From Myxococcota bacterium (GTDB taxonomy: Bacteria > Myxococcota_A > UBA796 > GCA-2862545): DNA of 64,000 bases. Where the stretch lies: positions 13,944 to 77,943 of the forward strand of contig JBCCQY010000020.1 of assembly GCA_039208735.1 (NCBI GenBank). Reading direction: 5' to 3'. The translations under genes and the position numbers were made by a program. The notes under the pieces are model-generated. The model saw only the letters and a program-made list of their open reading frames with translations, had not been told where the DNA came from and made no database searches. Each line of letters starts with the position of its first letter. Position 1 is the stretch's first letter. Shown one piece after another: positions 1 through 64,000 of this stretch.

Positions 1-141
1 GCTGGCATTCGACGAGGTCGCCGACGGATCATTGTGGGCCCGGGAGCATCGCGCCTTGCGATGCTGCAGCAGTTCTTTCCGGTTGGCTACCTCGACACCG
101 TTCTTCGGACGTGGCGCGGAAGATTTACCGCCACCTCTTGA
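1..141 (+). CDS. 3' end of a probable short-chain dehydrogenase/reductase (partial, runs off window)
   Basis: Frame 1 reads AGIRRGRRRIIVGPGASRLAMLQQFFPVGYLDTVLRTWRGRFTATS*, resembling the C-terminal tail of classical SDRs; not in the ORF track. Confidence 0.5.
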   Translation, partial: AGIRRGRRRIIVGPGASRLAMLQQFFPVGYLDTVLRTWRGRFTATS

Positions 142-166
142 CGTCGCGGTTCGGTGCCTCTACCAT
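138..166 (+). promoter_or_regulatory. sigma70-type promoter upstream of the 253..3057 gene
   Basis: TTGACG (138-143), 17-nt spacer, TACCAT (161-166); SD AAGGAGG at 241-247 precedes ATG 253. Confidence 0.55.
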
Positions 167-252
167 CGCAAAGCTTATCGATATATAGGTTTGGGTGTTT
201 ACCTCTTCGAGCTGCATGCGCTGGCTGGAGGAGCGTCCACAAGGAGGTTGCG

Positions 253-3057
253 ATGGATTCGTTGCGTACGACTCGTCGGCAAGGGGGTCAACCGATGACT
301 CTGACTGCGCTCACGGCACTGTTGGGCTGCCTGCTGGGGCCAGTGGGGGCGCAGGCCCAGACCTACCGCACGGACGTGGAGTTGGGGAATCCGGTTGAGG
401 TCACGGCCGGCGACGTGACCCTGCGGGTCGACGCGGGCTCCTGGGTGGGGTGGGCCACCTACGACATTCACTACTTTCGGGCCACCTGCACGGAGGGAAA
501 CCAGGACTGCTCGGATAAGGTGGATTGGTCGACGACCTACGGGCACTTCGAGCACGTGAGGACCGCCGCAAACGATGGCCTTGAACTCACCGAGCTTCGG
601 GTCTACTCGCCAGTCTACCGTCCACAGAACCGGTTCAATCGGTCCGTCGTCATGTGGTCCTCGGATTTGGACGCACGCAGAGATCGTCAGGCGGTAAAGA
701 ACAACCCCACCACGGGAGTGCTGACGCTGTCGTATCGGGGTGTATCGATCGAGGTACCGCTTACGGCGTACTCGATCCTCGATGAAGACAATCCGCTTCC
801 GGTCGCTTGGAATCAACCGGCGAACTTGAAGACGCTCTTCGGCGTGGGCTTCGGGGACCCGGGTTCCGATAGCTACCTGGGATTGACCGAATTCATCCAG
901 GGCGACTACCTGAATGACTTGACCTACCAGCAGGGCCAACTGCAGGCCATGAAGTCCGTGTCAGACCGATTGAAGGCCGAGATTATTGCTTGGCATCAGG
1001 GAAATCAAGAGCCCTACATCCTTCCCGAAAGCGTCTTTGACTACACCAAGCCGGCCACCGCCCGCCCCTCGTTCACCTCACGCTCGTTGTCGGGGCCGCG
1101 CCAACGGTGGAAACTCGTCCGTTGGACGGACGTGGATGCCGAATCGATGGCTCGGGCGCTTGAGACGCGTCCCGCCGACCCCTATGAGAACGTGCGCCAA
1201 GTGGGGGGACGCGGTCTCTTCCCCGACGCGAATGCGACCTACATTCGCTACAATTATGTCGCGCCGTTCGACTCGACCCTGATTATCAAGGGCCAGTTCC
1301 CACACGCGCGATTCATGAGTTTCGAGAATAGCCAGCCCCCCATTCCCTCGCAGCCCACGGGAACTGCGGGCTCCGGTGGACCGGAGGTGCCGATTACCGA
1401 CGCGGACATTTTGCCCGACCCTGGAAGCATCAACCCGTTTGTGGCGGGTGCAGACCGGACGGCCACCCAGCGCGACTACACCGTCGCGTTCCACCATCCG
1501 CTGACGATGATCACGGATGCCAGCGGTAATCTCGTGGATGATCCACGAAAGGGCATCGATCTGAACGAGCAAAACTGCCCGGGTTCGTTTCAGGAGAGCC
1601 GTCCGGCGTATCGGTGCCACGAGCCTGCCCTTTTCATGCCGGGGATTCCGCGGTCGAACGTGCGCATTGCAGGGAACATGCGTACGGGAGGTGGCATGAC
1701 GGATGGGGAGCTTCTTCCTGCTTAGTTGTGGCTCCGCTATTATGCGCCCGATGCACCTACTGGCGTCGTTAACTACGATCCCTACGGTGGCGTGGAGATT
1801 CCCATCGCCTACTTTGAGGCCACCTGGAACGGACAGACGTACCGTTGGGGGCTTGAGCTGGTTCGGGGGCCCGGTTCGGCCATCAATGCAGAGGATGACG
1901 GCGAACAACGGGACCGAATCGTGCGTTTTCTCTCGTCCCCGGTGTCACCCAACGATCCTCCTCTGACTGTGACGCCGGCTTCTGTTGGCGCGGGCAGTGC
2001 CGTTGGTTTCACGAAAGGCTTTCACATTCCGCGGGCGTTCGCGGTGGCGGCGGCGAAGGTTGCCGAAGCTCAGGGGGGCTTGCTCGCCTTGCTTCTGACC
2101 GACGAGAGCCTGCGAACCATCGACGCGAAGGCTTTCGGCAAGGGGTACGCGAAGCTCAACGGAAAGAAGAAGTTGGGGGGAAATGCGACCGGAGGGGTGT
2201 TGCCCGTGGCAGGGCCCGGAACGTACGAGTCGCACTCGACGGCCTCGAATTCGATCCACTACACGGGCCGTACAATGGCGGTGGAGCAAGGCTACGTGGT
2301 CGTCGTGACGGGTCGAGCCCCGACCACGCCGACGACCCTAGGCGGTGATGCGACCATGGGGGCGGGCACTGACATGCGCTACTGGTCGTTCACGCACTAC
2401 TGCACAGGCCCTGTGCTGGACGATGCCACCACCATCTTGCGGACGTCACCCTTCAGCGGGTTGAACTGTGGCTCGTTGCAAGACGAGCAAGTCACGACCG
2501 TGAGCCGAGGCGATGAGGAATGGTACGCCATCGTCTTGTCCCAGCCCGAGGATCGGCCGAGCCTGGCCACCAGGGGACGAGGATTCACCTGGCAAGATTG
2601 GGGCCCGACGCCCGTGCAGCCTACCGGCTTCCGATGGATGGCGATTGGCGAGCGCCCGGGCGTAGACCAGCCTGGTGAGGCGTGGGCGAATTACGGCACG
2701 CTCGGTGACACAGTGGCCAACAGTAGCGTGATTGTGCCAGACATTGAGAACCTTCCCTTCGTCACCTCATTTGGCGAGGGCAGCTGTGGCAATGATTGGC
2801 GGGAATTGTGCGCGAAAAGCGCCGATCCTTTGGCACCGCGTGGGTATCAGGACCTCGACACCAGCTGGAGCGCCCGCACGCGGACCGATGAAAATGATGC
2901 GTTCACCTTTATCGGCAAGAATGAGCGCACGGAGTCCGTAATGAAGGACTACCATCCCGAGTATCACTATCTGACGAAAGAGCAGTTTGATGCTTTATCG
3001 TCTGCGGAGCGTCGTCCATGGGACTTTGGTGGTGGACAGTATAAGACGGGGTGGTAA
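253..3057 (+). pseudogene. large secreted hypothetical protein (~930 aa) split by one in-frame TAG at 1723-1725
   Basis: Strong SD and ATG 253, signal peptide (LTALTALLGCLLGPVGAQA-QT). ORFs 154..1725 and 1726..3057 are in the same frame, separated only by TAG (GELLPA*LWLRYYAPD). No RBS in front of the second half. Confidence 0.7.
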
Positions 3058-3396
3058 CCAGCTTGCCGTCGCTGAGCGACGGCAAGCTGGCCCGCGTAGG
3101 CCTGCAGGCGCAGAGCGCCGAAGGCCAGCGGGTGTCCGTCCTTTGCACACCTTTGGTGCGGAGCGACGGCAAGCTGGCCCGCGTAGGCCTGCAGGCGCAG
3201 AGCGCCGAAGGCCAGCGGGTGTCCGTCCTTTGCACACCTTTGGTGCGGAGCGACGGCAAGCTGGCCCGCGTAGGTCTGCCGGCGCAGAGCGCCGAAGGCC
3301 AGCGGGTGTCCGTCCTTTGCACACCTTTGGTGCAGAGCGACGGCAAGCTGGCCCACGAGGTCTGCCGGCGCAGAGCGCCGGAGGCCAGCGGGTGTC
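3058..3396. repeat. intergenic array of 87-bp structured tandem repeats (~3.7 copies) headed by a perfect 16-bp inverted repeat; REP/BIME-like
   Basis: Units start at 3074, 3161, 3248, 3335 (GAGCGACGGCAAGCTGG...). CCAGCTTGCCGTCGCT-G-AGCGACGGCAAGCTGG spans 3058-3090. Confidence 0.9.
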
Positions 3397-3441
3397 TAAA
3401 CAAATCTGATCAAAACTAAAAATAAGGCATTTGGAGGACCC

Positions 3442-4326
3442 ATGGTTCGATGGTCGGTCCTAGGGACCCTGGTTGCGTGTGCTCCCCCTGACGCGGAAGA
3501 CGTGCCCGCCGAAATCGGCGAGGCTACCGAGTTTCTGTTTGCGCACTTGGATGATGAGGATCCGACGGCCATCCAGCGGGTCATTGCGGAAACCGTCCTG
3601 CCGTTTGTCCTCCAGAAGCTCGACGCCATTGACGATCCGTCCGATCCGATGGATCCCGGCTACTACACCGATCTGCAGCCCTTGCCTGAAGGGAGCTTGG
3701 GTGACCTGTCGATGCCCGAGGGCACGACCTCGGCGGATCAGCGCGTTCCCGTGGCTCGGGTTCGGAGAACCACGAACCGCGCGGCGGACTTTCGGGAGTT
3801 GGCGGCGGTTACGGACCGCACGTGCATTGAGTCCGAGACGACGCATTGGGCGGAGCGGTCGTTTCTGACGGACGCGGATTGCTATGCTCGAGGGGATTGC
3901 GATTGGCTGTCCGCCGTCCAGCCCACCTTGAAGGTCAACCCGTTGGCGTCCATTTGGTACGACCAACATCTCGAACAACGCGAGCTGCAAGTCGAGGTGG
4001 ATGGTGCATCATTCGATGCGACGTTGGCCCGTAGTTTTCTGACCGAGCGTTGGTTTTCGCGCAATGGAAACAACCAATGGGATCAGCTTTGGACGTTGGA
4101 CGTAACGGTCGACCGGCCTGACGGGGCCGTGACCTGGAACGCCTACTGGAGTGCGCTGCAAGTCACCTTGCTTAGCGATGCCATTTTGGCATCGAGCATT
4201 CGTGCAGGGATGGTCGAGGCGGGGGCGTGGGCGGATCATTTTGTCGAGCAAGGGGTCGCCCATCCTGACTGCCCTCATGAGCGAGGACAGCCGATGCCGG
4301 AACGGTGGTCCAATGAACCGGGGTAA
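3442..4326 (+). CDS. hypothetical lipoprotein
   Basis: GGAGG SD, lipobox-like LVAC, 294-aa acidic ORF with paired Cys. Confidence 0.8.
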   Translation: MVRWSVLGTLVACAPPDAEDVPAEIGEATEFLFAHLDDEDPTAIQRVIAETVLPFVLQKLDAIDDPSDPMDPGYYTDLQPLPEGSLGDLSMPEGTTSADQRVPVARVRRTTNRAADFRELAAVTDRTCIESETTHWAERSFLTDADCYARGDCDWLSAVQPTLKVNPLASIWYDQHLEQRELQVEVDGASFDATLARSFLTERWFSRNGNNQWDQLWTLDVTVDRPDGAVTWNAYWSALQVTLLSDAILASSIRAGMVEAGAWADHFVEQGVAHPDCPHERGQPMPERWSNEPG

Positions 4327-4391
4327 CGGCAGGCTTCGTAGCCTCATCGTGGAGCAGGGGCCCGGTCAGGACCTTCGAGAGGACGATGTCG

Positions 4392-5360
4392 TTAAGGCCT
4401 TGACCGGAGCCACGTGATGGTGTCCCGCAACGTGGTGTCCCCATCGGGCGGGCTCCACCCTAGGCGATCGGCGAAGCGCGTCCGAAGACCCCACCAGTGG
4501 CGTCCCATTTCAACGAGCACGGGATCGGGAATCCCGATGGGCAGCGCCAATCGGCGCTGGACCCGGGCGGCGGTGTGCACGACACGCCAGGGCAAGACCC
4601 ATTGGGGGGCTCGAACCCCGCCGATGCGAGCGATGCGATCGGCGAACTCCCGAAGCGAACAGGCCGTCCCCGGGAGGTGAACGACCGGGGGTGGAGCGGG
4701 GTCTGAGGCCAGGGTGACGAGGGCCTCCGCTGCCGCCCGGACGTCGACCCAGTGCACGCCACCTTCCACCAGGGCCGGAAGTCGTCCGTCCAAGATTCGG
4801 GTCACGTGGCGAGCGGAGCGGCCCGTCGGATCGTCGGGCCCCAGCAGAATCGGGGGTCGAACGATGATCAAGGGCACGCCAAGCTCGTCGGCCCGAGCGC
4901 GCGCCTGCCGTTCGGCCCTCACCTTCGACGCATAGTAGGGCCAATGCTGGACGCGGTGCCAGACGTAGGGGCTTTGTTCATCCGCCCAACCGTCGGGGTC
5001 GTCGAACACCCCGACCGTGCCCGAGGTGCTCACGAACACGACCCGCGCTCCGAGACGCGCCGCAAGTTCGACGATGGCTACCGTGCCGTCGACGTTCACG
5101 CGGTGGGTTTCCTGGGCCTGGCCTCGGGAATGGTCGACCTTGGCGGCAAGATGCAGGATGGTGTCCACGCCATCGAGCTTGGGATGCCCGGCCCAGGCTT
5201 GTGGACGCTCGATCGCGCCCGGAATCTGAAACACGCCGTCTACAGGTTCCGGACGACGGCACAATCCCACGAGCTGGGTGTCCGGAACGCGTCGTTGCAA
5301 CGCCCGGACCGTGTGTCGACCAAGCAATCCGGTGACGCCGGTGATCAACACTCGGTTCAT
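4392..5360 (-). CDS. NAD-dependent epimerase/dehydratase family (extended SDR)
   Basis: MNRVLITGVTGLLG Rossmann motif, HLAA, VSTSG, YYASK catalytic motif; ATG 5360 overlaps the upstream stop (ATGA). Confidence 0.88.
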   Translation of the reverse strand: MNRVLITGVTGLLGRHTVRALQRRVPDTQLVGLCRRPEPVDGVFQIPGAIERPQAWAGHPKLDGVDTILHLAAKVDHSRGQAQETHRVNVDGTVAIVELAARLGARVVFVSTSGTVGVFDDPDGWADEQSPYVWHRVQHWPYYASKVRAERQARARADELGVPLIIVRPPILLGPDDPTGRSARHVTRILDGRLPALVEGGVHWVDVRAAAEALVTLASDPAPPPVVHLPGTACSLREFADRIARIGGVRAPQWVLPWRVVHTAARVQRRLALPIGIPDPVLVEMGRHWWGLRTRFADRLGWSPPDGDTTLRDTITWLRSRP

Positions 5361-7900
5361 TTGGCGGCATCTTCCGGAGAGAACATCGATACGCTCGCTC
5401 GATCCGCCTTGGGATGAAGGACCCCGTCGCGTTGCTCGAGATTGCCACGGGCGATCATCCAATCGATGGCGGCGTTGACTTCGTCGGGCCAAGCATTGCT
5501 GGCGAGCCGCACCACGTTTTGGCGTTCGATGGGTCCCTGCATGACGATGGCTTCGGTCTGGCTCCAGTCGTCGACCACGGAGCGTGCGAGGGCTCGTGCG
5601 GCTTCGCGCATGGTGGGATCGACATCGATGGGAGCGTTGGTGGACGCACTGAACGACGTGCGACGTAGATGATCCGCAATGGCCGGATGAGAGTCCGCCA
5701 TCGCAGCAAGTTCACGCGCCGCGTGGTGCTGCCAATGGGGCCGCATCCAGCGCTCCTCGGCGTCGCTGACGGTCGCGGTGGTGGAGGATTCCAGCACATG
5801 CGCGCCGCGGGCTTCGAGACTTCGGCGAAGCGCCGCCGCAGAGACCCCTGACCGCTTCTCGAACGCGTCGAGGTGGTAGGTCGTGGTGACCATAGCTTGT
5901 TGCTGGCGTTCTTGGGTTTGGGCCACGACCTCGGCCACGTCCGACTCGACGTCGAGTCGCAGTGGCTCCCCGGCGGCAAGGTGCATGCGGCCTAGATCGA
6001 CGTCGCCGCGGTAGGCCTTTTTGAGCCAGCCGCCCAACCCCTGCAGCGTCATGGCTTCCTTGTCTCCACCACGCAATTCCTGTAGCAGCGGTCCCGCGTC
6101 GGGAATGCGGTCGTACGAAAGGGCAAGCGGCAGCACCATGAACGGCTCCCGCGTGGCCTGGAGGCTTCGCAAGACCCCACGACGAGCCTTTAGGAAAGCC
6201 CCACTGCGGCTGCGTTGTCCTTCGATGAAGACCTGAATGACCGGGTTGCGGGCCACCTGCTCGGCAATCATCCGGGTGAGGTTGGCGTCGGCCGCACCCT
6301 GACCGCGGTGGAGATAGAACGCCCCCATGTTGGCAAACGCCGTTCCCAAAATGGGAATGCGGGAGAATGCAGCCGCCGCTGCGATGGCGGGCAGCGGCAG
6401 ATGGACTTCGGGCAGCGCGTGCAAGGCGTAGCTGATGAGGAGAAAGTCGACGTAGCTTCTATGATTGGGGCAAATCAGGATGTTGCTTTCGGGCGGAATG
6501 GCTTCGATCGCGGCTTCAAGGCTGTCCACATCGACGGTGGCTTGTTCCACGCATTGACGTGCCGTCGTCCGCAGGAGCAGCCCGAATCCCCGTTGCAGTG
6601 TCGATGCAGCCCCAGGACGCAGGGCCCATCGGGCGTCGGACCCCGAGCTGCGGCGTCCGGCAATCGGAACGGCACGGCTGTTTCCCCGCAGGAGGTGTTC
6701 GTGAACCCCTGCCGCCACTTGATCGAGGTAGACCTGTCGGTCGAAGTCGGGAGGCAGCACACCGCCCTCGAAGTGCCACGACTCCGACATGAAGGTCCGG
6801 AAGGTCTCGTCGAGGCCCCGAACGCGTTGCCGAGCCCGCATCGCTCGCCTTGCCCGGCCCGATTGACCTGACAACCGGGCAAGCCCCTCCTCGTAGTAGA
6901 GCGGCGCTTGCTGGAAGATGTGTCGAACGACGCCGCGTGACAGGCCCGCAGGGAGTGCGACGAGCTTCGGGGTGGAGCGAACGGGCCGGTTGCGAAGACG
7001 ACGAATCGTCCACTGCTGGTGTTCTTCGATGCTTGGGCTGTTGGCCGGGCCCGCGACCACCTGAACGATGCGATCGGGCGTATCGAGCGCGGCCACGACC
7101 TGTTCCGCCACGATGTCGACCGGGATCAGATCGAGCCTCGTGGCTGGGGAACCCTCGAGCACCCGGTACAGGCCCGCACCGATCGCCGCGACCATTCCAG
7201 CGTGGGCGGCCGCGCTGTCGACCCAACCAGGGATGGGCCAGCGCCACGCCACACTCACGATGCTGGGACGGACGAGCACCAGCGCGGCATGTTGCTGCCG
7301 CTCGTCCAACCGATGTTCCGCCAGGCACTTCGTGAGGGTGTAGGAGTTTGGATGCCCGGTCTTTGCCGATGCGGCTTTCGCGTCGACGCGCGCTTCCTCA
7401 CAGAGCGCCTTGGCGGAAGCGGGAAGCGCCACCAACTCTGGTCCATGCCGTTCCGTCAGCGGCGGGTGGACGTAGGCGGTCGACACACTGACGAGCCGTT
7501 CCGCGCGTGCCGCCTCTGCGAGATCTTGAACCCGCAAGGCACCGTCGACGTTGATGGCCATCGCTTGGTCGCCCGGGAGGTCGAAGCGCACCGAGGCCGC
7601 GAGGTGAACCACATGCGTGACGTCTCGCTCAAGGGCTCGTCGAAGGTCAGGCGGAATGGCGAGGTCCGAGGCGCGCAAGTCTCCAGGGACGGCGTGCACA
7701 CGTTCGCGACGCTCTCGGGGGAGATCTCGAAGGGGCAACGTGCGAAGCAGCCGCTCGATGCGCGACTGGGCCCGCGCTGGCTGGTCGGCGGGCCGGACGA
7801 GGGCGTACACCCGACTTACCGAGTCATCTTCAAGCAGCCTACGGAGCACCAGCTTGCCGATGAAGCCGGTGGCTCCGGTCAAAAACACGACGCGTTTCAT
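5357..7900 (-). CDS. fatty acyl-CoA reductase (male-sterility type) fused to a glycerol-3-phosphate/DHAP acyltransferase (FARAT-like)
   Basis: N half: TGATGFIG, HLAASVRFD, VSTAYV, HPNSYTLTK, RPSIV, PIPGWVD, DLIPVD. C half: PNHRSYVDFLL (HxxxxD), GAFYLHR, FIEGQRSRSG, LSYDRI. Confidence 0.88.
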   Translation of the reverse strand: MKRVVFLTGATGFIGKLVLRRLLEDDSVSRVYALVRPADQPARAQSRIERLLRTLPLRDLPRERRERVHAVPGDLRASDLAIPPDLRRALERDVTHVVHLAASVRFDLPGDQAMAINVDGALRVQDLAEAARAERLVSVSTAYVHPPLTERHGPELVALPASAKALCEEARVDAKAASAKTGHPNSYTLTKCLAEHRLDERQQHAALVLVRPSIVSVAWRWPIPGWVDSAAAHAGMVAAIGAGLYRVLEGSPATRLDLIPVDIVAEQVVAALDTPDRIVQVVAGPANSPSIEEHQQWTIRRLRNRPVRSTPKLVALPAGLSRGVVRHIFQQAPLYYEEGLARLSGQSGRARRAMRARQRVRGLDETFRTFMSESWHFEGGVLPPDFDRQVYLDQVAAGVHEHLLRGNSRAVPIAGRRSSGSDARWALRPGAASTLQRGFGLLLRTTARQCVEQATVDVDSLEAAIEAIPPESNILICPNHRSYVDFLLISYALHALPEVHLPLPAIAAAAAFSRIPILGTAFANMGAFYLHRGQGAADANLTRMIAEQVARNPVIQVFIEGQRSRSGAFLKARRGVLRSLQATREPFMVLPLALSYDRIPDAGPLLQELRGGDKEAMTLQGLGGWLKKAYRGDVDLGRMHLAAGEPLRLDVESDVAEVVAQTQERQQQAMVTTTYHLDAFEKRSGVSAAALRRSLEARGAHVLESSTTATVSDAEERWMRPHWQHHAARELAAMADSHPAIADHLRRTSFSASTNAPIDVDPTMREAARALARSVVDDWSQTEAIVMQGPIERQNVVRLASNAWPDEVNAAIDWMIARGNLEQRDGVLHPKADRASVSMFSPEDAAK

Positions 7901-9795
7901 GAGCGCTCACTCAACCCTTGGTTTCCAACACCGAAGATGTCGTGTGGGTCGACAGCCTGCTTCAATTTGCGGCGCAGGGTCGTGCGCCCGTCGTCCTCTG
8001 CGCGATGGAGCCACGGGGTCCGCGTCTGACCGATTCCATGATGGTGGGAAACCGCGGCTCCATGGGTCAGCATGGCTTCTCGCGCGGCCCCTTCGAGGGC
8101 ATGCCAGGCGGCGGACGGATCCTCGACCTGCTTGTAGACGAAGCCCACGTAGAAGTACGTGCACACGCCTTCTGGGTAGATTTGGGAGATTCGCGAGGTC
8201 ACGAAAGGGCGCCCCGGGAGCCCCAGTTCGGCATGCCGATCGCGAATGGCCTGCTTGACGGCGGCGATCATGGGCATCGCGTTGCGCCAGCTCACCGAGG
8301 TTTCGAACGACTCGCCCCACACCCAGTGCTCGAGCATGTAGTCGCGGATGTAGGCGATGGCGAAGGTCAGTCGATAGCCATCGGCCCCTCGGCTGCTACC
8401 TCCGTCGATGCCGCCAAACTGTTCGGCGATCGCTCGGACCGTCTTTTGCTGACGTTCAACCAGTTCTTGCGAACCCTCGTAGACCACCGTTGCGGCGGAC
8501 ACCTCGGAAAGGTCGAAGCCGTGCCACCGCTGCAGGACTTGTTGTTGGAGCCACTTGAGGGGAAGGTCGCGTCGCCGAGGGGCCGGTTTTAGGGCCTGGG
8601 CGAAGGCCAGCTGGTCGTTGTCGACAAGGCGAACGCTCGCCGGAACATCGCCGTGTTGCGTCAAGGCGTACAGAAAGCCAACCCCGGCCGCGAAGTCAGG
8701 GAACGCGATGGATCCGTAGCGCTGGACCTCCGGCAATCGGTGCAACCGGACCTTCGCCTCGGTGATCACGCCCAACGTGCCTTCAGAGCCGAACCAGAGG
8801 GTCTCGGGGTCGATCCCATGCGACGTTCGGGGTACCCCGGTGAAGGCGCCGACCTCGCCCGCTGCAGTCACGCCATCGGCTTGGAGCACGACCTGCTCGA
8901 TGTTGCCGTAACGATTGCGCTTCATGCCACTCGCCCGCGTCGCGACCCAACCGCCCAGCGTCGAGAACTCGATGCTGTCGGGCTCGTGGCCTAGCGTAAA
9001 GCCGTGTTCGGCGAGCTGTTCGGCGATGACGCGTCCCACCGCTCCCGCTTGGATGCAGGCCACCGCGTCGACCGGATCGATCCATCGAACCCGGCTCATC
9101 CGTGCAAGATCGATCGAGATGATGATCCGAGACTCGACGTCGTGGCACTGCAACGCACCGGTCACGCTCGTTCCCCCGCCGAAGGGGATGCACGTGGCTT
9201 CGTGGTGGGCGGCCGTGCGAACGATCGCGGCGACCTCCTCCGTCGACTCGGGCATCACCACGATGTCGGGGGCTCGGGCCAGTCGACCGTAGTTGACGGT
9301 GTAGATCTCGGATGCCGTGTGGCCGTGACCATGTCGGACGCGGGTTGGGCCATCCGTGAACATCCGGTCGCCTACGATCTGCTCAAGAGCTCGTTCTAGC
9401 GCCGGATCCGACCGACGCTCTGGAGCGTGAGGCTCGGCAAGGGGGACGTGGCGGTCTTCGGCGGACAGCTCGAAGCCAAGCACGTCGCGAGCAAACTTGG
9501 TCAGGGCGGGCAGCGCCACCCCACACAGCGGATACCGATTGCCTTGCAGACGCGGGGCGCCAGAACGATCCCAGACGAACCGCGTGTCGTCGAAACCCCA
9601 ACGCCGGGCCGCGGGGGCATCCGCACGAGGAATCGCGGTGGGCGGCGGGTAGATCCGGTGGGCGCCAAGGGTCTCGGCCACGGTGGAGGTGAATGTGCGT
9701 CCGAGCCACTGCCGAAAGCGGCTTCGAAAAGAGGGTTTCGTTGGTGTGGGACGGACCACGGGGCCTCCGAGAGCCAGGTCGATCGACCAAATCAC
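7897..9795 (-). CDS. agpS: alkyldihydroxyacetonephosphate synthase (FAD-linked oxidase family)
   Basis: HGHGH, IPFGGGTSVTGAL, GHEPDSIEFSTLGGWVATRASGMKRNRYGNIE, GSEGTLGVIT, SHHHGIG motifs typical of AGPS. Start uncertain (GTG 9795, or GTG 9759 after GGAGG). Confidence 0.88.
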   Translation of the reverse strand: MIWSIDLALGGPVVRPTPTKPSFRSRFRQWLGRTFTSTVAETLGAHRIYPPPTAIPRADAPAARRWGFDDTRFVWDRSGAPRLQGNRYPLCGVALPALTKFARDVLGFELSAEDRHVPLAEPHAPERRSDPALERALEQIVGDRMFTDGPTRVRHGHGHTASEIYTVNYGRLARAPDIVVMPESTEEVAAIVRTAAHHEATCIPFGGGTSVTGALQCHDVESRIIISIDLARMSRVRWIDPVDAVACIQAGAVGRVIAEQLAEHGFTLGHEPDSIEFSTLGGWVATRASGMKRNRYGNIEQVVLQADGVTAAGEVGAFTGVPRTSHGIDPETLWFGSEGTLGVITEAKVRLHRLPEVQRYGSIAFPDFAAGVGFLYALTQHGDVPASVRLVDNDQLAFAQALKPAPRRRDLPLKWLQQQVLQRWHGFDLSEVSAATVVYEGSQELVERQQKTVRAIAEQFGGIDGGSSRGADGYRLTFAIAYIRDYMLEHWVWGESFETSVSWRNAMPMIAAVKQAIRDRHAELGLPGRPFVTSRISQIYPEGVCTYFYVGFVYKQVEDPSAAWHALEGAAREAMLTHGAAVSHHHGIGQTRTPWLHRAEDDGRTTLRRKLKQAVDPHDIFGVGNQGLSERS

Positions 9796-9972
9796 GAGGG
9801 ACCGTCATTACACGGCCAACGATGGGTTGTGCGAGCAACGAACGGGCGCACCACCGAAGATGCACCGATAAGGTGGACTTGTGGGAAAAAAAGAGAATCC
9901 GCCGCGGTCGTTCTAAATCGACATCAAAGTGCACCGCATGTCGGGCCAAGGACACTGGCCGATCGTCGAGCG

Positions 9973-10809
9973 TCAGCCCTCTGTTCCCTCGAACAAGGGG
10001 GTGAGTTCTCGAAGCGCACCGGCGAGATGCTGCAGGAGTGTGCGGACGCGCGCCGAACGCCGCAGGTCGGCGTGGGTCAGCACCCACAGTGACGAGTTGG
10101 TCGCCGCGAGAGTCCCCGGGACGCGCTCGATCCCAGGTGTCCGATCCCCGACGAAGCAGGGGAGGATGCAGCGGCCGACCCCCGATGCGACGGCTCGGGC
10201 CTGCAGGGCGGCCGAGTCGAAGCGGGCCACGACGGGCACATCGTCTGGGGTGACGTCGAGACGCCTCATGAAACCAGACCACCCGATCCAGTGCGAAGGG
10301 CGGGTGCCGATCGCGACATACTGAGCGCCCCAGATCTCGCAGATTCTTCGCCCCACCGCGCTTCCTGGAGGACCGGGGCTGCCGCGAACCGAGAGATCGG
10401 CCTCATTGCGGTCGAGGTTCCGCACTTCGTTTGCTGCGAAGACCTCGAGTTCGATCCGCGGATGTTCGTTTATGAACGCTTGGAGAGGTTCGATCAGGCA
10501 ATCGGCGAGGACATCGGCCGTGGCGATCCGCACGGTACCTTCGAGTTCAAGGTCCTCTCCGGACGCTCGACGGGAGAGCAAGGCGACTTCGGCCTCCACA
10601 CGCTCGGCGTGGAGTCGCACCGCCTCGGCGGCCTCAGACTGGACGAGGCCCCGAGCGCTCCGGACGAACAGCGGGGTGCCGAGTTCGTCCTCGAGGGCGC
10701 GGATGCGACGGCTTACCGTCGACTGGTTGACACCAAGGTCGGCGGCGGCCGAGGTCAACGAACCAGCTCTCACCGCAGCCAGAAAGTAGCGAATGTCGTC
10801 CCAGTCCAC
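9973..10809 (-). CDS. LysR family transcriptional regulator
   Basis: MDWDDIRYFLAAVRAGSLTSAAADLGVNQSTVSRRIRALE HTH plus substrate-binding domain. Confidence 0.95.
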   Translation of the reverse strand: MDWDDIRYFLAAVRAGSLTSAAADLGVNQSTVSRRIRALEDELGTPLFVRSARGLVQSEAAEAVRLHAERVEAEVALLSRRASGEDLELEGTVRIATADVLADCLIEPLQAFINEHPRIELEVFAANEVRNLDRNEADLSVRGSPGPPGSAVGRRICEIWGAQYVAIGTRPSHWIGWSGFMRRLDVTPDDVPVVARFDSAALQARAVASGVGRCILPCFVGDRTPGIERVPGTLAATNSSLWVLTHADLRRSARVRTLLQHLAGALRELTPLFEGTEG

Positions 10810-10823
10810 TCAGGTCCCCAAGC

Positions 10824-10850
10824 CATGCGTGTATGCATGACTCTAATGCA
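10824..10850. promoter_or_regulatory. putative LysR binding site in divergent intergenic region
   Basis: Overlapping dyads CATGC-N6-GCATG (10824-10839) and TGCAT-N7-ATGCA (10834-10850) between the LysR gene and the divergent gene. Confidence 0.4.
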
Positions 10851-10926
10851 AATTGGGTCGTGGATCCGCATCTGTGCATTGGTCATGAAGCTTCGGGAGC
10901 TCGAATGCTTCCGAGGAGGATTTCCG

Positions 10927-11883
10927 ATGAGTCGATTCATGCTTGTGTCGTTGACGCTGGCCCTAGGGGCATGCGCAAACGTCGCGTCCATTCCACTGCT
11001 CGGCAACGCCACATACCCCGAGGGCATTGCGGCTCACGCGCACACCCAAGAACTCTTCGTTGGGGGAGTGGCCAATGGCGATATCCAGCGCGTCGATGCC
11101 CAGGGAGAGGTCACCTTCTTCAAGGAGGCCCATGAGGATGGCTTGGCCAACGTGATTGGGCTGGCCGTCGACCCCGAACGGAACCGGCTGTTCGTGTGCT
11201 CGACTTCGTTCTTCGATCCAACCGTGGCACCTTCCCTCGTGGTATTCGATACGGTGACGGGAGATCGTCTCGCATCGCTGTCTGCACCCGACGACGGTTT
11301 GCCGCACTTCTTCAACGATGTCGCCGTAGATAGCGCAGGTCGCGCCTACGTCACCGACTCGTTTGCCCCCATTGTGTACACCGTGGGCGTCGAACTCGAG
11401 AGCCTCGACGTTCTCGCGACCGACCCCGCCTTCGTGCTCGACCCGCAGGGCTTCAACCTCAACGGCATTGCCATCACGACGGACGACCGCTTCGCGATTG
11501 CTTCGGTGGCAACCCTGGCCGGAATCGGGCAGCTGTTTCGGATCGGCCTCGATGATGGCTCCGTGCAGCCGCTCTCCACGCCAGCATCGTTCTCTGGGGT
11601 GGATGGTCTTCTCACGCTAAACGCTCGTACGATGGTTGGAATCGGGGGAAGTTCTTCGGTCCAGCGCTTCGACTTCAACGACAACTTCGACACCGTCAAC
11701 GTGACGAGCGTCCCTGAGGCCGACGAGTTCCTCGACTTTCCGACCACGGCAGCGCGGCTTGGCGCGCGGATTTTCGTCGTCAACAGCCAGTTGGACCATT
11801 TTGTGCCCGGCCAGCCAGCCTTCGGAACAGACCCGGAACTTCCGTTCGAAGTAGTTGGCTTTTCCAGCTGGTGGCTTCGTTAG
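10927..11883 (+). CDS. SMP-30/gluconolactonase-like beta-propeller lipoprotein
   Basis: SD GAGGAGGA, lipobox LGAC, motifs YPEGIA, FNDVAVDSAGRAYVTDS, LNGIAIT, FPTTA. Confidence 0.85.
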   Translation: MSRFMLVSLTLALGACANVASIPLLGNATYPEGIAAHAHTQELFVGGVANGDIQRVDAQGEVTFFKEAHEDGLANVIGLAVDPERNRLFVCSTSFFDPTVAPSLVVFDTVTGDRLASLSAPDDGLPHFFNDVAVDSAGRAYVTDSFAPIVYTVGVELESLDVLATDPAFVLDPQGFNLNGIAITTDDRFAIASVATLAGIGQLFRIGLDDGSVQPLSTPASFSGVDGLLTLNARTMVGIGGSSSVQRFDFNDNFDTVNVTSVPEADEFLDFPTTAARLGARIFVVNSQLDHFVPGQPAFGTDPELPFEVVGFSSWWLR

Positions 11884-11979
11884 CGCTCGGAACGTTTCAC
11901 AACCCTTGCAAACGGTTCCGAGGCAAAGAGGGGCGCGTTACCTCACTGACGAATCGACAATAACGTCAAGAGAGGAACG

Positions 11980-12303
11980 ATGAAAACGGTATCCCTGGCT
12001 TGCTTTTTCGGACTATCCCTCGTCGCGTGCGGAGAACAGACCTTCGTTTGCGTAGATTCCATTGAGCAAGGGGACGCCGATGGCCAGCTCGACGACTTTG
12101 TCGGACTCGAGGTTTGCTACGAGGTCGTAGGCACGCGGAGTGTGTGCACCGACGATGGTGGGAACGCGGTGGCCTACGACAACAATGAGCAAACCAGCGA
12201 TGAAGCCTGCCTGGCGGAGGGCTTCCGCTTCCGGTGTGGCCAGGCCGCCGCGGTGGGCACCGCAGAGGGGTGTCCCGAAGGGTTCGACGTCGTAGAGCTG
12301 TGA
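11980..12303 (+). CDS. small Cys-rich hypothetical lipoprotein
   Basis: SD GAGAGGA, lipobox LVAC, six further Cys in the mature part. Confidence 0.75.
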   Translation: MKTVSLACFFGLSLVACGEQTFVCVDSIEQGDADGQLDDFVGLEVCYEVVGTRSVCTDDGGNAVAYDNNEQTSDEACLAEGFRFRCGQAAAVGTAEGCPEGFDVVEL

Positions 12304-12305
12304 GC

Positions 12306-12695
12306 CTACGAACGCGAGGCACCCCAGGCCCCTACCCCCGCAAGCCCAACCACGTAGAGGCTCCAGCCCACGACGATGATTCCGGCCGCAAGCCCCGGGT
12401 CTCGGTAAAACATCAGGACCGACAACGTGGTCACCCAGCTCATAACGAACGCGCCTGGCACGCCGAAGGCGAAGGCCGATGCGGGACTTCCGCTGGCTGG
12501 GTGGACGACGGGCTTGGTGGACGTGACGGGAGGAATCTTATTGGCGACCATGTCTGCCTCCGTTTCTCGAAGGTAGAGCATGAAACGTGCCAGTCTCCTT
12601 AGTTCTTGAAAAAGCTGGACTTTCGACGGATTCGCCGTCGGTTCAGGGGGCGGTCTTGTGGCAACCGGCACATCTAGGTGTGTGGTGTGCCCCAC
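12306..12695 (-). CDS. hypothetical membrane protein
   Basis: 129-aa ORF filling the gap, with two C-terminal hydrophobic segments; start uncertain. Confidence 0.5.
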   Translation of the reverse strand: MGHTTHLDVPVATRPPPEPTANPSKVQLFQELRRLARFMLYLRETEADMVANKIPPVTSTKPVVHPASGSPASAFAFGVPGAFVMSWVTTLSVLMFYRDPGLAAGIIVVGWSLYVVGLAGVGAWGASRS

Positions 12696-12723
12696 CCGCT
12701 GTCGGCCTGCGAATGTCGTTTTG

Positions 12724-14478
12724 CTACAGCGATTTCAGGTAGTCGATCAGGGCGTTGAGCTCCTCGTCCTGGAGCTGTGATGTGACTCCGTGTGAGTCGC
12801 CACCGCCACACTCGGGATCGAGGAACCGGTCCCGCAGGGTTGGAGCGCACCCATCAGACATGTAGGGCGCCCGGGCTCCCACGGCGATGAGGCTGGGGGT
12901 CTTGGTCGGCACGGTTTGGCCTGGCCGCACGAGATGGCGTTGCGCGTCACTCATCTGGGGCCCCCGATGGCAATCGGCACAGCCCAACGCTGGGCTTTCG
13001 AACAGCATCTGGCCTGCGTAGATTTGCTCATCATCGCCTAGGTTCGGTTGGGTCGGCGGAAGCCTGTCCATCCATTCACCAAGGGCGGGAACATCGGGCA
13101 CCTCGCTGACCCCCATACGGCCGAGGAAGACGTCTTCCATGAGCTGGTCGAGTCGGGTGAACTCGCCATCCCAATGGAAGGGAGCACGTTGCATGACGCC
13201 CCCGGCCAGATTCTGGGTACGTCGAGGCCCGAGATCTTCGAAGAGCCAGACGTGGCCATCATCTTGGCCTTCGGGATGACACGTCGCACACGCCAGTCCC
13301 GACGGCGTCAGCTCGTGAAAGGCGTCGAAGGCTTCGTTTGAAGAATACGTGTCTCCAAGGTCGATCTGGACATCGAGGGAGGACAGGTGTGATGGCTCAC
13401 GTCGAAACACCACCGTTCGCCCATCGATGCGTACGATCGAAGTGGCGGGCATGGGCATTTCGAAGGCGTCCACCTCTGCAAAGTCAAGACAAGGCCCTTC
13501 GAACGGGTAGATGAAGGTGAAGGGAATGTAGGCGGCGGTGGTAAACGACAGCGGCGCACCCAGCAGCGGTGGGGCCAGATTGGGCACCCAGACCCCATCT
13601 GCTTCTACCCAAAAATCGTAGGCTGGACTGACGAACGGAAGGGCGGCGCTGGTCTCGATATCGTCTTCGTGAAGCCAGGTGAGGTGGGTGGTGCTCACCG
13701 TCTCACCGGTGCACACGTTGCCTCCTCCGTAGGCCGGGGTCGCCTCCTCCTTCCCTGGGTCCAGCTCGATCGGGCGATTGGATTGGGCGGAATGCAAGAC
13801 GAGAACGCCCCCGTCAGGGTGGGGGTGCATGCGCCACGCCACGCGGCCGGTCGATTCGGATTGCACGGTGGGCGAAAGGTCAGGAAGGGCTCGGTATTCC
13901 ACCTCCAACGTCGTGCGATCAAGCCGCATCACCTCGGAGCTTCGGAAGGACGAGACCCAGACCACGGCACCCTCGATCACCACATCGCGGAGGTCTGGAC
14001 CGGGTTGGGCCGACCGCTGGATCACAAGGTCTCGATCCAGTTCGACCAGATCGCCCGATGCGCAAGCGACGACCAGGCCATTTGCGTCTGTGTCGATCCC
14101 TCGGGGCTCGACACAGACGTTGGCGGTCGTGACCGTGAAATCGAGCAGGTTGAGCTTGGCCACCTGGCCGGTTCCTCGAAGCACCACGTAGGCCGAGTTT
14201 CCGTCGATGTGACTCCGAAAAGGAGCCGCACCTTCTTCGAACTGGAAGCGATGGACCAGTGCAAGGTCTGGGGTGGTGAGCGTGATGCGGTCGAGGCCAG
14301 GATCGGCCACGAGAATCCGCTGCTGATCCACGCTCATGGTGCCGCCATAGATCGGGGTGGTCCTCGAGGTCGCGACGGGCGGCTCCACCTCGGGTGGCGC
14401 ATCGGTGCGGTCCGGAGACGCGACCTGCACGGGTGCCTGGCAGCCGATTCCCACTCCGACCCACAGCGCGACCCTCAT
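12724..14478 (-). CDS. YncE-like beta-propeller plus di-heme cytochrome c (cytochrome c peroxidase/MauG-like) lipoprotein
   Basis: Lipobox GIGC; two CxxCH motifs (CATCH, CADCH); GPRRTQNL, APFHWDG, TPSL...APYMSDG motifs. Confidence 0.85.
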   Translation of the reverse strand: MRVALWVGVGIGCQAPVQVASPDRTDAPPEVEPPVATSRTTPIYGGTMSVDQQRILVADPGLDRITLTTPDLALVHRFQFEEGAAPFRSHIDGNSAYVVLRGTGQVAKLNLLDFTVTTANVCVEPRGIDTDANGLVVACASGDLVELDRDLVIQRSAQPGPDLRDVVIEGAVVWVSSFRSSEVMRLDRTTLEVEYRALPDLSPTVQSESTGRVAWRMHPHPDGGVLVLHSAQSNRPIELDPGKEEATPAYGGGNVCTGETVSTTHLTWLHEDDIETSAALPFVSPAYDFWVEADGVWVPNLAPPLLGAPLSFTTAAYIPFTFIYPFEGPCLDFAEVDAFEMPMPATSIVRIDGRTVVFRREPSHLSSLDVQIDLGDTYSSNEAFDAFHELTPSGLACATCHPEGQDDGHVWLFEDLGPRRTQNLAGGVMQRAPFHWDGEFTRLDQLMEDVFLGRMGVSEVPDVPALGEWMDRLPPTQPNLGDDEQIYAGQMLFESPALGCADCHRGPQMSDAQRHLVRPGQTVPTKTPSLIAVGARAPYMSDGCAPTLRDRFLDPECGGGDSHGVTSQLQDEELNALIDYLKSL

Positions 14479-14510
14479 ATGCCCTCCCGACGATGCGCGA
14501 TGAGGCGATT

Positions 14511-17159
14511 CTACCGCTCGCTACCCCTCGCGTTCGAGAGTCGCTGGTGCGCCCGCTGCAGCGTGTGCCCCAATAGGCCCGTGCGAGGGACGTGACCTCT
14601 TCGGAGTTGGTCATCCGTTTCGTCTAGCCGCTGTTGTGCGGCCTCCCAGTTCCCAAGTCGCCATTGAAGTTCCGCCTCGGCGCACCCAAGCTGAATGACC
14701 GCTGAAAAGTCATGGTTCTGTGGTTGAAGAGCGGCCAGGTTCTGAATCTCGACGGTGGCGCGGTCCACCCAACCCAACGCCAACGCGGCGTGGGCGCGTT
14801 CCCACTGAAGCGCCAGTGCTTCATACGTGGAGCAACGTTCGATCAGCCCCTGGTCTTCCATGAGGAGGAACCATGCCTTTTCCGGCTCAGACATCGCGCG
14901 ATAGACGCCTGCGAGAACGCTTGTGGCGTTGGCTCGGGCATCCTCAGGCCCATTGGTGGCATTCGCAAAGTCGTCTTGCGCGATGGACAGGGCTTCGGTG
15001 AGCCGACCCAGGGCCTGGAGCACGAAGACCTTGGCGCAGCGGCTCTTTGTCCATGCCGGCTCCTCGACCTGCTGGCCAAGCCTTGCCGCTTGTTGGGACT
15101 CCTGGAGCGAGTTGTCGAACGACCCGACACAGGCCAACGCGTGTGCGATGTGTCGCCGTATCGAGACTTCCCCGCTTCGATCACCCCGGGTCTCGTTGAC
15201 GGCTAGCGCACGCTGGTGGGCATGCAGGGCGGGAGCGAACCAGCCCTGTCGTTGGAGCACCACGCCAAGACTGTCCAGGGCGAGTTCCTCGAGAAAGCTG
15301 GAACGGGCCACCTGAGCCGCGCGTACCATGCGTTCGAATTTGCGTTTTGCGTTGGGGAGGTCGCCTCGATCGATGGCATTCATGCCCAAGCGTTGAGTGG
15401 CCACGGCATGCCCGTACGCGTCGTGATGTTCGAGTTGGATCAGGGCTTCTTCTGTGGCTTGTTCCGCCAATTCCGGTTCGTTTCGGTAGGCGTAAATGAG
15501 GCTTAGGCGCATGAGCGCATACCCAAGTCCCACGGAATCACCGGCCGCTCTGCACAATTCGGTTGCTTCGTGGGCGTAGGCGAACGCCACGTCGAGTTCT
15601 TGTTCCAACAGATAGAGCCAGGCGCGGAACCCAAGTGCGATGGCCCGTTCTCGAGGTTTTGCGAGGGGCAACACCCGATCGAGGAGTTCGGACAACAGGG
15701 AATGGGGCCCATTCAACCGAAGGGCCACATAGACCCCACAGGCGGTGGCGACCGCGACGTGCCGATCTTCTCGTTGGACGGCTCTTCGGCAAGCCACCAC
15801 CATGTCGTCGACGACCGCCAACAGGTCGTGGAACGGGAGGCTTCGCTCATCCCGATGGGCGCGGCGCAGGCGTGGTTCGGTCGCCAGCGACGCCAGGAGT
15901 TCTCCGTGGCGACGGTGCCCCGGGAGGCGCAGGGATTCCGGGACTGCCTCGGCCACAAATCGACGAATTAGCGGTGCAACGCGTAGCCGTGCGCCGTCTC
16001 GGCGCACCAACGCCACGCGTTGGAGGGCTTGAATGTCATCGATGACCTCCTCGAGCGACCCCTCGACCGTGCGCGCAGCCTGTTCCAGGGTAAACGGTCT
16101 GACCCATGCGGTGAGATCGACGAGGACTCGCTGGGCGGAGGGGGAAAGGCGTCCCCAGGTCGCTTCGAGGACGGCTTGAAGGCTGCGATGTCGCTCGTGG
16201 ACGTCTCGAGCATGCCGATTTCCCAGGAACGACAGGCGCCGCTGGACCAAGGCCAACACCTCATCCGCGGGCAATGATTGAAGACGATACGCGGCGAGTT
16301 CTAGCGCCAAGGGAATTCCGTCGAGTTCTTGCGCAAACTGCGAGCGAATCTTGTGGTCGATCGACAAGCCTGAGCGATCCTCAAGCAGCTGTTCGGCCAC
16401 CGACGTTCCCAGCCCGTCGATCCAATGAAGTTGCTCGATGGACAAGCCAATGGGCTCGCGGCTGGTCACGACAAAGAACGTCGTTGGGGCGGCGGTTGCC
16501 CACACAGGAAGCAGTTCCGTCAAGGCTTCGAGCGCATCTTCGGCATTGTCAAGGACGAGGACCGAGATGTGGGCCGCAGCAATCGCATGGCCCAAGGCCG
16601 CTGGCGAATCCGACCCTCTGCGAGCGCTGACCGCCCGCATGACGCGAACGAGGACGTCATCGACCGAAGAGGCTTCCGCGAGATTGACGAAACGTCCGGA
16701 CTGCTGACCCAAGAACTCCTGGGCGATGCGCGTTTTTCCAACGCCCGCGAGCCCGACCAACGTGACGATGCGGGTGCCCCTCGCCATGCGTGAGCTGAGC
16801 GCGCGAAGCTCTGCCTCGCGACCCAAGAAACTTGACTCCGGGGCGCGATGGCGCGGTATCTCGCGCACGGCCGGATCGCGGAGCCGATAGCCGCGTTTGG
16901 GTACGGTCTGAATGACGTTGCCCAACCGCTTGCGAAGCCGGCTCACGACCTTTGTGAGCGTCTCATCGCTGATCTCGGGCTCTTCGGGCCACAGGGCATC
17001 AAGCAAATCGTCCCGACTAAACAGCTGTCGAGGATGACGGACGAGCAGCAGGAGCAAACGCCACGGCAACGGTGGCAACGTCTTGGTTTGTTCTCCGACC
17101 ACGACGAGGCCGGCTGACACGTCGACCATTGCGCCGTTGCCGAGTCGATACCGTTCCAT
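14511..17159 (-). CDS. wHTH (OmpR/PhoB-type) - NB-ARC/STAND ATPase - TPR transcriptional regulator
   Basis: LLDALWP...VSRLRKRLG...TVPKRGYRL wHTH; Walker A GLAGVGKT; LVLDNAE; LDGIPLALELAA; TPR-like helices. Confidence 0.88.
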   Translation of the reverse strand: MERYRLGNGAMVDVSAGLVVVGEQTKTLPPLPWRLLLLLVRHPRQLFSRDDLLDALWPEEPEISDETLTKVVSRLRKRLGNVIQTVPKRGYRLRDPAVREIPRHRAPESSFLGREAELRALSSRMARGTRIVTLVGLAGVGKTRIAQEFLGQQSGRFVNLAEASSVDDVLVRVMRAVSARRGSDSPAALGHAIAAAHISVLVLDNAEDALEALTELLPVWATAAPTTFFVVTSREPIGLSIEQLHWIDGLGTSVAEQLLEDRSGLSIDHKIRSQFAQELDGIPLALELAAYRLQSLPADEVLALVQRRLSFLGNRHARDVHERHRSLQAVLEATWGRLSPSAQRVLVDLTAWVRPFTLEQAARTVEGSLEEVIDDIQALQRVALVRRDGARLRVAPLIRRFVAEAVPESLRLPGHRRHGELLASLATEPRLRRAHRDERSLPFHDLLAVVDDMVVACRRAVQREDRHVAVATACGVYVALRLNGPHSLLSELLDRVLPLAKPRERAIALGFRAWLYLLEQELDVAFAYAHEATELCRAAGDSVGLGYALMRLSLIYAYRNEPELAEQATEEALIQLEHHDAYGHAVATQRLGMNAIDRGDLPNAKRKFERMVRAAQVARSSFLEELALDSLGVVLQRQGWFAPALHAHQRALAVNETRGDRSGEVSIRRHIAHALACVGSFDNSLQESQQAARLGQQVEEPAWTKSRCAKVFVLQALGRLTEALSIAQDDFANATNGPEDARANATSVLAGVYRAMSEPEKAWFLLMEDQGLIERCSTYEALALQWERAHAALALGWVDRATVEIQNLAALQPQNHDFSAVIQLGCAEAELQWRLGNWEAAQQRLDETDDQLRRGHVPRTGLLGHTLQRAHQRLSNARGSER

Positions 17160-17236
17160 CACGGCCGAGACATACCATGGACGCGCGATGGAGACGGTCA
17201 AGGTTCCCGCAAGAACGTCATCTTGCGGCAGAGGGA

Positions 17237-18625
17237 TCAGTGGGCGATGGTCGGGTCGATTCCTCGTTCCCGAAGGATGTCAAGGACGATCGACAGTGGC
17301 GTCGGACCGTCGACATTGGGCGTCCGGTCGTTGACGATGTTGTCGTTTTCTCCGTGGAGGTCCACCTCGGGCAGAGGGATGCCTCCCTCCGAACCGAAAC
17401 ACCAGATCATCGCCTGATCCGCTTCACCAGGAACGACCAGGCACCCTCCGGGAAGGGCTGCGCCCGCTCCAAGCACACGTGCATAGCAGTCCGGACCTTG
17501 TCCGATGCAGCTTCGAACCGCTTCAGCGTCCGTAGCCGGCCCACAAAGAGGACCCAGGACACCGCTTCCACCACCGTCACCCAGACCCGTACGATCCTTC
17601 GGGGAGATCATAGGGCCTCGATCGGGGACCGAGATCGCATTCCGAATTCGTTCGGCGCGGCTGCCGTCTCGGTTTCCGTCGGGCAGCTTGATTTTGATTT
17701 CGATGTAGACCTCGTCGGGAGACAAGCTGCCATCGATGGCGTCGGCGGTTTCCTGTACGTTTTCGGGAATGATGTCTGGGTAGTTCCGCGGCGTTTCCCG
17801 CTCCGGGAAGCCTTCGGGGGGGTCGGGTTCCGGGGGGATGGTGGCCCGGTTCGGGTCATCGTCGTCCGGCCCGGGGAGGGGCCTCGATTCGCCTTCGGCG
17901 GGACCTCCATTGTTTTCCGGCGTGAGCGACTCTTCGACCTCCCGCTCGGCGCGTTCTTCGTCGGTCTCCAGCGGTTCGGCATCCGGTTGGGGCATCAGCC
18001 GACGGCGGCGCTCTTCCATTTCTTCGATCAACGCATCGACGAGGCTGCTCGTTCCCGAATCGCTCTCGCCATCGGCCACGGGATTGATCTCTCCGCAGTC
18101 TGGCAGGAGTAGCGAAGCGAAATCGTCGAGCAGGGACTCCGAGGGAGCGCCGCCCGAGCCGCCGGAGAAACCGCCGCCGCCTCCTCCGCCGCCGCTTGTG
18201 AACCCGCCGCACGGACCGAGATTGGCGAGCATGTCGTCGATGGCGTCCACATCTCGCAGCCCTTCGCTTCCCAGGCAGTCGCCGGCCAAGGCGGCCATGC
18301 CATCGGTGCTCACCATGATCGATTCGCGGAGGAATCCATTGATCTCGGCCACGGACCAGTTGAGCGACGTCTCGTCGGGTCCGATCGCTGCAACAACGAT
18401 CGAGTGATCCGCTTCGCTTACAATGGCCGCGAGCGTCCAATCCCCGACTTGGGTGTCGGCAATGTAGATGTCGTCGGTGAGGGGCTCGAGAACCGTTCCA
18501 CTGAAGTGGGTCTCGAGCAGATGATCTGCGGTCAACTCATCGGCATGAGCGATGCTCGCGGTGGTGAGTGCCAACAGCGAGGCGGCACCCAACTGAACAA
18601 CGTTCTTCAAGTCGGTCTCCTTCAA
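17237..18625 (-). CDS. secreted acidic hypothetical protein with Gly-rich and Pro/Glu-rich linkers
   Basis: Signal peptide ending ASIAHA-DE, poly-G linker, paired Cys; 462 aa. Confidence 0.7.
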   Translation of the reverse strand: MKETDLKNVVQLGAASLLALTTASIAHADELTADHLLETHFSGTVLEPLTDDIYIADTQVGDWTLAAIVSEADHSIVVAAIGPDETSLNWSVAEINGFLRESIMVSTDGMAALAGDCLGSEGLRDVDAIDDMLANLGPCGGFTSGGGGGGGGFSGGSGGAPSESLLDDFASLLLPDCGEINPVADGESDSGTSSLVDALIEEMEERRRRLMPQPDAEPLETDEERAEREVEESLTPENNGGPAEGESRPLPGPDDDDPNRATIPPEPDPPEGFPERETPRNYPDIIPENVQETADAIDGSLSPDEVYIEIKIKLPDGNRDGSRAERIRNAISVPDRGPMISPKDRTGLGDGGGSGVLGPLCGPATDAEAVRSCIGQGPDCYARVLGAGAALPGGCLVVPGEADQAMIWCFGSEGGIPLPEVDLHGENDNIVNDRTPNVDGPTPLSIVLDILRERGIDPTIAH

Positions 18626-18828
18626 GCGTGATTGGGACCATCAGCGGGGGGGAGCTGCGGCCTGGTCGATGTTCGGTTGGGTTCGCGAACGGCACCTGAC
18701 GAAAACCTGACTGCTCCGATTTCTCCTCTTCGAGTTGGATCTTTTGCCCTCCGGGGGCACGGCCCGCCGCCGGGAGTGGACGCATCTTGCTGTGAACCCA
18801 CGTTCGGTAGGCTCGGGGGGGAGAGTTC

Positions 18829-20971
18829 ATGGACGAGTTTCACTATGTGCGCATCCCGGGCGTCGACGGCGGCGTCGATTGCTGTGCCGGACCTGCCGTT
18901 GGCATCGAACTCGAGACGGTGCTCGCCGCGGGCGTACCCCCTTGGAAGGTCGGTCTCGAGCTGGTGGCGGCCCTGTGTGAGATCCTCGACATTGCGGACG
19001 CGGATGAGGTGACTCACGGCCTCGTCGAGCCGCAATTCATCTTCCTGGATGAGAAAGGAGCGCTCTGCCTCGAGGGCTTTGGCGTTCCTCGCGCATCCAA
19101 CGCACCGAACGCCAAACCGGGGCAGCGTGCCTCCGATCGGTATGGCCTGGGCTACACGGCCCTACGAATCTTGTCGGCCCGCCCGGTTGCGTTCCCCCTT
19201 TCCTCAGACATCGGCCAAAGACCACGATGATGCCGCCATCGACGCGGTACTCGAGATGGATCTTGCCGGGCTGGATCAGGCGATGCAGGAGGACGTACAG
19301 TGGTTTTTGGCCAAGTTGATGTCGTTTGAGCCGTCCGAACGTCCGAGCGCTCTGGATGCATGGAGGACGTTCATCGCCTTTGCCGCCACAACGGCTGGCC
19401 CGGAGTTGGCCAGTTGGGCATCCGACGTCGTGGCGGGAGGCGGGGAGCGAAGGGCGGTTGGACGTCAACCGACCATCGCCCCCGAACCCCTCGGCAACCC
19501 CACTCGGCTCCCGGGCCCCATGCCTACTCCGATGGCCTTCTCAGAGACCAATGAGGTCCTCTTTCAGCCTTACAACACGCTCTCTTCGTCGAAACCTCCG
19601 CGCGGCGTCGGTGGAGGAACGGCGACGGCGTACTGGAAACCCGAACAACTCGCCGCCATGTCGCAGGGCCGTGAGGATGCTCCCAAGCCAAGTCGCAAGG
19701 AGCCAGAGCCTTCCGCGCCCCTCGAATTCGAGGAAGTGCAAACGCCGTTGGCGGTCCCGACTGCCACGCTCTCTGCAGATGAGAAAGGTGGTCTATTCCT
19801 GGAATATGTTGTGGCGGGAGCTTCGGTGGATCAGCTGGACTTCTCCAGGGCCAACCTTCGCGGGGCTCGGCTTGACGGAGCCGATCTCTCGGGCGCCACG
19901 CTCGACCGGGCTGACTTGCGGGAGGCCTCGTTGCGCGGAGCGAGCCTGACGGGAACGGTCCTTGCCCGGAGCAACCTCGTGCGGGCAGATCTACGACGAG
20001 CCAGCTTGGAGAAGGCGGATCTGCACAACGCGCACTTGCTCGAAGCCAACCTCGAGGAGGCCAGTCTGTACCAGGCGAACCTCAGCCGCGCCGACGTGGT
20101 CGGGGCCAATCTTTCCGCCACAAATCTCCGGGGTGTGGATCTATCCACGACGCAGGTCAGGTTCGCCCAAATCACCCCGGAGACCTATCGCAAGAGCAAG
20201 TGGACGTTCGAAGAACTGGCCGAGCTGCACGAGCGGGGAGCCTCGATTGGAGGCCTTGCCGACGAATTGGCACGCGCCGCGAAGCCCGGGCTCACCCTTT
20301 ATTTCCGGACGGGCCTATCCGATCTTGATCACGCCGCCGTGCTCGTCTTGCTGCATGAATTCAAGGTCCTCCATCCAGATAGCGACCTCCGTCTGGCCGA
20401 GTTCGAAAACACGGGAACTCGGGCCCGATTGAACATCCGAGGATCGAACGAGGACCACCTCGCCCTCGTTGCGGAGTGGCTGCAACAGCGACCTTGGGAA
20501 CCCCCATCCCAGACCCGCCCGTCTTCGAGCAACGAACTCGTTCCCCTCGACACGCGGCCCTTTGCAGGTCCCAATGCCGAACAGATTTCGTTTGTGTGGG
20601 ACCGGACGGGCCGCATGGAGCTTTGGCGTCGTGTGTCGAACCGCCTTGTCAGGCTGAAGACCTACAACAACGACCCGCCATCTGCCTTGTTGCTTCACTA
20701 CCGACTTCTTGTCACCGCGTTTACGCCTTCTGAACTGGAGCGGCTCGTTCCACTCCATCGTGCGGATGTGGCGCTGGAGGTCAACTTCAGCGGTTCGAGC
20801 AAGGCTGTGGCGAGCCAGGTCGCATCCGTCATGGAGCGGTGCGTCGTGTCACTGGATTGGTTTCGTGTGCTCATGACGGAACGGCCCTTGCTTGCTGGCC
20901 AGATCGCGTTCGTGGCCGCGACGTACGGCTTTCAGGACATGGGTTTGATCGAGACCGCCCAAGCGAGATGA
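18829..20971 (+). pseudogene. frameshifted pseudokinase - pentapeptide repeat - EAD1-like protein
   Basis: 18829..19230 carries degenerate kinase motifs (HGLVEPQFIFLD, EGFG, SDRYGLG). The C-lobe (LMSFEPSERPSA) continues in the +1 frame (ORF 19049..20971) after about 19175-19215, followed by A(D/N)LXX repeats and a C-terminal helical domain. Confidence 0.7.
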
Positions 20972-21146
20972 GCGCTCCGGAAAAGCCGTGGAGCCAGACG
21001 AATCGCGGATGGCCGGGCGCGCCCCATTCGAGCCAATGCAGTCGCCGACCCCCAGGAGCGAGACGAACGTGCGCCGAGGCACCGATGCGTCTTCGTTGCC
21101 ACCATCGGGTCGCGTTCAGCGTCCATTCCCCGAGCCAGGCGAGCAT
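20968..21146 (-). pseudogene. truncated alpha/beta hydrolase (N-terminal fragment only)
   Basis: ATG 21146 coupled to the upstream stop (TGATG); reads ...RLHWLEWGAPGHPRFVWLHGFSG then runs into the convergent gene. Confidence 0.65.
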
Positions 21147-21643
21147 CAGGGGCGAGCCTGGGTCGATGCCCGCACGTAGGGAACGGTCCAGGTCATGTCT
21201 ACGGGCAGCTTCTTGCTTTGGACAAGGTGGGTGACGGACATTCCATTCGCAGAGAAGACGTAGGTGAACAGCTTTCCACCTTCCTCTTCTCGAAAGTCGA
21301 GGAGCAGGTCATCACCTCGGCGAGAGAGTTGCGTCTTGAGTGGGCCCGTGTCCCCTTCGTACATCCCCTCACGGCCTACTTGCCAGCGGAATACTGGCTC
21401 ATCTTGGCATTGGACCATGAAGTCCACGCCGGCAAGCTCCACCTTGAGTTCAGGGCAGGCTTTGAAGAGCGCTTCGAGCCGACGACGTGCAAACGGACGG
21501 GTGAAGGGACCAAACGGCTCGAGCGAACGTTCGACCGCTTCGCGCTTGAGCGCTGCGATGGCTTCGGGACCCAGGCTGATGCGATAGGTGGTCGAGACCG
21601 TCGGGGGCGCAGCGAGAGCCGAGGTCATCAGGGTAAAAATCAC
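21146..21643 (-). CDS. secreted hypothetical protein
   Basis: SD GGAGAGG, GTG start, signal peptide ending SALA-AP. Confidence 0.75.
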   Translation of the reverse strand: MIFTLMTSALAAPPTVSTTYRISLGPEAIAALKREAVERSLEPFGPFTRPFARRRLEALFKACPELKVELAGVDFMVQCQDEPVFRWQVGREGMYEGDTGPLKTQLSRRGDDLLLDFREEEGGKLFTYVFSANGMSVTHLVQSKKLPVDMTWTVPYVRASTQARP

Positions 21644-21670
21644 ATCCTCTCCAGAGCCGGACGACCGAAA

Positions 21671-21773
21671 TCTATACCCGTATTGGTGAAGGGTCGAGTG
21701 GATCGCCGACGGGATCTTGTTGAGCCGATAGAAGCAGCGTCGAAGTTTGCAGGTTCACCAATCTAAAGATTGG
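21671..21773. promoter_or_regulatory. putative TetR operators
   Basis: Perfect palindrome CCAATCT-AA-AGATTGG (21758-21773) and a related imperfect copy TCTATAC-CC-GTATTGG (21671-21686) in the divergent intergenic region. Confidence 0.55.
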
Positions 21774-21836
21774 AATTGTGACGCGGAGGTCGACGGATCG
21801 TCGGTGTAGGCGCACCGGAAGACGTTACACCGCAGC

Positions 21837-22442
21837 ATGCCGAGGCGCACCAACACTCGTGAAGCCATTCTTGAGGCAGCAAGCACATTGTTGCGCGAGA
21901 AGGGCGAGCATGCGGTCACGACCCGCGCCGTCACGAAGATCGTCGGCATCTCCCAGCCCACGTTCTATGCTCACTTCGAGAGCGTTGATGAGCTGATCGT
22001 CGAACTTGCGTCCCGGGTTGCCGCCAACCTCATCCGGCTCTTGAGGGAGTCGCAGGCTTGGTTGCGGACCAATGGGCCCAAGGATCCCGAACGACTCGTT
22101 GAACACTACGAGGGCGTGCTCCAAAGAGCCCTTGCACAGCGCAGTCTCATCGAGGTCTATCTACGTCACCGTTGGCTGGACTCGAGCGTCGGTGAGTTCT
22201 GTCGGGAGGTCGATCGGACCGTCGAGTCCAGTATTATCGACCACGTCATCACCACCTCGGACGGGGAAGGGCCGACGAGCGACTACCACGAGGTTCGGCA
22301 GTTCGCGCGGGTGGTGAGCCACGGGTTCTTCAGTGCCCTGGCCGTGCAGTTGGAGATGGACATCAATGCCCGTCGAATGGCTCGGCTCCTCGCTCTTCAG
22401 ACGCTAGCCGCCGTCGACGTGTTCTTTGGACCGCAGGCGTAG
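21837..22442 (+). CDS. TetR/AcrR family transcriptional regulator
   Basis: TREAILEAA...TTRAVTKIVGISQPTFYAHFESVDEL HTH. Confidence 0.92.
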   Translation: MPRRTNTREAILEAASTLLREKGEHAVTTRAVTKIVGISQPTFYAHFESVDELIVELASRVAANLIRLLRESQAWLRTNGPKDPERLVEHYEGVLQRALAQRSLIEVYLRHRWLDSSVGEFCREVDRTVESSIIDHVITTSDGEGPTSDYHEVRQFARVVSHGFFSALAVQLEMDINARRMARLLALQTLAAVDVFFGPQA

Positions 22443-22449
22443 GCCTGGT

Positions 22450-23253
22450 TCAGCGCTGAAGCGCGGCGATGACCTCTGGGCAGACCGACTCGAGACAGGC
22501 GGTGTAGAATTCGTCACGCGCCAGCGTCTTCGCCAGAGCTTTCAGCGCGAATGAGTTCCCGAGGAACTCCGCATAGGTGCTGCACTCCAGTTCCAGCACG
22601 AACTGCGGCGGACACTCCTGCTTCAGGAGGTCCAGAAACTCATTGTAGGCGTTGCCCGTTCCGCCGCCACATTCGAGGGTACGCAGGATGGGCCAGTAGT
22701 ACCCGACGTGCAGATCGGTGTTGGGCGTCGTCGTAGGTCCGAGTTGCCGGGCCAAAGGCTCGTTGCAGCTGACGAACGGGTCGCGGCGCACCACGTTGTA
22801 CCCAGGCTGTAGGTCGAGCAGATCAAGGCCCAGAGCTGGCGGCGGGTCGTTAGGGTCGACCCACACAAGAGCCGCCTCAAAGGCCCCGCCGAGAATGGGC
22901 TCTTCCCCACCCCACCGAGCATCTCCATCTTGGTCGTCGAACAAAACGATGTCCCCCACCGCGGCTTCGACGCCTGCCGTGCCAGACAGAGGCTGCACCG
23001 CGGACGGATCCGGCGGCGCGAAGACATCGAGGGTGTATCGGGCGGGAAACGAGGTTTGGACCAACACAGGCTGGGACCGGACCTCGGGGGAGGCCGCCTG
23101 GGTCCACACGATGGCCACGCTCACTTCGACCGTGGACGCATCGAGTTCGTCCTCGAAGACGTTTCCGTCCAACCGAAACAGCGGCTCACCCAAATAGGCC
23201 CCGTCGACCACACTTCCGCAGCCGAACGCAAAGAACCACCACTCAACGAACAT
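22450..23253 (-). CDS. hypothetical lipoprotein, last gene of the ECF/caspase operon
   Basis: ATG 23253 overlaps the end of the caspase gene; lipobox-like AFGC; YLGEPLFRLDG and FPARYTLDVFAPP segments. Confidence 0.75.
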   Translation of the reverse strand: MFVEWWFFAFGCGSVVDGAYLGEPLFRLDGNVFEDELDASTVEVSVAIVWTQAASPEVRSQPVLVQTSFPARYTLDVFAPPDPSAVQPLSGTAGVEAAVGDIVLFDDQDGDARWGGEEPILGGAFEAALVWVDPNDPPPALGLDLLDLQPGYNVVRRDPFVSCNEPLARQLGPTTTPNTDLHVGYYWPILRTLECGGGTGNAYNEFLDLLKQECPPQFVLELECSTYAEFLGNSFALKALAKTLARDEFYTACLESVCPEVIAALQR

Positions 23254-24772
23254 AGTGAACCCACTCGAGCGAGAAGACAGGCAGCACGTTTGATTCGAGT
23301 GCCTCGGTGCGCGCCGTGGCATCGAACCGGCGGTAGAGTTGGACGTCGGGGCCGCCCGACAGCGCGATGACCGAACGCCCAACCGGAACGTCCAACCCCA
23401 GCACCGGGCCCACCCGTCCGGTCAAGGCCTGCCGGGGAGGCGCATCCCCGGACGAGTCAAACCACTGGGCAATCCCATGTCCTCCGAGTCGCACCCCGAG
23501 CCCAAAGGCCACTGGCCCCGCGTCGATCTTTTTGATGCCCGCAAACTCTACGCCCGCGAGGGCCTGCGTCAGCACGAGCCCCGGAGCGGCGTCGCGAAAG
23601 CCCGCCCCCGTCAAGCGAAGTTGGAGCGTGATGGGTTCCAGATCGACGAGCACGCCGAGATGCCCCGCCAGCGAAGGCGGCAGGCCCGGGGCGGTGGGAC
23701 CGAGAAGCCCGGGGCCTAAGGTGACGGCCCACGCCGCTCGCTCTTCCTCCAACCCCTTGCGCACGGTCCGACCGGGAGACACCGTGGGCATCCGTGACGC
23801 CACCATCCGATGGCTCTCGCGGCGCGAAAACGTTGCCCGCGTCTCGCGTACGCCCCCGTCCTCGCGCAACCTCACCAGGTACGACCCAGGAGGCACCGAG
23901 AGCATCGCCTCGGTTTCTACGTCGACCTCGAGCAGCAGTGTCTCGGCCTCTCCCGAGAACAGCCACCACTGACCGGGCCCGTCAAGCACCACGCTGGCCG
24001 TTCGGTGGGGCTCCGCCACTTGGGTGAGCACCAAGTCCGAACGTCCCGAGAGCGTAAAGCCGAAGCTCGGGCGCTGGACGAATCGCGCCGTGCTCGTGGA
24101 CTTCACCGTTTCCGAGTACCCGTATTGGTAGGCCTCGGTCAGCGTGATCCGCTGGTCTCCGCTCGCATCGGCCGCGCCCATCAGCCCAGCCACGAAGTGA
24201 TGGGTGAAGATGCCGCCCTTCAAGCGGTCCGACTCCTGCGCGTCTTCGCCAACCGCACTGCTCGTGATGATGGCCATGCCTTCGGTATCGAGTCGATCGT
24301 CGGCCCGAATCACAAAGGGCTCGGCCGGGGTGGCCCCTTTAAGCCGCGTGAGTTCCCCCGATTGACAGGCATCAACGACCAGCACCCGTACATCGACATC
24401 GACAGCCTGCAAGGCGGCGGTAAGCGTGGAGAACGGTAATTGCGAGTTGGATAGCCGCAACCCATCCTCTCCGCCGTGGCCCGAGTAGTAGAAGAACAGC
24501 AGGTCTTCTTCGTCTTCCGCGCCCCGTCGACGGACCCGTTCCGCAAGATGGGACAGCGCGGAGAGCACCCGGTCGGCGTCGGCATTTCGAAGGTCGACGA
24601 TGTCTTCGGACCGAACGCCCCCGAGTTCCTCGAGCACCCACGCCACGCGGGACGCGTCGCGCTCGGCGTAGTGCAGGGGCTCGTCGGACCGCCCCCCGTC
24701 ATTTGCTCCAACGACCACCGCGTAACGATGCACATCGGCGGCCCAGGCCATGGACGCAAGGGTCAGAATCAC
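23243..24772 (-). CDS. exported caspase-family (peptidase C14) protein with probable C-terminal beta-barrel
   Basis: Signal peptide (AWA-AD), VVVGAN, LHYAERDA, catalytic YYSGHG and VDACQSG, AQESD..GGIFTH; alternating beta-strand pattern in the last ~170 aa. Confidence 0.88.
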   Translation of the reverse strand: MILTLASMAWAADVHRYAVVVGANDGGRSDEPLHYAERDASRVAWVLEELGGVRSEDIVDLRNADADRVLSALSHLAERVRRRGAEDEEDLLFFYYSGHGGEDGLRLSNSQLPFSTLTAALQAVDVDVRVLVVDACQSGELTRLKGATPAEPFVIRADDRLDTEGMAIITSSAVGEDAQESDRLKGGIFTHHFVAGLMGAADASGDQRITLTEAYQYGYSETVKSTSTARFVQRPSFGFTLSGRSDLVLTQVAEPHRTASVVLDGPGQWWLFSGEAETLLLEVDVETEAMLSVPPGSYLVRLREDGGVRETRATFSRRESHRMVASRMPTVSPGRTVRKGLEEERAAWAVTLGPGLLGPTAPGLPPSLAGHLGVLVDLEPITLQLRLTGAGFRDAAPGLVLTQALAGVEFAGIKKIDAGPVAFGLGVRLGGHGIAQWFDSSGDAPPRQALTGRVGPVLGLDVPVGRSVIALSGGPDVQLYRRFDATARTEALESNVLPVFSLEWVHYVR

Positions 24773-25419
24773 CGCTTCTCCAGCTCGACCACGTCAACCA
24801 TGCAACCCGGCGGAACCGTGTCGTCCATCGCCACGCGCTCGGCAACGTCCAGCTCGAAGGAGGTTTCACACCACAGGAGCACGAGCCGTTCGGTCCCAAG
24901 TGCGTCATCGAGTCGAATCGCGGAGTCGAGATCGACCGCGTGATCCGTGGCGGCAAACGGCACGGAGGCTTCGGCGTCTTGGGGGTAGCTTAGGTAGGGA
25001 GGCTGTTGTCCGTCGGTGCCGACCACCATGATGTGGCCCTCCTCGCGGACCCGAACGCGGAAGCCCAGTCGGTCCCCCGGGGCGACCTCATCCCCGGGAG
25101 CCAGGCGGCGGCTCTTGGGCCCTTCGTCCCGGAACACCTGAAGCTCGACCCCGCCTCCCTTGACGCGAATCCCGTCGGGGCTACTCGATAGCACCAAGAG
25201 GGCCGTCGCGGCCATGGCAAGCGGTGCGGCGGCGTACCACCACCTTGGCGGACGCCGGACCCGTCGGGGCGGAACCACCACGCCCCCGGCGGCCCGAAGG
25301 CGAGCTGAGCACATGTCGCAGTGCTCGAGGTGTTCGGTCGTCCCCTCCAGCGGCTCGCCGTCAAGTGCATACTCGATCGCGAGATCGGAGAGATGGCCGT
25401 CCCGTCGAAGGCCCGTCAT
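24769..25419 (-). CDS. anti-sigma factor (zinc-finger HxxxCxxC, TM helix, DUF4384/ActD-like periplasmic domain)
   Basis: EHLEHCDMC, TM segment, IRVKGG, PGDRLGFRV, LDDALGTER. Confidence 0.8.
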   Translation of the reverse strand: MTGLRRDGHLSDLAIEYALDGEPLEGTTEHLEHCDMCSARLRAAGGVVVPPRRVRRPPRWWYAAAPLAMAATALLVLSSSPDGIRVKGGGVELQVFRDEGPKSRRLAPGDEVAPGDRLGFRVRVREEGHIMVVGTDGQQPPYLSYPQDAEASVPFAATDHAVDLDSAIRLDDALGTERLVLLWCETSFELDVAERVAMDDTVPPGCMVDVVELEKR

Positions 25420-25922
25420 GGCGATGCTCCAGGGGTGGCGGCGGCTGCGGCCAACGCGGTGAGGTGGTGGAGTCGCGTGGAGATCGTTCGGCCGCTGACC
25501 CCAAGCAGCGCGCCGATATCCGCCTGCGACAGTTGATCGACGTAGTAGTAAACCCCAATTTGGGCGAGTTCAGGGTCCACGGTGCGCCACAGCTGCGAGA
25601 GGAACACCCGCGCTTCGGTGCCTTCAGCGGAGGTCACCGGGCAGCTCCAGGGCACTTCACCCATCTCTTCGAGGAGTTCACGGCGACGCTTTTCGTTGCG
25701 CAAGCGAGCAAGGCAATGCCTCGTGGCGATGCCGTAGAGCCAGGCCCGCGGCGGCGCCTCTCCCCGGTAGGTGTGCCGCTTTTCGAGGGCGGCCAAGAAG
25801 ACCTCCTGCAGCACATCATGGGCTTGCTCCCCTCGATAGAACCGACGGATCCGTCTCAACAGCAACGGCGCGAACCGCGCGTACAGCTGGTCGATGTTGA
25901 GGGACTCGGGATCGAAGGGCAT
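25416..25922 (-). CDS. ECF RNA polymerase sigma factor
   Basis: AHDVLQEVF, WLYGIATRHCL (region 2); LSQADIGALLGVSGRTISTRL (region 4). Confidence 0.92.
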   Translation of the reverse strand: MPFDPESLNIDQLYARFAPLLLRRIRRFYRGEQAHDVLQEVFLAALEKRHTYRGEAPPRAWLYGIATRHCLARLRNEKRRRELLEEMGEVPWSCPVTSAEGTEARVFLSQLWRTVDPELAQIGVYYYVDQLSQADIGALLGVSGRTISTRLHHLTALAAAAATPGASP

Positions 25923-25936
25923 CAAGACCGCGGGGC

Positions 25937-26908
25937 TTAGAAGAATGCGGCGCAGCAACCGTTGGTGAGGTCACACACGTTGTCGGCACAGATTCCGACT
26001 TCGATGCCGTCTTCGGTGCAGGTGCAGTCTCCATCTTGGCAGGCCATGCTGATGGTGCGCGTTCCATCTGACGAGGAGGAGGAGCACGCGCTCGACGAGC
26101 TACCCTTACCGTTGCCGCCCTTGCCAGAGCCCGGGTTGAAGGACCACGAGACGCGGGTGGCGGGGATCGAGAAGTCCGCCTGGCGCTGGACGGGCTTGCC
26201 GCCGAACCAGTCTTCCGCCGTCACATCCAGTTCGCCGTCGAGCGTGCCTTCCGACACCGTGCAATCGAGGTTGCCGCCCCACGGATGGGACGGGTCGAAG
26301 CAGTCGTCTTCGGTGGCGAATGCGATCGAGGTGATTTCGAAGGTGCCGGATTCGGCGATGTAGGTTTCCTGGGCGACCTGATCCCAAATGATCGCGATGC
26401 CGTCGTCGATTCCAAAGCCGCCCACGTCCACCGTACCTGCGTCCACCAGTCCGTTCACCAAGATGAGAATCACCTCGTCGACGGTCTGGGCCTTCACGTC
26501 GAGCCCGGTCCAGGCAAGCACGCCGGTATGCAGGAAGTCGTTGCCCTTGCCAAACGTGACTTCATACTGAATCCCGGTGCCGTCGTAGAGGGCTGGCTTC
26601 TTGAATGCGATGGGTCCGACGGTCCGGATCTCAGCCGATGCATCCTGAGCGGTTCCGGCCATGGGGTTCATGACGCCGAGATCTTCAAGGGCGACCCCCA
26701 GAGCGTCTCGTTCTTCATCGGAGAGCGCTCGGAACTGGGAGCTTGGGCCATCGTTGGGGCTTGTCGGGTCACTCACACTTGGCGTTGTCGGGTCCGAGAC
26801 GACGGGGGCGGCCGGGTCGTTGGCGAGGTCGGCTGGGGCGGTCTCGACCGGGGCGTTGCAGCCCCACAGCCCCAATGCGAGGGCGCCAAACAGGTGCACG
26901 CGGTTCAT
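25937..26908 (-). CDS. hypothetical lipoprotein with Cys-rich C-terminal domain
   Basis: SD GGAG, lipobox LWGC, C-terminal 8-Cys segment ending NGCCAAFF. Confidence 0.8.
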   Translation of the reverse strand: MNRVHLFGALALGLWGCNAPVETAPADLANDPAAPVVSDPTTPSVSDPTSPNDGPSSQFRALSDEERDALGVALEDLGVMNPMAGTAQDASAEIRTVGPIAFKKPALYDGTGIQYEVTFGKGNDFLHTGVLAWTGLDVKAQTVDEVILILVNGLVDAGTVDVGGFGIDDGIAIIWDQVAQETYIAESGTFEITSIAFATEDDCFDPSHPWGGNLDCTVSEGTLDGELDVTAEDWFGGKPVQRQADFSIPATRVSWSFNPGSGKGGNGKGSSSSACSSSSSDGTRTISMACQDGDCTCTEDGIEVGICADNVCDLTNGCCAAFF

Positions 26909-27253
26909 GTGATCTCCAAGTCGCAGCACGTCGGTGCCGCTCGTGAATGGAGATGCGTGAGCCGGCCCGGCTGGAAGCACCGATCGGGAATTTTTTGATT
27001 TGTGGCCATGAAGACTGACATCCCATGGCAGGCTGAAATCGGAGGGAGGAACTGGGGCAACCTGGCTACACCGTCGACCTCGTGAAGATGGAAGTTCTGG
27101 CGTTTAGTGCCGCAACGAATCGGATGGCGTTCCGGCGGACGATCGTTGGACGACCGTGTACGGACGTTAATCCTTGCGGTGGTTCCCAAGACTGGCTAGG
27201 CGGGGTGTCGAACTTTCACGGTTCGAACCTGCCTAATTAGGAGGTGAGCCACC

Positions 27254-28846
27254 TTGTTTAAACATCATAACACCCAGTTGGTTCGACTTCTAAGTTCAGA
27301 AGACTCAGCCACGCGACAACAAGGTCGCCTTCTGATTGAAAGCCTCGGTCTTGAAGTGTTGCGAGGCCATGACCTCCGATCGGCCTTTCTCCTTGGGGCT
27401 GACCTCTCGGGAATGGACCTTCGAGGAGTGAATCTCTCCCAAGCGGAGCTACGAGGCGTCGACCTTTCCGATACCGACCTGCGGGGAGCGCATGTACTCG
27501 GCGCATCCCTGCGCGACGCGCAGATGACGCGGGCACGGTTCGAGGGAGCGGTCGCCAATCCTCACACCCATTGGGGAGGACGGGTTCCCAATGGACTGCG
27601 GCAGATTCCTGCGAACGCGCCGCTTGTTTGGCTGGCTCCGGACGTCGTTCCGGCGCCGCACCTAAACCTTCGCCATGCCGATCTTCGTGGGCGAAGCTGG
27701 ACGAACGCCCGACTTCGCGGTGCGAGGCTCGTTCGCGCATGGTTGGAAGGCGCTTGTCTGATCGGCGCCGACCTACGAGACGCCGATCTTGAGCAGGCCA
27801 ACCTGAGGGGGGCTGACCTAAGAGGAGCGCGCACCCAGGGGGCACGCTTCGACCACGCGGTTGCGGATGCGTCCACCCGATGGCCCCACGCGGTTCCGGA
27901 GTGCGTAACCGTCCTTGGACCTGGCGCTTGGGCGAGAGGGGCGCAGCTCGCCGGCCATGACTTGTCGCAAATGTGGCTTCGGAACATCGATTTGTCCCAC
28001 GCCGACCTTCGGGGCACGGTGTTGTTCCAAGGCGATTTGGAAGGCGCGTCGCTTCGCAGTGCGGACCTTCGACGCGCCAAATTCAACGGCGTATCCTTGC
28101 GGGGCGCCGATCTTTCGATGGCGGACCTGCGTGAAGCCGACCTCAGCGATGCGGACCTTGAAGGGGCCTGTCTCGATGGGGCGCTGTTGGGCCGATGTGT
28201 TCTGCATGGGGCCAATCTCGACCGCGCATCACTGCGAGACGTGGATGCCACCGGGGTTCATGCAACTGAGGCCACGTTTCTCCATGCGGTGCTCGATGGT
28301 GCCACGTTCGATGAGGGCGCACTGGATGGCGCGATCTTGGCCGAGGGTTCCCTGCGGTTTGCGAGGTTGCACGATGCGGATCTGGGAGGGGCGGAGCTCG
28401 ACGAGGCCGAGATGACCTACGCCGACCTCATGGGCTCCTCGCTCGTGGGGGCATCCCTGCGTGAGGTGCACGCCCCCAGCGTGGTCCTCGCAGGGTGTGA
28501 CTTGGAGCATGCGACGCTGGAAGGGGGCTGCTTCGACCACGCAGATCTCCGCGACGTGCGCATCGAGCGGGCCCGAATCTGTGTCGGGGGGCAGGAGGTG
28601 CTTGTGGCCGAGCGAACGTTCACGGGCTGGTGGTTATCCACTCCGCGACTGGCTCCCTATTCGACGGCTTCTTCCTCTTCTTCCTCGATGGGCTCGCAGC
28701 ACGACATAGCTCCCCAGGTCGTGCAGACCATCTCGGGCGAAGTGTCCTCGGCCGGTGCTTCGGGCTTCGACTCGGCGGGGGATTCGTTGGTTGAATCACC
28801 GGAAACGACGTCGGCCATGCAGCAGGTGTGGGGAGCCACCTCGTAG
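27254..28846 (+). CDS. pentapeptide repeat protein
   Basis: SD GGAGGTGA with TTG start; long A(D/N)LXX tracts in three blocks; last ~60 aa overlap a convergent gene. Confidence 0.88.
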   Translation: MFKHHNTQLVRLLSSEDSATRQQGRLLIESLGLEVLRGHDLRSAFLLGADLSGMDLRGVNLSQAELRGVDLSDTDLRGAHVLGASLRDAQMTRARFEGAVANPHTHWGGRVPNGLRQIPANAPLVWLAPDVVPAPHLNLRHADLRGRSWTNARLRGARLVRAWLEGACLIGADLRDADLEQANLRGADLRGARTQGARFDHAVADASTRWPHAVPECVTVLGPGAWARGAQLAGHDLSQMWLRNIDLSHADLRGTVLFQGDLEGASLRSADLRRAKFNGVSLRGADLSMADLREADLSDADLEGACLDGALLGRCVLHGANLDRASLRDVDATGVHATEATFLHAVLDGATFDEGALDGAILAEGSLRFARLHDADLGGAELDEAEMTYADLMGSSLVGASLREVHAPSVVLAGCDLEHATLEGGCFDHADLRDVRIERARICVGGQEVLVAERTFTGWWLSTPRLAPYSTASSSSSSMGSQHDIAPQVVQTISGEVSSAGASGFDSAGDSLVESPETTSAMQQVWGATS

Positions 28847-29190
28847 CAGGTCCCTAGGGCCGCCGAGGGCACGGTGAGGGTGCGCCGCATCGCGGCTTCC
28901 CGATCGAGGAGCCTGGCCATCCGATTGTAGTAGGTACCTGAGCGTGCATTGAGGGTCGCGTCCATCCCCGCTTTGGCCCCCGCCTCATCGCCCGCGACCC
29001 ACTTGGCCTTGGCGAGTTCGAACAGGGACTTGTGCTTGCCGGGCAAAGGGAAAGAAGAAGGTTCCCACTGCGTCGAAGGCGGCCTCCTGCAGACAGGCCA
29101 CTTCGGACTCGGGACCCTTCTTGCGGCCCATGTGCCCGTCCGAGGCGGTGCTCCCCGGCACCTCGCGCTCCACGGCCGCGTTCACCAAGG
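28657..29190 (-). pseudogene. 5'-truncated, frameshifted hypothetical gene fragment with CC motifs and poly-Glu tail
   Basis: Coding-like frame ...ESEVACLQEAAFDAVGTFFF switches near 29045-29060 to PGKHKSLFELAKAKW...SCCEPIEEEEEEAVE*. Confidence 0.45.
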
Positions 29191-29486
29191 TCAAGACCGA
29201 GCGTCGAGTGGTAGCGCAAGAGTCGGTCACGACGCCCTCGGGTTCGCACGATGCCCTGCTCATCGAACAGATGGATCGGACCACGATCCACGGCAGCGAG
29301 CCCACCGAGCGCGAATTCAAAGAGCGGCTTTGGTATGTCCCGGGGATTGGTGTCGTGAAGACCCAGTTCCAACGCCTCAACGGCAAGGTGGTGGGTACGA
29401 TCGAGATGACGTCGTTCAAAGATGGCGAAGCTCCGGTTGAGGTCGAAACGTCGGCGGCGACCGATGAACCGGAAGCCGCGGAGTAG
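29187..29486 (+). pseudogene. 3' fragment of a DUF3108-like beta-sheet protein
   Basis: ESVTTPSGS...WYVPGIGVVK motif typical of the C-terminus of such proteins; no N-terminus or RBS. Confidence 0.5.
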
Positions 29487-29487
29487 C

Positions 29488-30933
29488 TCACTCGCAGGTG
29501 CAGCCTGCTCCGGCCTCGAGCTGACTGGCGGCCGCTTCGGGCAAACATGCACTCTCTTCGAAGGGGAGCATCGAGGCGATGTCGGGGTTGCAGTCCCCAC
29601 AACAGGAGTAGCTGTCGCCGCACGCGTTGGGCTCGCAGCCCTCGATGGTGCAAAAACCGTCGTCCGTACCCAGACTCAAGCACAAGCTGGCCGTCAGTCC
29701 GCTGCAGTCGTCGTCACTGGTGCATGGGGTTCCCGTGCCGTCCTCGGTGATGGGCAGCATGGGGTCGTCATCCCCATCGCAATCCGCGACGTACTCCGCC
29801 GGAACCACCTCACCGTTAAAGAAGTCGACCAAGCGTCCTGCAATCTCAACGCCTTGGTCGTCCTGCAGGAAGTGGCTGGCTTCGGCCAGGCGAACATGAC
29901 CCTGGCCCGCCGCGCCGACCACGTTGCACACCAGGGCATCCTGGGTCCCGCACTGGCCAAGATTCCCTGGGTCGTTGCCCCCCCAAATGGTGAGGAAGGG
30001 CCTGTCAAACGCTTCGAGTCCGGCTCGGGCGTCGCTGTTGAGTCCTGGCAGATCGTTGACGTGGGACGGAAACGTGCGCGGTCCGCTCATGTAGATTCGG
30101 CTTGGGTAGGGCGCATCGTAGGCCGCTTCCACGTCACTTGGCAGATCGAACCAGGTCAATGCTTCCAGTACCTCGGAAGCGGTAAACACCGAGGCCGTCA
30201 TTGAATATTCGATCCAGCCTCCAAAGTTGAAGTTAGGCCCGTCGCCGCCTGCGGTCAGCAACGAGTCGCAGCCGTCATAGAAGGGAGTTTGCTGCTCGGG
30301 AATACTCGTGAACAATGACTCTAAGTCGTCGTTGGGGACCTCGGGGTTTTCGGGTTCCGGCCATGGAGGAGGGCCGGCTGGACTGTCCGGCAAGTCGCCA
30401 TTGCCCACCGCGATGGCGGCGAACTTATCAGGATTAAGCCCTGCATACCGAAGCCCGAGGAGACTGCCCCAGTCCTGTACAAACAGATGGATATCGGTCA
30501 GTTCGAGTTCTTCGATGAAGGCACCGAGCCTATCGTAGTGCACCAGGAAGGTGTAGTCATCGAGGTTGGTGGGCTTGTCAGAGCGCCCCATGCCCAGGTG
30601 ATCCATGGCAATGACCCGGAATCCGGCATCGGAAAGTACGGGAATCATCTTTCGGTACAGGTACGACCACGAGGGCTGTCCGTGAAGCAACAAGACCACA
30701 GGGCCATCGTTAGGCCCCTCCTCGACGTAGGCCTGACGCAAACCATCGATGGTGACGTATTGTGCCTTGAAGTCCCACTCCGGGAGGTCTTCGAAGCACG
30801 CCTCCGGCGTCCGAACAAACTCGATGTCTTCGTCGGTGGTGCGAAGGTCGGGTTCGCTGTCGCAAGGGGGACTGGAGCAGGCGGCAAGCAGCGCACCACA
30901 AGCCAGGGAAACAAACCGAGAGAGTCGGGTCAT
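29488..30933 (-). CDS. haloalkane dehalogenase-like lipoprotein with Cys-rich C-terminal extension
   Basis: SD GGAGGA, lipobox LAAC, LLHGQPSWSYLYRKMIP, GMGRSDKP, nucleophile FVQDWG, AYDAPYP, catalytic HFLQDDQG. Confidence 0.9.
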   Translation of the reverse strand: MTRLSRFVSLACGALLAACSSPPCDSEPDLRTTDEDIEFVRTPEACFEDLPEWDFKAQYVTIDGLRQAYVEEGPNDGPVVLLLHGQPSWSYLYRKMIPVLSDAGFRVIAMDHLGMGRSDKPTNLDDYTFLVHYDRLGAFIEELELTDIHLFVQDWGSLLGLRYAGLNPDKFAAIAVGNGDLPDSPAGPPPWPEPENPEVPNDDLESLFTSIPEQQTPFYDGCDSLLTAGGDGPNFNFGGWIEYSMTASVFTASEVLEALTWFDLPSDVEAAYDAPYPSRIYMSGPRTFPSHVNDLPGLNSDARAGLEAFDRPFLTIWGGNDPGNLGQCGTQDALVCNVVGAAGQGHVRLAEASHFLQDDQGVEIAGRLVDFFNGEVVPAEYVADCDGDDDPMLPITEDGTGTPCTSDDDCSGLTASLCLSLGTDDGFCTIEGCEPNACGDSYSCCGDCNPDIASMLPFEESACLPEAAASQLEAGAGCTCE

Positions 30934-30987
30934 CGCATCCTCCTGGGTGGAACCTACTGGAGGTACGTTGAGCGACTGTGCAGGTCG

Positions 30988-31515
30988 CTAGAGCCCCTCT
31001 GTGTCGATGGAGACTCCTCCGTCTGTAATGGTGGAAGTACCGTCCATGTTGCCCATGCCGTCATACAAGATCGTGGGCGCCGCAGTTCCTTCCGCGGACG
31101 GTGAGAAGCTCTCTGTGCCCCCAAGCTCGACCGGGGCAGAGCCGGTGTCCACCACGGCTTCCGCTACGCCAGCGACGACGACACTGGCAACGACGGCGCG
31201 ACCAACGTGTAGGACATCACCGGCATCGACGTTGAGCCCGGTTTGCCTTTGAACCGCATCGGCGACACGTTCCGCGAATGCTTCCTCTTGTTTGGCAAGC
31301 GCCGCGTTCGTCCGTCGGGCACGGGCCTCAAGGTCGTCAAGCACTTCGGGCTCGATGAAGTTCTCAGCTAGATCGCGCGCGGACGTCATCGCCTTTCGGG
31401 CGGTGGCTTCGACCGCCCCCGATGCCTTGGCTTCCAGGTCCCGAACGGGCTTGACGACGGCCTGAAGGGTCTCGTTTTCCGCGAGCGTACGTCGGATCTT
31501 ATCGAAGAAGCCCAT
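30988..31515 (-). CDS. hypothetical protein
   Basis: SD GGAGGTG, MGFFDKIRR start, 175 aa. Confidence 0.75.
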   Translation of the reverse strand: MGFFDKIRRTLAENETLQAVVKPVRDLEAKASGAVEATARKAMTSARDLAENFIEPEVLDDLEARARRTNAALAKQEEAFAERVADAVQRQTGLNVDAGDVLHVGRAVVASVVVAGVAEAVVDTGSAPVELGGTESFSPSAEGTAAPTILYDGMGNMDGTSTITDGGVSIDTEGL

Positions 31516-31591
31516 CGTTCACCTCCGATACGCTCCCTATTGGTGGGGATGACGTAGGCTCGGAACGCTTTGCTACGGCATGCGACAACCC

Positions 31592-32367
31592 CTACCGCGG
31601 GGAGGTGATGCGTAGGTCCTTGGGACGAGTGCGAAGTTGCAACCCCAGATCGAGTTGAGCTGCGAGCAGGTCGAGCTGCAGATCGTTGACGTGGAACGTC
31701 AGTCCTGCGACGAATGCAAATTGGTCCGAGACGGGCAATTCGGCTCGAGGTGATAGAGACCACCACAGTGCATTGACGGCATCGATGTTCTCGGGGGGGC
31801 GTAGATGTCGTCGTTGTCGTATCCGTACGGGTTTGGTGGGGTTGCCGCGGGATTTGGAATGGACCAATTGGTGGGCGTGACCAGGTATTCGGCGCCGAAC
31901 GTAACGCCGAGTCGGGGCGCTTTGGTCTGACCGGTCACCGGGGCGGTGACCTGCAGATGGGCGGTTGGGCCTCCATAGGGAAGTCGAAAGTCGCTGATTC
32001 CCGTCAGGTCTCCGAGTCCCGCTGCGATCCCGAGTCGAAGTCCAAACGTACCGTGGTTGAGGCTTGGAATACGGGTTCGAATCCAGACTCCCGGTGAGCC
32101 TGCGACCGAGTTCCCCGGTCGCGTCAGGGCCCGAAATTCAAGCACCACCGCCCGTCCTACCGAATGGGCCCCCGAGAGGCTTGCCGCCCAATCCGTGTCG
32201 AGTATCGGCTCTTCGATCCCGGCCACCAAAGGTCCGGTGCCGCCAAGTTCAACCCCCGTCGCTTTTATGCCACTATTGAGTGGCATACCGCTCATGAACG
32301 TGGGGGGAGGCACCGCGGTTGTGCAGGCGGTTCCAATGAATCCCGCGATCATGATGGCAATGCGCAT
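31592..32367 (-). pseudogene. outer-membrane beta-strand-rich lipoprotein frameshifted at a C7 tract
   Basis: Lipobox GTAC. Adding one C to the run at 31793-31799 joins ...DIYAPP to ENIDAVNALWWSLSPRAELPV...LDLGLQLR. Confidence 0.65.
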
Positions 32368-32436
32368 GAGGCTCCCGTCTACGGGGCCAGCGTAGCGTAC
32401 CGATGTGGCAATCCACAGGCTCATTTCGTGTTTGGC

Positions 32437-33036
32437 TCACCACCACGGGGTCAGAACGCCGGTTTGGCGATGATAGTTGTGCCACTGTGCGCCGAACCGC
32501 TCCTGTAGCGACCGTTCTTCTTGCGGGAGTCGCCAGCCCAGCACCCAGAGTTGCGAAGCCAGCCATAGGCCACCCAGAAGCACGTTGCTGGTAAGCAAGG
32601 TCAATCCTCCAAAGATGAGGAGGAACGAGGTATACATCGGGTGGCGAATCCGCGCGTAGGGGCCCCGGCGAACCAATCGATGGTCGTCGCGAAGGTGCAA
32701 GGTGCCCGAGAAGTGGACGCCAAGGGCAAGATGGACCCAGACCAAAAGCAGAATGCCGGTCTCGAGAAGGACAAGGCCGACCCCGTGACCCCAGGGGGGA
32801 ATGGCGACGGAACCTGGCACGAGGCTTGGCGACACAACCCAGGCAGCGAGACCCACGAGACCGCCGATAAGGAACACGACGCGCACCATGATTCCGATGA
32901 ACCAGCCACCCTCTCGGCGAAGTCCGTCGGATTGATCGCGGAAAAGCCCTCCGGCCTCTCGATGCGCCAGCAGACGAATTCCCAGCACGATGGCGAAGAG
33001 GGCTCCAACCAAGAGTTGGCGTTCGAATTCGGTCAT
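32437..33036 (-). CDS. isoprenylcysteine carboxyl methyltransferase (ICMT/PEMT) family membrane protein
   Basis: LVRRGPYARIRHPMY, EERSLQERFG..W..Y motifs, several TM helices. Confidence 0.9.
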   Translation of the reverse strand: MTEFERQLLVGALFAIVLGIRLLAHREAGGLFRDQSDGLRREGGWFIGIMVRVVFLIGGLVGLAAWVVSPSLVPGSVAIPPWGHGVGLVLLETGILLLVWVHLALGVHFSGTLHLRDDHRLVRRGPYARIRHPMYTSFLLIFGGLTLLTSNVLLGGLWLASQLWVLGWRLPQEERSLQERFGAQWHNYHRQTGVLTPWW

Positions 33037-33605
33037 GTTCGCTCCACGATGGCGTGTACGAGCCGTTGGACGAGGCGTTTTCCATCGACTGGCACGGGTG
33101 AGGTGGCGAGGTGGGTAAGAATGCCCAGCATGCCCACTTGAAAGAATCGAGCTTCTAAAGCGGGATCTTCGGCGCCCAGCTCAACAAAGAACGCCTCGAA
33201 TGCGGTTCGATCAACCCTGGTGGCAACGTCGGTCATCGCATGGCGAAGTGCAGGGTCGGTAAGCGCCCGAAGATAAAGGTGAAACGTATTGGACTTGCCC
33301 TGCCCGGCTTCCAGGAGGGCGGTTCCTGCGGCGAGCAGTCGATCTGCGGGTGAGCCGTGGTCCGGCAGTGCAGCCATGGCCGATGCAACAACCTCGATTC
33401 GCTGTTGCACCACGGCCTCGACGAGGGCCTGTTTGCTCGGGAAGTAGTGGTACGCGAGCCCTTTCGACACCCCGGCCCGAGATGCCAGGGCCGCCATGGA
33501 GGTACCCGAGAACCCTCGTTCCGCGAACAGCTCAAGGGCAGCGTCAAGCAGCTGAGACCTGGTCTGAGCCCGCGCTCGGGCGTTGGCATCGGCATCTCGT
33601 CCCAT
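33033..33605 (-). CDS. TetR/AcrR family transcriptional regulator
   Basis: LLDAALELFAERGFSGTSMAALASRAGVSKGLAYHYFPSK. Confidence 0.95.
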   Translation of the reverse strand: MGRDADANARARAQTRSQLLDAALELFAERGFSGTSMAALASRAGVSKGLAYHYFPSKQALVEAVVQQRIEVVASAMAALPDHGSPADRLLAAGTALLEAGQGKSNTFHLYLRALTDPALRHAMTDVATRVDRTAFEAFFVELGAEDPALEARFFQVGMLGILTHLATSPVPVDGKRLVQRLVHAIVERT

Positions 33606-33617
33606 GCTGTGCGATTA

Positions 33618-33639
33618 TGATCGACCAAACGGTCAGTCA
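33618..33639. promoter_or_regulatory. putative TetR autoregulatory operator
   Basis: Inverted repeat TGATCGACC-AAAC-GGTCAGTCA just upstream of the tetR start, adjoining a CATAAT -10-like box on the minus strand. Confidence 0.55.
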
Positions 33640-33754
33640 ATCAAAATATGGAACCGAACGCCCGCGGCGCACAACGGGGGCAGGTGGAACCACTGCGATG
33701 GTAAGCCAAGGACCAGCCTACACCGCCGACCCACCCGGGGGATAGCGGGCGGGA

Positions 33755-33925
33755 TTGGCGAGAGACCGGGAATGCCGCGAACTTCGCGTGGAAACCCAGA
33801 ACACCAACGTCGCGGCTTGCCAGTTTTATGCGAACCGAGGCTGCGAGCTGGTCCTGGTCGAGCGAGGGGCCTACGGCGACCTTCCCGATGAGGTCAAGCT
33901 CGTCTGGGCGATGACCCTCGAATGA
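33755..33925 (+). pseudogene. 3' remnant of a GNAT acetyltransferase (streptothricin acetyltransferase-like)
   Basis: Reads LARDRECRELRVETQNTNVAACQFYANRGCELVLVERGAYGDLPDEVKLVWAMTLE*; in-frame stop just upstream; below the ORF-track cutoff. Confidence 0.65.
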
Positions 33926-33973
33926 GGAGGTACAGGGTCAGGGCCCCTCGATACGCCGACGCATGGAGGAGTC

Positions 33974-34888
33974 ATGCGGGACGAATGGGCCAAGGCTTTC
34001 TCGGCCACCGCGCAAGAGTGGTGGACCGAAGCTCGGACCAAGGCGGTACTGGGCGACAAGCGGCTTGCCTTCCCACCCGCGGAGGCGGCGGTTCTGCTAC
34101 GCGCGCTAGGGCTGATGAACGGGGATGCGACGATGCCTCCCGATCGGATCCGGAAGTACCGCCAGATCAACCACATGCTTCGCGTTTTGCGTCCTTCGCT
34201 CGAAGCGTTGGCCGACACGTGCGACCGGCCCTGCATCGTGGACGCAGGCTGCGGACGCTCCTACCTCACGATGCTCATCGCCTGGTGGTTTGCGCATACC
34301 CGTCTTCAGTCGGTTCAAATCCTCGGTATTGACCGCAGTCCAGCCCTCGTTCAGACGTGTCGTGAACGGGCGGAGCGGGCGGGATTGCAGGCGAGCCTTC
34401 GATTCCTCGCCGCACCGCTCGCCGACTTGGATTTGGAGGAGGCCTGGCGCGCGGAGTTTGGTGAGCCCTGGGCCGGCCTGGACGCACTGGTTTCGCTGCA
34501 CGCATGCGACACTGCGACCGATGACGCCTTGGTGTTGGCGGTCGAGCACCAGGCTCGTTTCGTTGCCGTGGCCCCCTGCTGTCAACGTGAGCTTTCGGCC
34601 GCATGGAAGCACCGTCCAGAACTGGGGCCTTGGGCGGCATCTCCCCACCTGCGCCGCACCGCAGCCGCCACCACCACCGACACGTACCGCATGCTGTTGC
34701 TCCAAACCCAGGGCTACGAGACGAGTGCGGTGGAATTCGTCGAGGCCCTTCATACCCCCAAGAACACCCTGATCCGAGGTCTGCTCCGCCCGCCCGCCAA
34801 ACCGGAGGCTCGGCTCCGATATTGCCAGTTTCGCGATCGAACAGGCGGCGTGGATATCGCCTTGGCCCGTCGATGGGGTGTGGTGTGA
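33974..34888 (+). CDS. class I SAM-dependent methyltransferase (Methyltransf_32-like)
   Basis: SD GGAGGAG; KYRQINH, IVDAGCGRSYLT, SLHACDTATD, APCCQ, EFV...HTPKN. Confidence 0.9.
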   Translation: MRDEWAKAFSATAQEWWTEARTKAVLGDKRLAFPPAEAAVLLRALGLMNGDATMPPDRIRKYRQINHMLRVLRPSLEALADTCDRPCIVDAGCGRSYLTMLIAWWFAHTRLQSVQILGIDRSPALVQTCRERAERAGLQASLRFLAAPLADLDLEEAWRAEFGEPWAGLDALVSLHACDTATDDALVLAVEHQARFVAVAPCCQRELSAAWKHRPELGPWAASPHLRRTAAATTTDTYRMLLLQTQGYETSAVEFVEALHTPKNTLIRGLLRPPAKPEARLRYCQFRDRTGGVDIALARRWGVV

Positions 34889-34930
34889 CCCCACCTCGGA
34901 CCCGACAATAGCTTGGCAACAGGAGGGTGC

Positions 34931-35503
34931 ATGGACTGGAGAGTCGCCGCGGCGGGCAGTGGGCTTTTGGGGCTGATCTTGGGTGGAGTAGGCGGACAAT
35001 TCCTCGGTGAACCGGAGGACGACTCGGCCTCCGAAGATTGTGAGGAACAGCTCGTTCAGCTTCGGAGCGAAGCCGAGCAGTTGCAGGTCCAGCTCGAGAT
35101 CGTGGGTGGCCTGCCGACGCCGTGGCCCGAAGAGGACATGGGCCCGTTCGAGGCCGATGCCGTCAAGGCCTGGCTCGACGCTGCTCCGTCGAGGTTCGAT
35201 GCATTCGCCAGCGTCGCGATGCTCGATTGTGAAGAGTTTCCTTGCTTGTTGGTGCTGAACTATCTGCCCGACGTCCCAGGGGGAGCGGAAACCCTCGAGC
35301 CGGTGCACGATGCTCTCGACGCCCATACCGAAGGACGAATCGGAATGGAGAGCCTCGTATCGGATGGCCCAAGCGGGACGACAGCCGCTGTGCCTGTCGC
35401 GCCAGACGATGCCCTGGCCGACCCCGCAATTCACGCTCGAATCGATGTTCGATTTGAGGAGCTCTTGAAGGGAAGTCCGGCCGAACCCGTCGACGACCCG
35501 TAG
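34931..35503 (+). CDS. hypothetical membrane-anchored protein
   Basis: SD AGGAGG, N-terminal TM, coiled segment, DCEEFPC motif. Confidence 0.75.
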   Translation: MDWRVAAAGSGLLGLILGGVGGQFLGEPEDDSASEDCEEQLVQLRSEAEQLQVQLEIVGGLPTPWPEEDMGPFEADAVKAWLDAAPSRFDAFASVAMLDCEEFPCLLVLNYLPDVPGGAETLEPVHDALDAHTEGRIGMESLVSDGPSGTTAAVPVAPDDALADPAIHARIDVRFEELLKGSPAEPVDDP

Positions 35504-35514
35504 CGTTTCGTTAG

Positions 35515-35925
35515 CTACTCGGTGACCTCGAAGGCGACCTCGAGCGTCACCTGCGGTTCGATGATGCGATGCGTAGCGTCGTGGAGGCGAGCGATGATCG
35601 TATGCTCGCCAATCTCGGTGTCTGCAGGGATGGTGAACCGTTCCACCTCGGTGACCTGCTGGAGGACTGGGTTCGTCATGAGGTCATCGAGGTAGATGTG
35701 GACGTGGCCGGTCATCCCTTTGGATTTGCCGTTTTCGTGGTCGTGGTCGTGGCCATCGTCTTTGTCGTCGAGGTGTCCAGTAAGCTGAAAGTGCTGGACG
35801 GCCACCTCGCTGGTCACCTCGGTCCCTGCGGTTCCTACGCCGGGTGACAGCTCGAAACGCAGCAGCTCAGGTGCCTCCGCTTCGGCCCCACATCCAATTG
35901 CGATCAACATCCACCAACCGCGCAT
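35515..35925 (-). CDS. His-rich putative metal-binding lipoprotein
   Basis: SD GGAGG, lipobox AIGC, GHDHDHE, GHVHIYLD, GEHTIIARLHDATH. Confidence 0.78.
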   Translation of the reverse strand: MRGWWMLIAIGCGAEAEAPELLRFELSPGVGTAGTEVTSEVAVQHFQLTGHLDDKDDGHDHDHENGKSKGMTGHVHIYLDDLMTNPVLQQVTEVERFTIPADTEIGEHTIIARLHDATHRIIEPQVTLEVAFEVTE

Positions 35926-36023
35926 GTTCTTTCCTCCATCAGAGGCGCGGTCCTTCACGCTCCTGAATCGTTACGCAAGCAACGAAACACATGGGGTAAT
36001 CAACATTTTGGGAGGCTAGGCGT

Positions 36024-36644
36024 TCAGGGACAGACCGCAGCCCAAGGATTCGCACCCACATCGTCCAGGATCCAGATGCGGACGAAGTCCTCGTCGATTT
36101 CGATCCAAGGTTGGGCGGTGGCGCGTGAGATGACGGTGGAGCAGTGGGGACCGACCTCGGATCCCAAGATGCTCAATTCGGCCCAGTGGGTGTTCGCGCT
36201 CACAATCGTGTCGATTGCCCCGCGACGGTATTGATGCACGATGGCGCCGGACGGGTAGTGAATGGCAGCGTCGACGAGGTCGGCGGTCGGCAAGAGTTGC
36301 CCATTGATGCTCGCTGGCAGGCCGATGTGCGTTCCTGCCCAAGGCCCGATCGGGTCGTTGTATGGAAAGGCGAGCGAGGGAGGCACGTCGCTGGGTTGGG
36401 GGAAGGGGTCGCCCTGGATGTTGGACCAGCGTACGCCATCAAAGACCGGCGCGGCAGGCATCGGGCTGGGCGGGAGCCAGGCGCCAAGGACGGGTTCGAA
36501 ACGGAGCCCTGGGGCAGAGGGCATAGGAGAGGGTGGCAACCACTCGGACGGCAGCGGGCTGGGCAACACCGCGTTGGCCGGCATCGGGACCGGGGGGATG
36601 GCAAAGGCCGGTTGGGCAAACAGGACCCACGACAAAACGCTCAT
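36024..36644 (-). CDS. secreted Pro-rich hypothetical protein
   Basis: SD AGGAG, signal peptide ending PAFA, repeated WLPPSPMP. Confidence 0.7.
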   Translation of the reverse strand: MSVLSWVLFAQPAFAIPPVPMPANAVLPSPLPSEWLPPSPMPSAPGLRFEPVLGAWLPPSPMPAAPVFDGVRWSNIQGDPFPQPSDVPPSLAFPYNDPIGPWAGTHIGLPASINGQLLPTADLVDAAIHYPSGAIVHQYRRGAIDTIVSANTHWAELSILGSEVGPHCSTVISRATAQPWIEIDEDFVRIWILDDVGANPWAAVCP

Positions 36645-36824
36645 GATTACTCCTGGCGGACATGCTCCCGAAGCTTGACGGGATCCACCCGGTTTTGCCT
36701 GACGGCAACTGGACCATCGGAGGTCCCGAAGTGGTCCCGTTGCGGTCAGGTTCGCCAGGTTCGGCAGAACTAGTGTGCACGGGTCCGGCGACCCTGACGT
36801 CCCGGTGCACAATGAGGATGTGAC

Positions 36825-37346
36825 ATGCACAAGATCGCGTGGATGCTGGCACTTTGGGGCCTGACGACGCCCGCGTTTGCCATGGACTCGGATGACGATG
36901 GCATTGATGACAGCACCGACAATTGCGACACCGTGGCCAATCCCCTCCAGTTGGACACCGACCTCGATGGGGCAGGTGACCTTTGTGACTGCGCCCGGCA
37001 CAACCCGGCAGTGTGGGACTGGGGCGATTGCCTCGCCATGGCGGACATTGCCGACGAGATTGCGGGCTTCGCCGATGTCTGTCGCACGCTGCCCGTCAAT
37101 CCATGGTGGGGCACCTACTGGGAGCCCGTGATCATCCAATGCTCGGGGATTGGCTGCGCGCCTCCAGTGTCATTGGCTGGTGTGGTTGATGTGTCGATGC
37201 TGCTGGGGGTCACCGTGGTCCGTCGAGACCAATTCATCGACGCGTTTGACCAGAACTTCCCCCTCGATCAGGTTGGGCTCGATCGGGACGGATTTGGCCT
37301 GATTCTCGATGGGATGGTCGACTCCTGCTACGGCTATTGCCCCTAA
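36825..37346 (+). CDS. secreted protein with thrombospondin type 3-like Ca-binding repeat
   Basis: SD GAGGA, signal peptide (PAFA), DSDDDGIDDSTDNCDTVANPLQLDTDLDGAGDLCD. Confidence 0.8.
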   Translation: MHKIAWMLALWGLTTPAFAMDSDDDGIDDSTDNCDTVANPLQLDTDLDGAGDLCDCARHNPAVWDWGDCLAMADIADEIAGFADVCRTLPVNPWWGTYWEPVIIQCSGIGCAPPVSLAGVVDVSMLLGVTVVRRDQFIDAFDQNFPLDQVGLDRDGFGLILDGMVDSCYGYCP

Positions 37347-39946
37347 GCCCGGACGCGGTTGGAGGTGGCGGCGACCTCGCGACCAAGTTGGCCATCGGGG
37401 CCTTGGTCGCTCTTCGCGAGGGTTTGTTCTGCCTCATTCAACCACCGTCGTGCGGCAAGAGGGTCGCCAAGCTGCGCACAGGCCGTGGCCAAAAGGCAGC
37501 TTCGCCGTAGTGCGGTGTTGAACATGAGGCCCTGGGGTTGGACCTCGATCGACCGTTCCGCAAAGCGCCGCGCATCGGCCCAGCGTTCGGCGTACGCGGC
37601 GGCTTCAGCCTTGCAATCCCACCAATACGCGTGGACCCCGCTCGGGAGCTTCAAGAGGAGGGGTTCGGACCGCTCGAGTTGTCCAGATGCAGAGACCAGA
37701 TCTCCGGCTTGCAGCATGGCCCGCGCCCCCAAGGTTCGAATCAGAAGTTCGTAGTAAGGAAGTCGGCGAATCCGTTCGTCCTTGAGCGCTTGAGCCACAT
37801 GGGGCTGGGCCTGCTCGGGCAGGCCGGCCTCAATTTCGAGCGTGGCGAAGTTTGCAAGAGCGAAGAGAGCCATCCGGCCATGGCCGCCGTGGGTCGCGAG
37901 GTGGAGCGCGGCTCGAAGCTCCGCCCGTCCCTCGTCCCAAGCTTCATCAAGGATCAGGGCGATCGCGAGGTGGTTTCGAGCGTCAGGCTCCTGCTGGACC
38001 CGGCCCATGTCCACTTGGTAGTCAAGATACTCGCGCAGTTGCTGTGTCGCGACGGCGATTCTGCCCCGTTGTAGGTTGCTTAGGCCAAGACCCCGAACCG
38101 CCATGCTTGCGGATTCAGGTTGGCGATGGTGGGTGGCCAGTTCATAGACGGTTCCGAACCAGTGCTGTGTCGCGGCAAAGTCACTGTGGCGAATGCCGTA
38201 CCAGCCGAGCGTGGTGTTGGCGTGAATGGCCGCCAAGGGGTCGAGGTTGGGCTCTTCAAGCAGTTCGAGCGCGAGCTTCCGCCCTTCCTGCCAATGTCCA
38301 GCTCGGTAGGTGTATTGCGCGAGTTTCGAGCGCTGGAGCTGGAGGATCTGTGGGTCTCCGAGCGCCTCCGCATGGCGAACCGCCTCTTCGATCATCGACA
38401 GGGACTGTTGGGCTTCGTCGTACCAAATGAGGATGTTAGCGAGGCCTGCGTAGAGCGAGGGCAGGTCGCGCAGCGGCGCGATGGCGAGGGTCGTCTCCAA
38501 CAGCGTCCGGAGCAGTGGAGCCGGACCCCTTTCGATCAGCACACACTGCGCGGCACGGACGCACCCCGCGGCCAGGGCGCCATCGTCGATTGCAAGGGCG
38601 CGCCGTGTCGCGGCAATCAGGTCGTCGAGATGTTCGACCAAGGTGCGGAATATTGTGCTGCGCGGTGGAATGACCCCTCCGTGTTGGTCAAGCGCGTCCG
38701 AAAAGAGGGTGACGAACCAGGCTCCGTGGAGCTGGCTGCCTGCGTGAACCTCGGTCGGATTCGCGTGATCCAGAACGAACTTCCGAATCGAAGGCAGCAT
38801 GCGGAAACGGCCATCCATCTCCCGGATCAGCCAAGACTGATCCCGAAGCGACTGCAGGACGTCACCGGCGGGTCGTTTGGCCGGGAGCACCACGTTCGCC
38901 TGACGCAAATCAAAGCTAGCCACCCAGGCTGACAATCGGCCGAGTGCGTGCCGGTCGTCGCGGTGGGTCAGACGCCAGGAACGCGAAAGCGACTCCGAAA
39001 GCGTGCGGGTGACGGGGTGAGGGCCTTCGGTGGCGATTTCGTCGAGAAACGACTGGGGGCCCAGCGCGCGGAGTCGTGCGATCGCTACGACGAGCGAGAG
39101 CGGCAGGCCGTCGACGGAGCGGGCGACTTTTTCCAACTCCTGATCCCCCACCGTCGTGGTCAGTCGATCCCGGATCAGCTGAACGCACGATGCAAGGCCG
39201 AGAGGTGCAAGTTCAAGGACGTGTTCGCCATCTTCGGAAAGCGTCAAGCGGCTTGTGAGCAAGAACCGGGCGTGGGGTACAGCGTCTTGGATTTGCCCGA
39301 TGAGGGGACGAATCGCATCGATCACCTGCTCCGCATTGTCCAGCACGATCAAGACGTCTTCGAGCGAGGCCAACGTTTGGGTGATGCTCTTGAGGGTGGC
39401 CTTGCCCCCCAACGACGCCGCCATCCCGATCACGAGACCATGATGGTCCTCGGCCGCCCGAAGGTCGACCCAAATGGCGTCGATTTGGCTCGGGATCAAA
39501 GCCTGCGCCAGACGGGTCTTGCCGACTCCCGCCGGACCAAGAATGGTGATCAACGGTCGCCGCTCCTGAACCCACGTCCGGAGTTGCTGCAGCTCGTGTT
39601 CTCGCCCCCGCATCGGCAGCGCGGACATCGCAACGCTGGTCACGACAGGCTGGACGTCCGCGTCAAGGCGATAGCCTCGGCCGCGGATGGTCCGTACGAC
39701 CGGTTCGTCCAGCACCGTGCGGAGTCGACTGACGACCTTTGAAAGCGCCTCATCGGCAACGACCACCTGACCTGGCCAAAGGAGGTCCATCAGCCGTTCG
39801 CGATCGAAGAGTTCACGCGGAGCCTCGACCATCGCAACGAGCAACTTCCATGGCAGGGGCTGCACATGCTGGGGTTCACCATCGATGAACAGCACGCCCT
39901 GGGTCACGTCCACCACGTGCTTTCCAAAACGGAACCGGCTGGGCAT
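37343..39946 (-). CDS. wHTH - NB-ARC/STAND ATPase - TPR transcriptional regulator
   Basis: LMDLLWPG...VSRLRTVL..VRTIRGRGYRL; GPAGVGKT; IVLDNAE; VDGLPLSL; TPR-like helices; paralog of 14511..17159. Confidence 0.88.
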   Translation of the reverse strand: MPSRFRFGKHVVDVTQGVLFIDGEPQHVQPLPWKLLVAMVEAPRELFDRERLMDLLWPGQVVVADEALSKVVSRLRTVLDEPVVRTIRGRGYRLDADVQPVVTSVAMSALPMRGREHELQQLRTWVQERRPLITILGPAGVGKTRLAQALIPSQIDAIWVDLRAAEDHHGLVIGMAASLGGKATLKSITQTLASLEDVLIVLDNAEQVIDAIRPLIGQIQDAVPHARFLLTSRLTLSEDGEHVLELAPLGLASCVQLIRDRLTTTVGDQELEKVARSVDGLPLSLVVAIARLRALGPQSFLDEIATEGPHPVTRTLSESLSRSWRLTHRDDRHALGRLSAWVASFDLRQANVVLPAKRPAGDVLQSLRDQSWLIREMDGRFRMLPSIRKFVLDHANPTEVHAGSQLHGAWFVTLFSDALDQHGGVIPPRSTIFRTLVEHLDDLIAATRRALAIDDGALAAGCVRAAQCVLIERGPAPLLRTLLETTLAIAPLRDLPSLYAGLANILIWYDEAQQSLSMIEEAVRHAEALGDPQILQLQRSKLAQYTYRAGHWQEGRKLALELLEEPNLDPLAAIHANTTLGWYGIRHSDFAATQHWFGTVYELATHHRQPESASMAVRGLGLSNLQRGRIAVATQQLREYLDYQVDMGRVQQEPDARNHLAIALILDEAWDEGRAELRAALHLATHGGHGRMALFALANFATLEIEAGLPEQAQPHVAQALKDERIRRLPYYELLIRTLGARAMLQAGDLVSASGQLERSEPLLLKLPSGVHAYWWDCKAEAAAYAERWADARRFAERSIEVQPQGLMFNTALRRSCLLATACAQLGDPLAARRWLNEAEQTLAKSDQGPDGQLGREVAATSNRVRA

Positions 39947-40081
39947 GCAGGGGGATAACGTCACGGCGGCAGAGGACCATCGGTTGGGCTGTGGCGAGCC
40001 GTTCCATTCTGTAGCGAGCGGAATGAGACGAGCCTGGGCACTCGAAGGGTATCGCTCGACGATGGCGATGCAGGAGGTACC

Positions 40082-40705
40082 ATGCTCACCCGTCTCATCT
40101 TGCTTTGCTCGGCGCTCACGGCCTGCACCGACGCTGGCGACCCGGTGGATACAGGGACGGATCCCGTTGGTGATGCGGACACGGACGCCGACACCGATGC
40201 GGACGCCGACGCCGACGCCGACACCGATGCGGACACGGACGCCGACACCGATGCGGACACGGACGCCGACACCGATGCGGACACGGATGCCGATACCGAC
40301 ACCGACCCGGGACCCGTGGACACGACGTTCGAGGATGTCAACTTCTTGGTGGAACTCGAGTCCTACGATGCCGACGAGGGACCGGGCACGGGCACCCCAG
40401 ACACCTGCACGGGCGCGGCCACGCTGACCATCGATGCGATGGACCAGCTGACCGGGAGCGCTTCGTGCACGTCGGTGAACTTCAAGACCGTGTGGACCTT
40501 CGTGTTCGACGGTTCGGTGTCGAACGGAGACGTGACCGGACAGGTCGAGGTCACGCACTTCAGTGGGACCACCGAAGATCTGCCGTTGACGGGGGCTCGC
40601 GTCGACGCCAATACACTGTCCGTTGGCTTTGACGAAACCTGGATGTTCACAGCTCAGCTCAACGTTGATCTCGAAAGTGCCATCCTTGCGACGGTGGTGC
40701 CCTAA
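40082..40705 (+). CDS. lipoprotein with (DADT)n acidic linker
   Basis: SD GGAGGT, lipobox LTAC, Asp-rich repeat then a beta-rich domain. Confidence 0.85.
40172..40306 (+). repeat. coding tandem repeat (6/12/24-bp periodicity) encoding DADT
   Basis: GATGCGGACACGGACGCCGACACC units repeated. Confidence 0.85.
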
Positions 40706-40742
40706 CCGATGGTGTCGGCGAGGAACCGGTTAACCACTCGCC

Positions 40743-42257
40743 GTGTCGCTGATCCAACCATCTTGGGCCCCGCGAGACCATTACGGCGCAGCGCTTGCCG
40801 TGGTGGCGTTCGCCTTGCTTGCATTGTCCTTCCTCGGTGCCGATCCGCCGACGGAGCCCCCTTGGTTGATGGCGAAAGAGGAACTCATCGAGTTCGTGGT
40901 CGAGGGGCCCGCCAAGGCACATGAAGCCCGCAATTGGGCCTTGTTTGGCGAGTGGCATCGCAACCCCGTCGACAACTACCAGTTTTGGCGCATCCAATCG
41001 CCTCTCTGGGTGTACCCGCTCGCCGGAGCGTTCCGGTGGTTTGGTACGGGCTATGCGACCTTGCAGGCGTTTGCCGTCGGCTTCGCGTTGGTCGGAATGA
41101 TCGGACTCTGGCGGCTGCTGCGTGATGTCGCGCCTGGTCCACTCGGGGTGGCCGCCATGTGGCTTTACGGCACCTCGCTGCTGGTCACGCTGCTCAGTCG
41201 GTCTGGGATGACCGAAGTGGTGCTCAATGCCGCTGCCGTGTGGATGATGTGGACACTGGTACGAGGCCGAAACCACCCCGGTTACCTCGTCGCTTCGCAG
41301 ATCATCTTCGCCCTTGCGTTCTTTACGAAGCAAGGCATCATCTACCTGTTTCCGCTGCTCGTCGTTGCCAACGTCGCGGCCTTTCTTGCGTGGCGCCGAG
41401 AGGAGCGGTTCACCCTTGGTCGCTGGATTCCCGTGGCCACGGCCGTCGTGATCGCAGCCTTCACCACGGTCTATGTGGTGCAGCCCGAGTACCTTCGCAC
41501 GGTGGGCTGGAACACGACCCACATGGTCACCGGTGGAGGAACGGGCTCGGCACGGTCGGTCGGGTTGCTCGAGCGCATCTCGGTGCGGCGATTCGGCCTC
41601 GCGATGTGGCGATTTCTACCCTTCGTCGGCCTCTTCAGCCTTCCTGCGCTTGGGTTCATGGGGCTTCGAGCCTACCGAGACCGCGACGACCGGTCGTGGG
41701 TACTTGCTGGCTGGGGCGCGAGCGCGTGGTTTGCCGTTCTGTTGCTGCGGGAGTGGACCCTACGCCACGGCAGCATTCTGGTCTTTCCCACGCTCGTGCT
41801 CGGAGCCGCCGCGGCCGCATCGTTGTTGCAGGGGACCCGTCTCCCGTTGCGCCTTCGCCAAGGGTTCGTCGTCGTTGTGGTCGCATGTGGTCTGGCGTCA
41901 TCGATCTACGAACAGGGGCGGCGCCTAAGCGATGCGCGGTACACCTACGACCGCTTTGTCGAACAGGCCGAAGCTCACATTGGCCAGGAAGCACCGGTCG
42001 CGATTGGCCGGTTCGCGATGCCCTTTTTGCTAGGAAGCCGGTTCGACCTCTTCTATGTGAAGGAGTCGTTCAATCGTACTGCCCGAGCGGTTCGCGCTCT
42101 CGCCCCGACGCACTTCGTCCTTTTGAAACCTCGCGACGATGTCGAGGTTCAGCTTAGGCGCATGCGACTCAAATCCATCGTTGGGGATTGCCCAGTTCAG
42201 ATGAGGGTCTGGGAAATGCCCATGCGGCTTTGCGTTCGCGACACGCCCTCCAATTAA
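40743..42257 (+). CDS. ArnT/PMT-like (GT-C) membrane glycosyltransferase
   Basis: Multiple TM helices, EG...ARNW, QSPLW, SGMTEV, FFTKQ motifs. Confidence 0.75.
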   Translation: MSLIQPSWAPRDHYGAALAVVAFALLALSFLGADPPTEPPWLMAKEELIEFVVEGPAKAHEARNWALFGEWHRNPVDNYQFWRIQSPLWVYPLAGAFRWFGTGYATLQAFAVGFALVGMIGLWRLLRDVAPGPLGVAAMWLYGTSLLVTLLSRSGMTEVVLNAAAVWMMWTLVRGRNHPGYLVASQIIFALAFFTKQGIIYLFPLLVVANVAAFLAWRREERFTLGRWIPVATAVVIAAFTTVYVVQPEYLRTVGWNTTHMVTGGGTGSARSVGLLERISVRRFGLAMWRFLPFVGLFSLPALGFMGLRAYRDRDDRSWVLAGWGASAWFAVLLLREWTLRHGSILVFPTLVLGAAAAASLLQGTRLPLRLRQGFVVVVVACGLASSIYEQGRRLSDARYTYDRFVEQAEAHIGQEAPVAIGRFAMPFLLGSRFDLFYVKESFNRTARAVRALAPTHFVLLKPRDDVEVQLRRMRLKSIVGDCPVQMRVWEMPMRLCVRDTPSN

Positions 42258-42334
42258 GGCGACGCGGGCGGGAACTGTTGACACTCCGACATGTCTGACC
42301 ACCGAAGTCGATGCAACGACCTCCGGAGGCGAGG

Positions 42335-43234
42335 ATGAACTGGGGATTTCGTGGGGGCGTGGTCGCCCTTGCGTTTGGGATTGGCGTGGCGCAGGCTGCA
42401 CCTCCGGACTTGCAAGGGCCTGCGTCGGCCTGGGTGCTTGCCGACCAAGCGTCTCGGGACGCGGGGTTGGTCCTGGAGGTCTCGGGCCAATCGATCGATG
42501 CGACGATGCCAGTGGAAGTCGAGCAAGACCTGGAGCTTGCCGTCATCGACGGGCCCCGCAGCCGCCGGGCATGGATGCAAGGACAGCTGCTGTACTTGGT
42601 CACGGGTCGCCAAGGTACGCTCCGTGCGACTCGGCCAGGGATTGACGTAGAAACCGACATCGTGGCCATCTACGCCGACGAGGTCACCGCGCAGGCGCTT
42701 GCCGACGATGTGGGGGCGGTGCTCGAACGCGACCGGCGCCGGTGGCTGCTGCATGGAGATGACCTGCTGTTCGAGCTTGCCTATGTGGCGGTGCCGGATG
42801 CAACGATCGATGTCACGCCGGTAGCGGTGGTGCCTGACGGCAAGTCCGACGCCCAACGGCCGAAGCGGATTGCCTCGCGGCGTTTACCGGTGAAGCGGAC
42901 GAAGAAGACGCGCCGAAAGCGGATTGCGCGGCGTGCGCGAGTTCATGCCCCTCTCGCTGGGGCGGAAGGGGCCAAACCGTGGACGTTGTCGGTGAGCGAC
43001 CAAACCGCAGAACCTGTCTCGGATGCAGAGCGGTCGGCGGGTCTGGTGGGTTGGTATTGCCACGCGACCACCTGCATCGTGCTTGGGATCGATGGTCGGG
43101 CTCGCCGCTGCAACGAACAGCGCTGCGTGGACATGGGACCTTGGGCCGAGCGGCCCGATGGAATCGAGGTAGGGAACCGGCCCTACATTTGGAAGTCTGG
43201 CTACCTGGTGCCCGCGCCGGAGGTGAAGCAATGA
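42335..43234 (+). CDS. secreted hypothetical protein with basic linker and small Cys-containing C-terminal domain
   Basis: SD-like GGAGGCGAGG, signal peptide ending AQA-AP; stop overlaps the next ATG (ATGA). Confidence 0.7.
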   Translation: MNWGFRGGVVALAFGIGVAQAAPPDLQGPASAWVLADQASRDAGLVLEVSGQSIDATMPVEVEQDLELAVIDGPRSRRAWMQGQLLYLVTGRQGTLRATRPGIDVETDIVAIYADEVTAQALADDVGAVLERDRRRWLLHGDDLLFELAYVAVPDATIDVTPVAVVPDGKSDAQRPKRIASRRLPVKRTKKTRRKRIARRARVHAPLAGAEGAKPWTLSVSDQTAEPVSDAERSAGLVGWYCHATTCIVLGIDGRARRCNEQRCVDMGPWAERPDGIEVGNRPYIWKSGYLVPAPEVKQ

Positions 43235-43932
43235 GCGACTCCAATCCCTCTCGACGGAGACTCCTCGGGGGGCTCGCGGCGGCGGCCTCCGCACCGGCTT
43301 GGGTGGCGGCAGCGTTTGCCGCAGAGCCTCCCGAGCGGCAAATGGAGCTGTTCTCGACGTGGCACAACGCGCGCCGCATGGGCGTTCCGTTATTGGCCAT
43401 TGTCACTCCCACCGATCGCACCGCGTGGGAACGTGGCCGCGTCGTCGGGGCGATGTTGGCGGAGGCCGACGACAAGCTGATGGCCACCCTCCAGGGGTAT
43501 GCGCCGGTCTGTGCAACGGCGCTCGACCTACATCTGCTGGGCGTCGTCGTTCCGCCGGACGCTTGGTTTGCCGTGATCGGCACAAAGCAAGTGCCCGCCC
43601 GCACGGTTCCCATTGCCGGACCCCAGGTCGAGGTGACTTTCGAGGGCCGCGTCGGGCTTGCCACCCGGGCCCTACGGAAGGGACTCGCTGCGTTCACCCC
43701 GCTGTACGAGGAACCCAAACGTCGGACCGTGCTGAAGCGAGCGGCCCATGACGCTCGAGAAGTGTGGCTTCGTTCTCGCCTTCCCGGTAGCTACTGGGCG
43801 AACGAGACAGGATGTGGGCTGCACATCGAGGAATACGAGGATGGCGTCAGTTGGGCGTGTGGCATGGGTTCTGTGCCAGCCCGTGCGGCGCGTTTCTTGT
43901 ACTTCGCTGACGCAGACCTATGGCCTTGGTAG
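43231..43932 (+). CDS. Tat-exported hypothetical protein with C-terminal GCG...CGMG motif (candidate MNIO substrate)
   Basis: SD GGAGGTGA; MSDSNPSRRRLLGGLAAAASAPAWVAAAFA twin-arginine signal; tail PGSYWANETGCG...ACGMGSVPARAARFLYF. Confidence 0.78.
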   Translation: MSDSNPSRRRLLGGLAAAASAPAWVAAAFAAEPPERQMELFSTWHNARRMGVPLLAIVTPTDRTAWERGRVVGAMLAEADDKLMATLQGYAPVCATALDLHLLGVVVPPDAWFAVIGTKQVPARTVPIAGPQVEVTFEGRVGLATRALRKGLAAFTPLYEEPKRRTVLKRAAHDAREVWLRSRLPGSYWANETGCGLHIEEYEDGVSWACGMGSVPARAARFLYFADADLWPW

Positions 43933-45206
43933 GGTTCACCGTTCCCGCAAACCGGGTGGACCACCAACGGTGCGCCCAGGTCTTTGAGGCCGTGGACTAC
44001 CTTGAGGTGGTGCCCGAGTCGCTGGTGGAGCCGCGCGACCTGCCTGTGTTTGCGCCGAACGGCTACTTCCGGCGTGTCCTTGACCTTCAACAGCGGCTTG
44101 GCGTGCCGGTGGTGGCCCATGGCACCGGGCTCTCGGTTTGCTCGAACCATCCCTTGGATGGACCTCGGTTTGGACGATGGATCGAACGCGCTGCAGCGAT
44201 GGCGGACCGGCTTGATTTGCAGTGGTACACCGACCATGCGGGGGTCACGGCTCCGGCCGGGCTCAATCTCACCCTGCCGCTGGACGTGCCTCACAGTCGG
44301 GCGGCTCAAAACGCGGCTCGGGCCAGACTTTCGGCCCTGGCCGAGGCGGTTGGCGTCCCGGTTGGGATCGAGAACAGCGTGTATTATGCGCCGATGGCGG
44401 ACCCCAAGGATGAACCGCGTTGGTTGCGTACCCTCCTCGGTGAGGCCCACGTCTTGGTGTTGGATGTGCACAACCTGTGGACCCATGCGGTCAACTTTGG
44501 CATCGACATCGACGACTGGCTGGCCGAGGCTCCCCTCGACCGAGTCATCGAGGTGCACGTGTCGGGAGGAACCCTTGCGGACGCGCGATGGACGAATGGT
44601 GCCCCATGGCGACTCGACAGCCACGATGACGCGGTGCCTGAACCGGTCTGGGCGTTGCTCCAACGGGTGATTCCGAGGTGCCCCGCCCTGCGCGGAGTGA
44701 CGTTGGAGCGTCTCGAGGGGACCATCGCGGAGGCCGACGTGCCGGGGTTGCTCGAAGAGGTCGACCGCATTCGATCCATCCTCTTGGCCGCGCCGCCACC
44801 GTCGAGGGGTCCTGAATCGGTCCACCCCGAGTGTTCACTACCGGGCAACGACGATGAAGGGGCTGTCGAACTTCGCCTTGCGGACGCCTGGAGTTCCCGG
44901 GATCCGCAGGCCGCATTGCAGCAAATCGCAGACGATCCCGAGGCCCCGGGCTGGGTGCGCCAGGCTGTCGGGTTCGCCTTGGCCCACCCCGCCGGAGTGG
45001 GGATCTGCCGGCGACTGATCTTGCGGCAACGTTTCGAGCGTCTCATCCATGGCAGCGCGGAAGCCGAGCGGTGGTTTGAAACCGACCCTGCGAGCTTTGC
45101 CCGCGCGTTTATCGGCTACGCGGCCGCGACGCCACCCGTGGCCTACTTGCCCGTCGACGAAGCGATGCTCTTCGAACGCTGGGTCCATCAGGACGCACCG
45201 GGTTGA
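43920..45206 (+). CDS. DUF692 / MNIO (multinuclear non-heme iron oxidative enzyme) with C-terminal extension
   Basis: HGTGLS, WYTDH, GIEN, LDVHNL, EVHVSGG, DSHDDAVP..VW, TLER metal-ligand motifs. Confidence 0.9.
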   Translation: MALVGFTVPANRVDHQRCAQVFEAVDYLEVVPESLVEPRDLPVFAPNGYFRRVLDLQQRLGVPVVAHGTGLSVCSNHPLDGPRFGRWIERAAAMADRLDLQWYTDHAGVTAPAGLNLTLPLDVPHSRAAQNAARARLSALAEAVGVPVGIENSVYYAPMADPKDEPRWLRTLLGEAHVLVLDVHNLWTHAVNFGIDIDDWLAEAPLDRVIEVHVSGGTLADARWTNGAPWRLDSHDDAVPEPVWALLQRVIPRCPALRGVTLERLEGTIAEADVPGLLEEVDRIRSILLAAPPPSRGPESVHPECSLPGNDDEGAVELRLADAWSSRDPQAALQQIADDPEAPGWVRQAVGFALAHPAGVGICRRLILRQRFERLIHGSAEAERWFETDPASFARAFIGYAAATPPVAYLPVDEAMLFERWVHQDAPG

Positions 45207-45745
45207 TCATGCGCCTTCGTTTCGCTCTTTTGGTTGGGTTTGGCCTCCTCTTCATCGTGGCGTGGTGGGCGTTTCGAACGCCTCCGCCGGCCGAGCCGGT
45301 CGTTTTCGAGGCCCCCCCTGCCCCGGCTCCGAACCGTCGGGCTCGCGTTGGACCGCGCCATCCCCCACGGCCCGAGGTGGTGGACGCCGAGCCGGCGGAA
45401 GAGCCGAAAGGGGCGCCCGCCGTCGCCATTTCATCCACGTCGAAGTCGGCTCAGGAACACGTAATGGCGGGAGAGCGCGCGTTTGATGAAGGCGATCTCG
45501 AAGGCGCCTACGCCAACTTCCTCGCGGTGATCGAGTCCGAGCCGGATGACCCATTAGCAGCGTTTGCTCTCTATAAGCTGGCTTGGGTCGAGTACAACAT
45601 TGGTGAGGTGGATTCGGCCATCAGCGACATGACGTTGTTGGGCGAGTGGTTGGCCGAGCCCGTGTCAAACGCGGACCGCATGCTCCAGGGCGAGGTCGAA
45701 AAGGACCTCGCACGATTCAAGGACGAGGTGGCCGAGGAGGAGTAG
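45203..45745 (+). CDS. membrane-anchored TPR protein
   Basis: N-terminal TM, Pro-rich linker, FALYKLAWVEYNIGE TPR; start overlaps the upstream stop (alternative ATG 45209). Confidence 0.8.
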   Translation: MIMRLRFALLVGFGLLFIVAWWAFRTPPPAEPVVFEAPPAPAPNRRARVGPRHPPRPEVVDAEPAEEPKGAPAVAISSTSKSAQEHVMAGERAFDEGDLEGAYANFLAVIESEPDDPLAAFALYKLAWVEYNIGEVDSAISDMTLLGEWLAEPVSNADRMLQGEVEKDLARFKDEVAEEE

Positions 45746-46463
45746 TCTCACTCCCGGGGGCTCCAAGGCGGGATCCGAGTTCATTCAGGAGCGCCCCTCC
45801 GTCCCCTTCCAGCGTGGAGCCGTGCATGCACGCCAGTCGTCGGGGAGCCAGTTCGGCCAGGCGTTGGAGCATGGCCAAGGTTTGGGGCGCGTGCGAGAAG
45901 TAGTCCATCTCCCGACGAAACGCCTCGCAGGCCTCCAGCGTGGATGCGCCATCGGCGTGGGGAGCGTCTCCGGAACCGGGCTGGCTGAACAGATCGCCAC
46001 ACAGCAGGGTCTGGGTACGTTCGTCGAACAGAACGCCGTTGTCCCAGCCGTGAGGGACGTGCGGCGCGTCGATCCAGCGTAGTGGGCGGTTGCCGATCGC
46101 GATGGTGGCATCGTCGTGAGCGGCGTGAGGGGTTCGGCCATCGGCGAAGTCCGCAAGTCCCGTCATGGCCCCGATGCGGCTGCAAAGGGGTTGGGCATTG
46201 GGGGCTTGCGCCAAGATGGCGGCGAGGCCGCCACACTCGTCGGACTCCACGTGGCCCACGCCGATGTAGCGCAGCTGATGCAACGGAATCACGCGGCGTA
46301 TCGCATGGAGGACGTCGCTCGCCATCGCCGCCATGCCGGTGTGAAACAGCAACGCTTCGTCATCCACGACGAGGTACTGGTTGAACGAAAATCCGCCAGG
46401 GAGGGCGTCCAAGACGTGGTGGATGCGAAATACGCCGTCTGCGACTTCATCGACACGGGCCAT
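45717..46463 (-). CDS. MBL-fold metallo-hydrolase / ODP-like di-iron protein
   Basis: FNQYLV, LFHTG, GHVESDECGG, APHVPHGWD, LCGDLF, LACMHGS. Confidence 0.9.
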   Translation of the reverse strand: MARVDEVADGVFRIHHVLDALPGGFSFNQYLVVDDEALLFHTGMAAMASDVLHAIRRVIPLHQLRYIGVGHVESDECGGLAAILAQAPNAQPLCSRIGAMTGLADFADGRTPHAAHDDATIAIGNRPLRWIDAPHVPHGWDNGVLFDERTQTLLCGDLFSQPGSGDAPHADGASTLEACEAFRREMDYFSHAPQTLAMLQRLAELAPRRLACMHGSTLEGDGGALLNELGSRLGAPGSETTPPRPPRP

Positions 46464-46690
46464 GAGCGTTCTCCAATGAAGGGGACATCAGGCTCCTACG
46501 GGCGTTGGGGTCGCGGGGTTGTGGCAGGTTGTGCCAACGCTTGCCACGTCGTCACTGGCGGTTCGCCACGCCATGCTCGTCTCCACGGGTTCAGTTAGGC
46601 TTCCGATAGATGGGCAATGACCGAGGCGAAAGCTGCTTTAACGACGCTCACGGTTTTCAATGCCTCGCTCGACCGTGTCATGATCGCGGC

Positions 46691-49165
46691 GTGCAGGCTC
46701 CGATGCTCCATGGCCGCGACGCCCTCCTGAACGCTCTCCGTGAGATGATTCGGCCGGGTTGCCGGGTGACGCTGATGGGCCCGGGAGGGGTGGGCAAGAC
46801 GAGGTTAGCCCAGGCGATCGCAGCCGAGGAGGGCCGCTTTGTGGCCCTGGCCGAAGTCCGAACCGTCGATGAGACCCGACGCGCGCTCGCCTACGAACTC
46901 GATTTGGACGGCGACCGCCTCGACGAGGCGCTTCGCGCGGCGGCGCCTACACGGCTGATTCTCGACAACTGTGAGCAGTTGGAACCCGAGGCCCTGGTCT
47001 GGCTGGAAGAGGTGTTGCCCGAGACCTGGCCCATCGTGGTGACCTCCCGCAGGTCACTGGACTGGGGGCGCGAATTTTGCTTCGAGGTACCTCCACTGTC
47101 GGGCGACGCAGCCCTTCAAGTGTTCCTGGATGCGGCACCGCGGCCGTTTGCCGACATGGGACACCCGGAGGCCCTTCTGCGGATCTTGGACCGCCTCGAG
47201 GGGTTGCCGCTGGCCCTTCGTCTGGCCGCGGGTCGCCTCGATGTCGTAGACCTGGCGACACTTGAACGGTTCCTCGATGAAGACTACCTCACGGTGCTCG
47301 CTGATCCCGATAACGGAGGCCGCCACGGGTCGATCGACCGGACCGTCGCGTGGTCGTGGGACCCGCTGGACCCGCGACATCAACGCGCGCTGCTGGCGTG
47401 CGTCGCTCTTGGGGGGCCCTTCGACCTCGAAGCGGCCCACGCCTTGCTCGAGCGTCCCTTGGATGACCTACACGCCCTCACCCGGCGGCACCTTGTTGAG
47501 GTTGGGGAGGGTCGCTACCGCGTTCCAGAGCCGGTCCGGCAGTTTGCGCTCGGTCGACTCGTATCCTCTCCAGGTGCGGACTCCATTTACGCTCGGGTGG
47601 ATGACTGGTGGGCGACCTGTGTGGCGGGGTGGCTCCAGCGACTTCACGGCCCGCACCACGCGGCGACCCTTGCGGCAGCCACGAGGTCCTTCGGAGGGTT
47701 GACCCGGCTTGTTGGTCATGGAACTCCCGATCGCGCTCGAAACGCCTTTGCGGTGCTCGCCGAGGTTGTGGAGGTGCGAGGGCCCGCCACCGAAGGGCTG
47801 CGCTGGGCGAGCTGCCTGATCTCGCGTACGCCCTCGGCCGATGCCCGAGCCGAGGCGCTCGCCTGGCGGAGCCGGTGGCATCGTCGGCTCGGGGCGGTCG
47901 AAGAAGCGACCGCCGACGCCGATGCCGCGATAGAAACCGCATCTGAGGGGGATGCGGGGGCTCGGTCGCGGATGGAACGGGCGGCTCTTCGTTTGCAGCG
48001 AGGACTCTCGGATGCGGGCCTTCGTCGAGCAGAACTCGAAGGCGCGTTGGCGATGGCCCAGTCGCCTGCATTGCGTGCGACCTTGCTCGCTCACCGCGCG
48101 TTGGCGTTGCACGACACGCTGTCCATCGGTGAGGCGGGTCTTGTCGATGCGACGTTAGCCCAAGCGCTCGCCATTGCGACCGAACTGGGCTGTCCGGCGG
48201 TGCAGCTTCAGGTGCACGCCCAGGCCGGCACGATTCACCTCGAGCGCGCCGTCGATCCCGTTCCTACACAGCGCCACTTGACCCGGGCCCTCGAACTCGC
48301 CACGACCCTCGGTCGACGGAGAAAGCAGGGCTTTCTCTTTGGTCAACTGGCCCTCGCCATCGAGGCCAGCGACCCGGATGTTGCATTATCCAAGTACGAC
48401 AAAGCCATTCAGCGACTCCGGGAAGCCGGCGACCCGGTCAGTGCCGCGACGTGGATGGGCATGCGTTCGCGGACCGAGCTGCTCACGGGGGATCCCGCTC
48501 GGGCTCGTCGAGACCTGCGACAGAGCCTGGGTTGGCTCGAACGCGCGGGGGACGCGCGCATCGGTTGGTATCTGCGGCTGCTCCTGGCGGCCGAGTCGAT
48601 GGCCCGCGGGAACCCTGCCCCCTTCGTCGACTTCGTGGACCGAGCGCCACCGGTCCGTGACAAGGAAGGGTTCTGCTGTGACGTGGTGGCCGCGCTTGAC
48701 GAGGGGCTAAGTGCGGCGGAGGCTCACGATGAAGGCGGCCGTCAGACCGCCCTCGCGAAGGTGGCAGAGTTCGCGGCGATGTCGCACCTACACGAGGTTC
48801 ACACGTTGGCCGGCTGGGTGATGCAGCGGCTTGAAGAGGCTCCTCGGTGGTGGCGAATCGAGGTGAGGGGGCGGTGGCATATGCCGCCTGGTGCCTCCCG
48901 CCAGCCTGTCAAAGGAGCCGCCAACCAACGGGTGCTTGCCTATCTGGCTACCTTACGGCAGGACGAACCGGGAGCCGAAGCCGACACCGAAGCGCTGGCT
49001 GCTGCGGGCTGGCCGGGGGAGCGGCTTGTGGCCAAGGCGGCGGGAAACCGGGTGCGCGTCGCGCTATCGACCTTGCGCCGGGCCGGGCTGACGGCATGGA
49101 TCGAGCGTGGTGACCAGGGTTGGTATCTCGCGATGACCCACCCCATTCGACGCATTCAGGAATAG
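46691..49165 (+). CDS. NB-ARC/STAND ATPase - TPR protein with C-terminal wHTH
   Basis: GPGGVGKT, ILDNCE, LEGLPLALRLAA; C-terminal GWPGE...NRVRVALSTLRRAGL...GWYL. Start GTG 46691 or ATG 46703. Confidence 0.85.
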   Translation: MQAPMLHGRDALLNALREMIRPGCRVTLMGPGGVGKTRLAQAIAAEEGRFVALAEVRTVDETRRALAYELDLDGDRLDEALRAAAPTRLILDNCEQLEPEALVWLEEVLPETWPIVVTSRRSLDWGREFCFEVPPLSGDAALQVFLDAAPRPFADMGHPEALLRILDRLEGLPLALRLAAGRLDVVDLATLERFLDEDYLTVLADPDNGGRHGSIDRTVAWSWDPLDPRHQRALLACVALGGPFDLEAAHALLERPLDDLHALTRRHLVEVGEGRYRVPEPVRQFALGRLVSSPGADSIYARVDDWWATCVAGWLQRLHGPHHAATLAAATRSFGGLTRLVGHGTPDRARNAFAVLAEVVEVRGPATEGLRWASCLISRTPSADARAEALAWRSRWHRRLGAVEEATADADAAIETASEGDAGARSRMERAALRLQRGLSDAGLRRAELEGALAMAQSPALRATLLAHRALALHDTLSIGEAGLVDATLAQALAIATELGCPAVQLQVHAQAGTIHLERAVDPVPTQRHLTRALELATTLGRRRKQGFLFGQLALAIEASDPDVALSKYDKAIQRLREAGDPVSAATWMGMRSRTELLTGDPARARRDLRQSLGWLERAGDARIGWYLRLLLAAESMARGNPAPFVDFVDRAPPVRDKEGFCCDVVAALDEGLSAAEAHDEGGRQTALAKVAEFAAMSHLHEVHTLAGWVMQRLEEAPRWWRIEVRGRWHMPPGASRQPVKGAANQRVLAYLATLRQDEPGAEADTEALAAAGWPGERLVAKAAGNRVRVALSTLRRAGLTAWIERGDQGWYLAMTHPIRRIQE

Positions 49166-49277
49166 CGTGACGCGTATTCAGCTCTGCAACCTCTGGTTTT
49201 TCCAGAGTCGCAACGTCGATGGCGGGGGCGGCTCCGATCGTGCATACTCCTAGGCTTGCGAGGGGCAACCGAGGTCC

Positions 49278-50468
49278 ATGGTGGGATGGCTTGTCGCGGT
49301 ACTGATCGCGTCTGGATGGTCGGCGCCGTTGGTGGAACTCCCGCCACAGGCCGACGCATCCTTGTGGCGTGTCCCGCTTGAGGACGCTGGCCTCGACTTG
49401 GCCCTTGACGGTGATGAAGCGGAGATCGTTCTTTGGGCGGCCCCCGAGACGTGGAAGGTGGAGGTGCGCCCTCGGGATGGCTCGTCGCGGCTCACGACCG
49501 TGCCCGCCCCAAGAACCCGCGCGGACCGCGCCGGAATCGCGTGGCTCGCCGCGTCGTTGCTCGACGACGTCGTGCGAGCGCCCCTGCTCCCTACGTCGGC
49601 GGTTTCGAACGTGCCGGTGGCCCCACCGGCCCCTCGCCGGACGCCGGAGGTGGCGCCCGAGCGTCCATCCGTGCCGAAGAGGGCGGTGACGGCCGCTCCC
49701 CCGCCGCCCCGGCCGCCTCCGCCTCCGCCGGCCCCGGTTCCTTCTCGCTCGACGGTCCCGTCTTCGCGGCCGACGGTCGAGCCGAGGGAACCGACCCGAC
49801 TTGCGACTTCGGAAGCTACGCCACGGCCTGAAGACGCCCCAGAACGGTCTACCGCACGCAGGAAACTGAAGGTTCGGCGTCCGAAGCGACAGAAGCCAAA
49901 CCAGGATGAGGACCCACCCCCGGGGCCACGCCGGTCTCCGGTACGATCGACCGTCGCGGGCACGCTCGGAGCGGTAGGTCGGGCTGAAGCAGGCTGGGTG
50001 CCTAGGGCCGAACTGGCTTTCGGCGCCCAACTCCCCAGCCGGTGGCATTTCCTTGGCACCATCGCCACGAGCGGCGTGGCCCGACCTCGCGACGCGCCCT
50101 CGGCCCGAGGGCCCATCATGCCGGAGACGGGAGTTCGGATGGGCTGGTCTTCGGCTGGTGAATGGAGACCTGAGGTTGGCGTGATCGGAGGGTTTACCGA
50201 GCACCGCTATCGGGAGGGCGACCGCACGGTGGCCCAGGGATGGGTCCCTTGGGTGGGTGGACGACTCGCGATCGCCCAGGCCATCTCGGAATCTTCTGGG
50301 TCGAGCGAGCCGGATCCCTGGTTCGTCGGCGCAGAGGTTCGGGTCATGCGCGATCTCCGTCGGGTGGATCTCGTCGTGGCGGATCGAACCTCCCAGCTCG
50401 CCCCCCTTCGGATCACGGTCAGCGCGTTCTTTTCGTGGACGAGCCCCCGATCTGATCCCGACAAGTGA
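49278..50468 (+). CDS. secreted Pro-rich protein with probable C-terminal outer-membrane beta-barrel
   Basis: Signal peptide, long Pro-rich linker, amphipathic beta-strands; first gene of an ECF/FecR cluster. Confidence 0.7.
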   Translation: MVGWLVAVLIASGWSAPLVELPPQADASLWRVPLEDAGLDLALDGDEAEIVLWAAPETWKVEVRPRDGSSRLTTVPAPRTRADRAGIAWLAASLLDDVVRAPLLPTSAVSNVPVAPPAPRRTPEVAPERPSVPKRAVTAAPPPPRPPPPPPAPVPSRSTVPSSRPTVEPREPTRLATSEATPRPEDAPERSTARRKLKVRRPKRQKPNQDEDPPPGPRRSPVRSTVAGTLGAVGRAEAGWVPRAELAFGAQLPSRWHFLGTIATSGVARPRDAPSARGPIMPETGVRMGWSSAGEWRPEVGVIGGFTEHRYREGDRTVAQGWVPWVGGRLAIAQAISESSGSSEPDPWFVGAEVRVMRDLRRVDLVVADRTSQLAPLRITVSAFFSWTSPRSDPDK

Positions 50469-50504
50469 TCCAAATCCGAGCGTGGTGGCTCCTCTGTCAT
50501 TGTC

Positions 50505-51071
50505 ATGTCGCTACCTGCAACCGATCCTGATCTCATCCGCGCCGCGTGCCACGACCCGTCGGCACTGGACCGCGTACTCGAACGGTGGTTGCCACACATC
50601 CTCGGGTGGTGTGGGCGCCTCGGCGGACCAGACGTTGACGCAGAGGACCTCGCCCATGACGTGTGCTTGCGGGTCGTGGACCGGCTGGCCCAGCTTCGGG
50701 ACCCGGTGGCGTTTCCGTCGTGGCTTTACCAGATCACGCGCGACACGGTCCGCAAGCATCGGCAGCGTCGGGAACGATGGTTTCGGTTGCAGTGGCGCTT
50801 GCCCCGCTTCTCGACGGTAGGCCCACCTGACCCCGACCACGCGCTGGGCAAGATCGTCCTGAGGCTTCTCCAGGAGCTTCCCGAGGCCCAACGCGATGTC
50901 GTCGTGCTCTGCCATGTAGAGGAGCGCAGCCGGGAGGAGGTCGCAGCGCTGCTCAGCATCCCCCTTGGAACCGTGAAGAGTCGCCTTCGGCTGGGCACCG
51001 CCCGGTTCCGACAGCTCGCGATCGAAGCGGGACTCGAGGCGGAACTGCGGGAGGCGGCGGGATGGCCTTAG
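50505..51071 (+). CDS. ECF RNA polymerase sigma factor
   Basis: DAEDLAHDV, FPSWLYQIT, EEVAALLSIPLGTVKSRLR. Confidence 0.93.
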   Translation: MSLPATDPDLIRAACHDPSALDRVLERWLPHILGWCGRLGGPDVDAEDLAHDVCLRVVDRLAQLRDPVAFPSWLYQITRDTVRKHRQRRERWFRLQWRLPRFSTVGPPDPDHALGKIVLRLLQELPEAQRDVVVLCHVEERSREEVAALLSIPLGTVKSRLRLGTARFRQLAIEAGLEAELREAAGWP

Positions 51072-51967
51072 GCGACCTGTTTCAAGCCGCGAAGAAGGCT
51101 TCGGAGCCGCCCCCCGGAGCCGCGGACCGCATCCGGGAGCGCGTGCGCGATGCGGAAGGGCACGATCCCGGTGTGGCGGGAGTGCTGGCCGGCGTGGGGG
51201 CTCCCGACCCAACCGCGTCGCATCGCGTAATGGCGAGGCTGCGCAGCGCGCGGAGGCGACGTGGACCGCTCCTCGCCGCGGGACTGGGGTTCGCGAGCGT
51301 CCTGATGGCGTTCTTCGCGAGCCTCTCTTCGAGTCCGCCTCAGGCCCTCAATACCACCTTGCACGCCACGGAAGGCCCCCTCACTCTGCTTACCGACACG
51401 GTGTCGGTGGCCGTTGACGGGAACGGTCATGTGCGAGGCACCGATATCGAACCTGTGATCACGTGGGAGCGTGGGCGGTTGGTTGTCTATGTGACGCCGA
51501 ACGCGGGCATCCGCTTGGTTGTCGACACGCCCGAGTCTCGCGTGACGGTGCTGGGCACCATGTTCGCGGTGGAGCGCGACCCAATCGGTACCTACGTCGA
51601 CGTCGCTAGGGGCACGGTTCAGGTGGAGTGCCGCAACGGCCCCACCTCTCGCTTGACCGCAGGCGACGACACGACGTGTTGGCCCGTCACGCCCTCGGGT
51701 CTGCTTGGCCGAGCGCGCACGCTCGAGCGCCGAGATGCTCCCGTGGCGGAGGTGATGGCCTCCCTCGAACGAGCGCTGATTCTCGACGGCCTTCCTGCGG
51801 TTCGCGGGGAGGTTCTGGCGCAGCTCGTACGTACGCTGCTTCAAGCCAACCGCCCTGCCGACGCCCGGCGTATCGCCCGTCAGTACCTCGATGAAGGTCA
51901 CTTGCCCCGACGTGATGAACTCACGTCATTCCTTGCCCATTCCCCACCGTCAGGAGTTGATCCATGA
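51062..51967 (+). CDS. FecR-domain anti-sigma factor with C-terminal TPR-like helices
   Basis: TM helix, VDTPESRVTVLGTMFAV, VDVARGTVQV. Confidence 0.85.
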   Translation: MALGDLFQAAKKASEPPPGAADRIRERVRDAEGHDPGVAGVLAGVGAPDPTASHRVMARLRSARRRRGPLLAAGLGFASVLMAFFASLSSSPPQALNTTLHATEGPLTLLTDTVSVAVDGNGHVRGTDIEPVITWERGRLVVYVTPNAGIRLVVDTPESRVTVLGTMFAVERDPIGTYVDVARGTVQVECRNGPTSRLTAGDDTTCWPVTPSGLLGRARTLERRDAPVAEVMASLERALILDGLPAVRGEVLAQLVRTLLQANRPADARRIARQYLDEGHLPRRDELTSFLAHSPPSGVDP

Positions 51968-53526
51968 CCCTTCGACAGACCTTGCCATGGCTGGGCTTCG
52001 CCCTTCTGTGGGCGTGTGACCCGCTCGTCGCCACGTTCGACGACGCCGATGGAGACGGGGTCGTCACTAGCCTCGACTGTGATGACTCCGACCCCGATGT
52101 TTTTCCGGGTAATGCCGATCCCCTTGGGGACGGGATCGACCAGAACTGCGATGGTTGGGACGGCGTGGCGGAGCTGATCGATCAGGACGGCGACGGATTC
52201 AACGTCCTCGACGACTGTGACGACGCGGATGGGTCGATCCATCCGGACGCCGACGACCCGGTGGGTGACGGGATCGATCAGAACTGCGATAGCGTGGATG
52301 GCATCGCGGGCGTCATCGACGCGGACGGAGATGGGTTTTCGCCCCCGCAGGACTGCGATGATGCCGATGCGAGCATCTACCCTGGGGCAAACGATTCGTT
52401 GGGTGACGGGATCGACCAGAACTGCGATGGGGTCGATGGGCTTGCGGGGGACCAAGACGGGGATGGGTTTTCGCCCCCGCAGGATTGCGACGATGCTGAT
52501 GCAAGCATCTTCCCCGGGGCCTTCGACGCGCTCGGCGATGGGGTGGACCAGAATTGCGATGGGGTCGATGGGCTTGTGGGAGATCAAGACGGGGATGGGT
52601 TTTCGCCCCCGCAGGATTGCGACGATGCCGATGTGAGCATCTTCCCTGGGGCCCTCGATCCGTTCGGCGATGGGGTGGACCAGAACTGCGATGGCGTCGA
52701 CGGCATTGCGGGCGGTGTAGACGCAGATGGAGATGGATTTGGTCCGGGCCAGGACTGCGACGAAAAGGACCCCTCCGTCTTCCCTGGCGCGCCCGACCTC
52801 CTGGGTGACGGCATTGACCAGGACTGCGACGGGGTGGATGGTTCCGCGAACTCCATCGACGCGGATGGCGACGGGTTTTCGCCCCCGATCGATTGCGACG
52901 ATGCCGATGCGAGCATTTTCCCTGGTGCAGCCGACTTCCTTGGTGATGGCATCGATCAGAATTGCGACGGGGTGGATGGTTCGGTGCAAGGCCCCGATGC
53001 AGATGGCGACGGTTTCCATCAGCCGCAGGATTGCAACGACAAAGATCCGACCGTCTTTCCCGGCGCACCTGACCCGTTGGGCGATGGCATTGACCAAGAC
53101 TGTGACGGAATGGATGGGGCAGCGAACGCCGTCGACGCAGACGGTGATGGCTTTTCACCCCCTTTCGATTGTGATGACGCCGATGCGAGCGTCTTTCCTG
53201 GTGCAGCCGACTCTATTGGTGACGGCATCGATCAGAACTGCGACGGAGTGGATGGCTCGGTCAACGACGCCGATGCCGATGGTTTTCTTCCTCCGCTCGA
53301 CTGTGATGACACGGATCCGCTGATCTTCCCTGGTGCGCCCGATCCCGTGGGGGATGGCATCGATCAGGACTGCGACGGGATGGATGGCCCAAACCCCAAC
53401 ATCGACAATGACGGCGACGGCTTCGTCGTTCCTCAAGATTGTGACGACACCGATGCCTCCATCTTCCCCGGGGCCCCAGACGCCCCGAAGGACGGCATCG
53501 ATTCCGATTGTGACGGCGTCACGTAG
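51964..53526 (+). CDS. lipoprotein made of 11 MopE-type putative metal-binding repeats
   Basis: Lipobox LWAC then 11 copies of DxDGDG...DCDD...PG...DGIDQNCDG. Confidence 0.9.
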   Translation: MTLRQTLPWLGFALLWACDPLVATFDDADGDGVVTSLDCDDSDPDVFPGNADPLGDGIDQNCDGWDGVAELIDQDGDGFNVLDDCDDADGSIHPDADDPVGDGIDQNCDSVDGIAGVIDADGDGFSPPQDCDDADASIYPGANDSLGDGIDQNCDGVDGLAGDQDGDGFSPPQDCDDADASIFPGAFDALGDGVDQNCDGVDGLVGDQDGDGFSPPQDCDDADVSIFPGALDPFGDGVDQNCDGVDGIAGGVDADGDGFGPGQDCDEKDPSVFPGAPDLLGDGIDQDCDGVDGSANSIDADGDGFSPPIDCDDADASIFPGAADFLGDGIDQNCDGVDGSVQGPDADGDGFHQPQDCNDKDPTVFPGAPDPLGDGIDQDCDGMDGAANAVDADGDGFSPPFDCDDADASVFPGAADSIGDGIDQNCDGVDGSVNDADADGFLPPLDCDDTDPLIFPGAPDPVGDGIDQDCDGMDGPNPNIDNDGDGFVVPQDCDDTDASIFPGAPDAPKDGIDSDCDGVT

Positions 53527-53572
53527 ACTTCAGACCGAGTCACGGGACTGAGGCCACCGCCTTGCCCAGAAG

Positions 53573-55396
53573 TCAGATGATGCCGTGTAGCGGACCGCCC
53601 GCCGCGCCCAAGGCATCGACCCGCCGGGTCACGTCGGGGTCCTCCACCAGCGGTGGCGCGTGATGAGGCTTGATGCGGGCGTCGAGCACCATCGAACCGC
53701 GACACATCCAGTGCTTGTGTTCAATGGTTTCGTCGACGCCAAAGATGTCGTGAGACGGGTTGGTTCGGGTGAACGTCACCCACAGAAAGTCGCGCAGTCG
53801 CTTTGAGACATCATCAGGGTCGTCGACGAGGACCACCCATGGCCAAGCCGTGTCTAGACCACGGAACGCGGGGTCTTCGGCGAGGGCGCTGGCCAACGCC
53901 CGAGCCCCGCCGGCTTCCCAGGCGGGCCCTCCCACCGCGAGCACACCCGGCATGACGAAGGCGGGACCTTTGAAACCGGAGGGCAGGGCTACCGTCGGTC
54001 GCTCGGTGCCGAGGGTCCGCTGCGGGGGACCCGCGGCTGCGATCACGAGCTTGGATCCTTCGTTGAGGCCGGTTCCCGAGTAGTCAAGGGTGTCGATCGT
54101 CGTTCGCGTTTGGAAGTGGAGGTCGCGACTCGGATCGAATCGTTCGAGAAGATGGCGGAAGAACGCGGGTAGATCGTGGATGTCGAGGTCGGGATTGTCC
54201 TGATGGGCCGTGATGAGCAGGAACTTTGCCAGAGAGGCTTGATTGAAGCCCAAAATGGCATTGGCCTGCGTCAGCAGCTCGCGAGGCATGCGTTCGCCAT
54301 AGGGCATGTAGCGCTCGCTGCCGATGGCCAAAAGCAACGGGTGAACGCCGGCAACGTCCACGGCATGCGTCGCATGAACCCCCGGCAGGGACACCGGGAC
54401 CATGTTGCGCACGAGTTCGCCAATCAGTTCACCGAAGTAGCTGTCTTCCTGGGGAGGACGGCCGACGATCGTGAACGGCCAAATGGCGTCCTTGCGATGG
54501 TAGACCCGCTCAACTCGCATGGCGGGAAAGTCGTGCGTCAGGCTGTAATAGCCGAGATGGTCTCCGAAGGGGCCCTCCGGACCTGTCTCGTCGCCGTTCA
54601 CGGTGCCGACAATGCAGAAATCGGCCTCGGCGGAAAGCACATGGCCACCTACCCGGGACCAGCGGAAACGACGTCCCGCCAGCATGCCGCCAAACACGAG
54701 TTCCGAGAGCCCTTCGGGCAGGGGCATGACCGCGGCAAAGGCGTGCGCCGGAGGACCACCCACAAAAATGCTGACTTTCAAAGGTTCGTTACGACGCATG
54801 GCGGCCGTGTGGTGAATACCGATGCCGCGGTGGATCTGGTAATGCAGCCCAATGCGGTCGTTCGTCCATTCGTTTCCCGTCAGCTGCACGCGGTACATGC
54901 CGACGTTAGCGTTCATCATGCCGGACTTATCTGGATCTTCGGTGAACACCTGGGGCAGCAAGACGTACGCTCCGCCGTCCATTGGCCACGATCGAATTGC
55001 GGGAAGCTGGTCGATCGTTGTCTGCTGCGCGGCCACCGGGGGCGACCCCACCTGCATGGGCAGCGACGTCAAGGCCGTGAAAGGCGCGCCAAGGTAGCGC
55101 AGCGGGTTGCGCAGGAGCACCCGAGGGTCGGCCCGGAGCTCCACCACCCGTTTGACCTTCTCGAGGGTGTGGCGGAAGAGAAAGTGCGTGCGCTCTGAAC
55201 TTCCGTACAGGTTACTCACCGCCGGAAAGGGGCTCCCTTTCACGCGCTCGAAGAGAAGAGCGGGGCCTCCGGCCTGAAACACACGCCGATGAACCTCAGC
55301 CATTTCAAGGTCCGGCTCCATCTCGGCCGAGATGCGCACGAGGTGACCGTTGCGCTCGAGATCGTCGACGACTTCGCGGGTGCTGCGGTAGCTCAT
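53573..55396 (-). CDS. ubiD: UbiD family (prFMN-dependent) decarboxylase
   Basis: GGPALLFERV, NVGMYRVQ, PEGPFGDHLGYYS, GRPPQED, DTLDYSG. Confidence 0.93.
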   Translation of the reverse strand: MSYRSTREVVDDLERNGHLVRISAEMEPDLEMAEVHRRVFQAGGPALLFERVKGSPFPAVSNLYGSSERTHFLFRHTLEKVKRVVELRADPRVLLRNPLRYLGAPFTALTSLPMQVGSPPVAAQQTTIDQLPAIRSWPMDGGAYVLLPQVFTEDPDKSGMMNANVGMYRVQLTGNEWTNDRIGLHYQIHRGIGIHHTAAMRRNEPLKVSIFVGGPPAHAFAAVMPLPEGLSELVFGGMLAGRRFRWSRVGGHVLSAEADFCIVGTVNGDETGPEGPFGDHLGYYSLTHDFPAMRVERVYHRKDAIWPFTIVGRPPQEDSYFGELIGELVRNMVPVSLPGVHATHAVDVAGVHPLLLAIGSERYMPYGERMPRELLTQANAILGFNQASLAKFLLITAHQDNPDLDIHDLPAFFRHLLERFDPSRDLHFQTRTTIDTLDYSGTGLNEGSKLVIAAAGPPQRTLGTERPTVALPSGFKGPAFVMPGVLAVGGPAWEAGGARALASALAEDPAFRGLDTAWPWVVLVDDPDDVSKRLRDFLWVTFTRTNPSHDIFGVDETIEHKHWMCRGSMVLDARIKPHHAPPLVEDPDVTRRVDALGAAGGPLHGII

Positions 55397-55426
55397 GCAA
55401 GGGCCGTATCTTCGACGTCGACACTC

Positions 55427-58400
55427 CTACGGCCCTGCACCAATCAGCAGCAGCCGTCGCCGCGCCAGCGCCCCCAACACGATGAGGGTTGGTCCAATCA
55501 GGCTCCACGCCGAAGCCGGTGTCGCGCAGCCACATGAGCCACTCCGGGCTCGCCACAGGTACTCCTTGCAACAAGAGTCGCATCCCGCATCGCAGCCCTC
55601 TTTGAGTTCTTCCGTTGTGATGGTGGGGTCTGTGGCGTCCCAGCTCGGGGCACAGTCCAACGGATCGGGATCCTCGTGATCCCAAATGCCGTCGCCGTCC
55701 GTGTCTTCCATGCTTGGATCGGTGCCGAGGGTATGGCGTTCGTAGTCGTCAGGCAGTCCGTCAAGGTCGCTGTGGTCGGTGCAAGGGTCGCTCACCACCT
55801 CGCGGGCAACGGAGGTGGTGGTTGCATCGGGGCAGTTCAAGAGTTCGATGACGATCGGTGGATCGGGCGCATACTCCTCACCATCGGACAGGTCATCATC
55901 GTCGGACGACGTTTGATTTGGGTCGGGGCAGATTCCGTTGCCCTCCGCCGCCAGGGCAATCTCCTCGCCATCCGTCAGACCGTCCTGGTCGGTGTCGGGG
56001 TTGCAGGGATCGGTGCCGTAGCCCTCGGGCGTTTCAAGTGCGTCCAACAATCCGTCCAGATCGTGGTCGTCGGGCGCTCCACGCTCCGGACAGGGGTCCT
56101 CGTCGTCGAAGATCCCATCCCCGTCGGAGTCTGGGATGATGCGGATCCCATCGATCAGCAACTGCGTGAGGCCATCGATGGCCTCTACGTCGCAGTCGTT
56201 GGGCGGGGTGTCGGTAGGATTTGCGGTGTTGACGGCGACCGCCTCGAATCGGAGTTCCGCCTCGGCGGACCCGACCACAAAGGGATCGAGCGTTTGCACC
56301 CACCAGTCTTGCTGGCCCGGATTCTCCTTGGCCCTCACCACAACCGGCGCGTCCAGGGTGTCGGGCCCAAAGCTCACCCGCCAAAAGCCCGGTTGCTGAC
56401 CGAGGTGCCGAACCATGGAAACTTCGAAACGTACGCGGTAGGCGGCGTTCGGGTCAAGGTCCCGCACGGTGGTGGAGAGCCACTCATTGGTTTCGAAGGC
56501 GGGCAAGGCATTGAGTGCCTCCGCATGCGCGAAGTGGCGAAAGAGTCCTCCACTGTCGAGGTTGGATGGAGACTCCTTGGTGAGCACGTCCACGCAGTAC
56601 ACGGGAGCGCCAACGGCTGCAACCTGCGCTTCCACCAGCGGATCGGCCCCATCGCCAAAGCGCCAGCCGGGCACTGAAATCGGCGCCGCGTTTGGCACTT
56701 CACCTGGGGTGTAGGCGGCCTCCAGATCTCCGTTGTCGAGCGTCTGTGCACTCGCTGTCGACCCAAGCCCCCATGCCACCAGCAGGGCCGGCGAACGGCG
56801 CCGCCCCAGCACGGCGAGGAGGCCCAAGACCGTCACCCAACCCGCCACTGGAGTGGCCGCTAGTGATGCGCAACCTCCACATCCACAGGTGGCCACCGAA
56901 GGGTTGTCGTCGTTGCAGTCTCCCGCAATGAGCGCCCAGCTGCCCTCGGGAGCGCACCGGCCGTCGACGCTCACTTCTTCGGTGCCAATGCCATCGCCGT
57001 CGATGTCGGCAAACCAGGTCCGCGATCCCACCGCGTCGTCGATCGTGCCGTTGCAATCGTTGTCTCGACCATCGCAAATTTCAGGAGCCGAGGGCCGGAT
57101 CGACGCATCGGTATCGTCGCAATCCTCCGCGTTGGGGGCGTACCCGGAGAGGGACCCTGGCACACACGCCTCCAACGGGGGCTGGGTCGGGTCTCCAAAG
57201 CCGTCGCCGTCAGCGTCCGGGTACCAATCCACGACTGCATTAGGCGTGCCGTCCGTTCCGCTACAGTCCTGATCGATTCCGTCACCGCACTCGTCGGGCG
57301 CGTCAGGATACACGGTGTCGTCGTTGTCGTTGCAGTCTCCACCTTGCATGACCCATCCGGGCACGCGCCCTCCACAGTCCGAAAAAGCGCGGTCGCCAAA
57401 TCCGTCGCCATCGAGGTCGAGGAACCACGCCGTTGCGTCCACGGCCCCCGCATAGGCATCGCCGTCGCAGTTCTGGTCGATGGCGTCGCACAGCTCGGGA
57501 GCCCCTGGGTAAACCAAGGGGTCCGTGTCGTCGCAATCGGCATTTCCGAGGAGGCCTGACGTCCAACCGGCGATGGCCGGGTCGCAGCCGATAGGCGTTA
57601 TCGTTGGAGCAAAGCACGACACGACGGCTCCCGTCGGCTGACCTTGACCGTCTGCATCACAGTCGGGCCAGAAGGGTTGTTCGCCAAGGATGGTCGCATC
57701 CGTGTCGTCGCAGTCTTCGAGGTAGCGCAACCCATCGCCATCGCCGTCGAGCCAGGGCACGCCTCCAGCATCCGGGCCTCCGAAGGCCCCGATGTCCGAT
57801 ACGCTTCCGTCCGGGTCGAACAGGGCAGGGTCACCGGCATCGATCAGCGGCGAGACGATGGCGATGGGCCAAGGTTGATCGTCAGAACAGTCCTGATCGG
57901 GTGTCCAACGAACGAGTTGTGGATCCGTTCCGGTTGTGTTCGTGGCGTCGAGCGCCACATCCGCTTCATCCAGGTTGTCGGTAAACCAGTTGTAGGTCAG
58001 CTGGGCAGGAAGTGTGGTGCCCAACACATCTAAGGCGCGTGCTGAACTCGATACAAACAGCGAGTTGCGGACTTCGAGTTGGTTGCCGTAGGAGGCCACG
58101 GTTGCGGCATCGTCATGCACCGCACCCACTTCAACACCGAGAAACGTGTTGTTCTGGATCCGCCAGTTCCCTGCGTTGGCGTAGATCGCTCCGCCGTTGG
58201 TCGAGGCTTCCGTCTCGGTGAACAAGCTGGCTCGGATGTTGGTGTCGGACGAGGCGAAGATGGCGCCTCCAAGGGAGCCTGACGTGGCACAAAAGCGACT
58301 GTCTCGGATGGTGAGATCCGCCCCTCCCGCGAAGATGGCGCCGCCAAAGGCGCCATGGGTGTGGTTGAAGAGGCAGCGCAGGCACGTCACTGGCATGCCG

Positions 58401-58984
58401 AAGGACCAGATCGCGCCCCCGTTGCCCTCTGCCGAGACGTCCGTAAACGTGACGTCGGCGAGCGTCAGCGGCCCGGTGCCGTCGATGGCCACGGCCCCCC
58501 CTTCGTCGGCGAGGTCGACGCCGGCCGTCCCCCGGAGGACCACGTCGGTAAGCTCCATCCCGAAGGAGTCGGTGACCTCAATGAGGCCACCTCGGGACCC
58601 CACCTTGACGCCGCCGGCGCGAAGTTCAGCGTCTTGAATGTTCAGAACGTTGCCGCCCTCGATCGCGACAATCACCCGCCATGGACCGCTCGCCTGCAGA
58701 TCCACGCCTACGATCTCCAACTCGACGAGCTGGGCGAGGGTCAGCACAGGGCCGTCCTGGGCCGAGATTTCGGCCCCTCCTGCCGCGCCGATGAGCCGCA
58801 GGTCGCGATCGATCGTGGCGCCCGACGTCAGCGTACCGTCGATCTCCAGCTCATCTCCAGCTGAGGCCTGTGCGACCGCAGTGGCGAGATCGGCGTAGGG
58901 CGCGGCCCCTGAGGTCAGATTGGTGACCGATTGGGCATGCCCCGGTAGCGAAAACGTGGCGACGAACAAGCAAGTAGCGAGCAT
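55427..58984 (-). CDS. large surface protein: beta-helix, MopE repeats, internal MYXO-CTERM-like segment, second domain with DxDxDG repeats, terminal MYXO-CTERM-like segment
   Basis: SD GGAGGT, signal peptide (GHA-QS), GGAI repeats, DCDD..PGAPE.CD..DQNCDG repeats, two GC-TM-RRR segments. Confidence 0.85.
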   Translation of the reverse strand: MLATCLFVATFSLPGHAQSVTNLTSGAAPYADLATAVAQASAGDELEIDGTLTSGATIDRDLRLIGAAGGAEISAQDGPVLTLAQLVELEIVGVDLQASGPWRVIVAIEGGNVLNIQDAELRAGGVKVGSRGGLIEVTDSFGMELTDVVLRGTAGVDLADEGGAVAIDGTGPLTLADVTFTDVSAEGNGGAIWSFGMPVTCLRCLFNHTHGAFGGAIFAGGADLTIRDSRFCATSGSLGGAIFASSDTNIRASLFTETEASTNGGAIYANAGNWRIQNNTFLGVEVGAVHDDAATVASYGNQLEVRNSLFVSSSARALDVLGTTLPAQLTYNWFTDNLDEADVALDATNTTGTDPQLVRWTPDQDCSDDQPWPIAIVSPLIDAGDPALFDPDGSVSDIGAFGGPDAGGVPWLDGDGDGLRYLEDCDDTDATILGEQPFWPDCDADGQGQPTGAVVSCFAPTITPIGCDPAIAGWTSGLLGNADCDDTDPLVYPGAPELCDAIDQNCDGDAYAGAVDATAWFLDLDGDGFGDRAFSDCGGRVPGWVMQGGDCNDNDDTVYPDAPDECGDGIDQDCSGTDGTPNAVVDWYPDADGDGFGDPTQPPLEACVPGSLSGYAPNAEDCDDTDASIRPSAPEICDGRDNDCNGTIDDAVGSRTWFADIDGDGIGTEEVSVDGRCAPEGSWALIAGDCNDDNPSVATCGCGGCASLAATPVAGWVTVLGLLAVLGRRRSPALLVAWGLGSTASAQTLDNGDLEAAYTPGEVPNAAPISVPGWRFGDGADPLVEAQVAAVGAPVYCVDVLTKESPSNLDSGGLFRHFAHAEALNALPAFETNEWLSTTVRDLDPNAAYRVRFEVSMVRHLGQQPGFWRVSFGPDTLDAPVVVRAKENPGQQDWWVQTLDPFVVGSAEAELRFEAVAVNTANPTDTPPNDCDVEAIDGLTQLLIDGIRIIPDSDGDGIFDDEDPCPERGAPDDHDLDGLLDALETPEGYGTDPCNPDTDQDGLTDGEEIALAAEGNGICPDPNQTSSDDDDLSDGEEYAPDPPIVIELLNCPDATTTSVAREVVSDPCTDHSDLDGLPDDYERHTLGTDPSMEDTDGDGIWDHEDPDPLDCAPSWDATDPTITTEELKEGCDAGCDSCCKEYLWRARSGSCGCATPASAWSLIGPTLIVLGALARRRLLLIGAGP

Positions 58985-59240
58985 CGGACCTCCAGCCGGT
59001 GCGGAAACCTAGAAGGGACGTCCCACCGCGTGAAGGCCCGGGCTGTGATCGCGACAGAGCTGCGACACAGGACGAAGCCGATGAATCCGATACGGGGAGC
59101 CGCTATGTCGCGGCTCGGTCGCAACCGGAAGGCTCAGGCGCCTCGATGCATGAAGCACGAAAAGTTTTTCGCGCATTCTGTGGCGTGCGACAGTACACTG
59201 GGGAGTGTTCGAGGCCGAGGCGGCTCAAGGAGGGTGTAGC

Positions 59241-59363
59241 GTGTCGTGGATGGTCGACTTGCAAGCGTTTCTGCTCGATCTTGTTCCCTTTGAGCTGTGG
59301 CTGGGTCCCGTGGTCGGCCTGCTCGCGGTCATGTTGGCGACGGCGGGGCTGCTGCTGGCGTGA
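59241..59363 (+). CDS. small (40 aa) hydrophobic membrane peptide
   Basis: SD AAGGAGG then GTG; MSWMVDLQAFLLDLVPFELWLGPVVGLLAVMLATAGLLLA*. Confidence 0.55.
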   Translation: MSWMVDLQAFLLDLVPFELWLGPVVGLLAVMLATAGLLLA

Positions 59364-59364
59364 A

Positions 59365-59745
59365 TCACGTGAGTGGGGTGTCGTAGCGCATCACGCAGGC
59401 AAGGTTTCCTTCAGGGTCGGTGAATTCAGCCACGTCGCCCACGTGGGGGATGGTCACGGTCGCGGAGGCGCGCGTGCCGCCAAGCGAGACAATGCGAGCC
59501 ATCATGGCTTCGACGTCATCGACGGCGATGGTGCATCGGTAGGCATTGGGGCTGCCGTCGCCACGCGGGGTGGTTCGTTTGGTCAGGGCTCCGGCCTGGA
59601 TGCCGGTCGGATGGCCGGTCGAGATCTTCCAGTAGCCGGGCGGGCCCCAGGCTTCGAACGTCCAGCCAAATGCGGATTCGTAGAACGCCCGCGCACGCTC
59701 TGCATCGTCGTAGTACACCGCGAAATGAACGACCGGTTGGCCCAT
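59365..59745 (-). CDS. VOC/glyoxalase family protein
   Basis: SD GGAGGA; VVHFAV, RARAFYESAFGWTF, FTDPEGN. Confidence 0.93.
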   Translation of the reverse strand: MGQPVVHFAVYYDDAERARAFYESAFGWTFEAWGPPGYWKISTGHPTGIQAGALTKRTTPRGDGSPNAYRCTIAVDDVEAMMARIVSLGGTRASATVTIPHVGDVAEFTDPEGNLACVMRYDTPLT

Positions 59746-59801
59746 GATTCCTCCGTTGGTTCATCGGGATCCCACACATAGGGTTGAGCTGCAGCGTCGT
59801 C

Positions 59802-60596
59802 ATGACGATAGAACGGCAATTGATGTCGACACCTCGCCATCCGACAGTCCGTTGCATGAACCTTGAGGTTCAACGGGGAACCCTGCTCGCGGACCAGGCC
59901 CATGGCTGGGGGCAGCTCGTGCACGCCGCCTCGGGGGTGGGGCGCGTGCAAACGACGACCGCGCATTGGGTGCTCCCCGCGGCTCGGGCGTTATGGGTGC
60001 CGCCCCATGAACGTCCTCAGCTGCATTGCGTCACGGCGTTGTCGCTCCGCACGCTCTACTTTGCACCGCACGCGCTGCCCGATCTTCCGGTGCGATGCAC
60101 CGTCTTGACCTTGTCGCCGCTGCTCAAGGACCTGGTGTTGGCAACGGCCGGTCGGGCTCCCCTCGAAGATGGCCCTCATCAAGAGGGACGATTGCTCTCG
60201 GTTTTGCGCGATGAACTGTCCGCAGCCCCGCGCGAACCACTCGCATTGCCCATGCCACGCGGTTCGGCGGCCCGGCGGCTCGCGAATCGAATCCTCGGGG
60301 AGCCTGGGGCACGACGTTCGATCGACGAATGGTGCAAGGGTTGCGGAGCAAGCCGTCGCACCCTGGAGCGGCGGTTTCGCGAAGAAACGGGCACCTCGCT
60401 CGGGGAATGGCTTCGGCAAGCCCGTCTTCAACACGCGGTCGTTGGATTGACCGAAGGAAGGTCGGTGACCCAGGTTGCAGAGGAGGTCGGATACAGCAGC
60501 GCCAGCGCGTTCGTGCAGGCCTTTCGGCTGGCCTACGGTACGACGCCCGGTCGTTGGGTCAGCCCGATGCTGGCACGAGGGGCAGAACCACGATGA
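59802..60596 (+). CDS. AraC family transcriptional regulator (cupin sensor)
   Basis: [43 protein letters not shown]. Start ATG 59802 or 59823. Confidence 0.93.
59803..59839. promoter_or_regulatory. putative AraC tandem binding sites
   Basis: Direct repeats TGACGATAGAACGGCA and TGTCGACACCTCGCCA 21 bp apart, upstream of the divergent VOC gene. Confidence 0.4.
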
Positions 60597-61656
60597 AGAC
60601 ACTGCCCTCGCCAGGCTGACTCTCCACGGTGACCGTACCGCCCATCATCGAACAGAGCTGCCGTACGATCGCGAGTCCAAGACCGGTGCCCCCGAAGCGG
60701 CGGGTGGTTTGCGAATCTGCCTGGACGAACGGCTCGAAGATTCGCTCCCTCTGGTCGTCGTCCATTCCAATGCCTGTGTCGACCACCAAGAACTCCACTT
60801 CCTCCTTGAGACGCCGAGCAAACAACCGCACTTCGCCGGTCGGGGTGAACTTGATGGCATTCGACAGCAGATTGGCGAGGATCTGCCGTATGCGCAGATC
60901 GTCCCCATGCACGTGGCCCATGGGTCGGTCACGATGCTGCGAAAAGCCAAGTCCCTTCACCGAAGCTTGGATGCGAGCGCCGTCGACGACTTCATCGAGC
61001 AGCGCATCGAGGTCGAAGTCAATCGGCGTGAGGGAAAGCGCACCGCTGTTGATTTTGGAGAGGTCGAGGACGTCGCTGATGACTTGCAGCAGGTGTCGCC
61101 CCGAGGCCTGAATGCGACCGAGATCCGCCAGCAAGTCGTCGCGGTTCAACGGCTCGATTTCTTCACTGAGCAGTTCGCAATAGCCAAGAATCGCATTCAA
61201 CGGCGTGCGCAGTTCGTGGCTCATGGTGGCGAGAAAGACATCCTTCGCCTGGTTGGCCAATCGCTCCTTAAGCTGCGCAGCTCGAATCTCGGAGACCAGC
61301 GTGCCGACCTCTGCGGCCGTGTTGTTTACCATGTAGGCCAACACATCGATGGGATCGCCTCGATGGTTCCGGGGCGCCCGTTTGCCGAAGTCGCCGGCGG
61401 CGATGCCTACCAGCGTCTCAGAGACGTTCGCGAGCATGCGATCCAGTTCTTGGGCTCGTCGGTCGCGATCCGCGAGCGCTTCCTCAAACTCCTCGGTGAT
61501 CACATTGACACAGTACGCAACGAGATCGTAGGTGTCTTGCTGATAGTTCCGTTGCAATCGGTACGAGAAATCGCCCGATGTGATGCGCATGAGCGCGCTC
61601 AGAAGTTGGTCGTACTCGACGTCAGCAAGGGTCGGGGGTCGATTTTCATTGGCCAC
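60559..61656 (-). CDS. cytoplasmic HAMP-containing sensor histidine kinase
   Basis: Two HAMP-like repeats (GDFS/GDFG), [35 protein letters not shown]; no TM. Probable GTG start 61656. Confidence 0.9.
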
Positions 61657-62080
61657 CGTGCGGTTCGTTCCTTTGCGAGACCCAGGCGACGGCCTCGCTT
61701 GCTGTGGCAAAGAATCTTGTGGGAACCTTGGGTTTGCGTAGTCCGAGGAACACCGATGCCACGGCCCGGCCAAACCGGGTCCCGCCGATGAGACCGAACC
61801 CCGTGAACCACCGCGGGTCGGGCAGCTCGACGTAGGCACGCCGTGCACCCTTGTCCTGCTCGACAATGGCGTCCATGTAGATCACCGAGCCACCCGGGTG
61901 ACCCATTCGCTCCCAGTGGGCCTGCTGAAGTTCAATGCTCGCCCGAGCCGTCTCTTCGATGTCGACACATCCCTCGACCGGCAGGACCGCGATCACACGA
62001 GGCTGAATGAGGAGGAACCTTGCGTTCGCGGTTGTCCCCAGAAGTTCAGCGCCTTCCAATTCGAGATCAGGAACGCTCAT
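61646..62080 (-). CDS. STAS/SEC14 (SpoIIAA-like) domain protein
   Basis: ARRAY...[20 protein letters not shown]...EAVAW; ATGA overlap with the upstream paralog. Confidence 0.75.
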
Positions 62081-62550
62081 CCCGCCCTCTCGAGAACCTT
62101 GACGTGGTCGGCAAGGCATTTGCGACCCCACCGCACCGCGTCTTCCACCTTGCCGAACAGCCGCGTGGGAATCCGAGGGCGAGACAGGCCCATGAAGAAC
62201 GAAGCCATGGCCCGGCCGAGGAAGGTTCCTCCGACCAAGGCCGATCCCGCCAACCATTGGGGGTCGATCTCGTTCGCGTAGACACGCCGAGCATCCACAT
62301 CCTGGCCCGTCATGCGATCGAAAAACACGACGACGACGCCAGGAGTCCCTTCGCTCCGAAACGTGTTGGTCTGAAAGGAGACATTTTCTCTAGCGGTTTC
62401 GCCGGTATCGAACGAGCCAATACGCGGCATGGCCACTATGATGTGTTCTTCGAGTCGGTAGTAGTCAGTATTGGAGGTTCGCCCGATCTGCTCGAGCTTC
62501 CCGACTTCCAGATCTGTCAAGCTCACCTCGCGGGAGCCATGTACATCCAA
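62077..62550 (-). CDS. STAS/SEC14 (SpoIIAA-like) domain protein, paralog of the downstream gene
   Basis: ARRVY...RAMASFFMGLSRPRIPTRLF...DAVRW; start uncertain (TTG 62550 or GTG 62526). Confidence 0.75.
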   Translation of the reverse strand: MDVHGSREVSLTDLEVGKLEQIGRTSNTDYYRLEEHIIVAMPRIGSFDTGETARENVSFQTNTFRSEGTPGVVVVFFDRMTGQDVDARRVYANEIDPQWLAGSALVGGTFLGRAMASFFMGLSRPRIPTRLFGKVEDAVRWGRKCLADHVKVLERAG

Positions 62551-62648
62551 GAGGCCCCCGTCGCCAATCGGATCGGACGTCTGGGTCCGTTGTTGTCCGA
62601 TTGGATTGAGGGTAGGCTGGTTTTTAGGGCGTGAACCGAGGACACGAC

Positions 62649-63773
62649 ATGGTTGAAATCGAAGACGCAGGGCAGCTTCGTCGCTACATCGACCAACATC
62701 AGCAAGTCACCGATGTGGTTGTCCAAGGGGTCAACCTCGCTCCATTTGCCGATGAACTCCGAAGCGTGCCGGTGCATGGAAGTGTGTTCCTCGCTTGTGG
62801 CGTTGGCAAGGACCTGATCGCGGACTTGTTGGACCGTGGCGCACTCGCGTTTCCGTCGCTCCCAGATTTACCGTACCTCCCGTACCGACCTCGGCTCTAC
62901 ACCCCGAAAGAGCTGATGGAAGGCTACGTGCGCGGAACGCCCGAGAGCTTTGAGACGAAGAGTCTCGATGGGCGAATTTATGCGCACTACAAGTCGCACC
63001 GTGATCGACGGGGGAAGGTGCCCGTGCTCGAAGCGCTTGGCCAGCGAATGCATGACCATGCCATCGATGATGCGCTTGCGGACTTGCTCGCCGAAGAGGC
63101 CCATCAGCGTGTGGTTGCGGTCATGGGGGGCCATGCGATGAAGCGGTCGGACCCCGAGTTCTTGGCGGTTGCCAGGCTCGCGGCCACGTTAACGCAACGC
63201 GGGTACTTCTTGGTCAGTGGCGGTGGGCCAGGGGCCATGGAAGCCACCAACTTAGGCGCCTACCTCGCACAGCATCTCGATGCGCTGCCCGAGGTTGTGA
63301 ACCACTTGTCTGTCGCGCCTGGCTATCGAGATGACGGATGGTTCGAATCCGCGTTTGAGATTCTTGAACAGTATCCGACTGGTTCAGCGAGTTTGGGTGT
63401 TCCAACGTGGTTCTATGGGCATGAGCCCAGCAACTTGTTTGCCACTCACTTGGCCAAGTACTTTTCCAACTCCCTTAGAGAAGATGGTCTGATCGCGATG
63501 GCGAGCCATGGTGTGATTTACGCGCCGGGCAGCGCGGGCACTTTGCAGGAGGTGTTCATGGACGCAGCCCAAAACCACTACGCAACGACGGGTGAAGTGA
63601 GCCCGATGGTGTTCTTGGGTCGTTCGTTTTGGCTTGAGAAATTGCCCGCCTACTCACTCCTGCGGCGGCTGGCGGGGGAACGAGCCTATGCAGAAATGCT
63701 GACCGTGGTGGATGACGTGGAAGAAGTGGTTGCCTTTCTTGAGGAGCATCCGCCCGTTCGCACGACACCTTAA
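62649..63773 (+). CDS. LOG/SLOG family nucleotide-binding protein
   Basis: VMGGHAM, SGGGPGAMEATNLGA, PTWFYGHEP, PGSAGTLQEVF. Confidence 0.88.
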   Translation: MVEIEDAGQLRRYIDQHQQVTDVVVQGVNLAPFADELRSVPVHGSVFLACGVGKDLIADLLDRGALAFPSLPDLPYLPYRPRLYTPKELMEGYVRGTPESFETKSLDGRIYAHYKSHRDRRGKVPVLEALGQRMHDHAIDDALADLLAEEAHQRVVAVMGGHAMKRSDPEFLAVARLAATLTQRGYFLVSGGGPGAMEATNLGAYLAQHLDALPEVVNHLSVAPGYRDDGWFESAFEILEQYPTGSASLGVPTWFYGHEPSNLFATHLAKYFSNSLREDGLIAMASHGVIYAPGSAGTLQEVFMDAAQNHYATTGEVSPMVFLGRSFWLEKLPAYSLLRRLAGERAYAEMLTVVDDVEEVVAFLEEHPPVRTTP

Positions 63774-64000
63774 GGCGTGAACCACGAAGCGTCGTAAAGG
63801 TCACGGCCTCGGTTCACCAACTCATCATCATAGCTGTTGGTGAGCACGATCAGCTCGACATCGTTGGGGTAGATCATGGCGAGCGACCGCCATCCTCGAT
63901 CACTTCGGGGTCCCTTGGTCCCACCTTTGGCCACGTAGTCTCCATGTTCGCCAGTACGGGTGCTTGTAAAGCCAAGCTCATCCTCGATCATCCGGTCGCG
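63770..64000 (-). CDS. 3' end of a probable serine hydrolase / beta-lactamase family protein (partial)
   Basis: YVAKGG...LIVLTNS C-terminal motifs; runs off the window. Confidence 0.55.
   Translation of the reverse strand, partial: RDRMIEDELGFTSTRTGEHGDYVAKGGTKGPRSDRGWRSLAMIYPNDVELIVLTNSYDDELVNRGRDLYDASWFTP

Follow-up and report, generated by a model that had tools for sequence, protein, structure and literature searches.

An AGPS operon of Myxococcota predicted to make ether lipids by the DHAP route, with a candidate alkyl-DHAP reductase

Introduction

AGPS (alkylglycerone-phosphate synthase, EC 2.5.1.26) yields alkyl-DHAP (DHAP, dihydroxyacetone phosphate), which lipid synthesis can take up only after a reduction. 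Three adjacent genes in a 64,000-nucleotide stretch of DNA from a Myxococcota bacterium (called the window here) raise the question of whether a single bacterial operon encodes the whole route to alkyl-glycerophosphate and, if so, which of its proteins would carry out this reduction. A sequence-only reading of the locus had proposed such a complete, eukaryote-style route, independent of ElbD, with an SDR acting last. Here we describe the operon, its relatives and the comparative pattern that bears on the function of the SDR.

Results

An intact three-gene operon

The operon comprises an FAD-dependent AGPS gene (positions 7897..9795, minus strand, 632 amino acids from the longest GTG start), a FARAT-type gene that fuses a FAR to a PlsB/GNPAT-class acyltransferase (AT) (5357..7900, minus strand, 847 amino acids), and an extended SDR gene (4392..5360, minus strand, 322 amino acids). 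None of the three frames contains an internal stop. The AGPS stop codon overlaps the FARAT start at 7897..7900, and the FARAT stop overlaps the SDR start at 5357..5360, each as ATGA on the minus strand, which confirms the arrangement originally claimed at all coordinates and at both overlaps. The start of AGPS is uncertain, in that the GTG at 9795 is only the longest option and the matches with relatives mostly start around residues 40–50.

The gene upstream of AGPS, 177 bp away and on the same strand, encodes a LysR protein. Its membership in the operon is unsupported, because a congener (genome G002) carries the LysR gene without the operon. Downstream, an unrelated gene converges on the operon at a distance of 65 bp. 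No sigma-70-like promoter was found for the operon, and terminator-like matches around it occur at chance level.

The contig looks native to the window genome (assembly G000). Specifically, its GC content is 63.4% versus 63.9% genome-wide, an 87-nucleotide repeat located at 3053-3396 is matched 61 times across 43 contigs of the assembly, and positions 9986-11858 of the window are 79% identical to a congener. The GC content, the shared repeat and the congener-like flank rule out a misbinned contig.

The AGPS and FARAT proteins

The FAD protein carries the Pfam domains FAD_binding_4 and FAD-oxidase_C, and its best PDB matches are AGPS enzymes. A phmmer search against the PDB matches it to guinea-pig AGPS with an E value of 4.4e-135 (455 bits) and to Dictyostelium ADPS with an E value of 7.7e-87 (295 bits), whereas the best match other than AGPS reaches only 4.7e-24 and at most 88 bits. 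Lactate/glycolate oxidases score from about 1e-24 to 1e-19, glycolate, lactate and hydroxyglutarate dehydrogenases reach 1e-21 at best, and the NCBIfam GlcD model gives 127 bits against a cut-off of 568. A grouping with lactate or glycolate oxidases had been set beforehand as the result that would speak against the assignment; the protein instead groups with AGPS (4e-135 versus 1e-24 or weaker), and the AGPS scores together with the GlcD score below cut-off rule out a D-lactate/glycolate oxidase.

The catalytic residues of AGPS are also in place. Residues R352, R447 and Y508 of the Dictyostelium enzyme, named as catalytically important in the available text of PMC3509576, align with R389, R484 and Y547 of the window protein (numbering in the PDB chain is shifted by a constant 3). 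A histidine triplet at H584-586 places H585 and H586 in alignment with His616/His617, described as catalytic in the excerpt of PMC13019191. These residues are necessary rather than diagnostic, because a paralogue elsewhere in the assembly (contig C33), which is 30% identical to the window AGPS, keeps similar ones.

In the fusion protein, Pfam places NAD_binding_4 at residues 7-267 (E value 1.5e-54) within an N-terminal FAR part of about residues 1-405, and an Acyltransferase domain at residues 466-594 (E value 4e-19). These matches, together with those for AGPS and an Epimerase-type assignment for the SDR, are what the HMM searches proposed in the sequence-only reading return. The FAR motifs TGxxGxxG (8-15) and YxxxK (187-191) are intact, as are the acyltransferase motifs HxxxxD (480-485) and FIEGxRSR (558-565). 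The best PDB matches are a plant FAR and GPATs, and the top NCBIfam match of the acyltransferase is PlsB, below cut-off. The fusion is the only strong NAD_binding_4 (FAR-type) match in the assembly.

Protist FARAT likewise has a FAR located N-terminal to an HxxxxD acyltransferase. However, the one eukaryotic FARAT sequence compared is 1242 amino acids long versus 847 for the window fusion, which, unlike its eukaryotic counterpart, has no detectable Sterile and GPAT_C domains. In a small, quick acyltransferase tree, the bacterial fusions do not group with the single eukaryotic FARAT included; the ElbD and HAD-AT rows of this tree were poorly extracted and are to be disregarded. As to whether the acyltransferase prefers DHAP or G3P, neither the PlsB match nor this tree separates GNPAT from GPAT.

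A known operon of Myxococcus xanthus

The same three genes, in the same order on one strand and with the same domain make-up, form MXAN_1676-1675-1674 in M. xanthus, where MXAN_1674 belongs to the NAD-dependent epimerase/dehydratase family, and on sequence comparison the window operon is the orthologue of this operon. Direct comparison covered two of the proteins: the fusion shares 37% identity with MXAN_1675 over 824 amino acids (E value 8e-145), and the window SDR is 41% identical over 318 amino acids (E value 7e-73) to the adjacent SDR of strain DK1622. We take the latter protein to be MXAN_1674, its accessions being consecutive with those of MXAN_1675 in several strains. The window AGPS is the counterpart of MXAN_1676.

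Portions of the literature available to us already describe this operon. It is reported as a three-gene unit in PMC9131029, and it is drawn again according to the Fig. 1B legend of PMC13012113, in which the fusion is named FARAT. The excerpt of the latter paper counts 73 bacterial genomes with the four-enzyme pathway, of which 61 are Myxococcota, and uses the operon to argue for a myxobacterial source of the ether-lipid pathway of eukaryotes. According to the text seen of PMC9131029, disruption of MXAN_1676 slightly lowers ether lipids, ElbD is the main route, and inactivation of elbE also lowers ether lipids. Elsewhere, MXAN_1675 is called plsB2 (PMC4320627, in part), homologues of agps and elbD have been surveyed (PMC13159169, PMC11868695 and bioRxiv 10.64898/2026.06.23.733905, each in part), and the excerpts of PMC10196010 and PMC12288465 hold nothing further on the MXAN_1675/1676 genes. 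The portions of these published accounts that were available contain no in vitro proof of a bacterial FARAT, AGPS or alkyl-DHAP reductase.

The protein identities and the ElbD-independent, eukaryote-style route proposed for the window are supported, in that two results named beforehand as refuting, a grouping of the FAD protein with the oxidases and a failure of the genes to co-occur elsewhere, were looked for and did not arise. This proposal is not new, because the operon had been published in M. xanthus. Since the operon is known and has been put to use in the argument on eukaryote origins, another copy matters little. The remaining interest lies in the assignment of the SDR as a candidate reductase and in its link to ElbE.

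Conservation and distribution

We surveyed gene neighbourhoods anchored on AGPS, using the best 80 of 120 confirmed AGPS relatives and profiles built in this analysis. AGPS, FAR, AT and a member of the SDR family occur together in 20 of these 80 loci, one of which is reordered, and for this reason the operon is far beyond chance. When metagenome loci were anchored on MXAN_1675 instead, 9 of 20 showed the full gene set. The three genes therefore co-occur elsewhere; the sequence-only reading had named a lack of such co-occurrence as refuting. Carriers among the best 80 belong to the Myxococcota, Sericytochromatia, Gemmatimonadota, Gammaproteobacteria and Spirochaetota, along with two archaeal MAGs. 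Apart from the arrangements described below, the loci in this set have only FAR, only AT or other neighbours, or are cut by a contig end.

The pathway is rare near the window genome. True AGPS is present in 33 of 250 genomes of the phylum, yet none was found in 47 genomes of the same class, and a sample of 40 relatives yielded no FARAT orthologue. A second carrier in the family (G322) has AGPS and SDR genes side by side and FARAT on another contig, which brings the count in this family to a patchy 2 of 49 genomes.

Proposed pathway and candidate reductase

Homology to characterized enzymes suggests a four-step route that parallels the peroxisomal pathway (FAR1, GNPAT, AGPS and DHRS7B/Ayr1). 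The FAR half of the fusion would reduce a fatty acyl thioester to a fatty alcohol with NADPH, the acyltransferase half would produce 1-acyl-DHAP, and the flavin of AGPS would exchange the acyl chain for the alcohol to yield alkyl-DHAP. The SDR would then reduce the C2 ketone to give alkyl-G3P, which could be finished by ordinary sn-2 acyltransferases and head-group enzymes. We regard the first three steps as highly probable, and we consider it nearly as probable that the operon makes 1-O-alkyl-glycerol-3-phosphate by this DHAP route, with the SDR predicted to perform the last reduction.

Sequence motifs of the SDR are in line with the predicted reductase role. A YxxxK motif is located at residues 142-146, a serine is also present, and the second beta-strand ends with an arginine, a position at which arginine denotes NADPH preference in SDRs. 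Pfam assigns the protein to the Epimerase type without an adh_short match, its best NCBIfam match is HpnA, and its best PDB matches are DFR/CCR-like. It is not a classical SDR of the DHRS7B/Ayr1 type, which is the class of the eukaryotic enzyme and of the known alkyl-DHAP reductases (EC 1.1.1.101) described in the excerpt of PMC13256971.

In a tree of 41 rows, the AGPS-linked SDRs group together in a single clade (100/95) that includes the window SDR and its M. xanthus counterpart. Four ElbE-like proteins from the elbCDE clusters of relatives are placed as sister to this clade, with moderate support (93/78). Both groups carry the motifs S[TS]SGT and WPYYxxK, which are missing from the 8 other SDRs of the window genome in the tree, and identity between the window SDR and an ElbE-like protein is 37%. 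The elbA-E cluster as a whole also combines a FAR, an acyltransferase and an extended SDR, like the window operon. However, ElbD adds ACS and ACP domains (FAR-ACS-ACP-AT), and the elb cluster has ElbC, a protein with a Lar_N domain, and no AGPS.

Gene order bears on whether this SDR acts on alkyl-DHAP or somewhere else. If the first three steps are right, the SDR could still serve in the reduction or recycling of fatty aldehyde or in a later lipid, with another dehydrogenase reducing alkyl-DHAP. The extended, HpnA/DFR-like character of the protein favours this alternative, as does the finding that 10 of the best 80 of 120 loci have AGPS, FAR and AT but not the SDR (one truncated), such that a third of the loci with these three components lack it. 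Furthermore, in two genomes (G021 and G249) relatives from the family of this SDR (45-47% identity) occur on their own, at a distance from AGPS. These points are countered by 8 of the same 80 loci in which AGPS is directly followed by the SDR without the fusion, and by 5 further loci in which a classical SDR fills the slot directly behind AGPS. One locus has the order AGPS-AT-SDR, and in 1 a classical SDR is found behind a FAR gene; the classical-SDR profile was built from the same sequences, and Pfam adh_short was confirmed in 4 of the 4 proteins sent, two of which are among the five. The SDR thus tracks AGPS rather than FAR and appears swappable with a classical SDR, and both of these properties fit the reduction of alkyl-DHAP. 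We therefore judge a role for the SDR elsewhere to be unlikely, though a serious contender, and we give slightly better than even chances to the prediction that the window SDR is an alkyl-DHAP reductase.

The AGPS-linked SDR clade, the SDR behind AGPS without the fusion, the substitution by classical SDRs and the motif link to ElbE are new here, and these sequence patterns support the predicted reductase role. A more tentative proposal is that SDRs of the MXAN_1674 type represent the missing bacterial alkyl/acyl-DHAP reductase as a second solution, that they differ in class from DHRS7B/Ayr1 and can trade places with classical SDRs next to AGPS, and that the sister protein ElbE performs the same step. 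If so, the ElbD route would also proceed via alkyl-DHAP, and ElbC may be a stand-in for AGPS. No published reductase assignment for MXAN_1674 or ElbE was found in the portions of the literature available, and one may exist in Curtis 2006, Lorenzen 2014, Gallego-Garcia 2019 or Hoffmann 2018. The comparative pattern yields a specific, soluble and easily assayed candidate that is tied to ElbE.

Ether lipids and lipid entry in the window genome

The assembly is 92.7% complete and 6.2% contaminated, and the absences reported for it rest on these values. It has 13 MYXO-CTERM matches, which together with the elb clusters of its relatives suggest a Myxococcota-like bacterium. The carF gene (PEDS1/CarF desaturase of the four-enzyme aerobic plasmalogen pathway, PF10520) was not found in it and is present in 1 of 40 relatives; the ElbC proteins of relatives, in which elbCDE clusters are present, have no match in it; and the ElbD route was not found, ElbD matches arising through generic ACS/AT domains only. 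ElbD is the dominant route in M. xanthus, where plasmalogen is the product of CarF, whereas the window genome shows neither elbCDE nor carF. Because none of these genes was found, its ether-lipid products are likely to be plasmanyl rather than plasmalogen lipids, and the operon is likely to be their main source. An operon of this kind in an assembly without elb or carF suggests that some Myxococcota-like lineages depend on it for alkyl ether lipids, and such lineages bear on who makes these lipids in the environment.

Two further readings concern where the products go. The operon could mainly provide fatty alcohol, aldehyde or acyl units that feed secondary lipids, such as homospermidine lipids, wax esters or neutral storage ether lipids, and not membrane phospholipids. 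Consistent with this idea, the excerpt of PMC9548883 states, citing Hoffmann 2018, that MXAN_1675/1676 'seem to be involved' in making homospermidine lipids, the loss of MXAN_1676 affects ether lipids to a minor extent (PMC9131029, in part), and the distribution in the family is patchy. However, an intact AGPS is sensible only with acyl-DHAP and fatty alcohol as substrates, and the residual alkyl ether phospholipid that M. xanthus makes without elbD requires MXAN_1676 (PMC9131029 and PMC13012113, each in part), which renders a mainly secondary role improbable. Even less probable is a replacement by the operon of lost plsB and plsY genes at the first phospholipid step, which would give a membrane made largely of sn-1 ether lipids or by way of acyl-DHAP.

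The case for such a replacement comes from genes that could not be located. A long, GPAT_C-type PlsB was not found in the 92.7% complete assembly, versus 4 of 4 congeners, 47 of 47 same-class genomes sampled and 238 of 251 genomes of the phylum, and PlsY was likewise not found, versus 3 of 4 congeners. The syntenic plsB and plsY sites are inside contigs and hold other genes, with yaaA where plsB is expected; contigs C226 and C187, on which these sites were read, and C130 contain no Ns. AGPS occurs with a window-type acyltransferase in 33 of the best 80 of 120 loci, and 8 of these 33 genomes are without both long PlsB and PlsY. A search for plastid-type GPAT (PF14829) gave no match anywhere, controls included, and carries no weight. 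On the other side, the window genome has a short PlsB-like gene (C35:30920-32632), which is coupled to a gene resembling gpsA, and the short gene is kept in 42 of 49 genomes of the family and in 6 of the 8 genomes without long PlsB and PlsY. Because this gene is conserved, sole control of lipid entry by the operon is unlikely, and the conserved pair largely rejects the operon as the only entry to phospholipid synthesis. Furthermore, all 33 genomes of the phylum with true AGPS keep the long PlsB, and two plsX genes and one gpsA gene remain in the window genome.

Known and probable acyltransferase genes

The genome from which the window was taken (G000) carries a gene for a short PlsB-like acyltransferase of roughly 520 amino acids that is coupled to a gpsA-like gene (locus L187, contig C35, positions 30021-32632). 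The protein scores under every NCBIfam cut-off. Its gene is present in 42 of the 49 genomes of the family and in all seven of the tested genomes of Sericytochromatia type; of these seven, six have neither the long, GPAT_C-type PlsB nor PlsY. The short protein is likely an under-annotated sn-1 GPAT.

At the syntenic sites examined (C226:2873-4275, C130:15237-19138 and C187 upstream of 6579), G000 lacks long plsB, plsY and another gene of GPAT_C type. The plsB site is occupied by yaaA, and the plsY site holds a block of other genes, among them what we take to be TadE-like genes.

FAR proteins of 660-700 amino acids are encoded after AGPS at three loci from elsewhere (L057:7862-9844, L060:1843-3939 and L071:7743-9851). 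Their C-terminal parts have no Pfam match at E 1e-6, and the proteins are possibly fusions of FAR to an unrecognised acyltransferase. In a quick acyltransferase tree, the sole eukaryotic FARAT (P0100) is placed, weakly, amid PlsB-like rows and apart from fusions of the type of MXAN_1675, the Myxococcus xanthus counterpart of the window fusion.

Ether-lipid genes in other genomes

AGPS and FARAT also occur together on two archaeal MAG contigs (L003:3660-9923 and L023:3-5528), titled Thermoplasmatota and Poseidoniales. An alkyl-ether route of bacterial or eukaryotic type within archaea would be odd; the contigs may instead be chimeric assemblies. A taxon-word search of the GNPAT dataset of PMC13012113 found no Thermoplasmatota row. 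On L003, an archaeal EF-2 gene (TIGR00490 match of 1065 bits, above the cut-off) lies about 100 bp downstream of the pair, which is accompanied by a divergent classical SDR. On L023, the order is FARAT-SDR-AGPS, adjoining katG.

ElbC, described as of 'unknown function' in PMC9131029, has relatives encoded upstream of elbD at L132:11341-12966 and L134:10747-12351. Both match the lactate-racemase N-terminal domain PF09861 at E ~1e-37, a hint of cofactor-based hydride chemistry that could replace AGPS.

Window region downstream of the operon

Two adjoining plus-strand ORFs (window 154-1725 and 1726-3057), which had no match in the NCBIfam search, share a frame with one stop codon between them and are possibly a single split gene. 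A tandem intergenic array at 3053-3396 comprises about four copies of an 87-nt unit, which is REP-like and has 61 matches across 43 contigs of G000.
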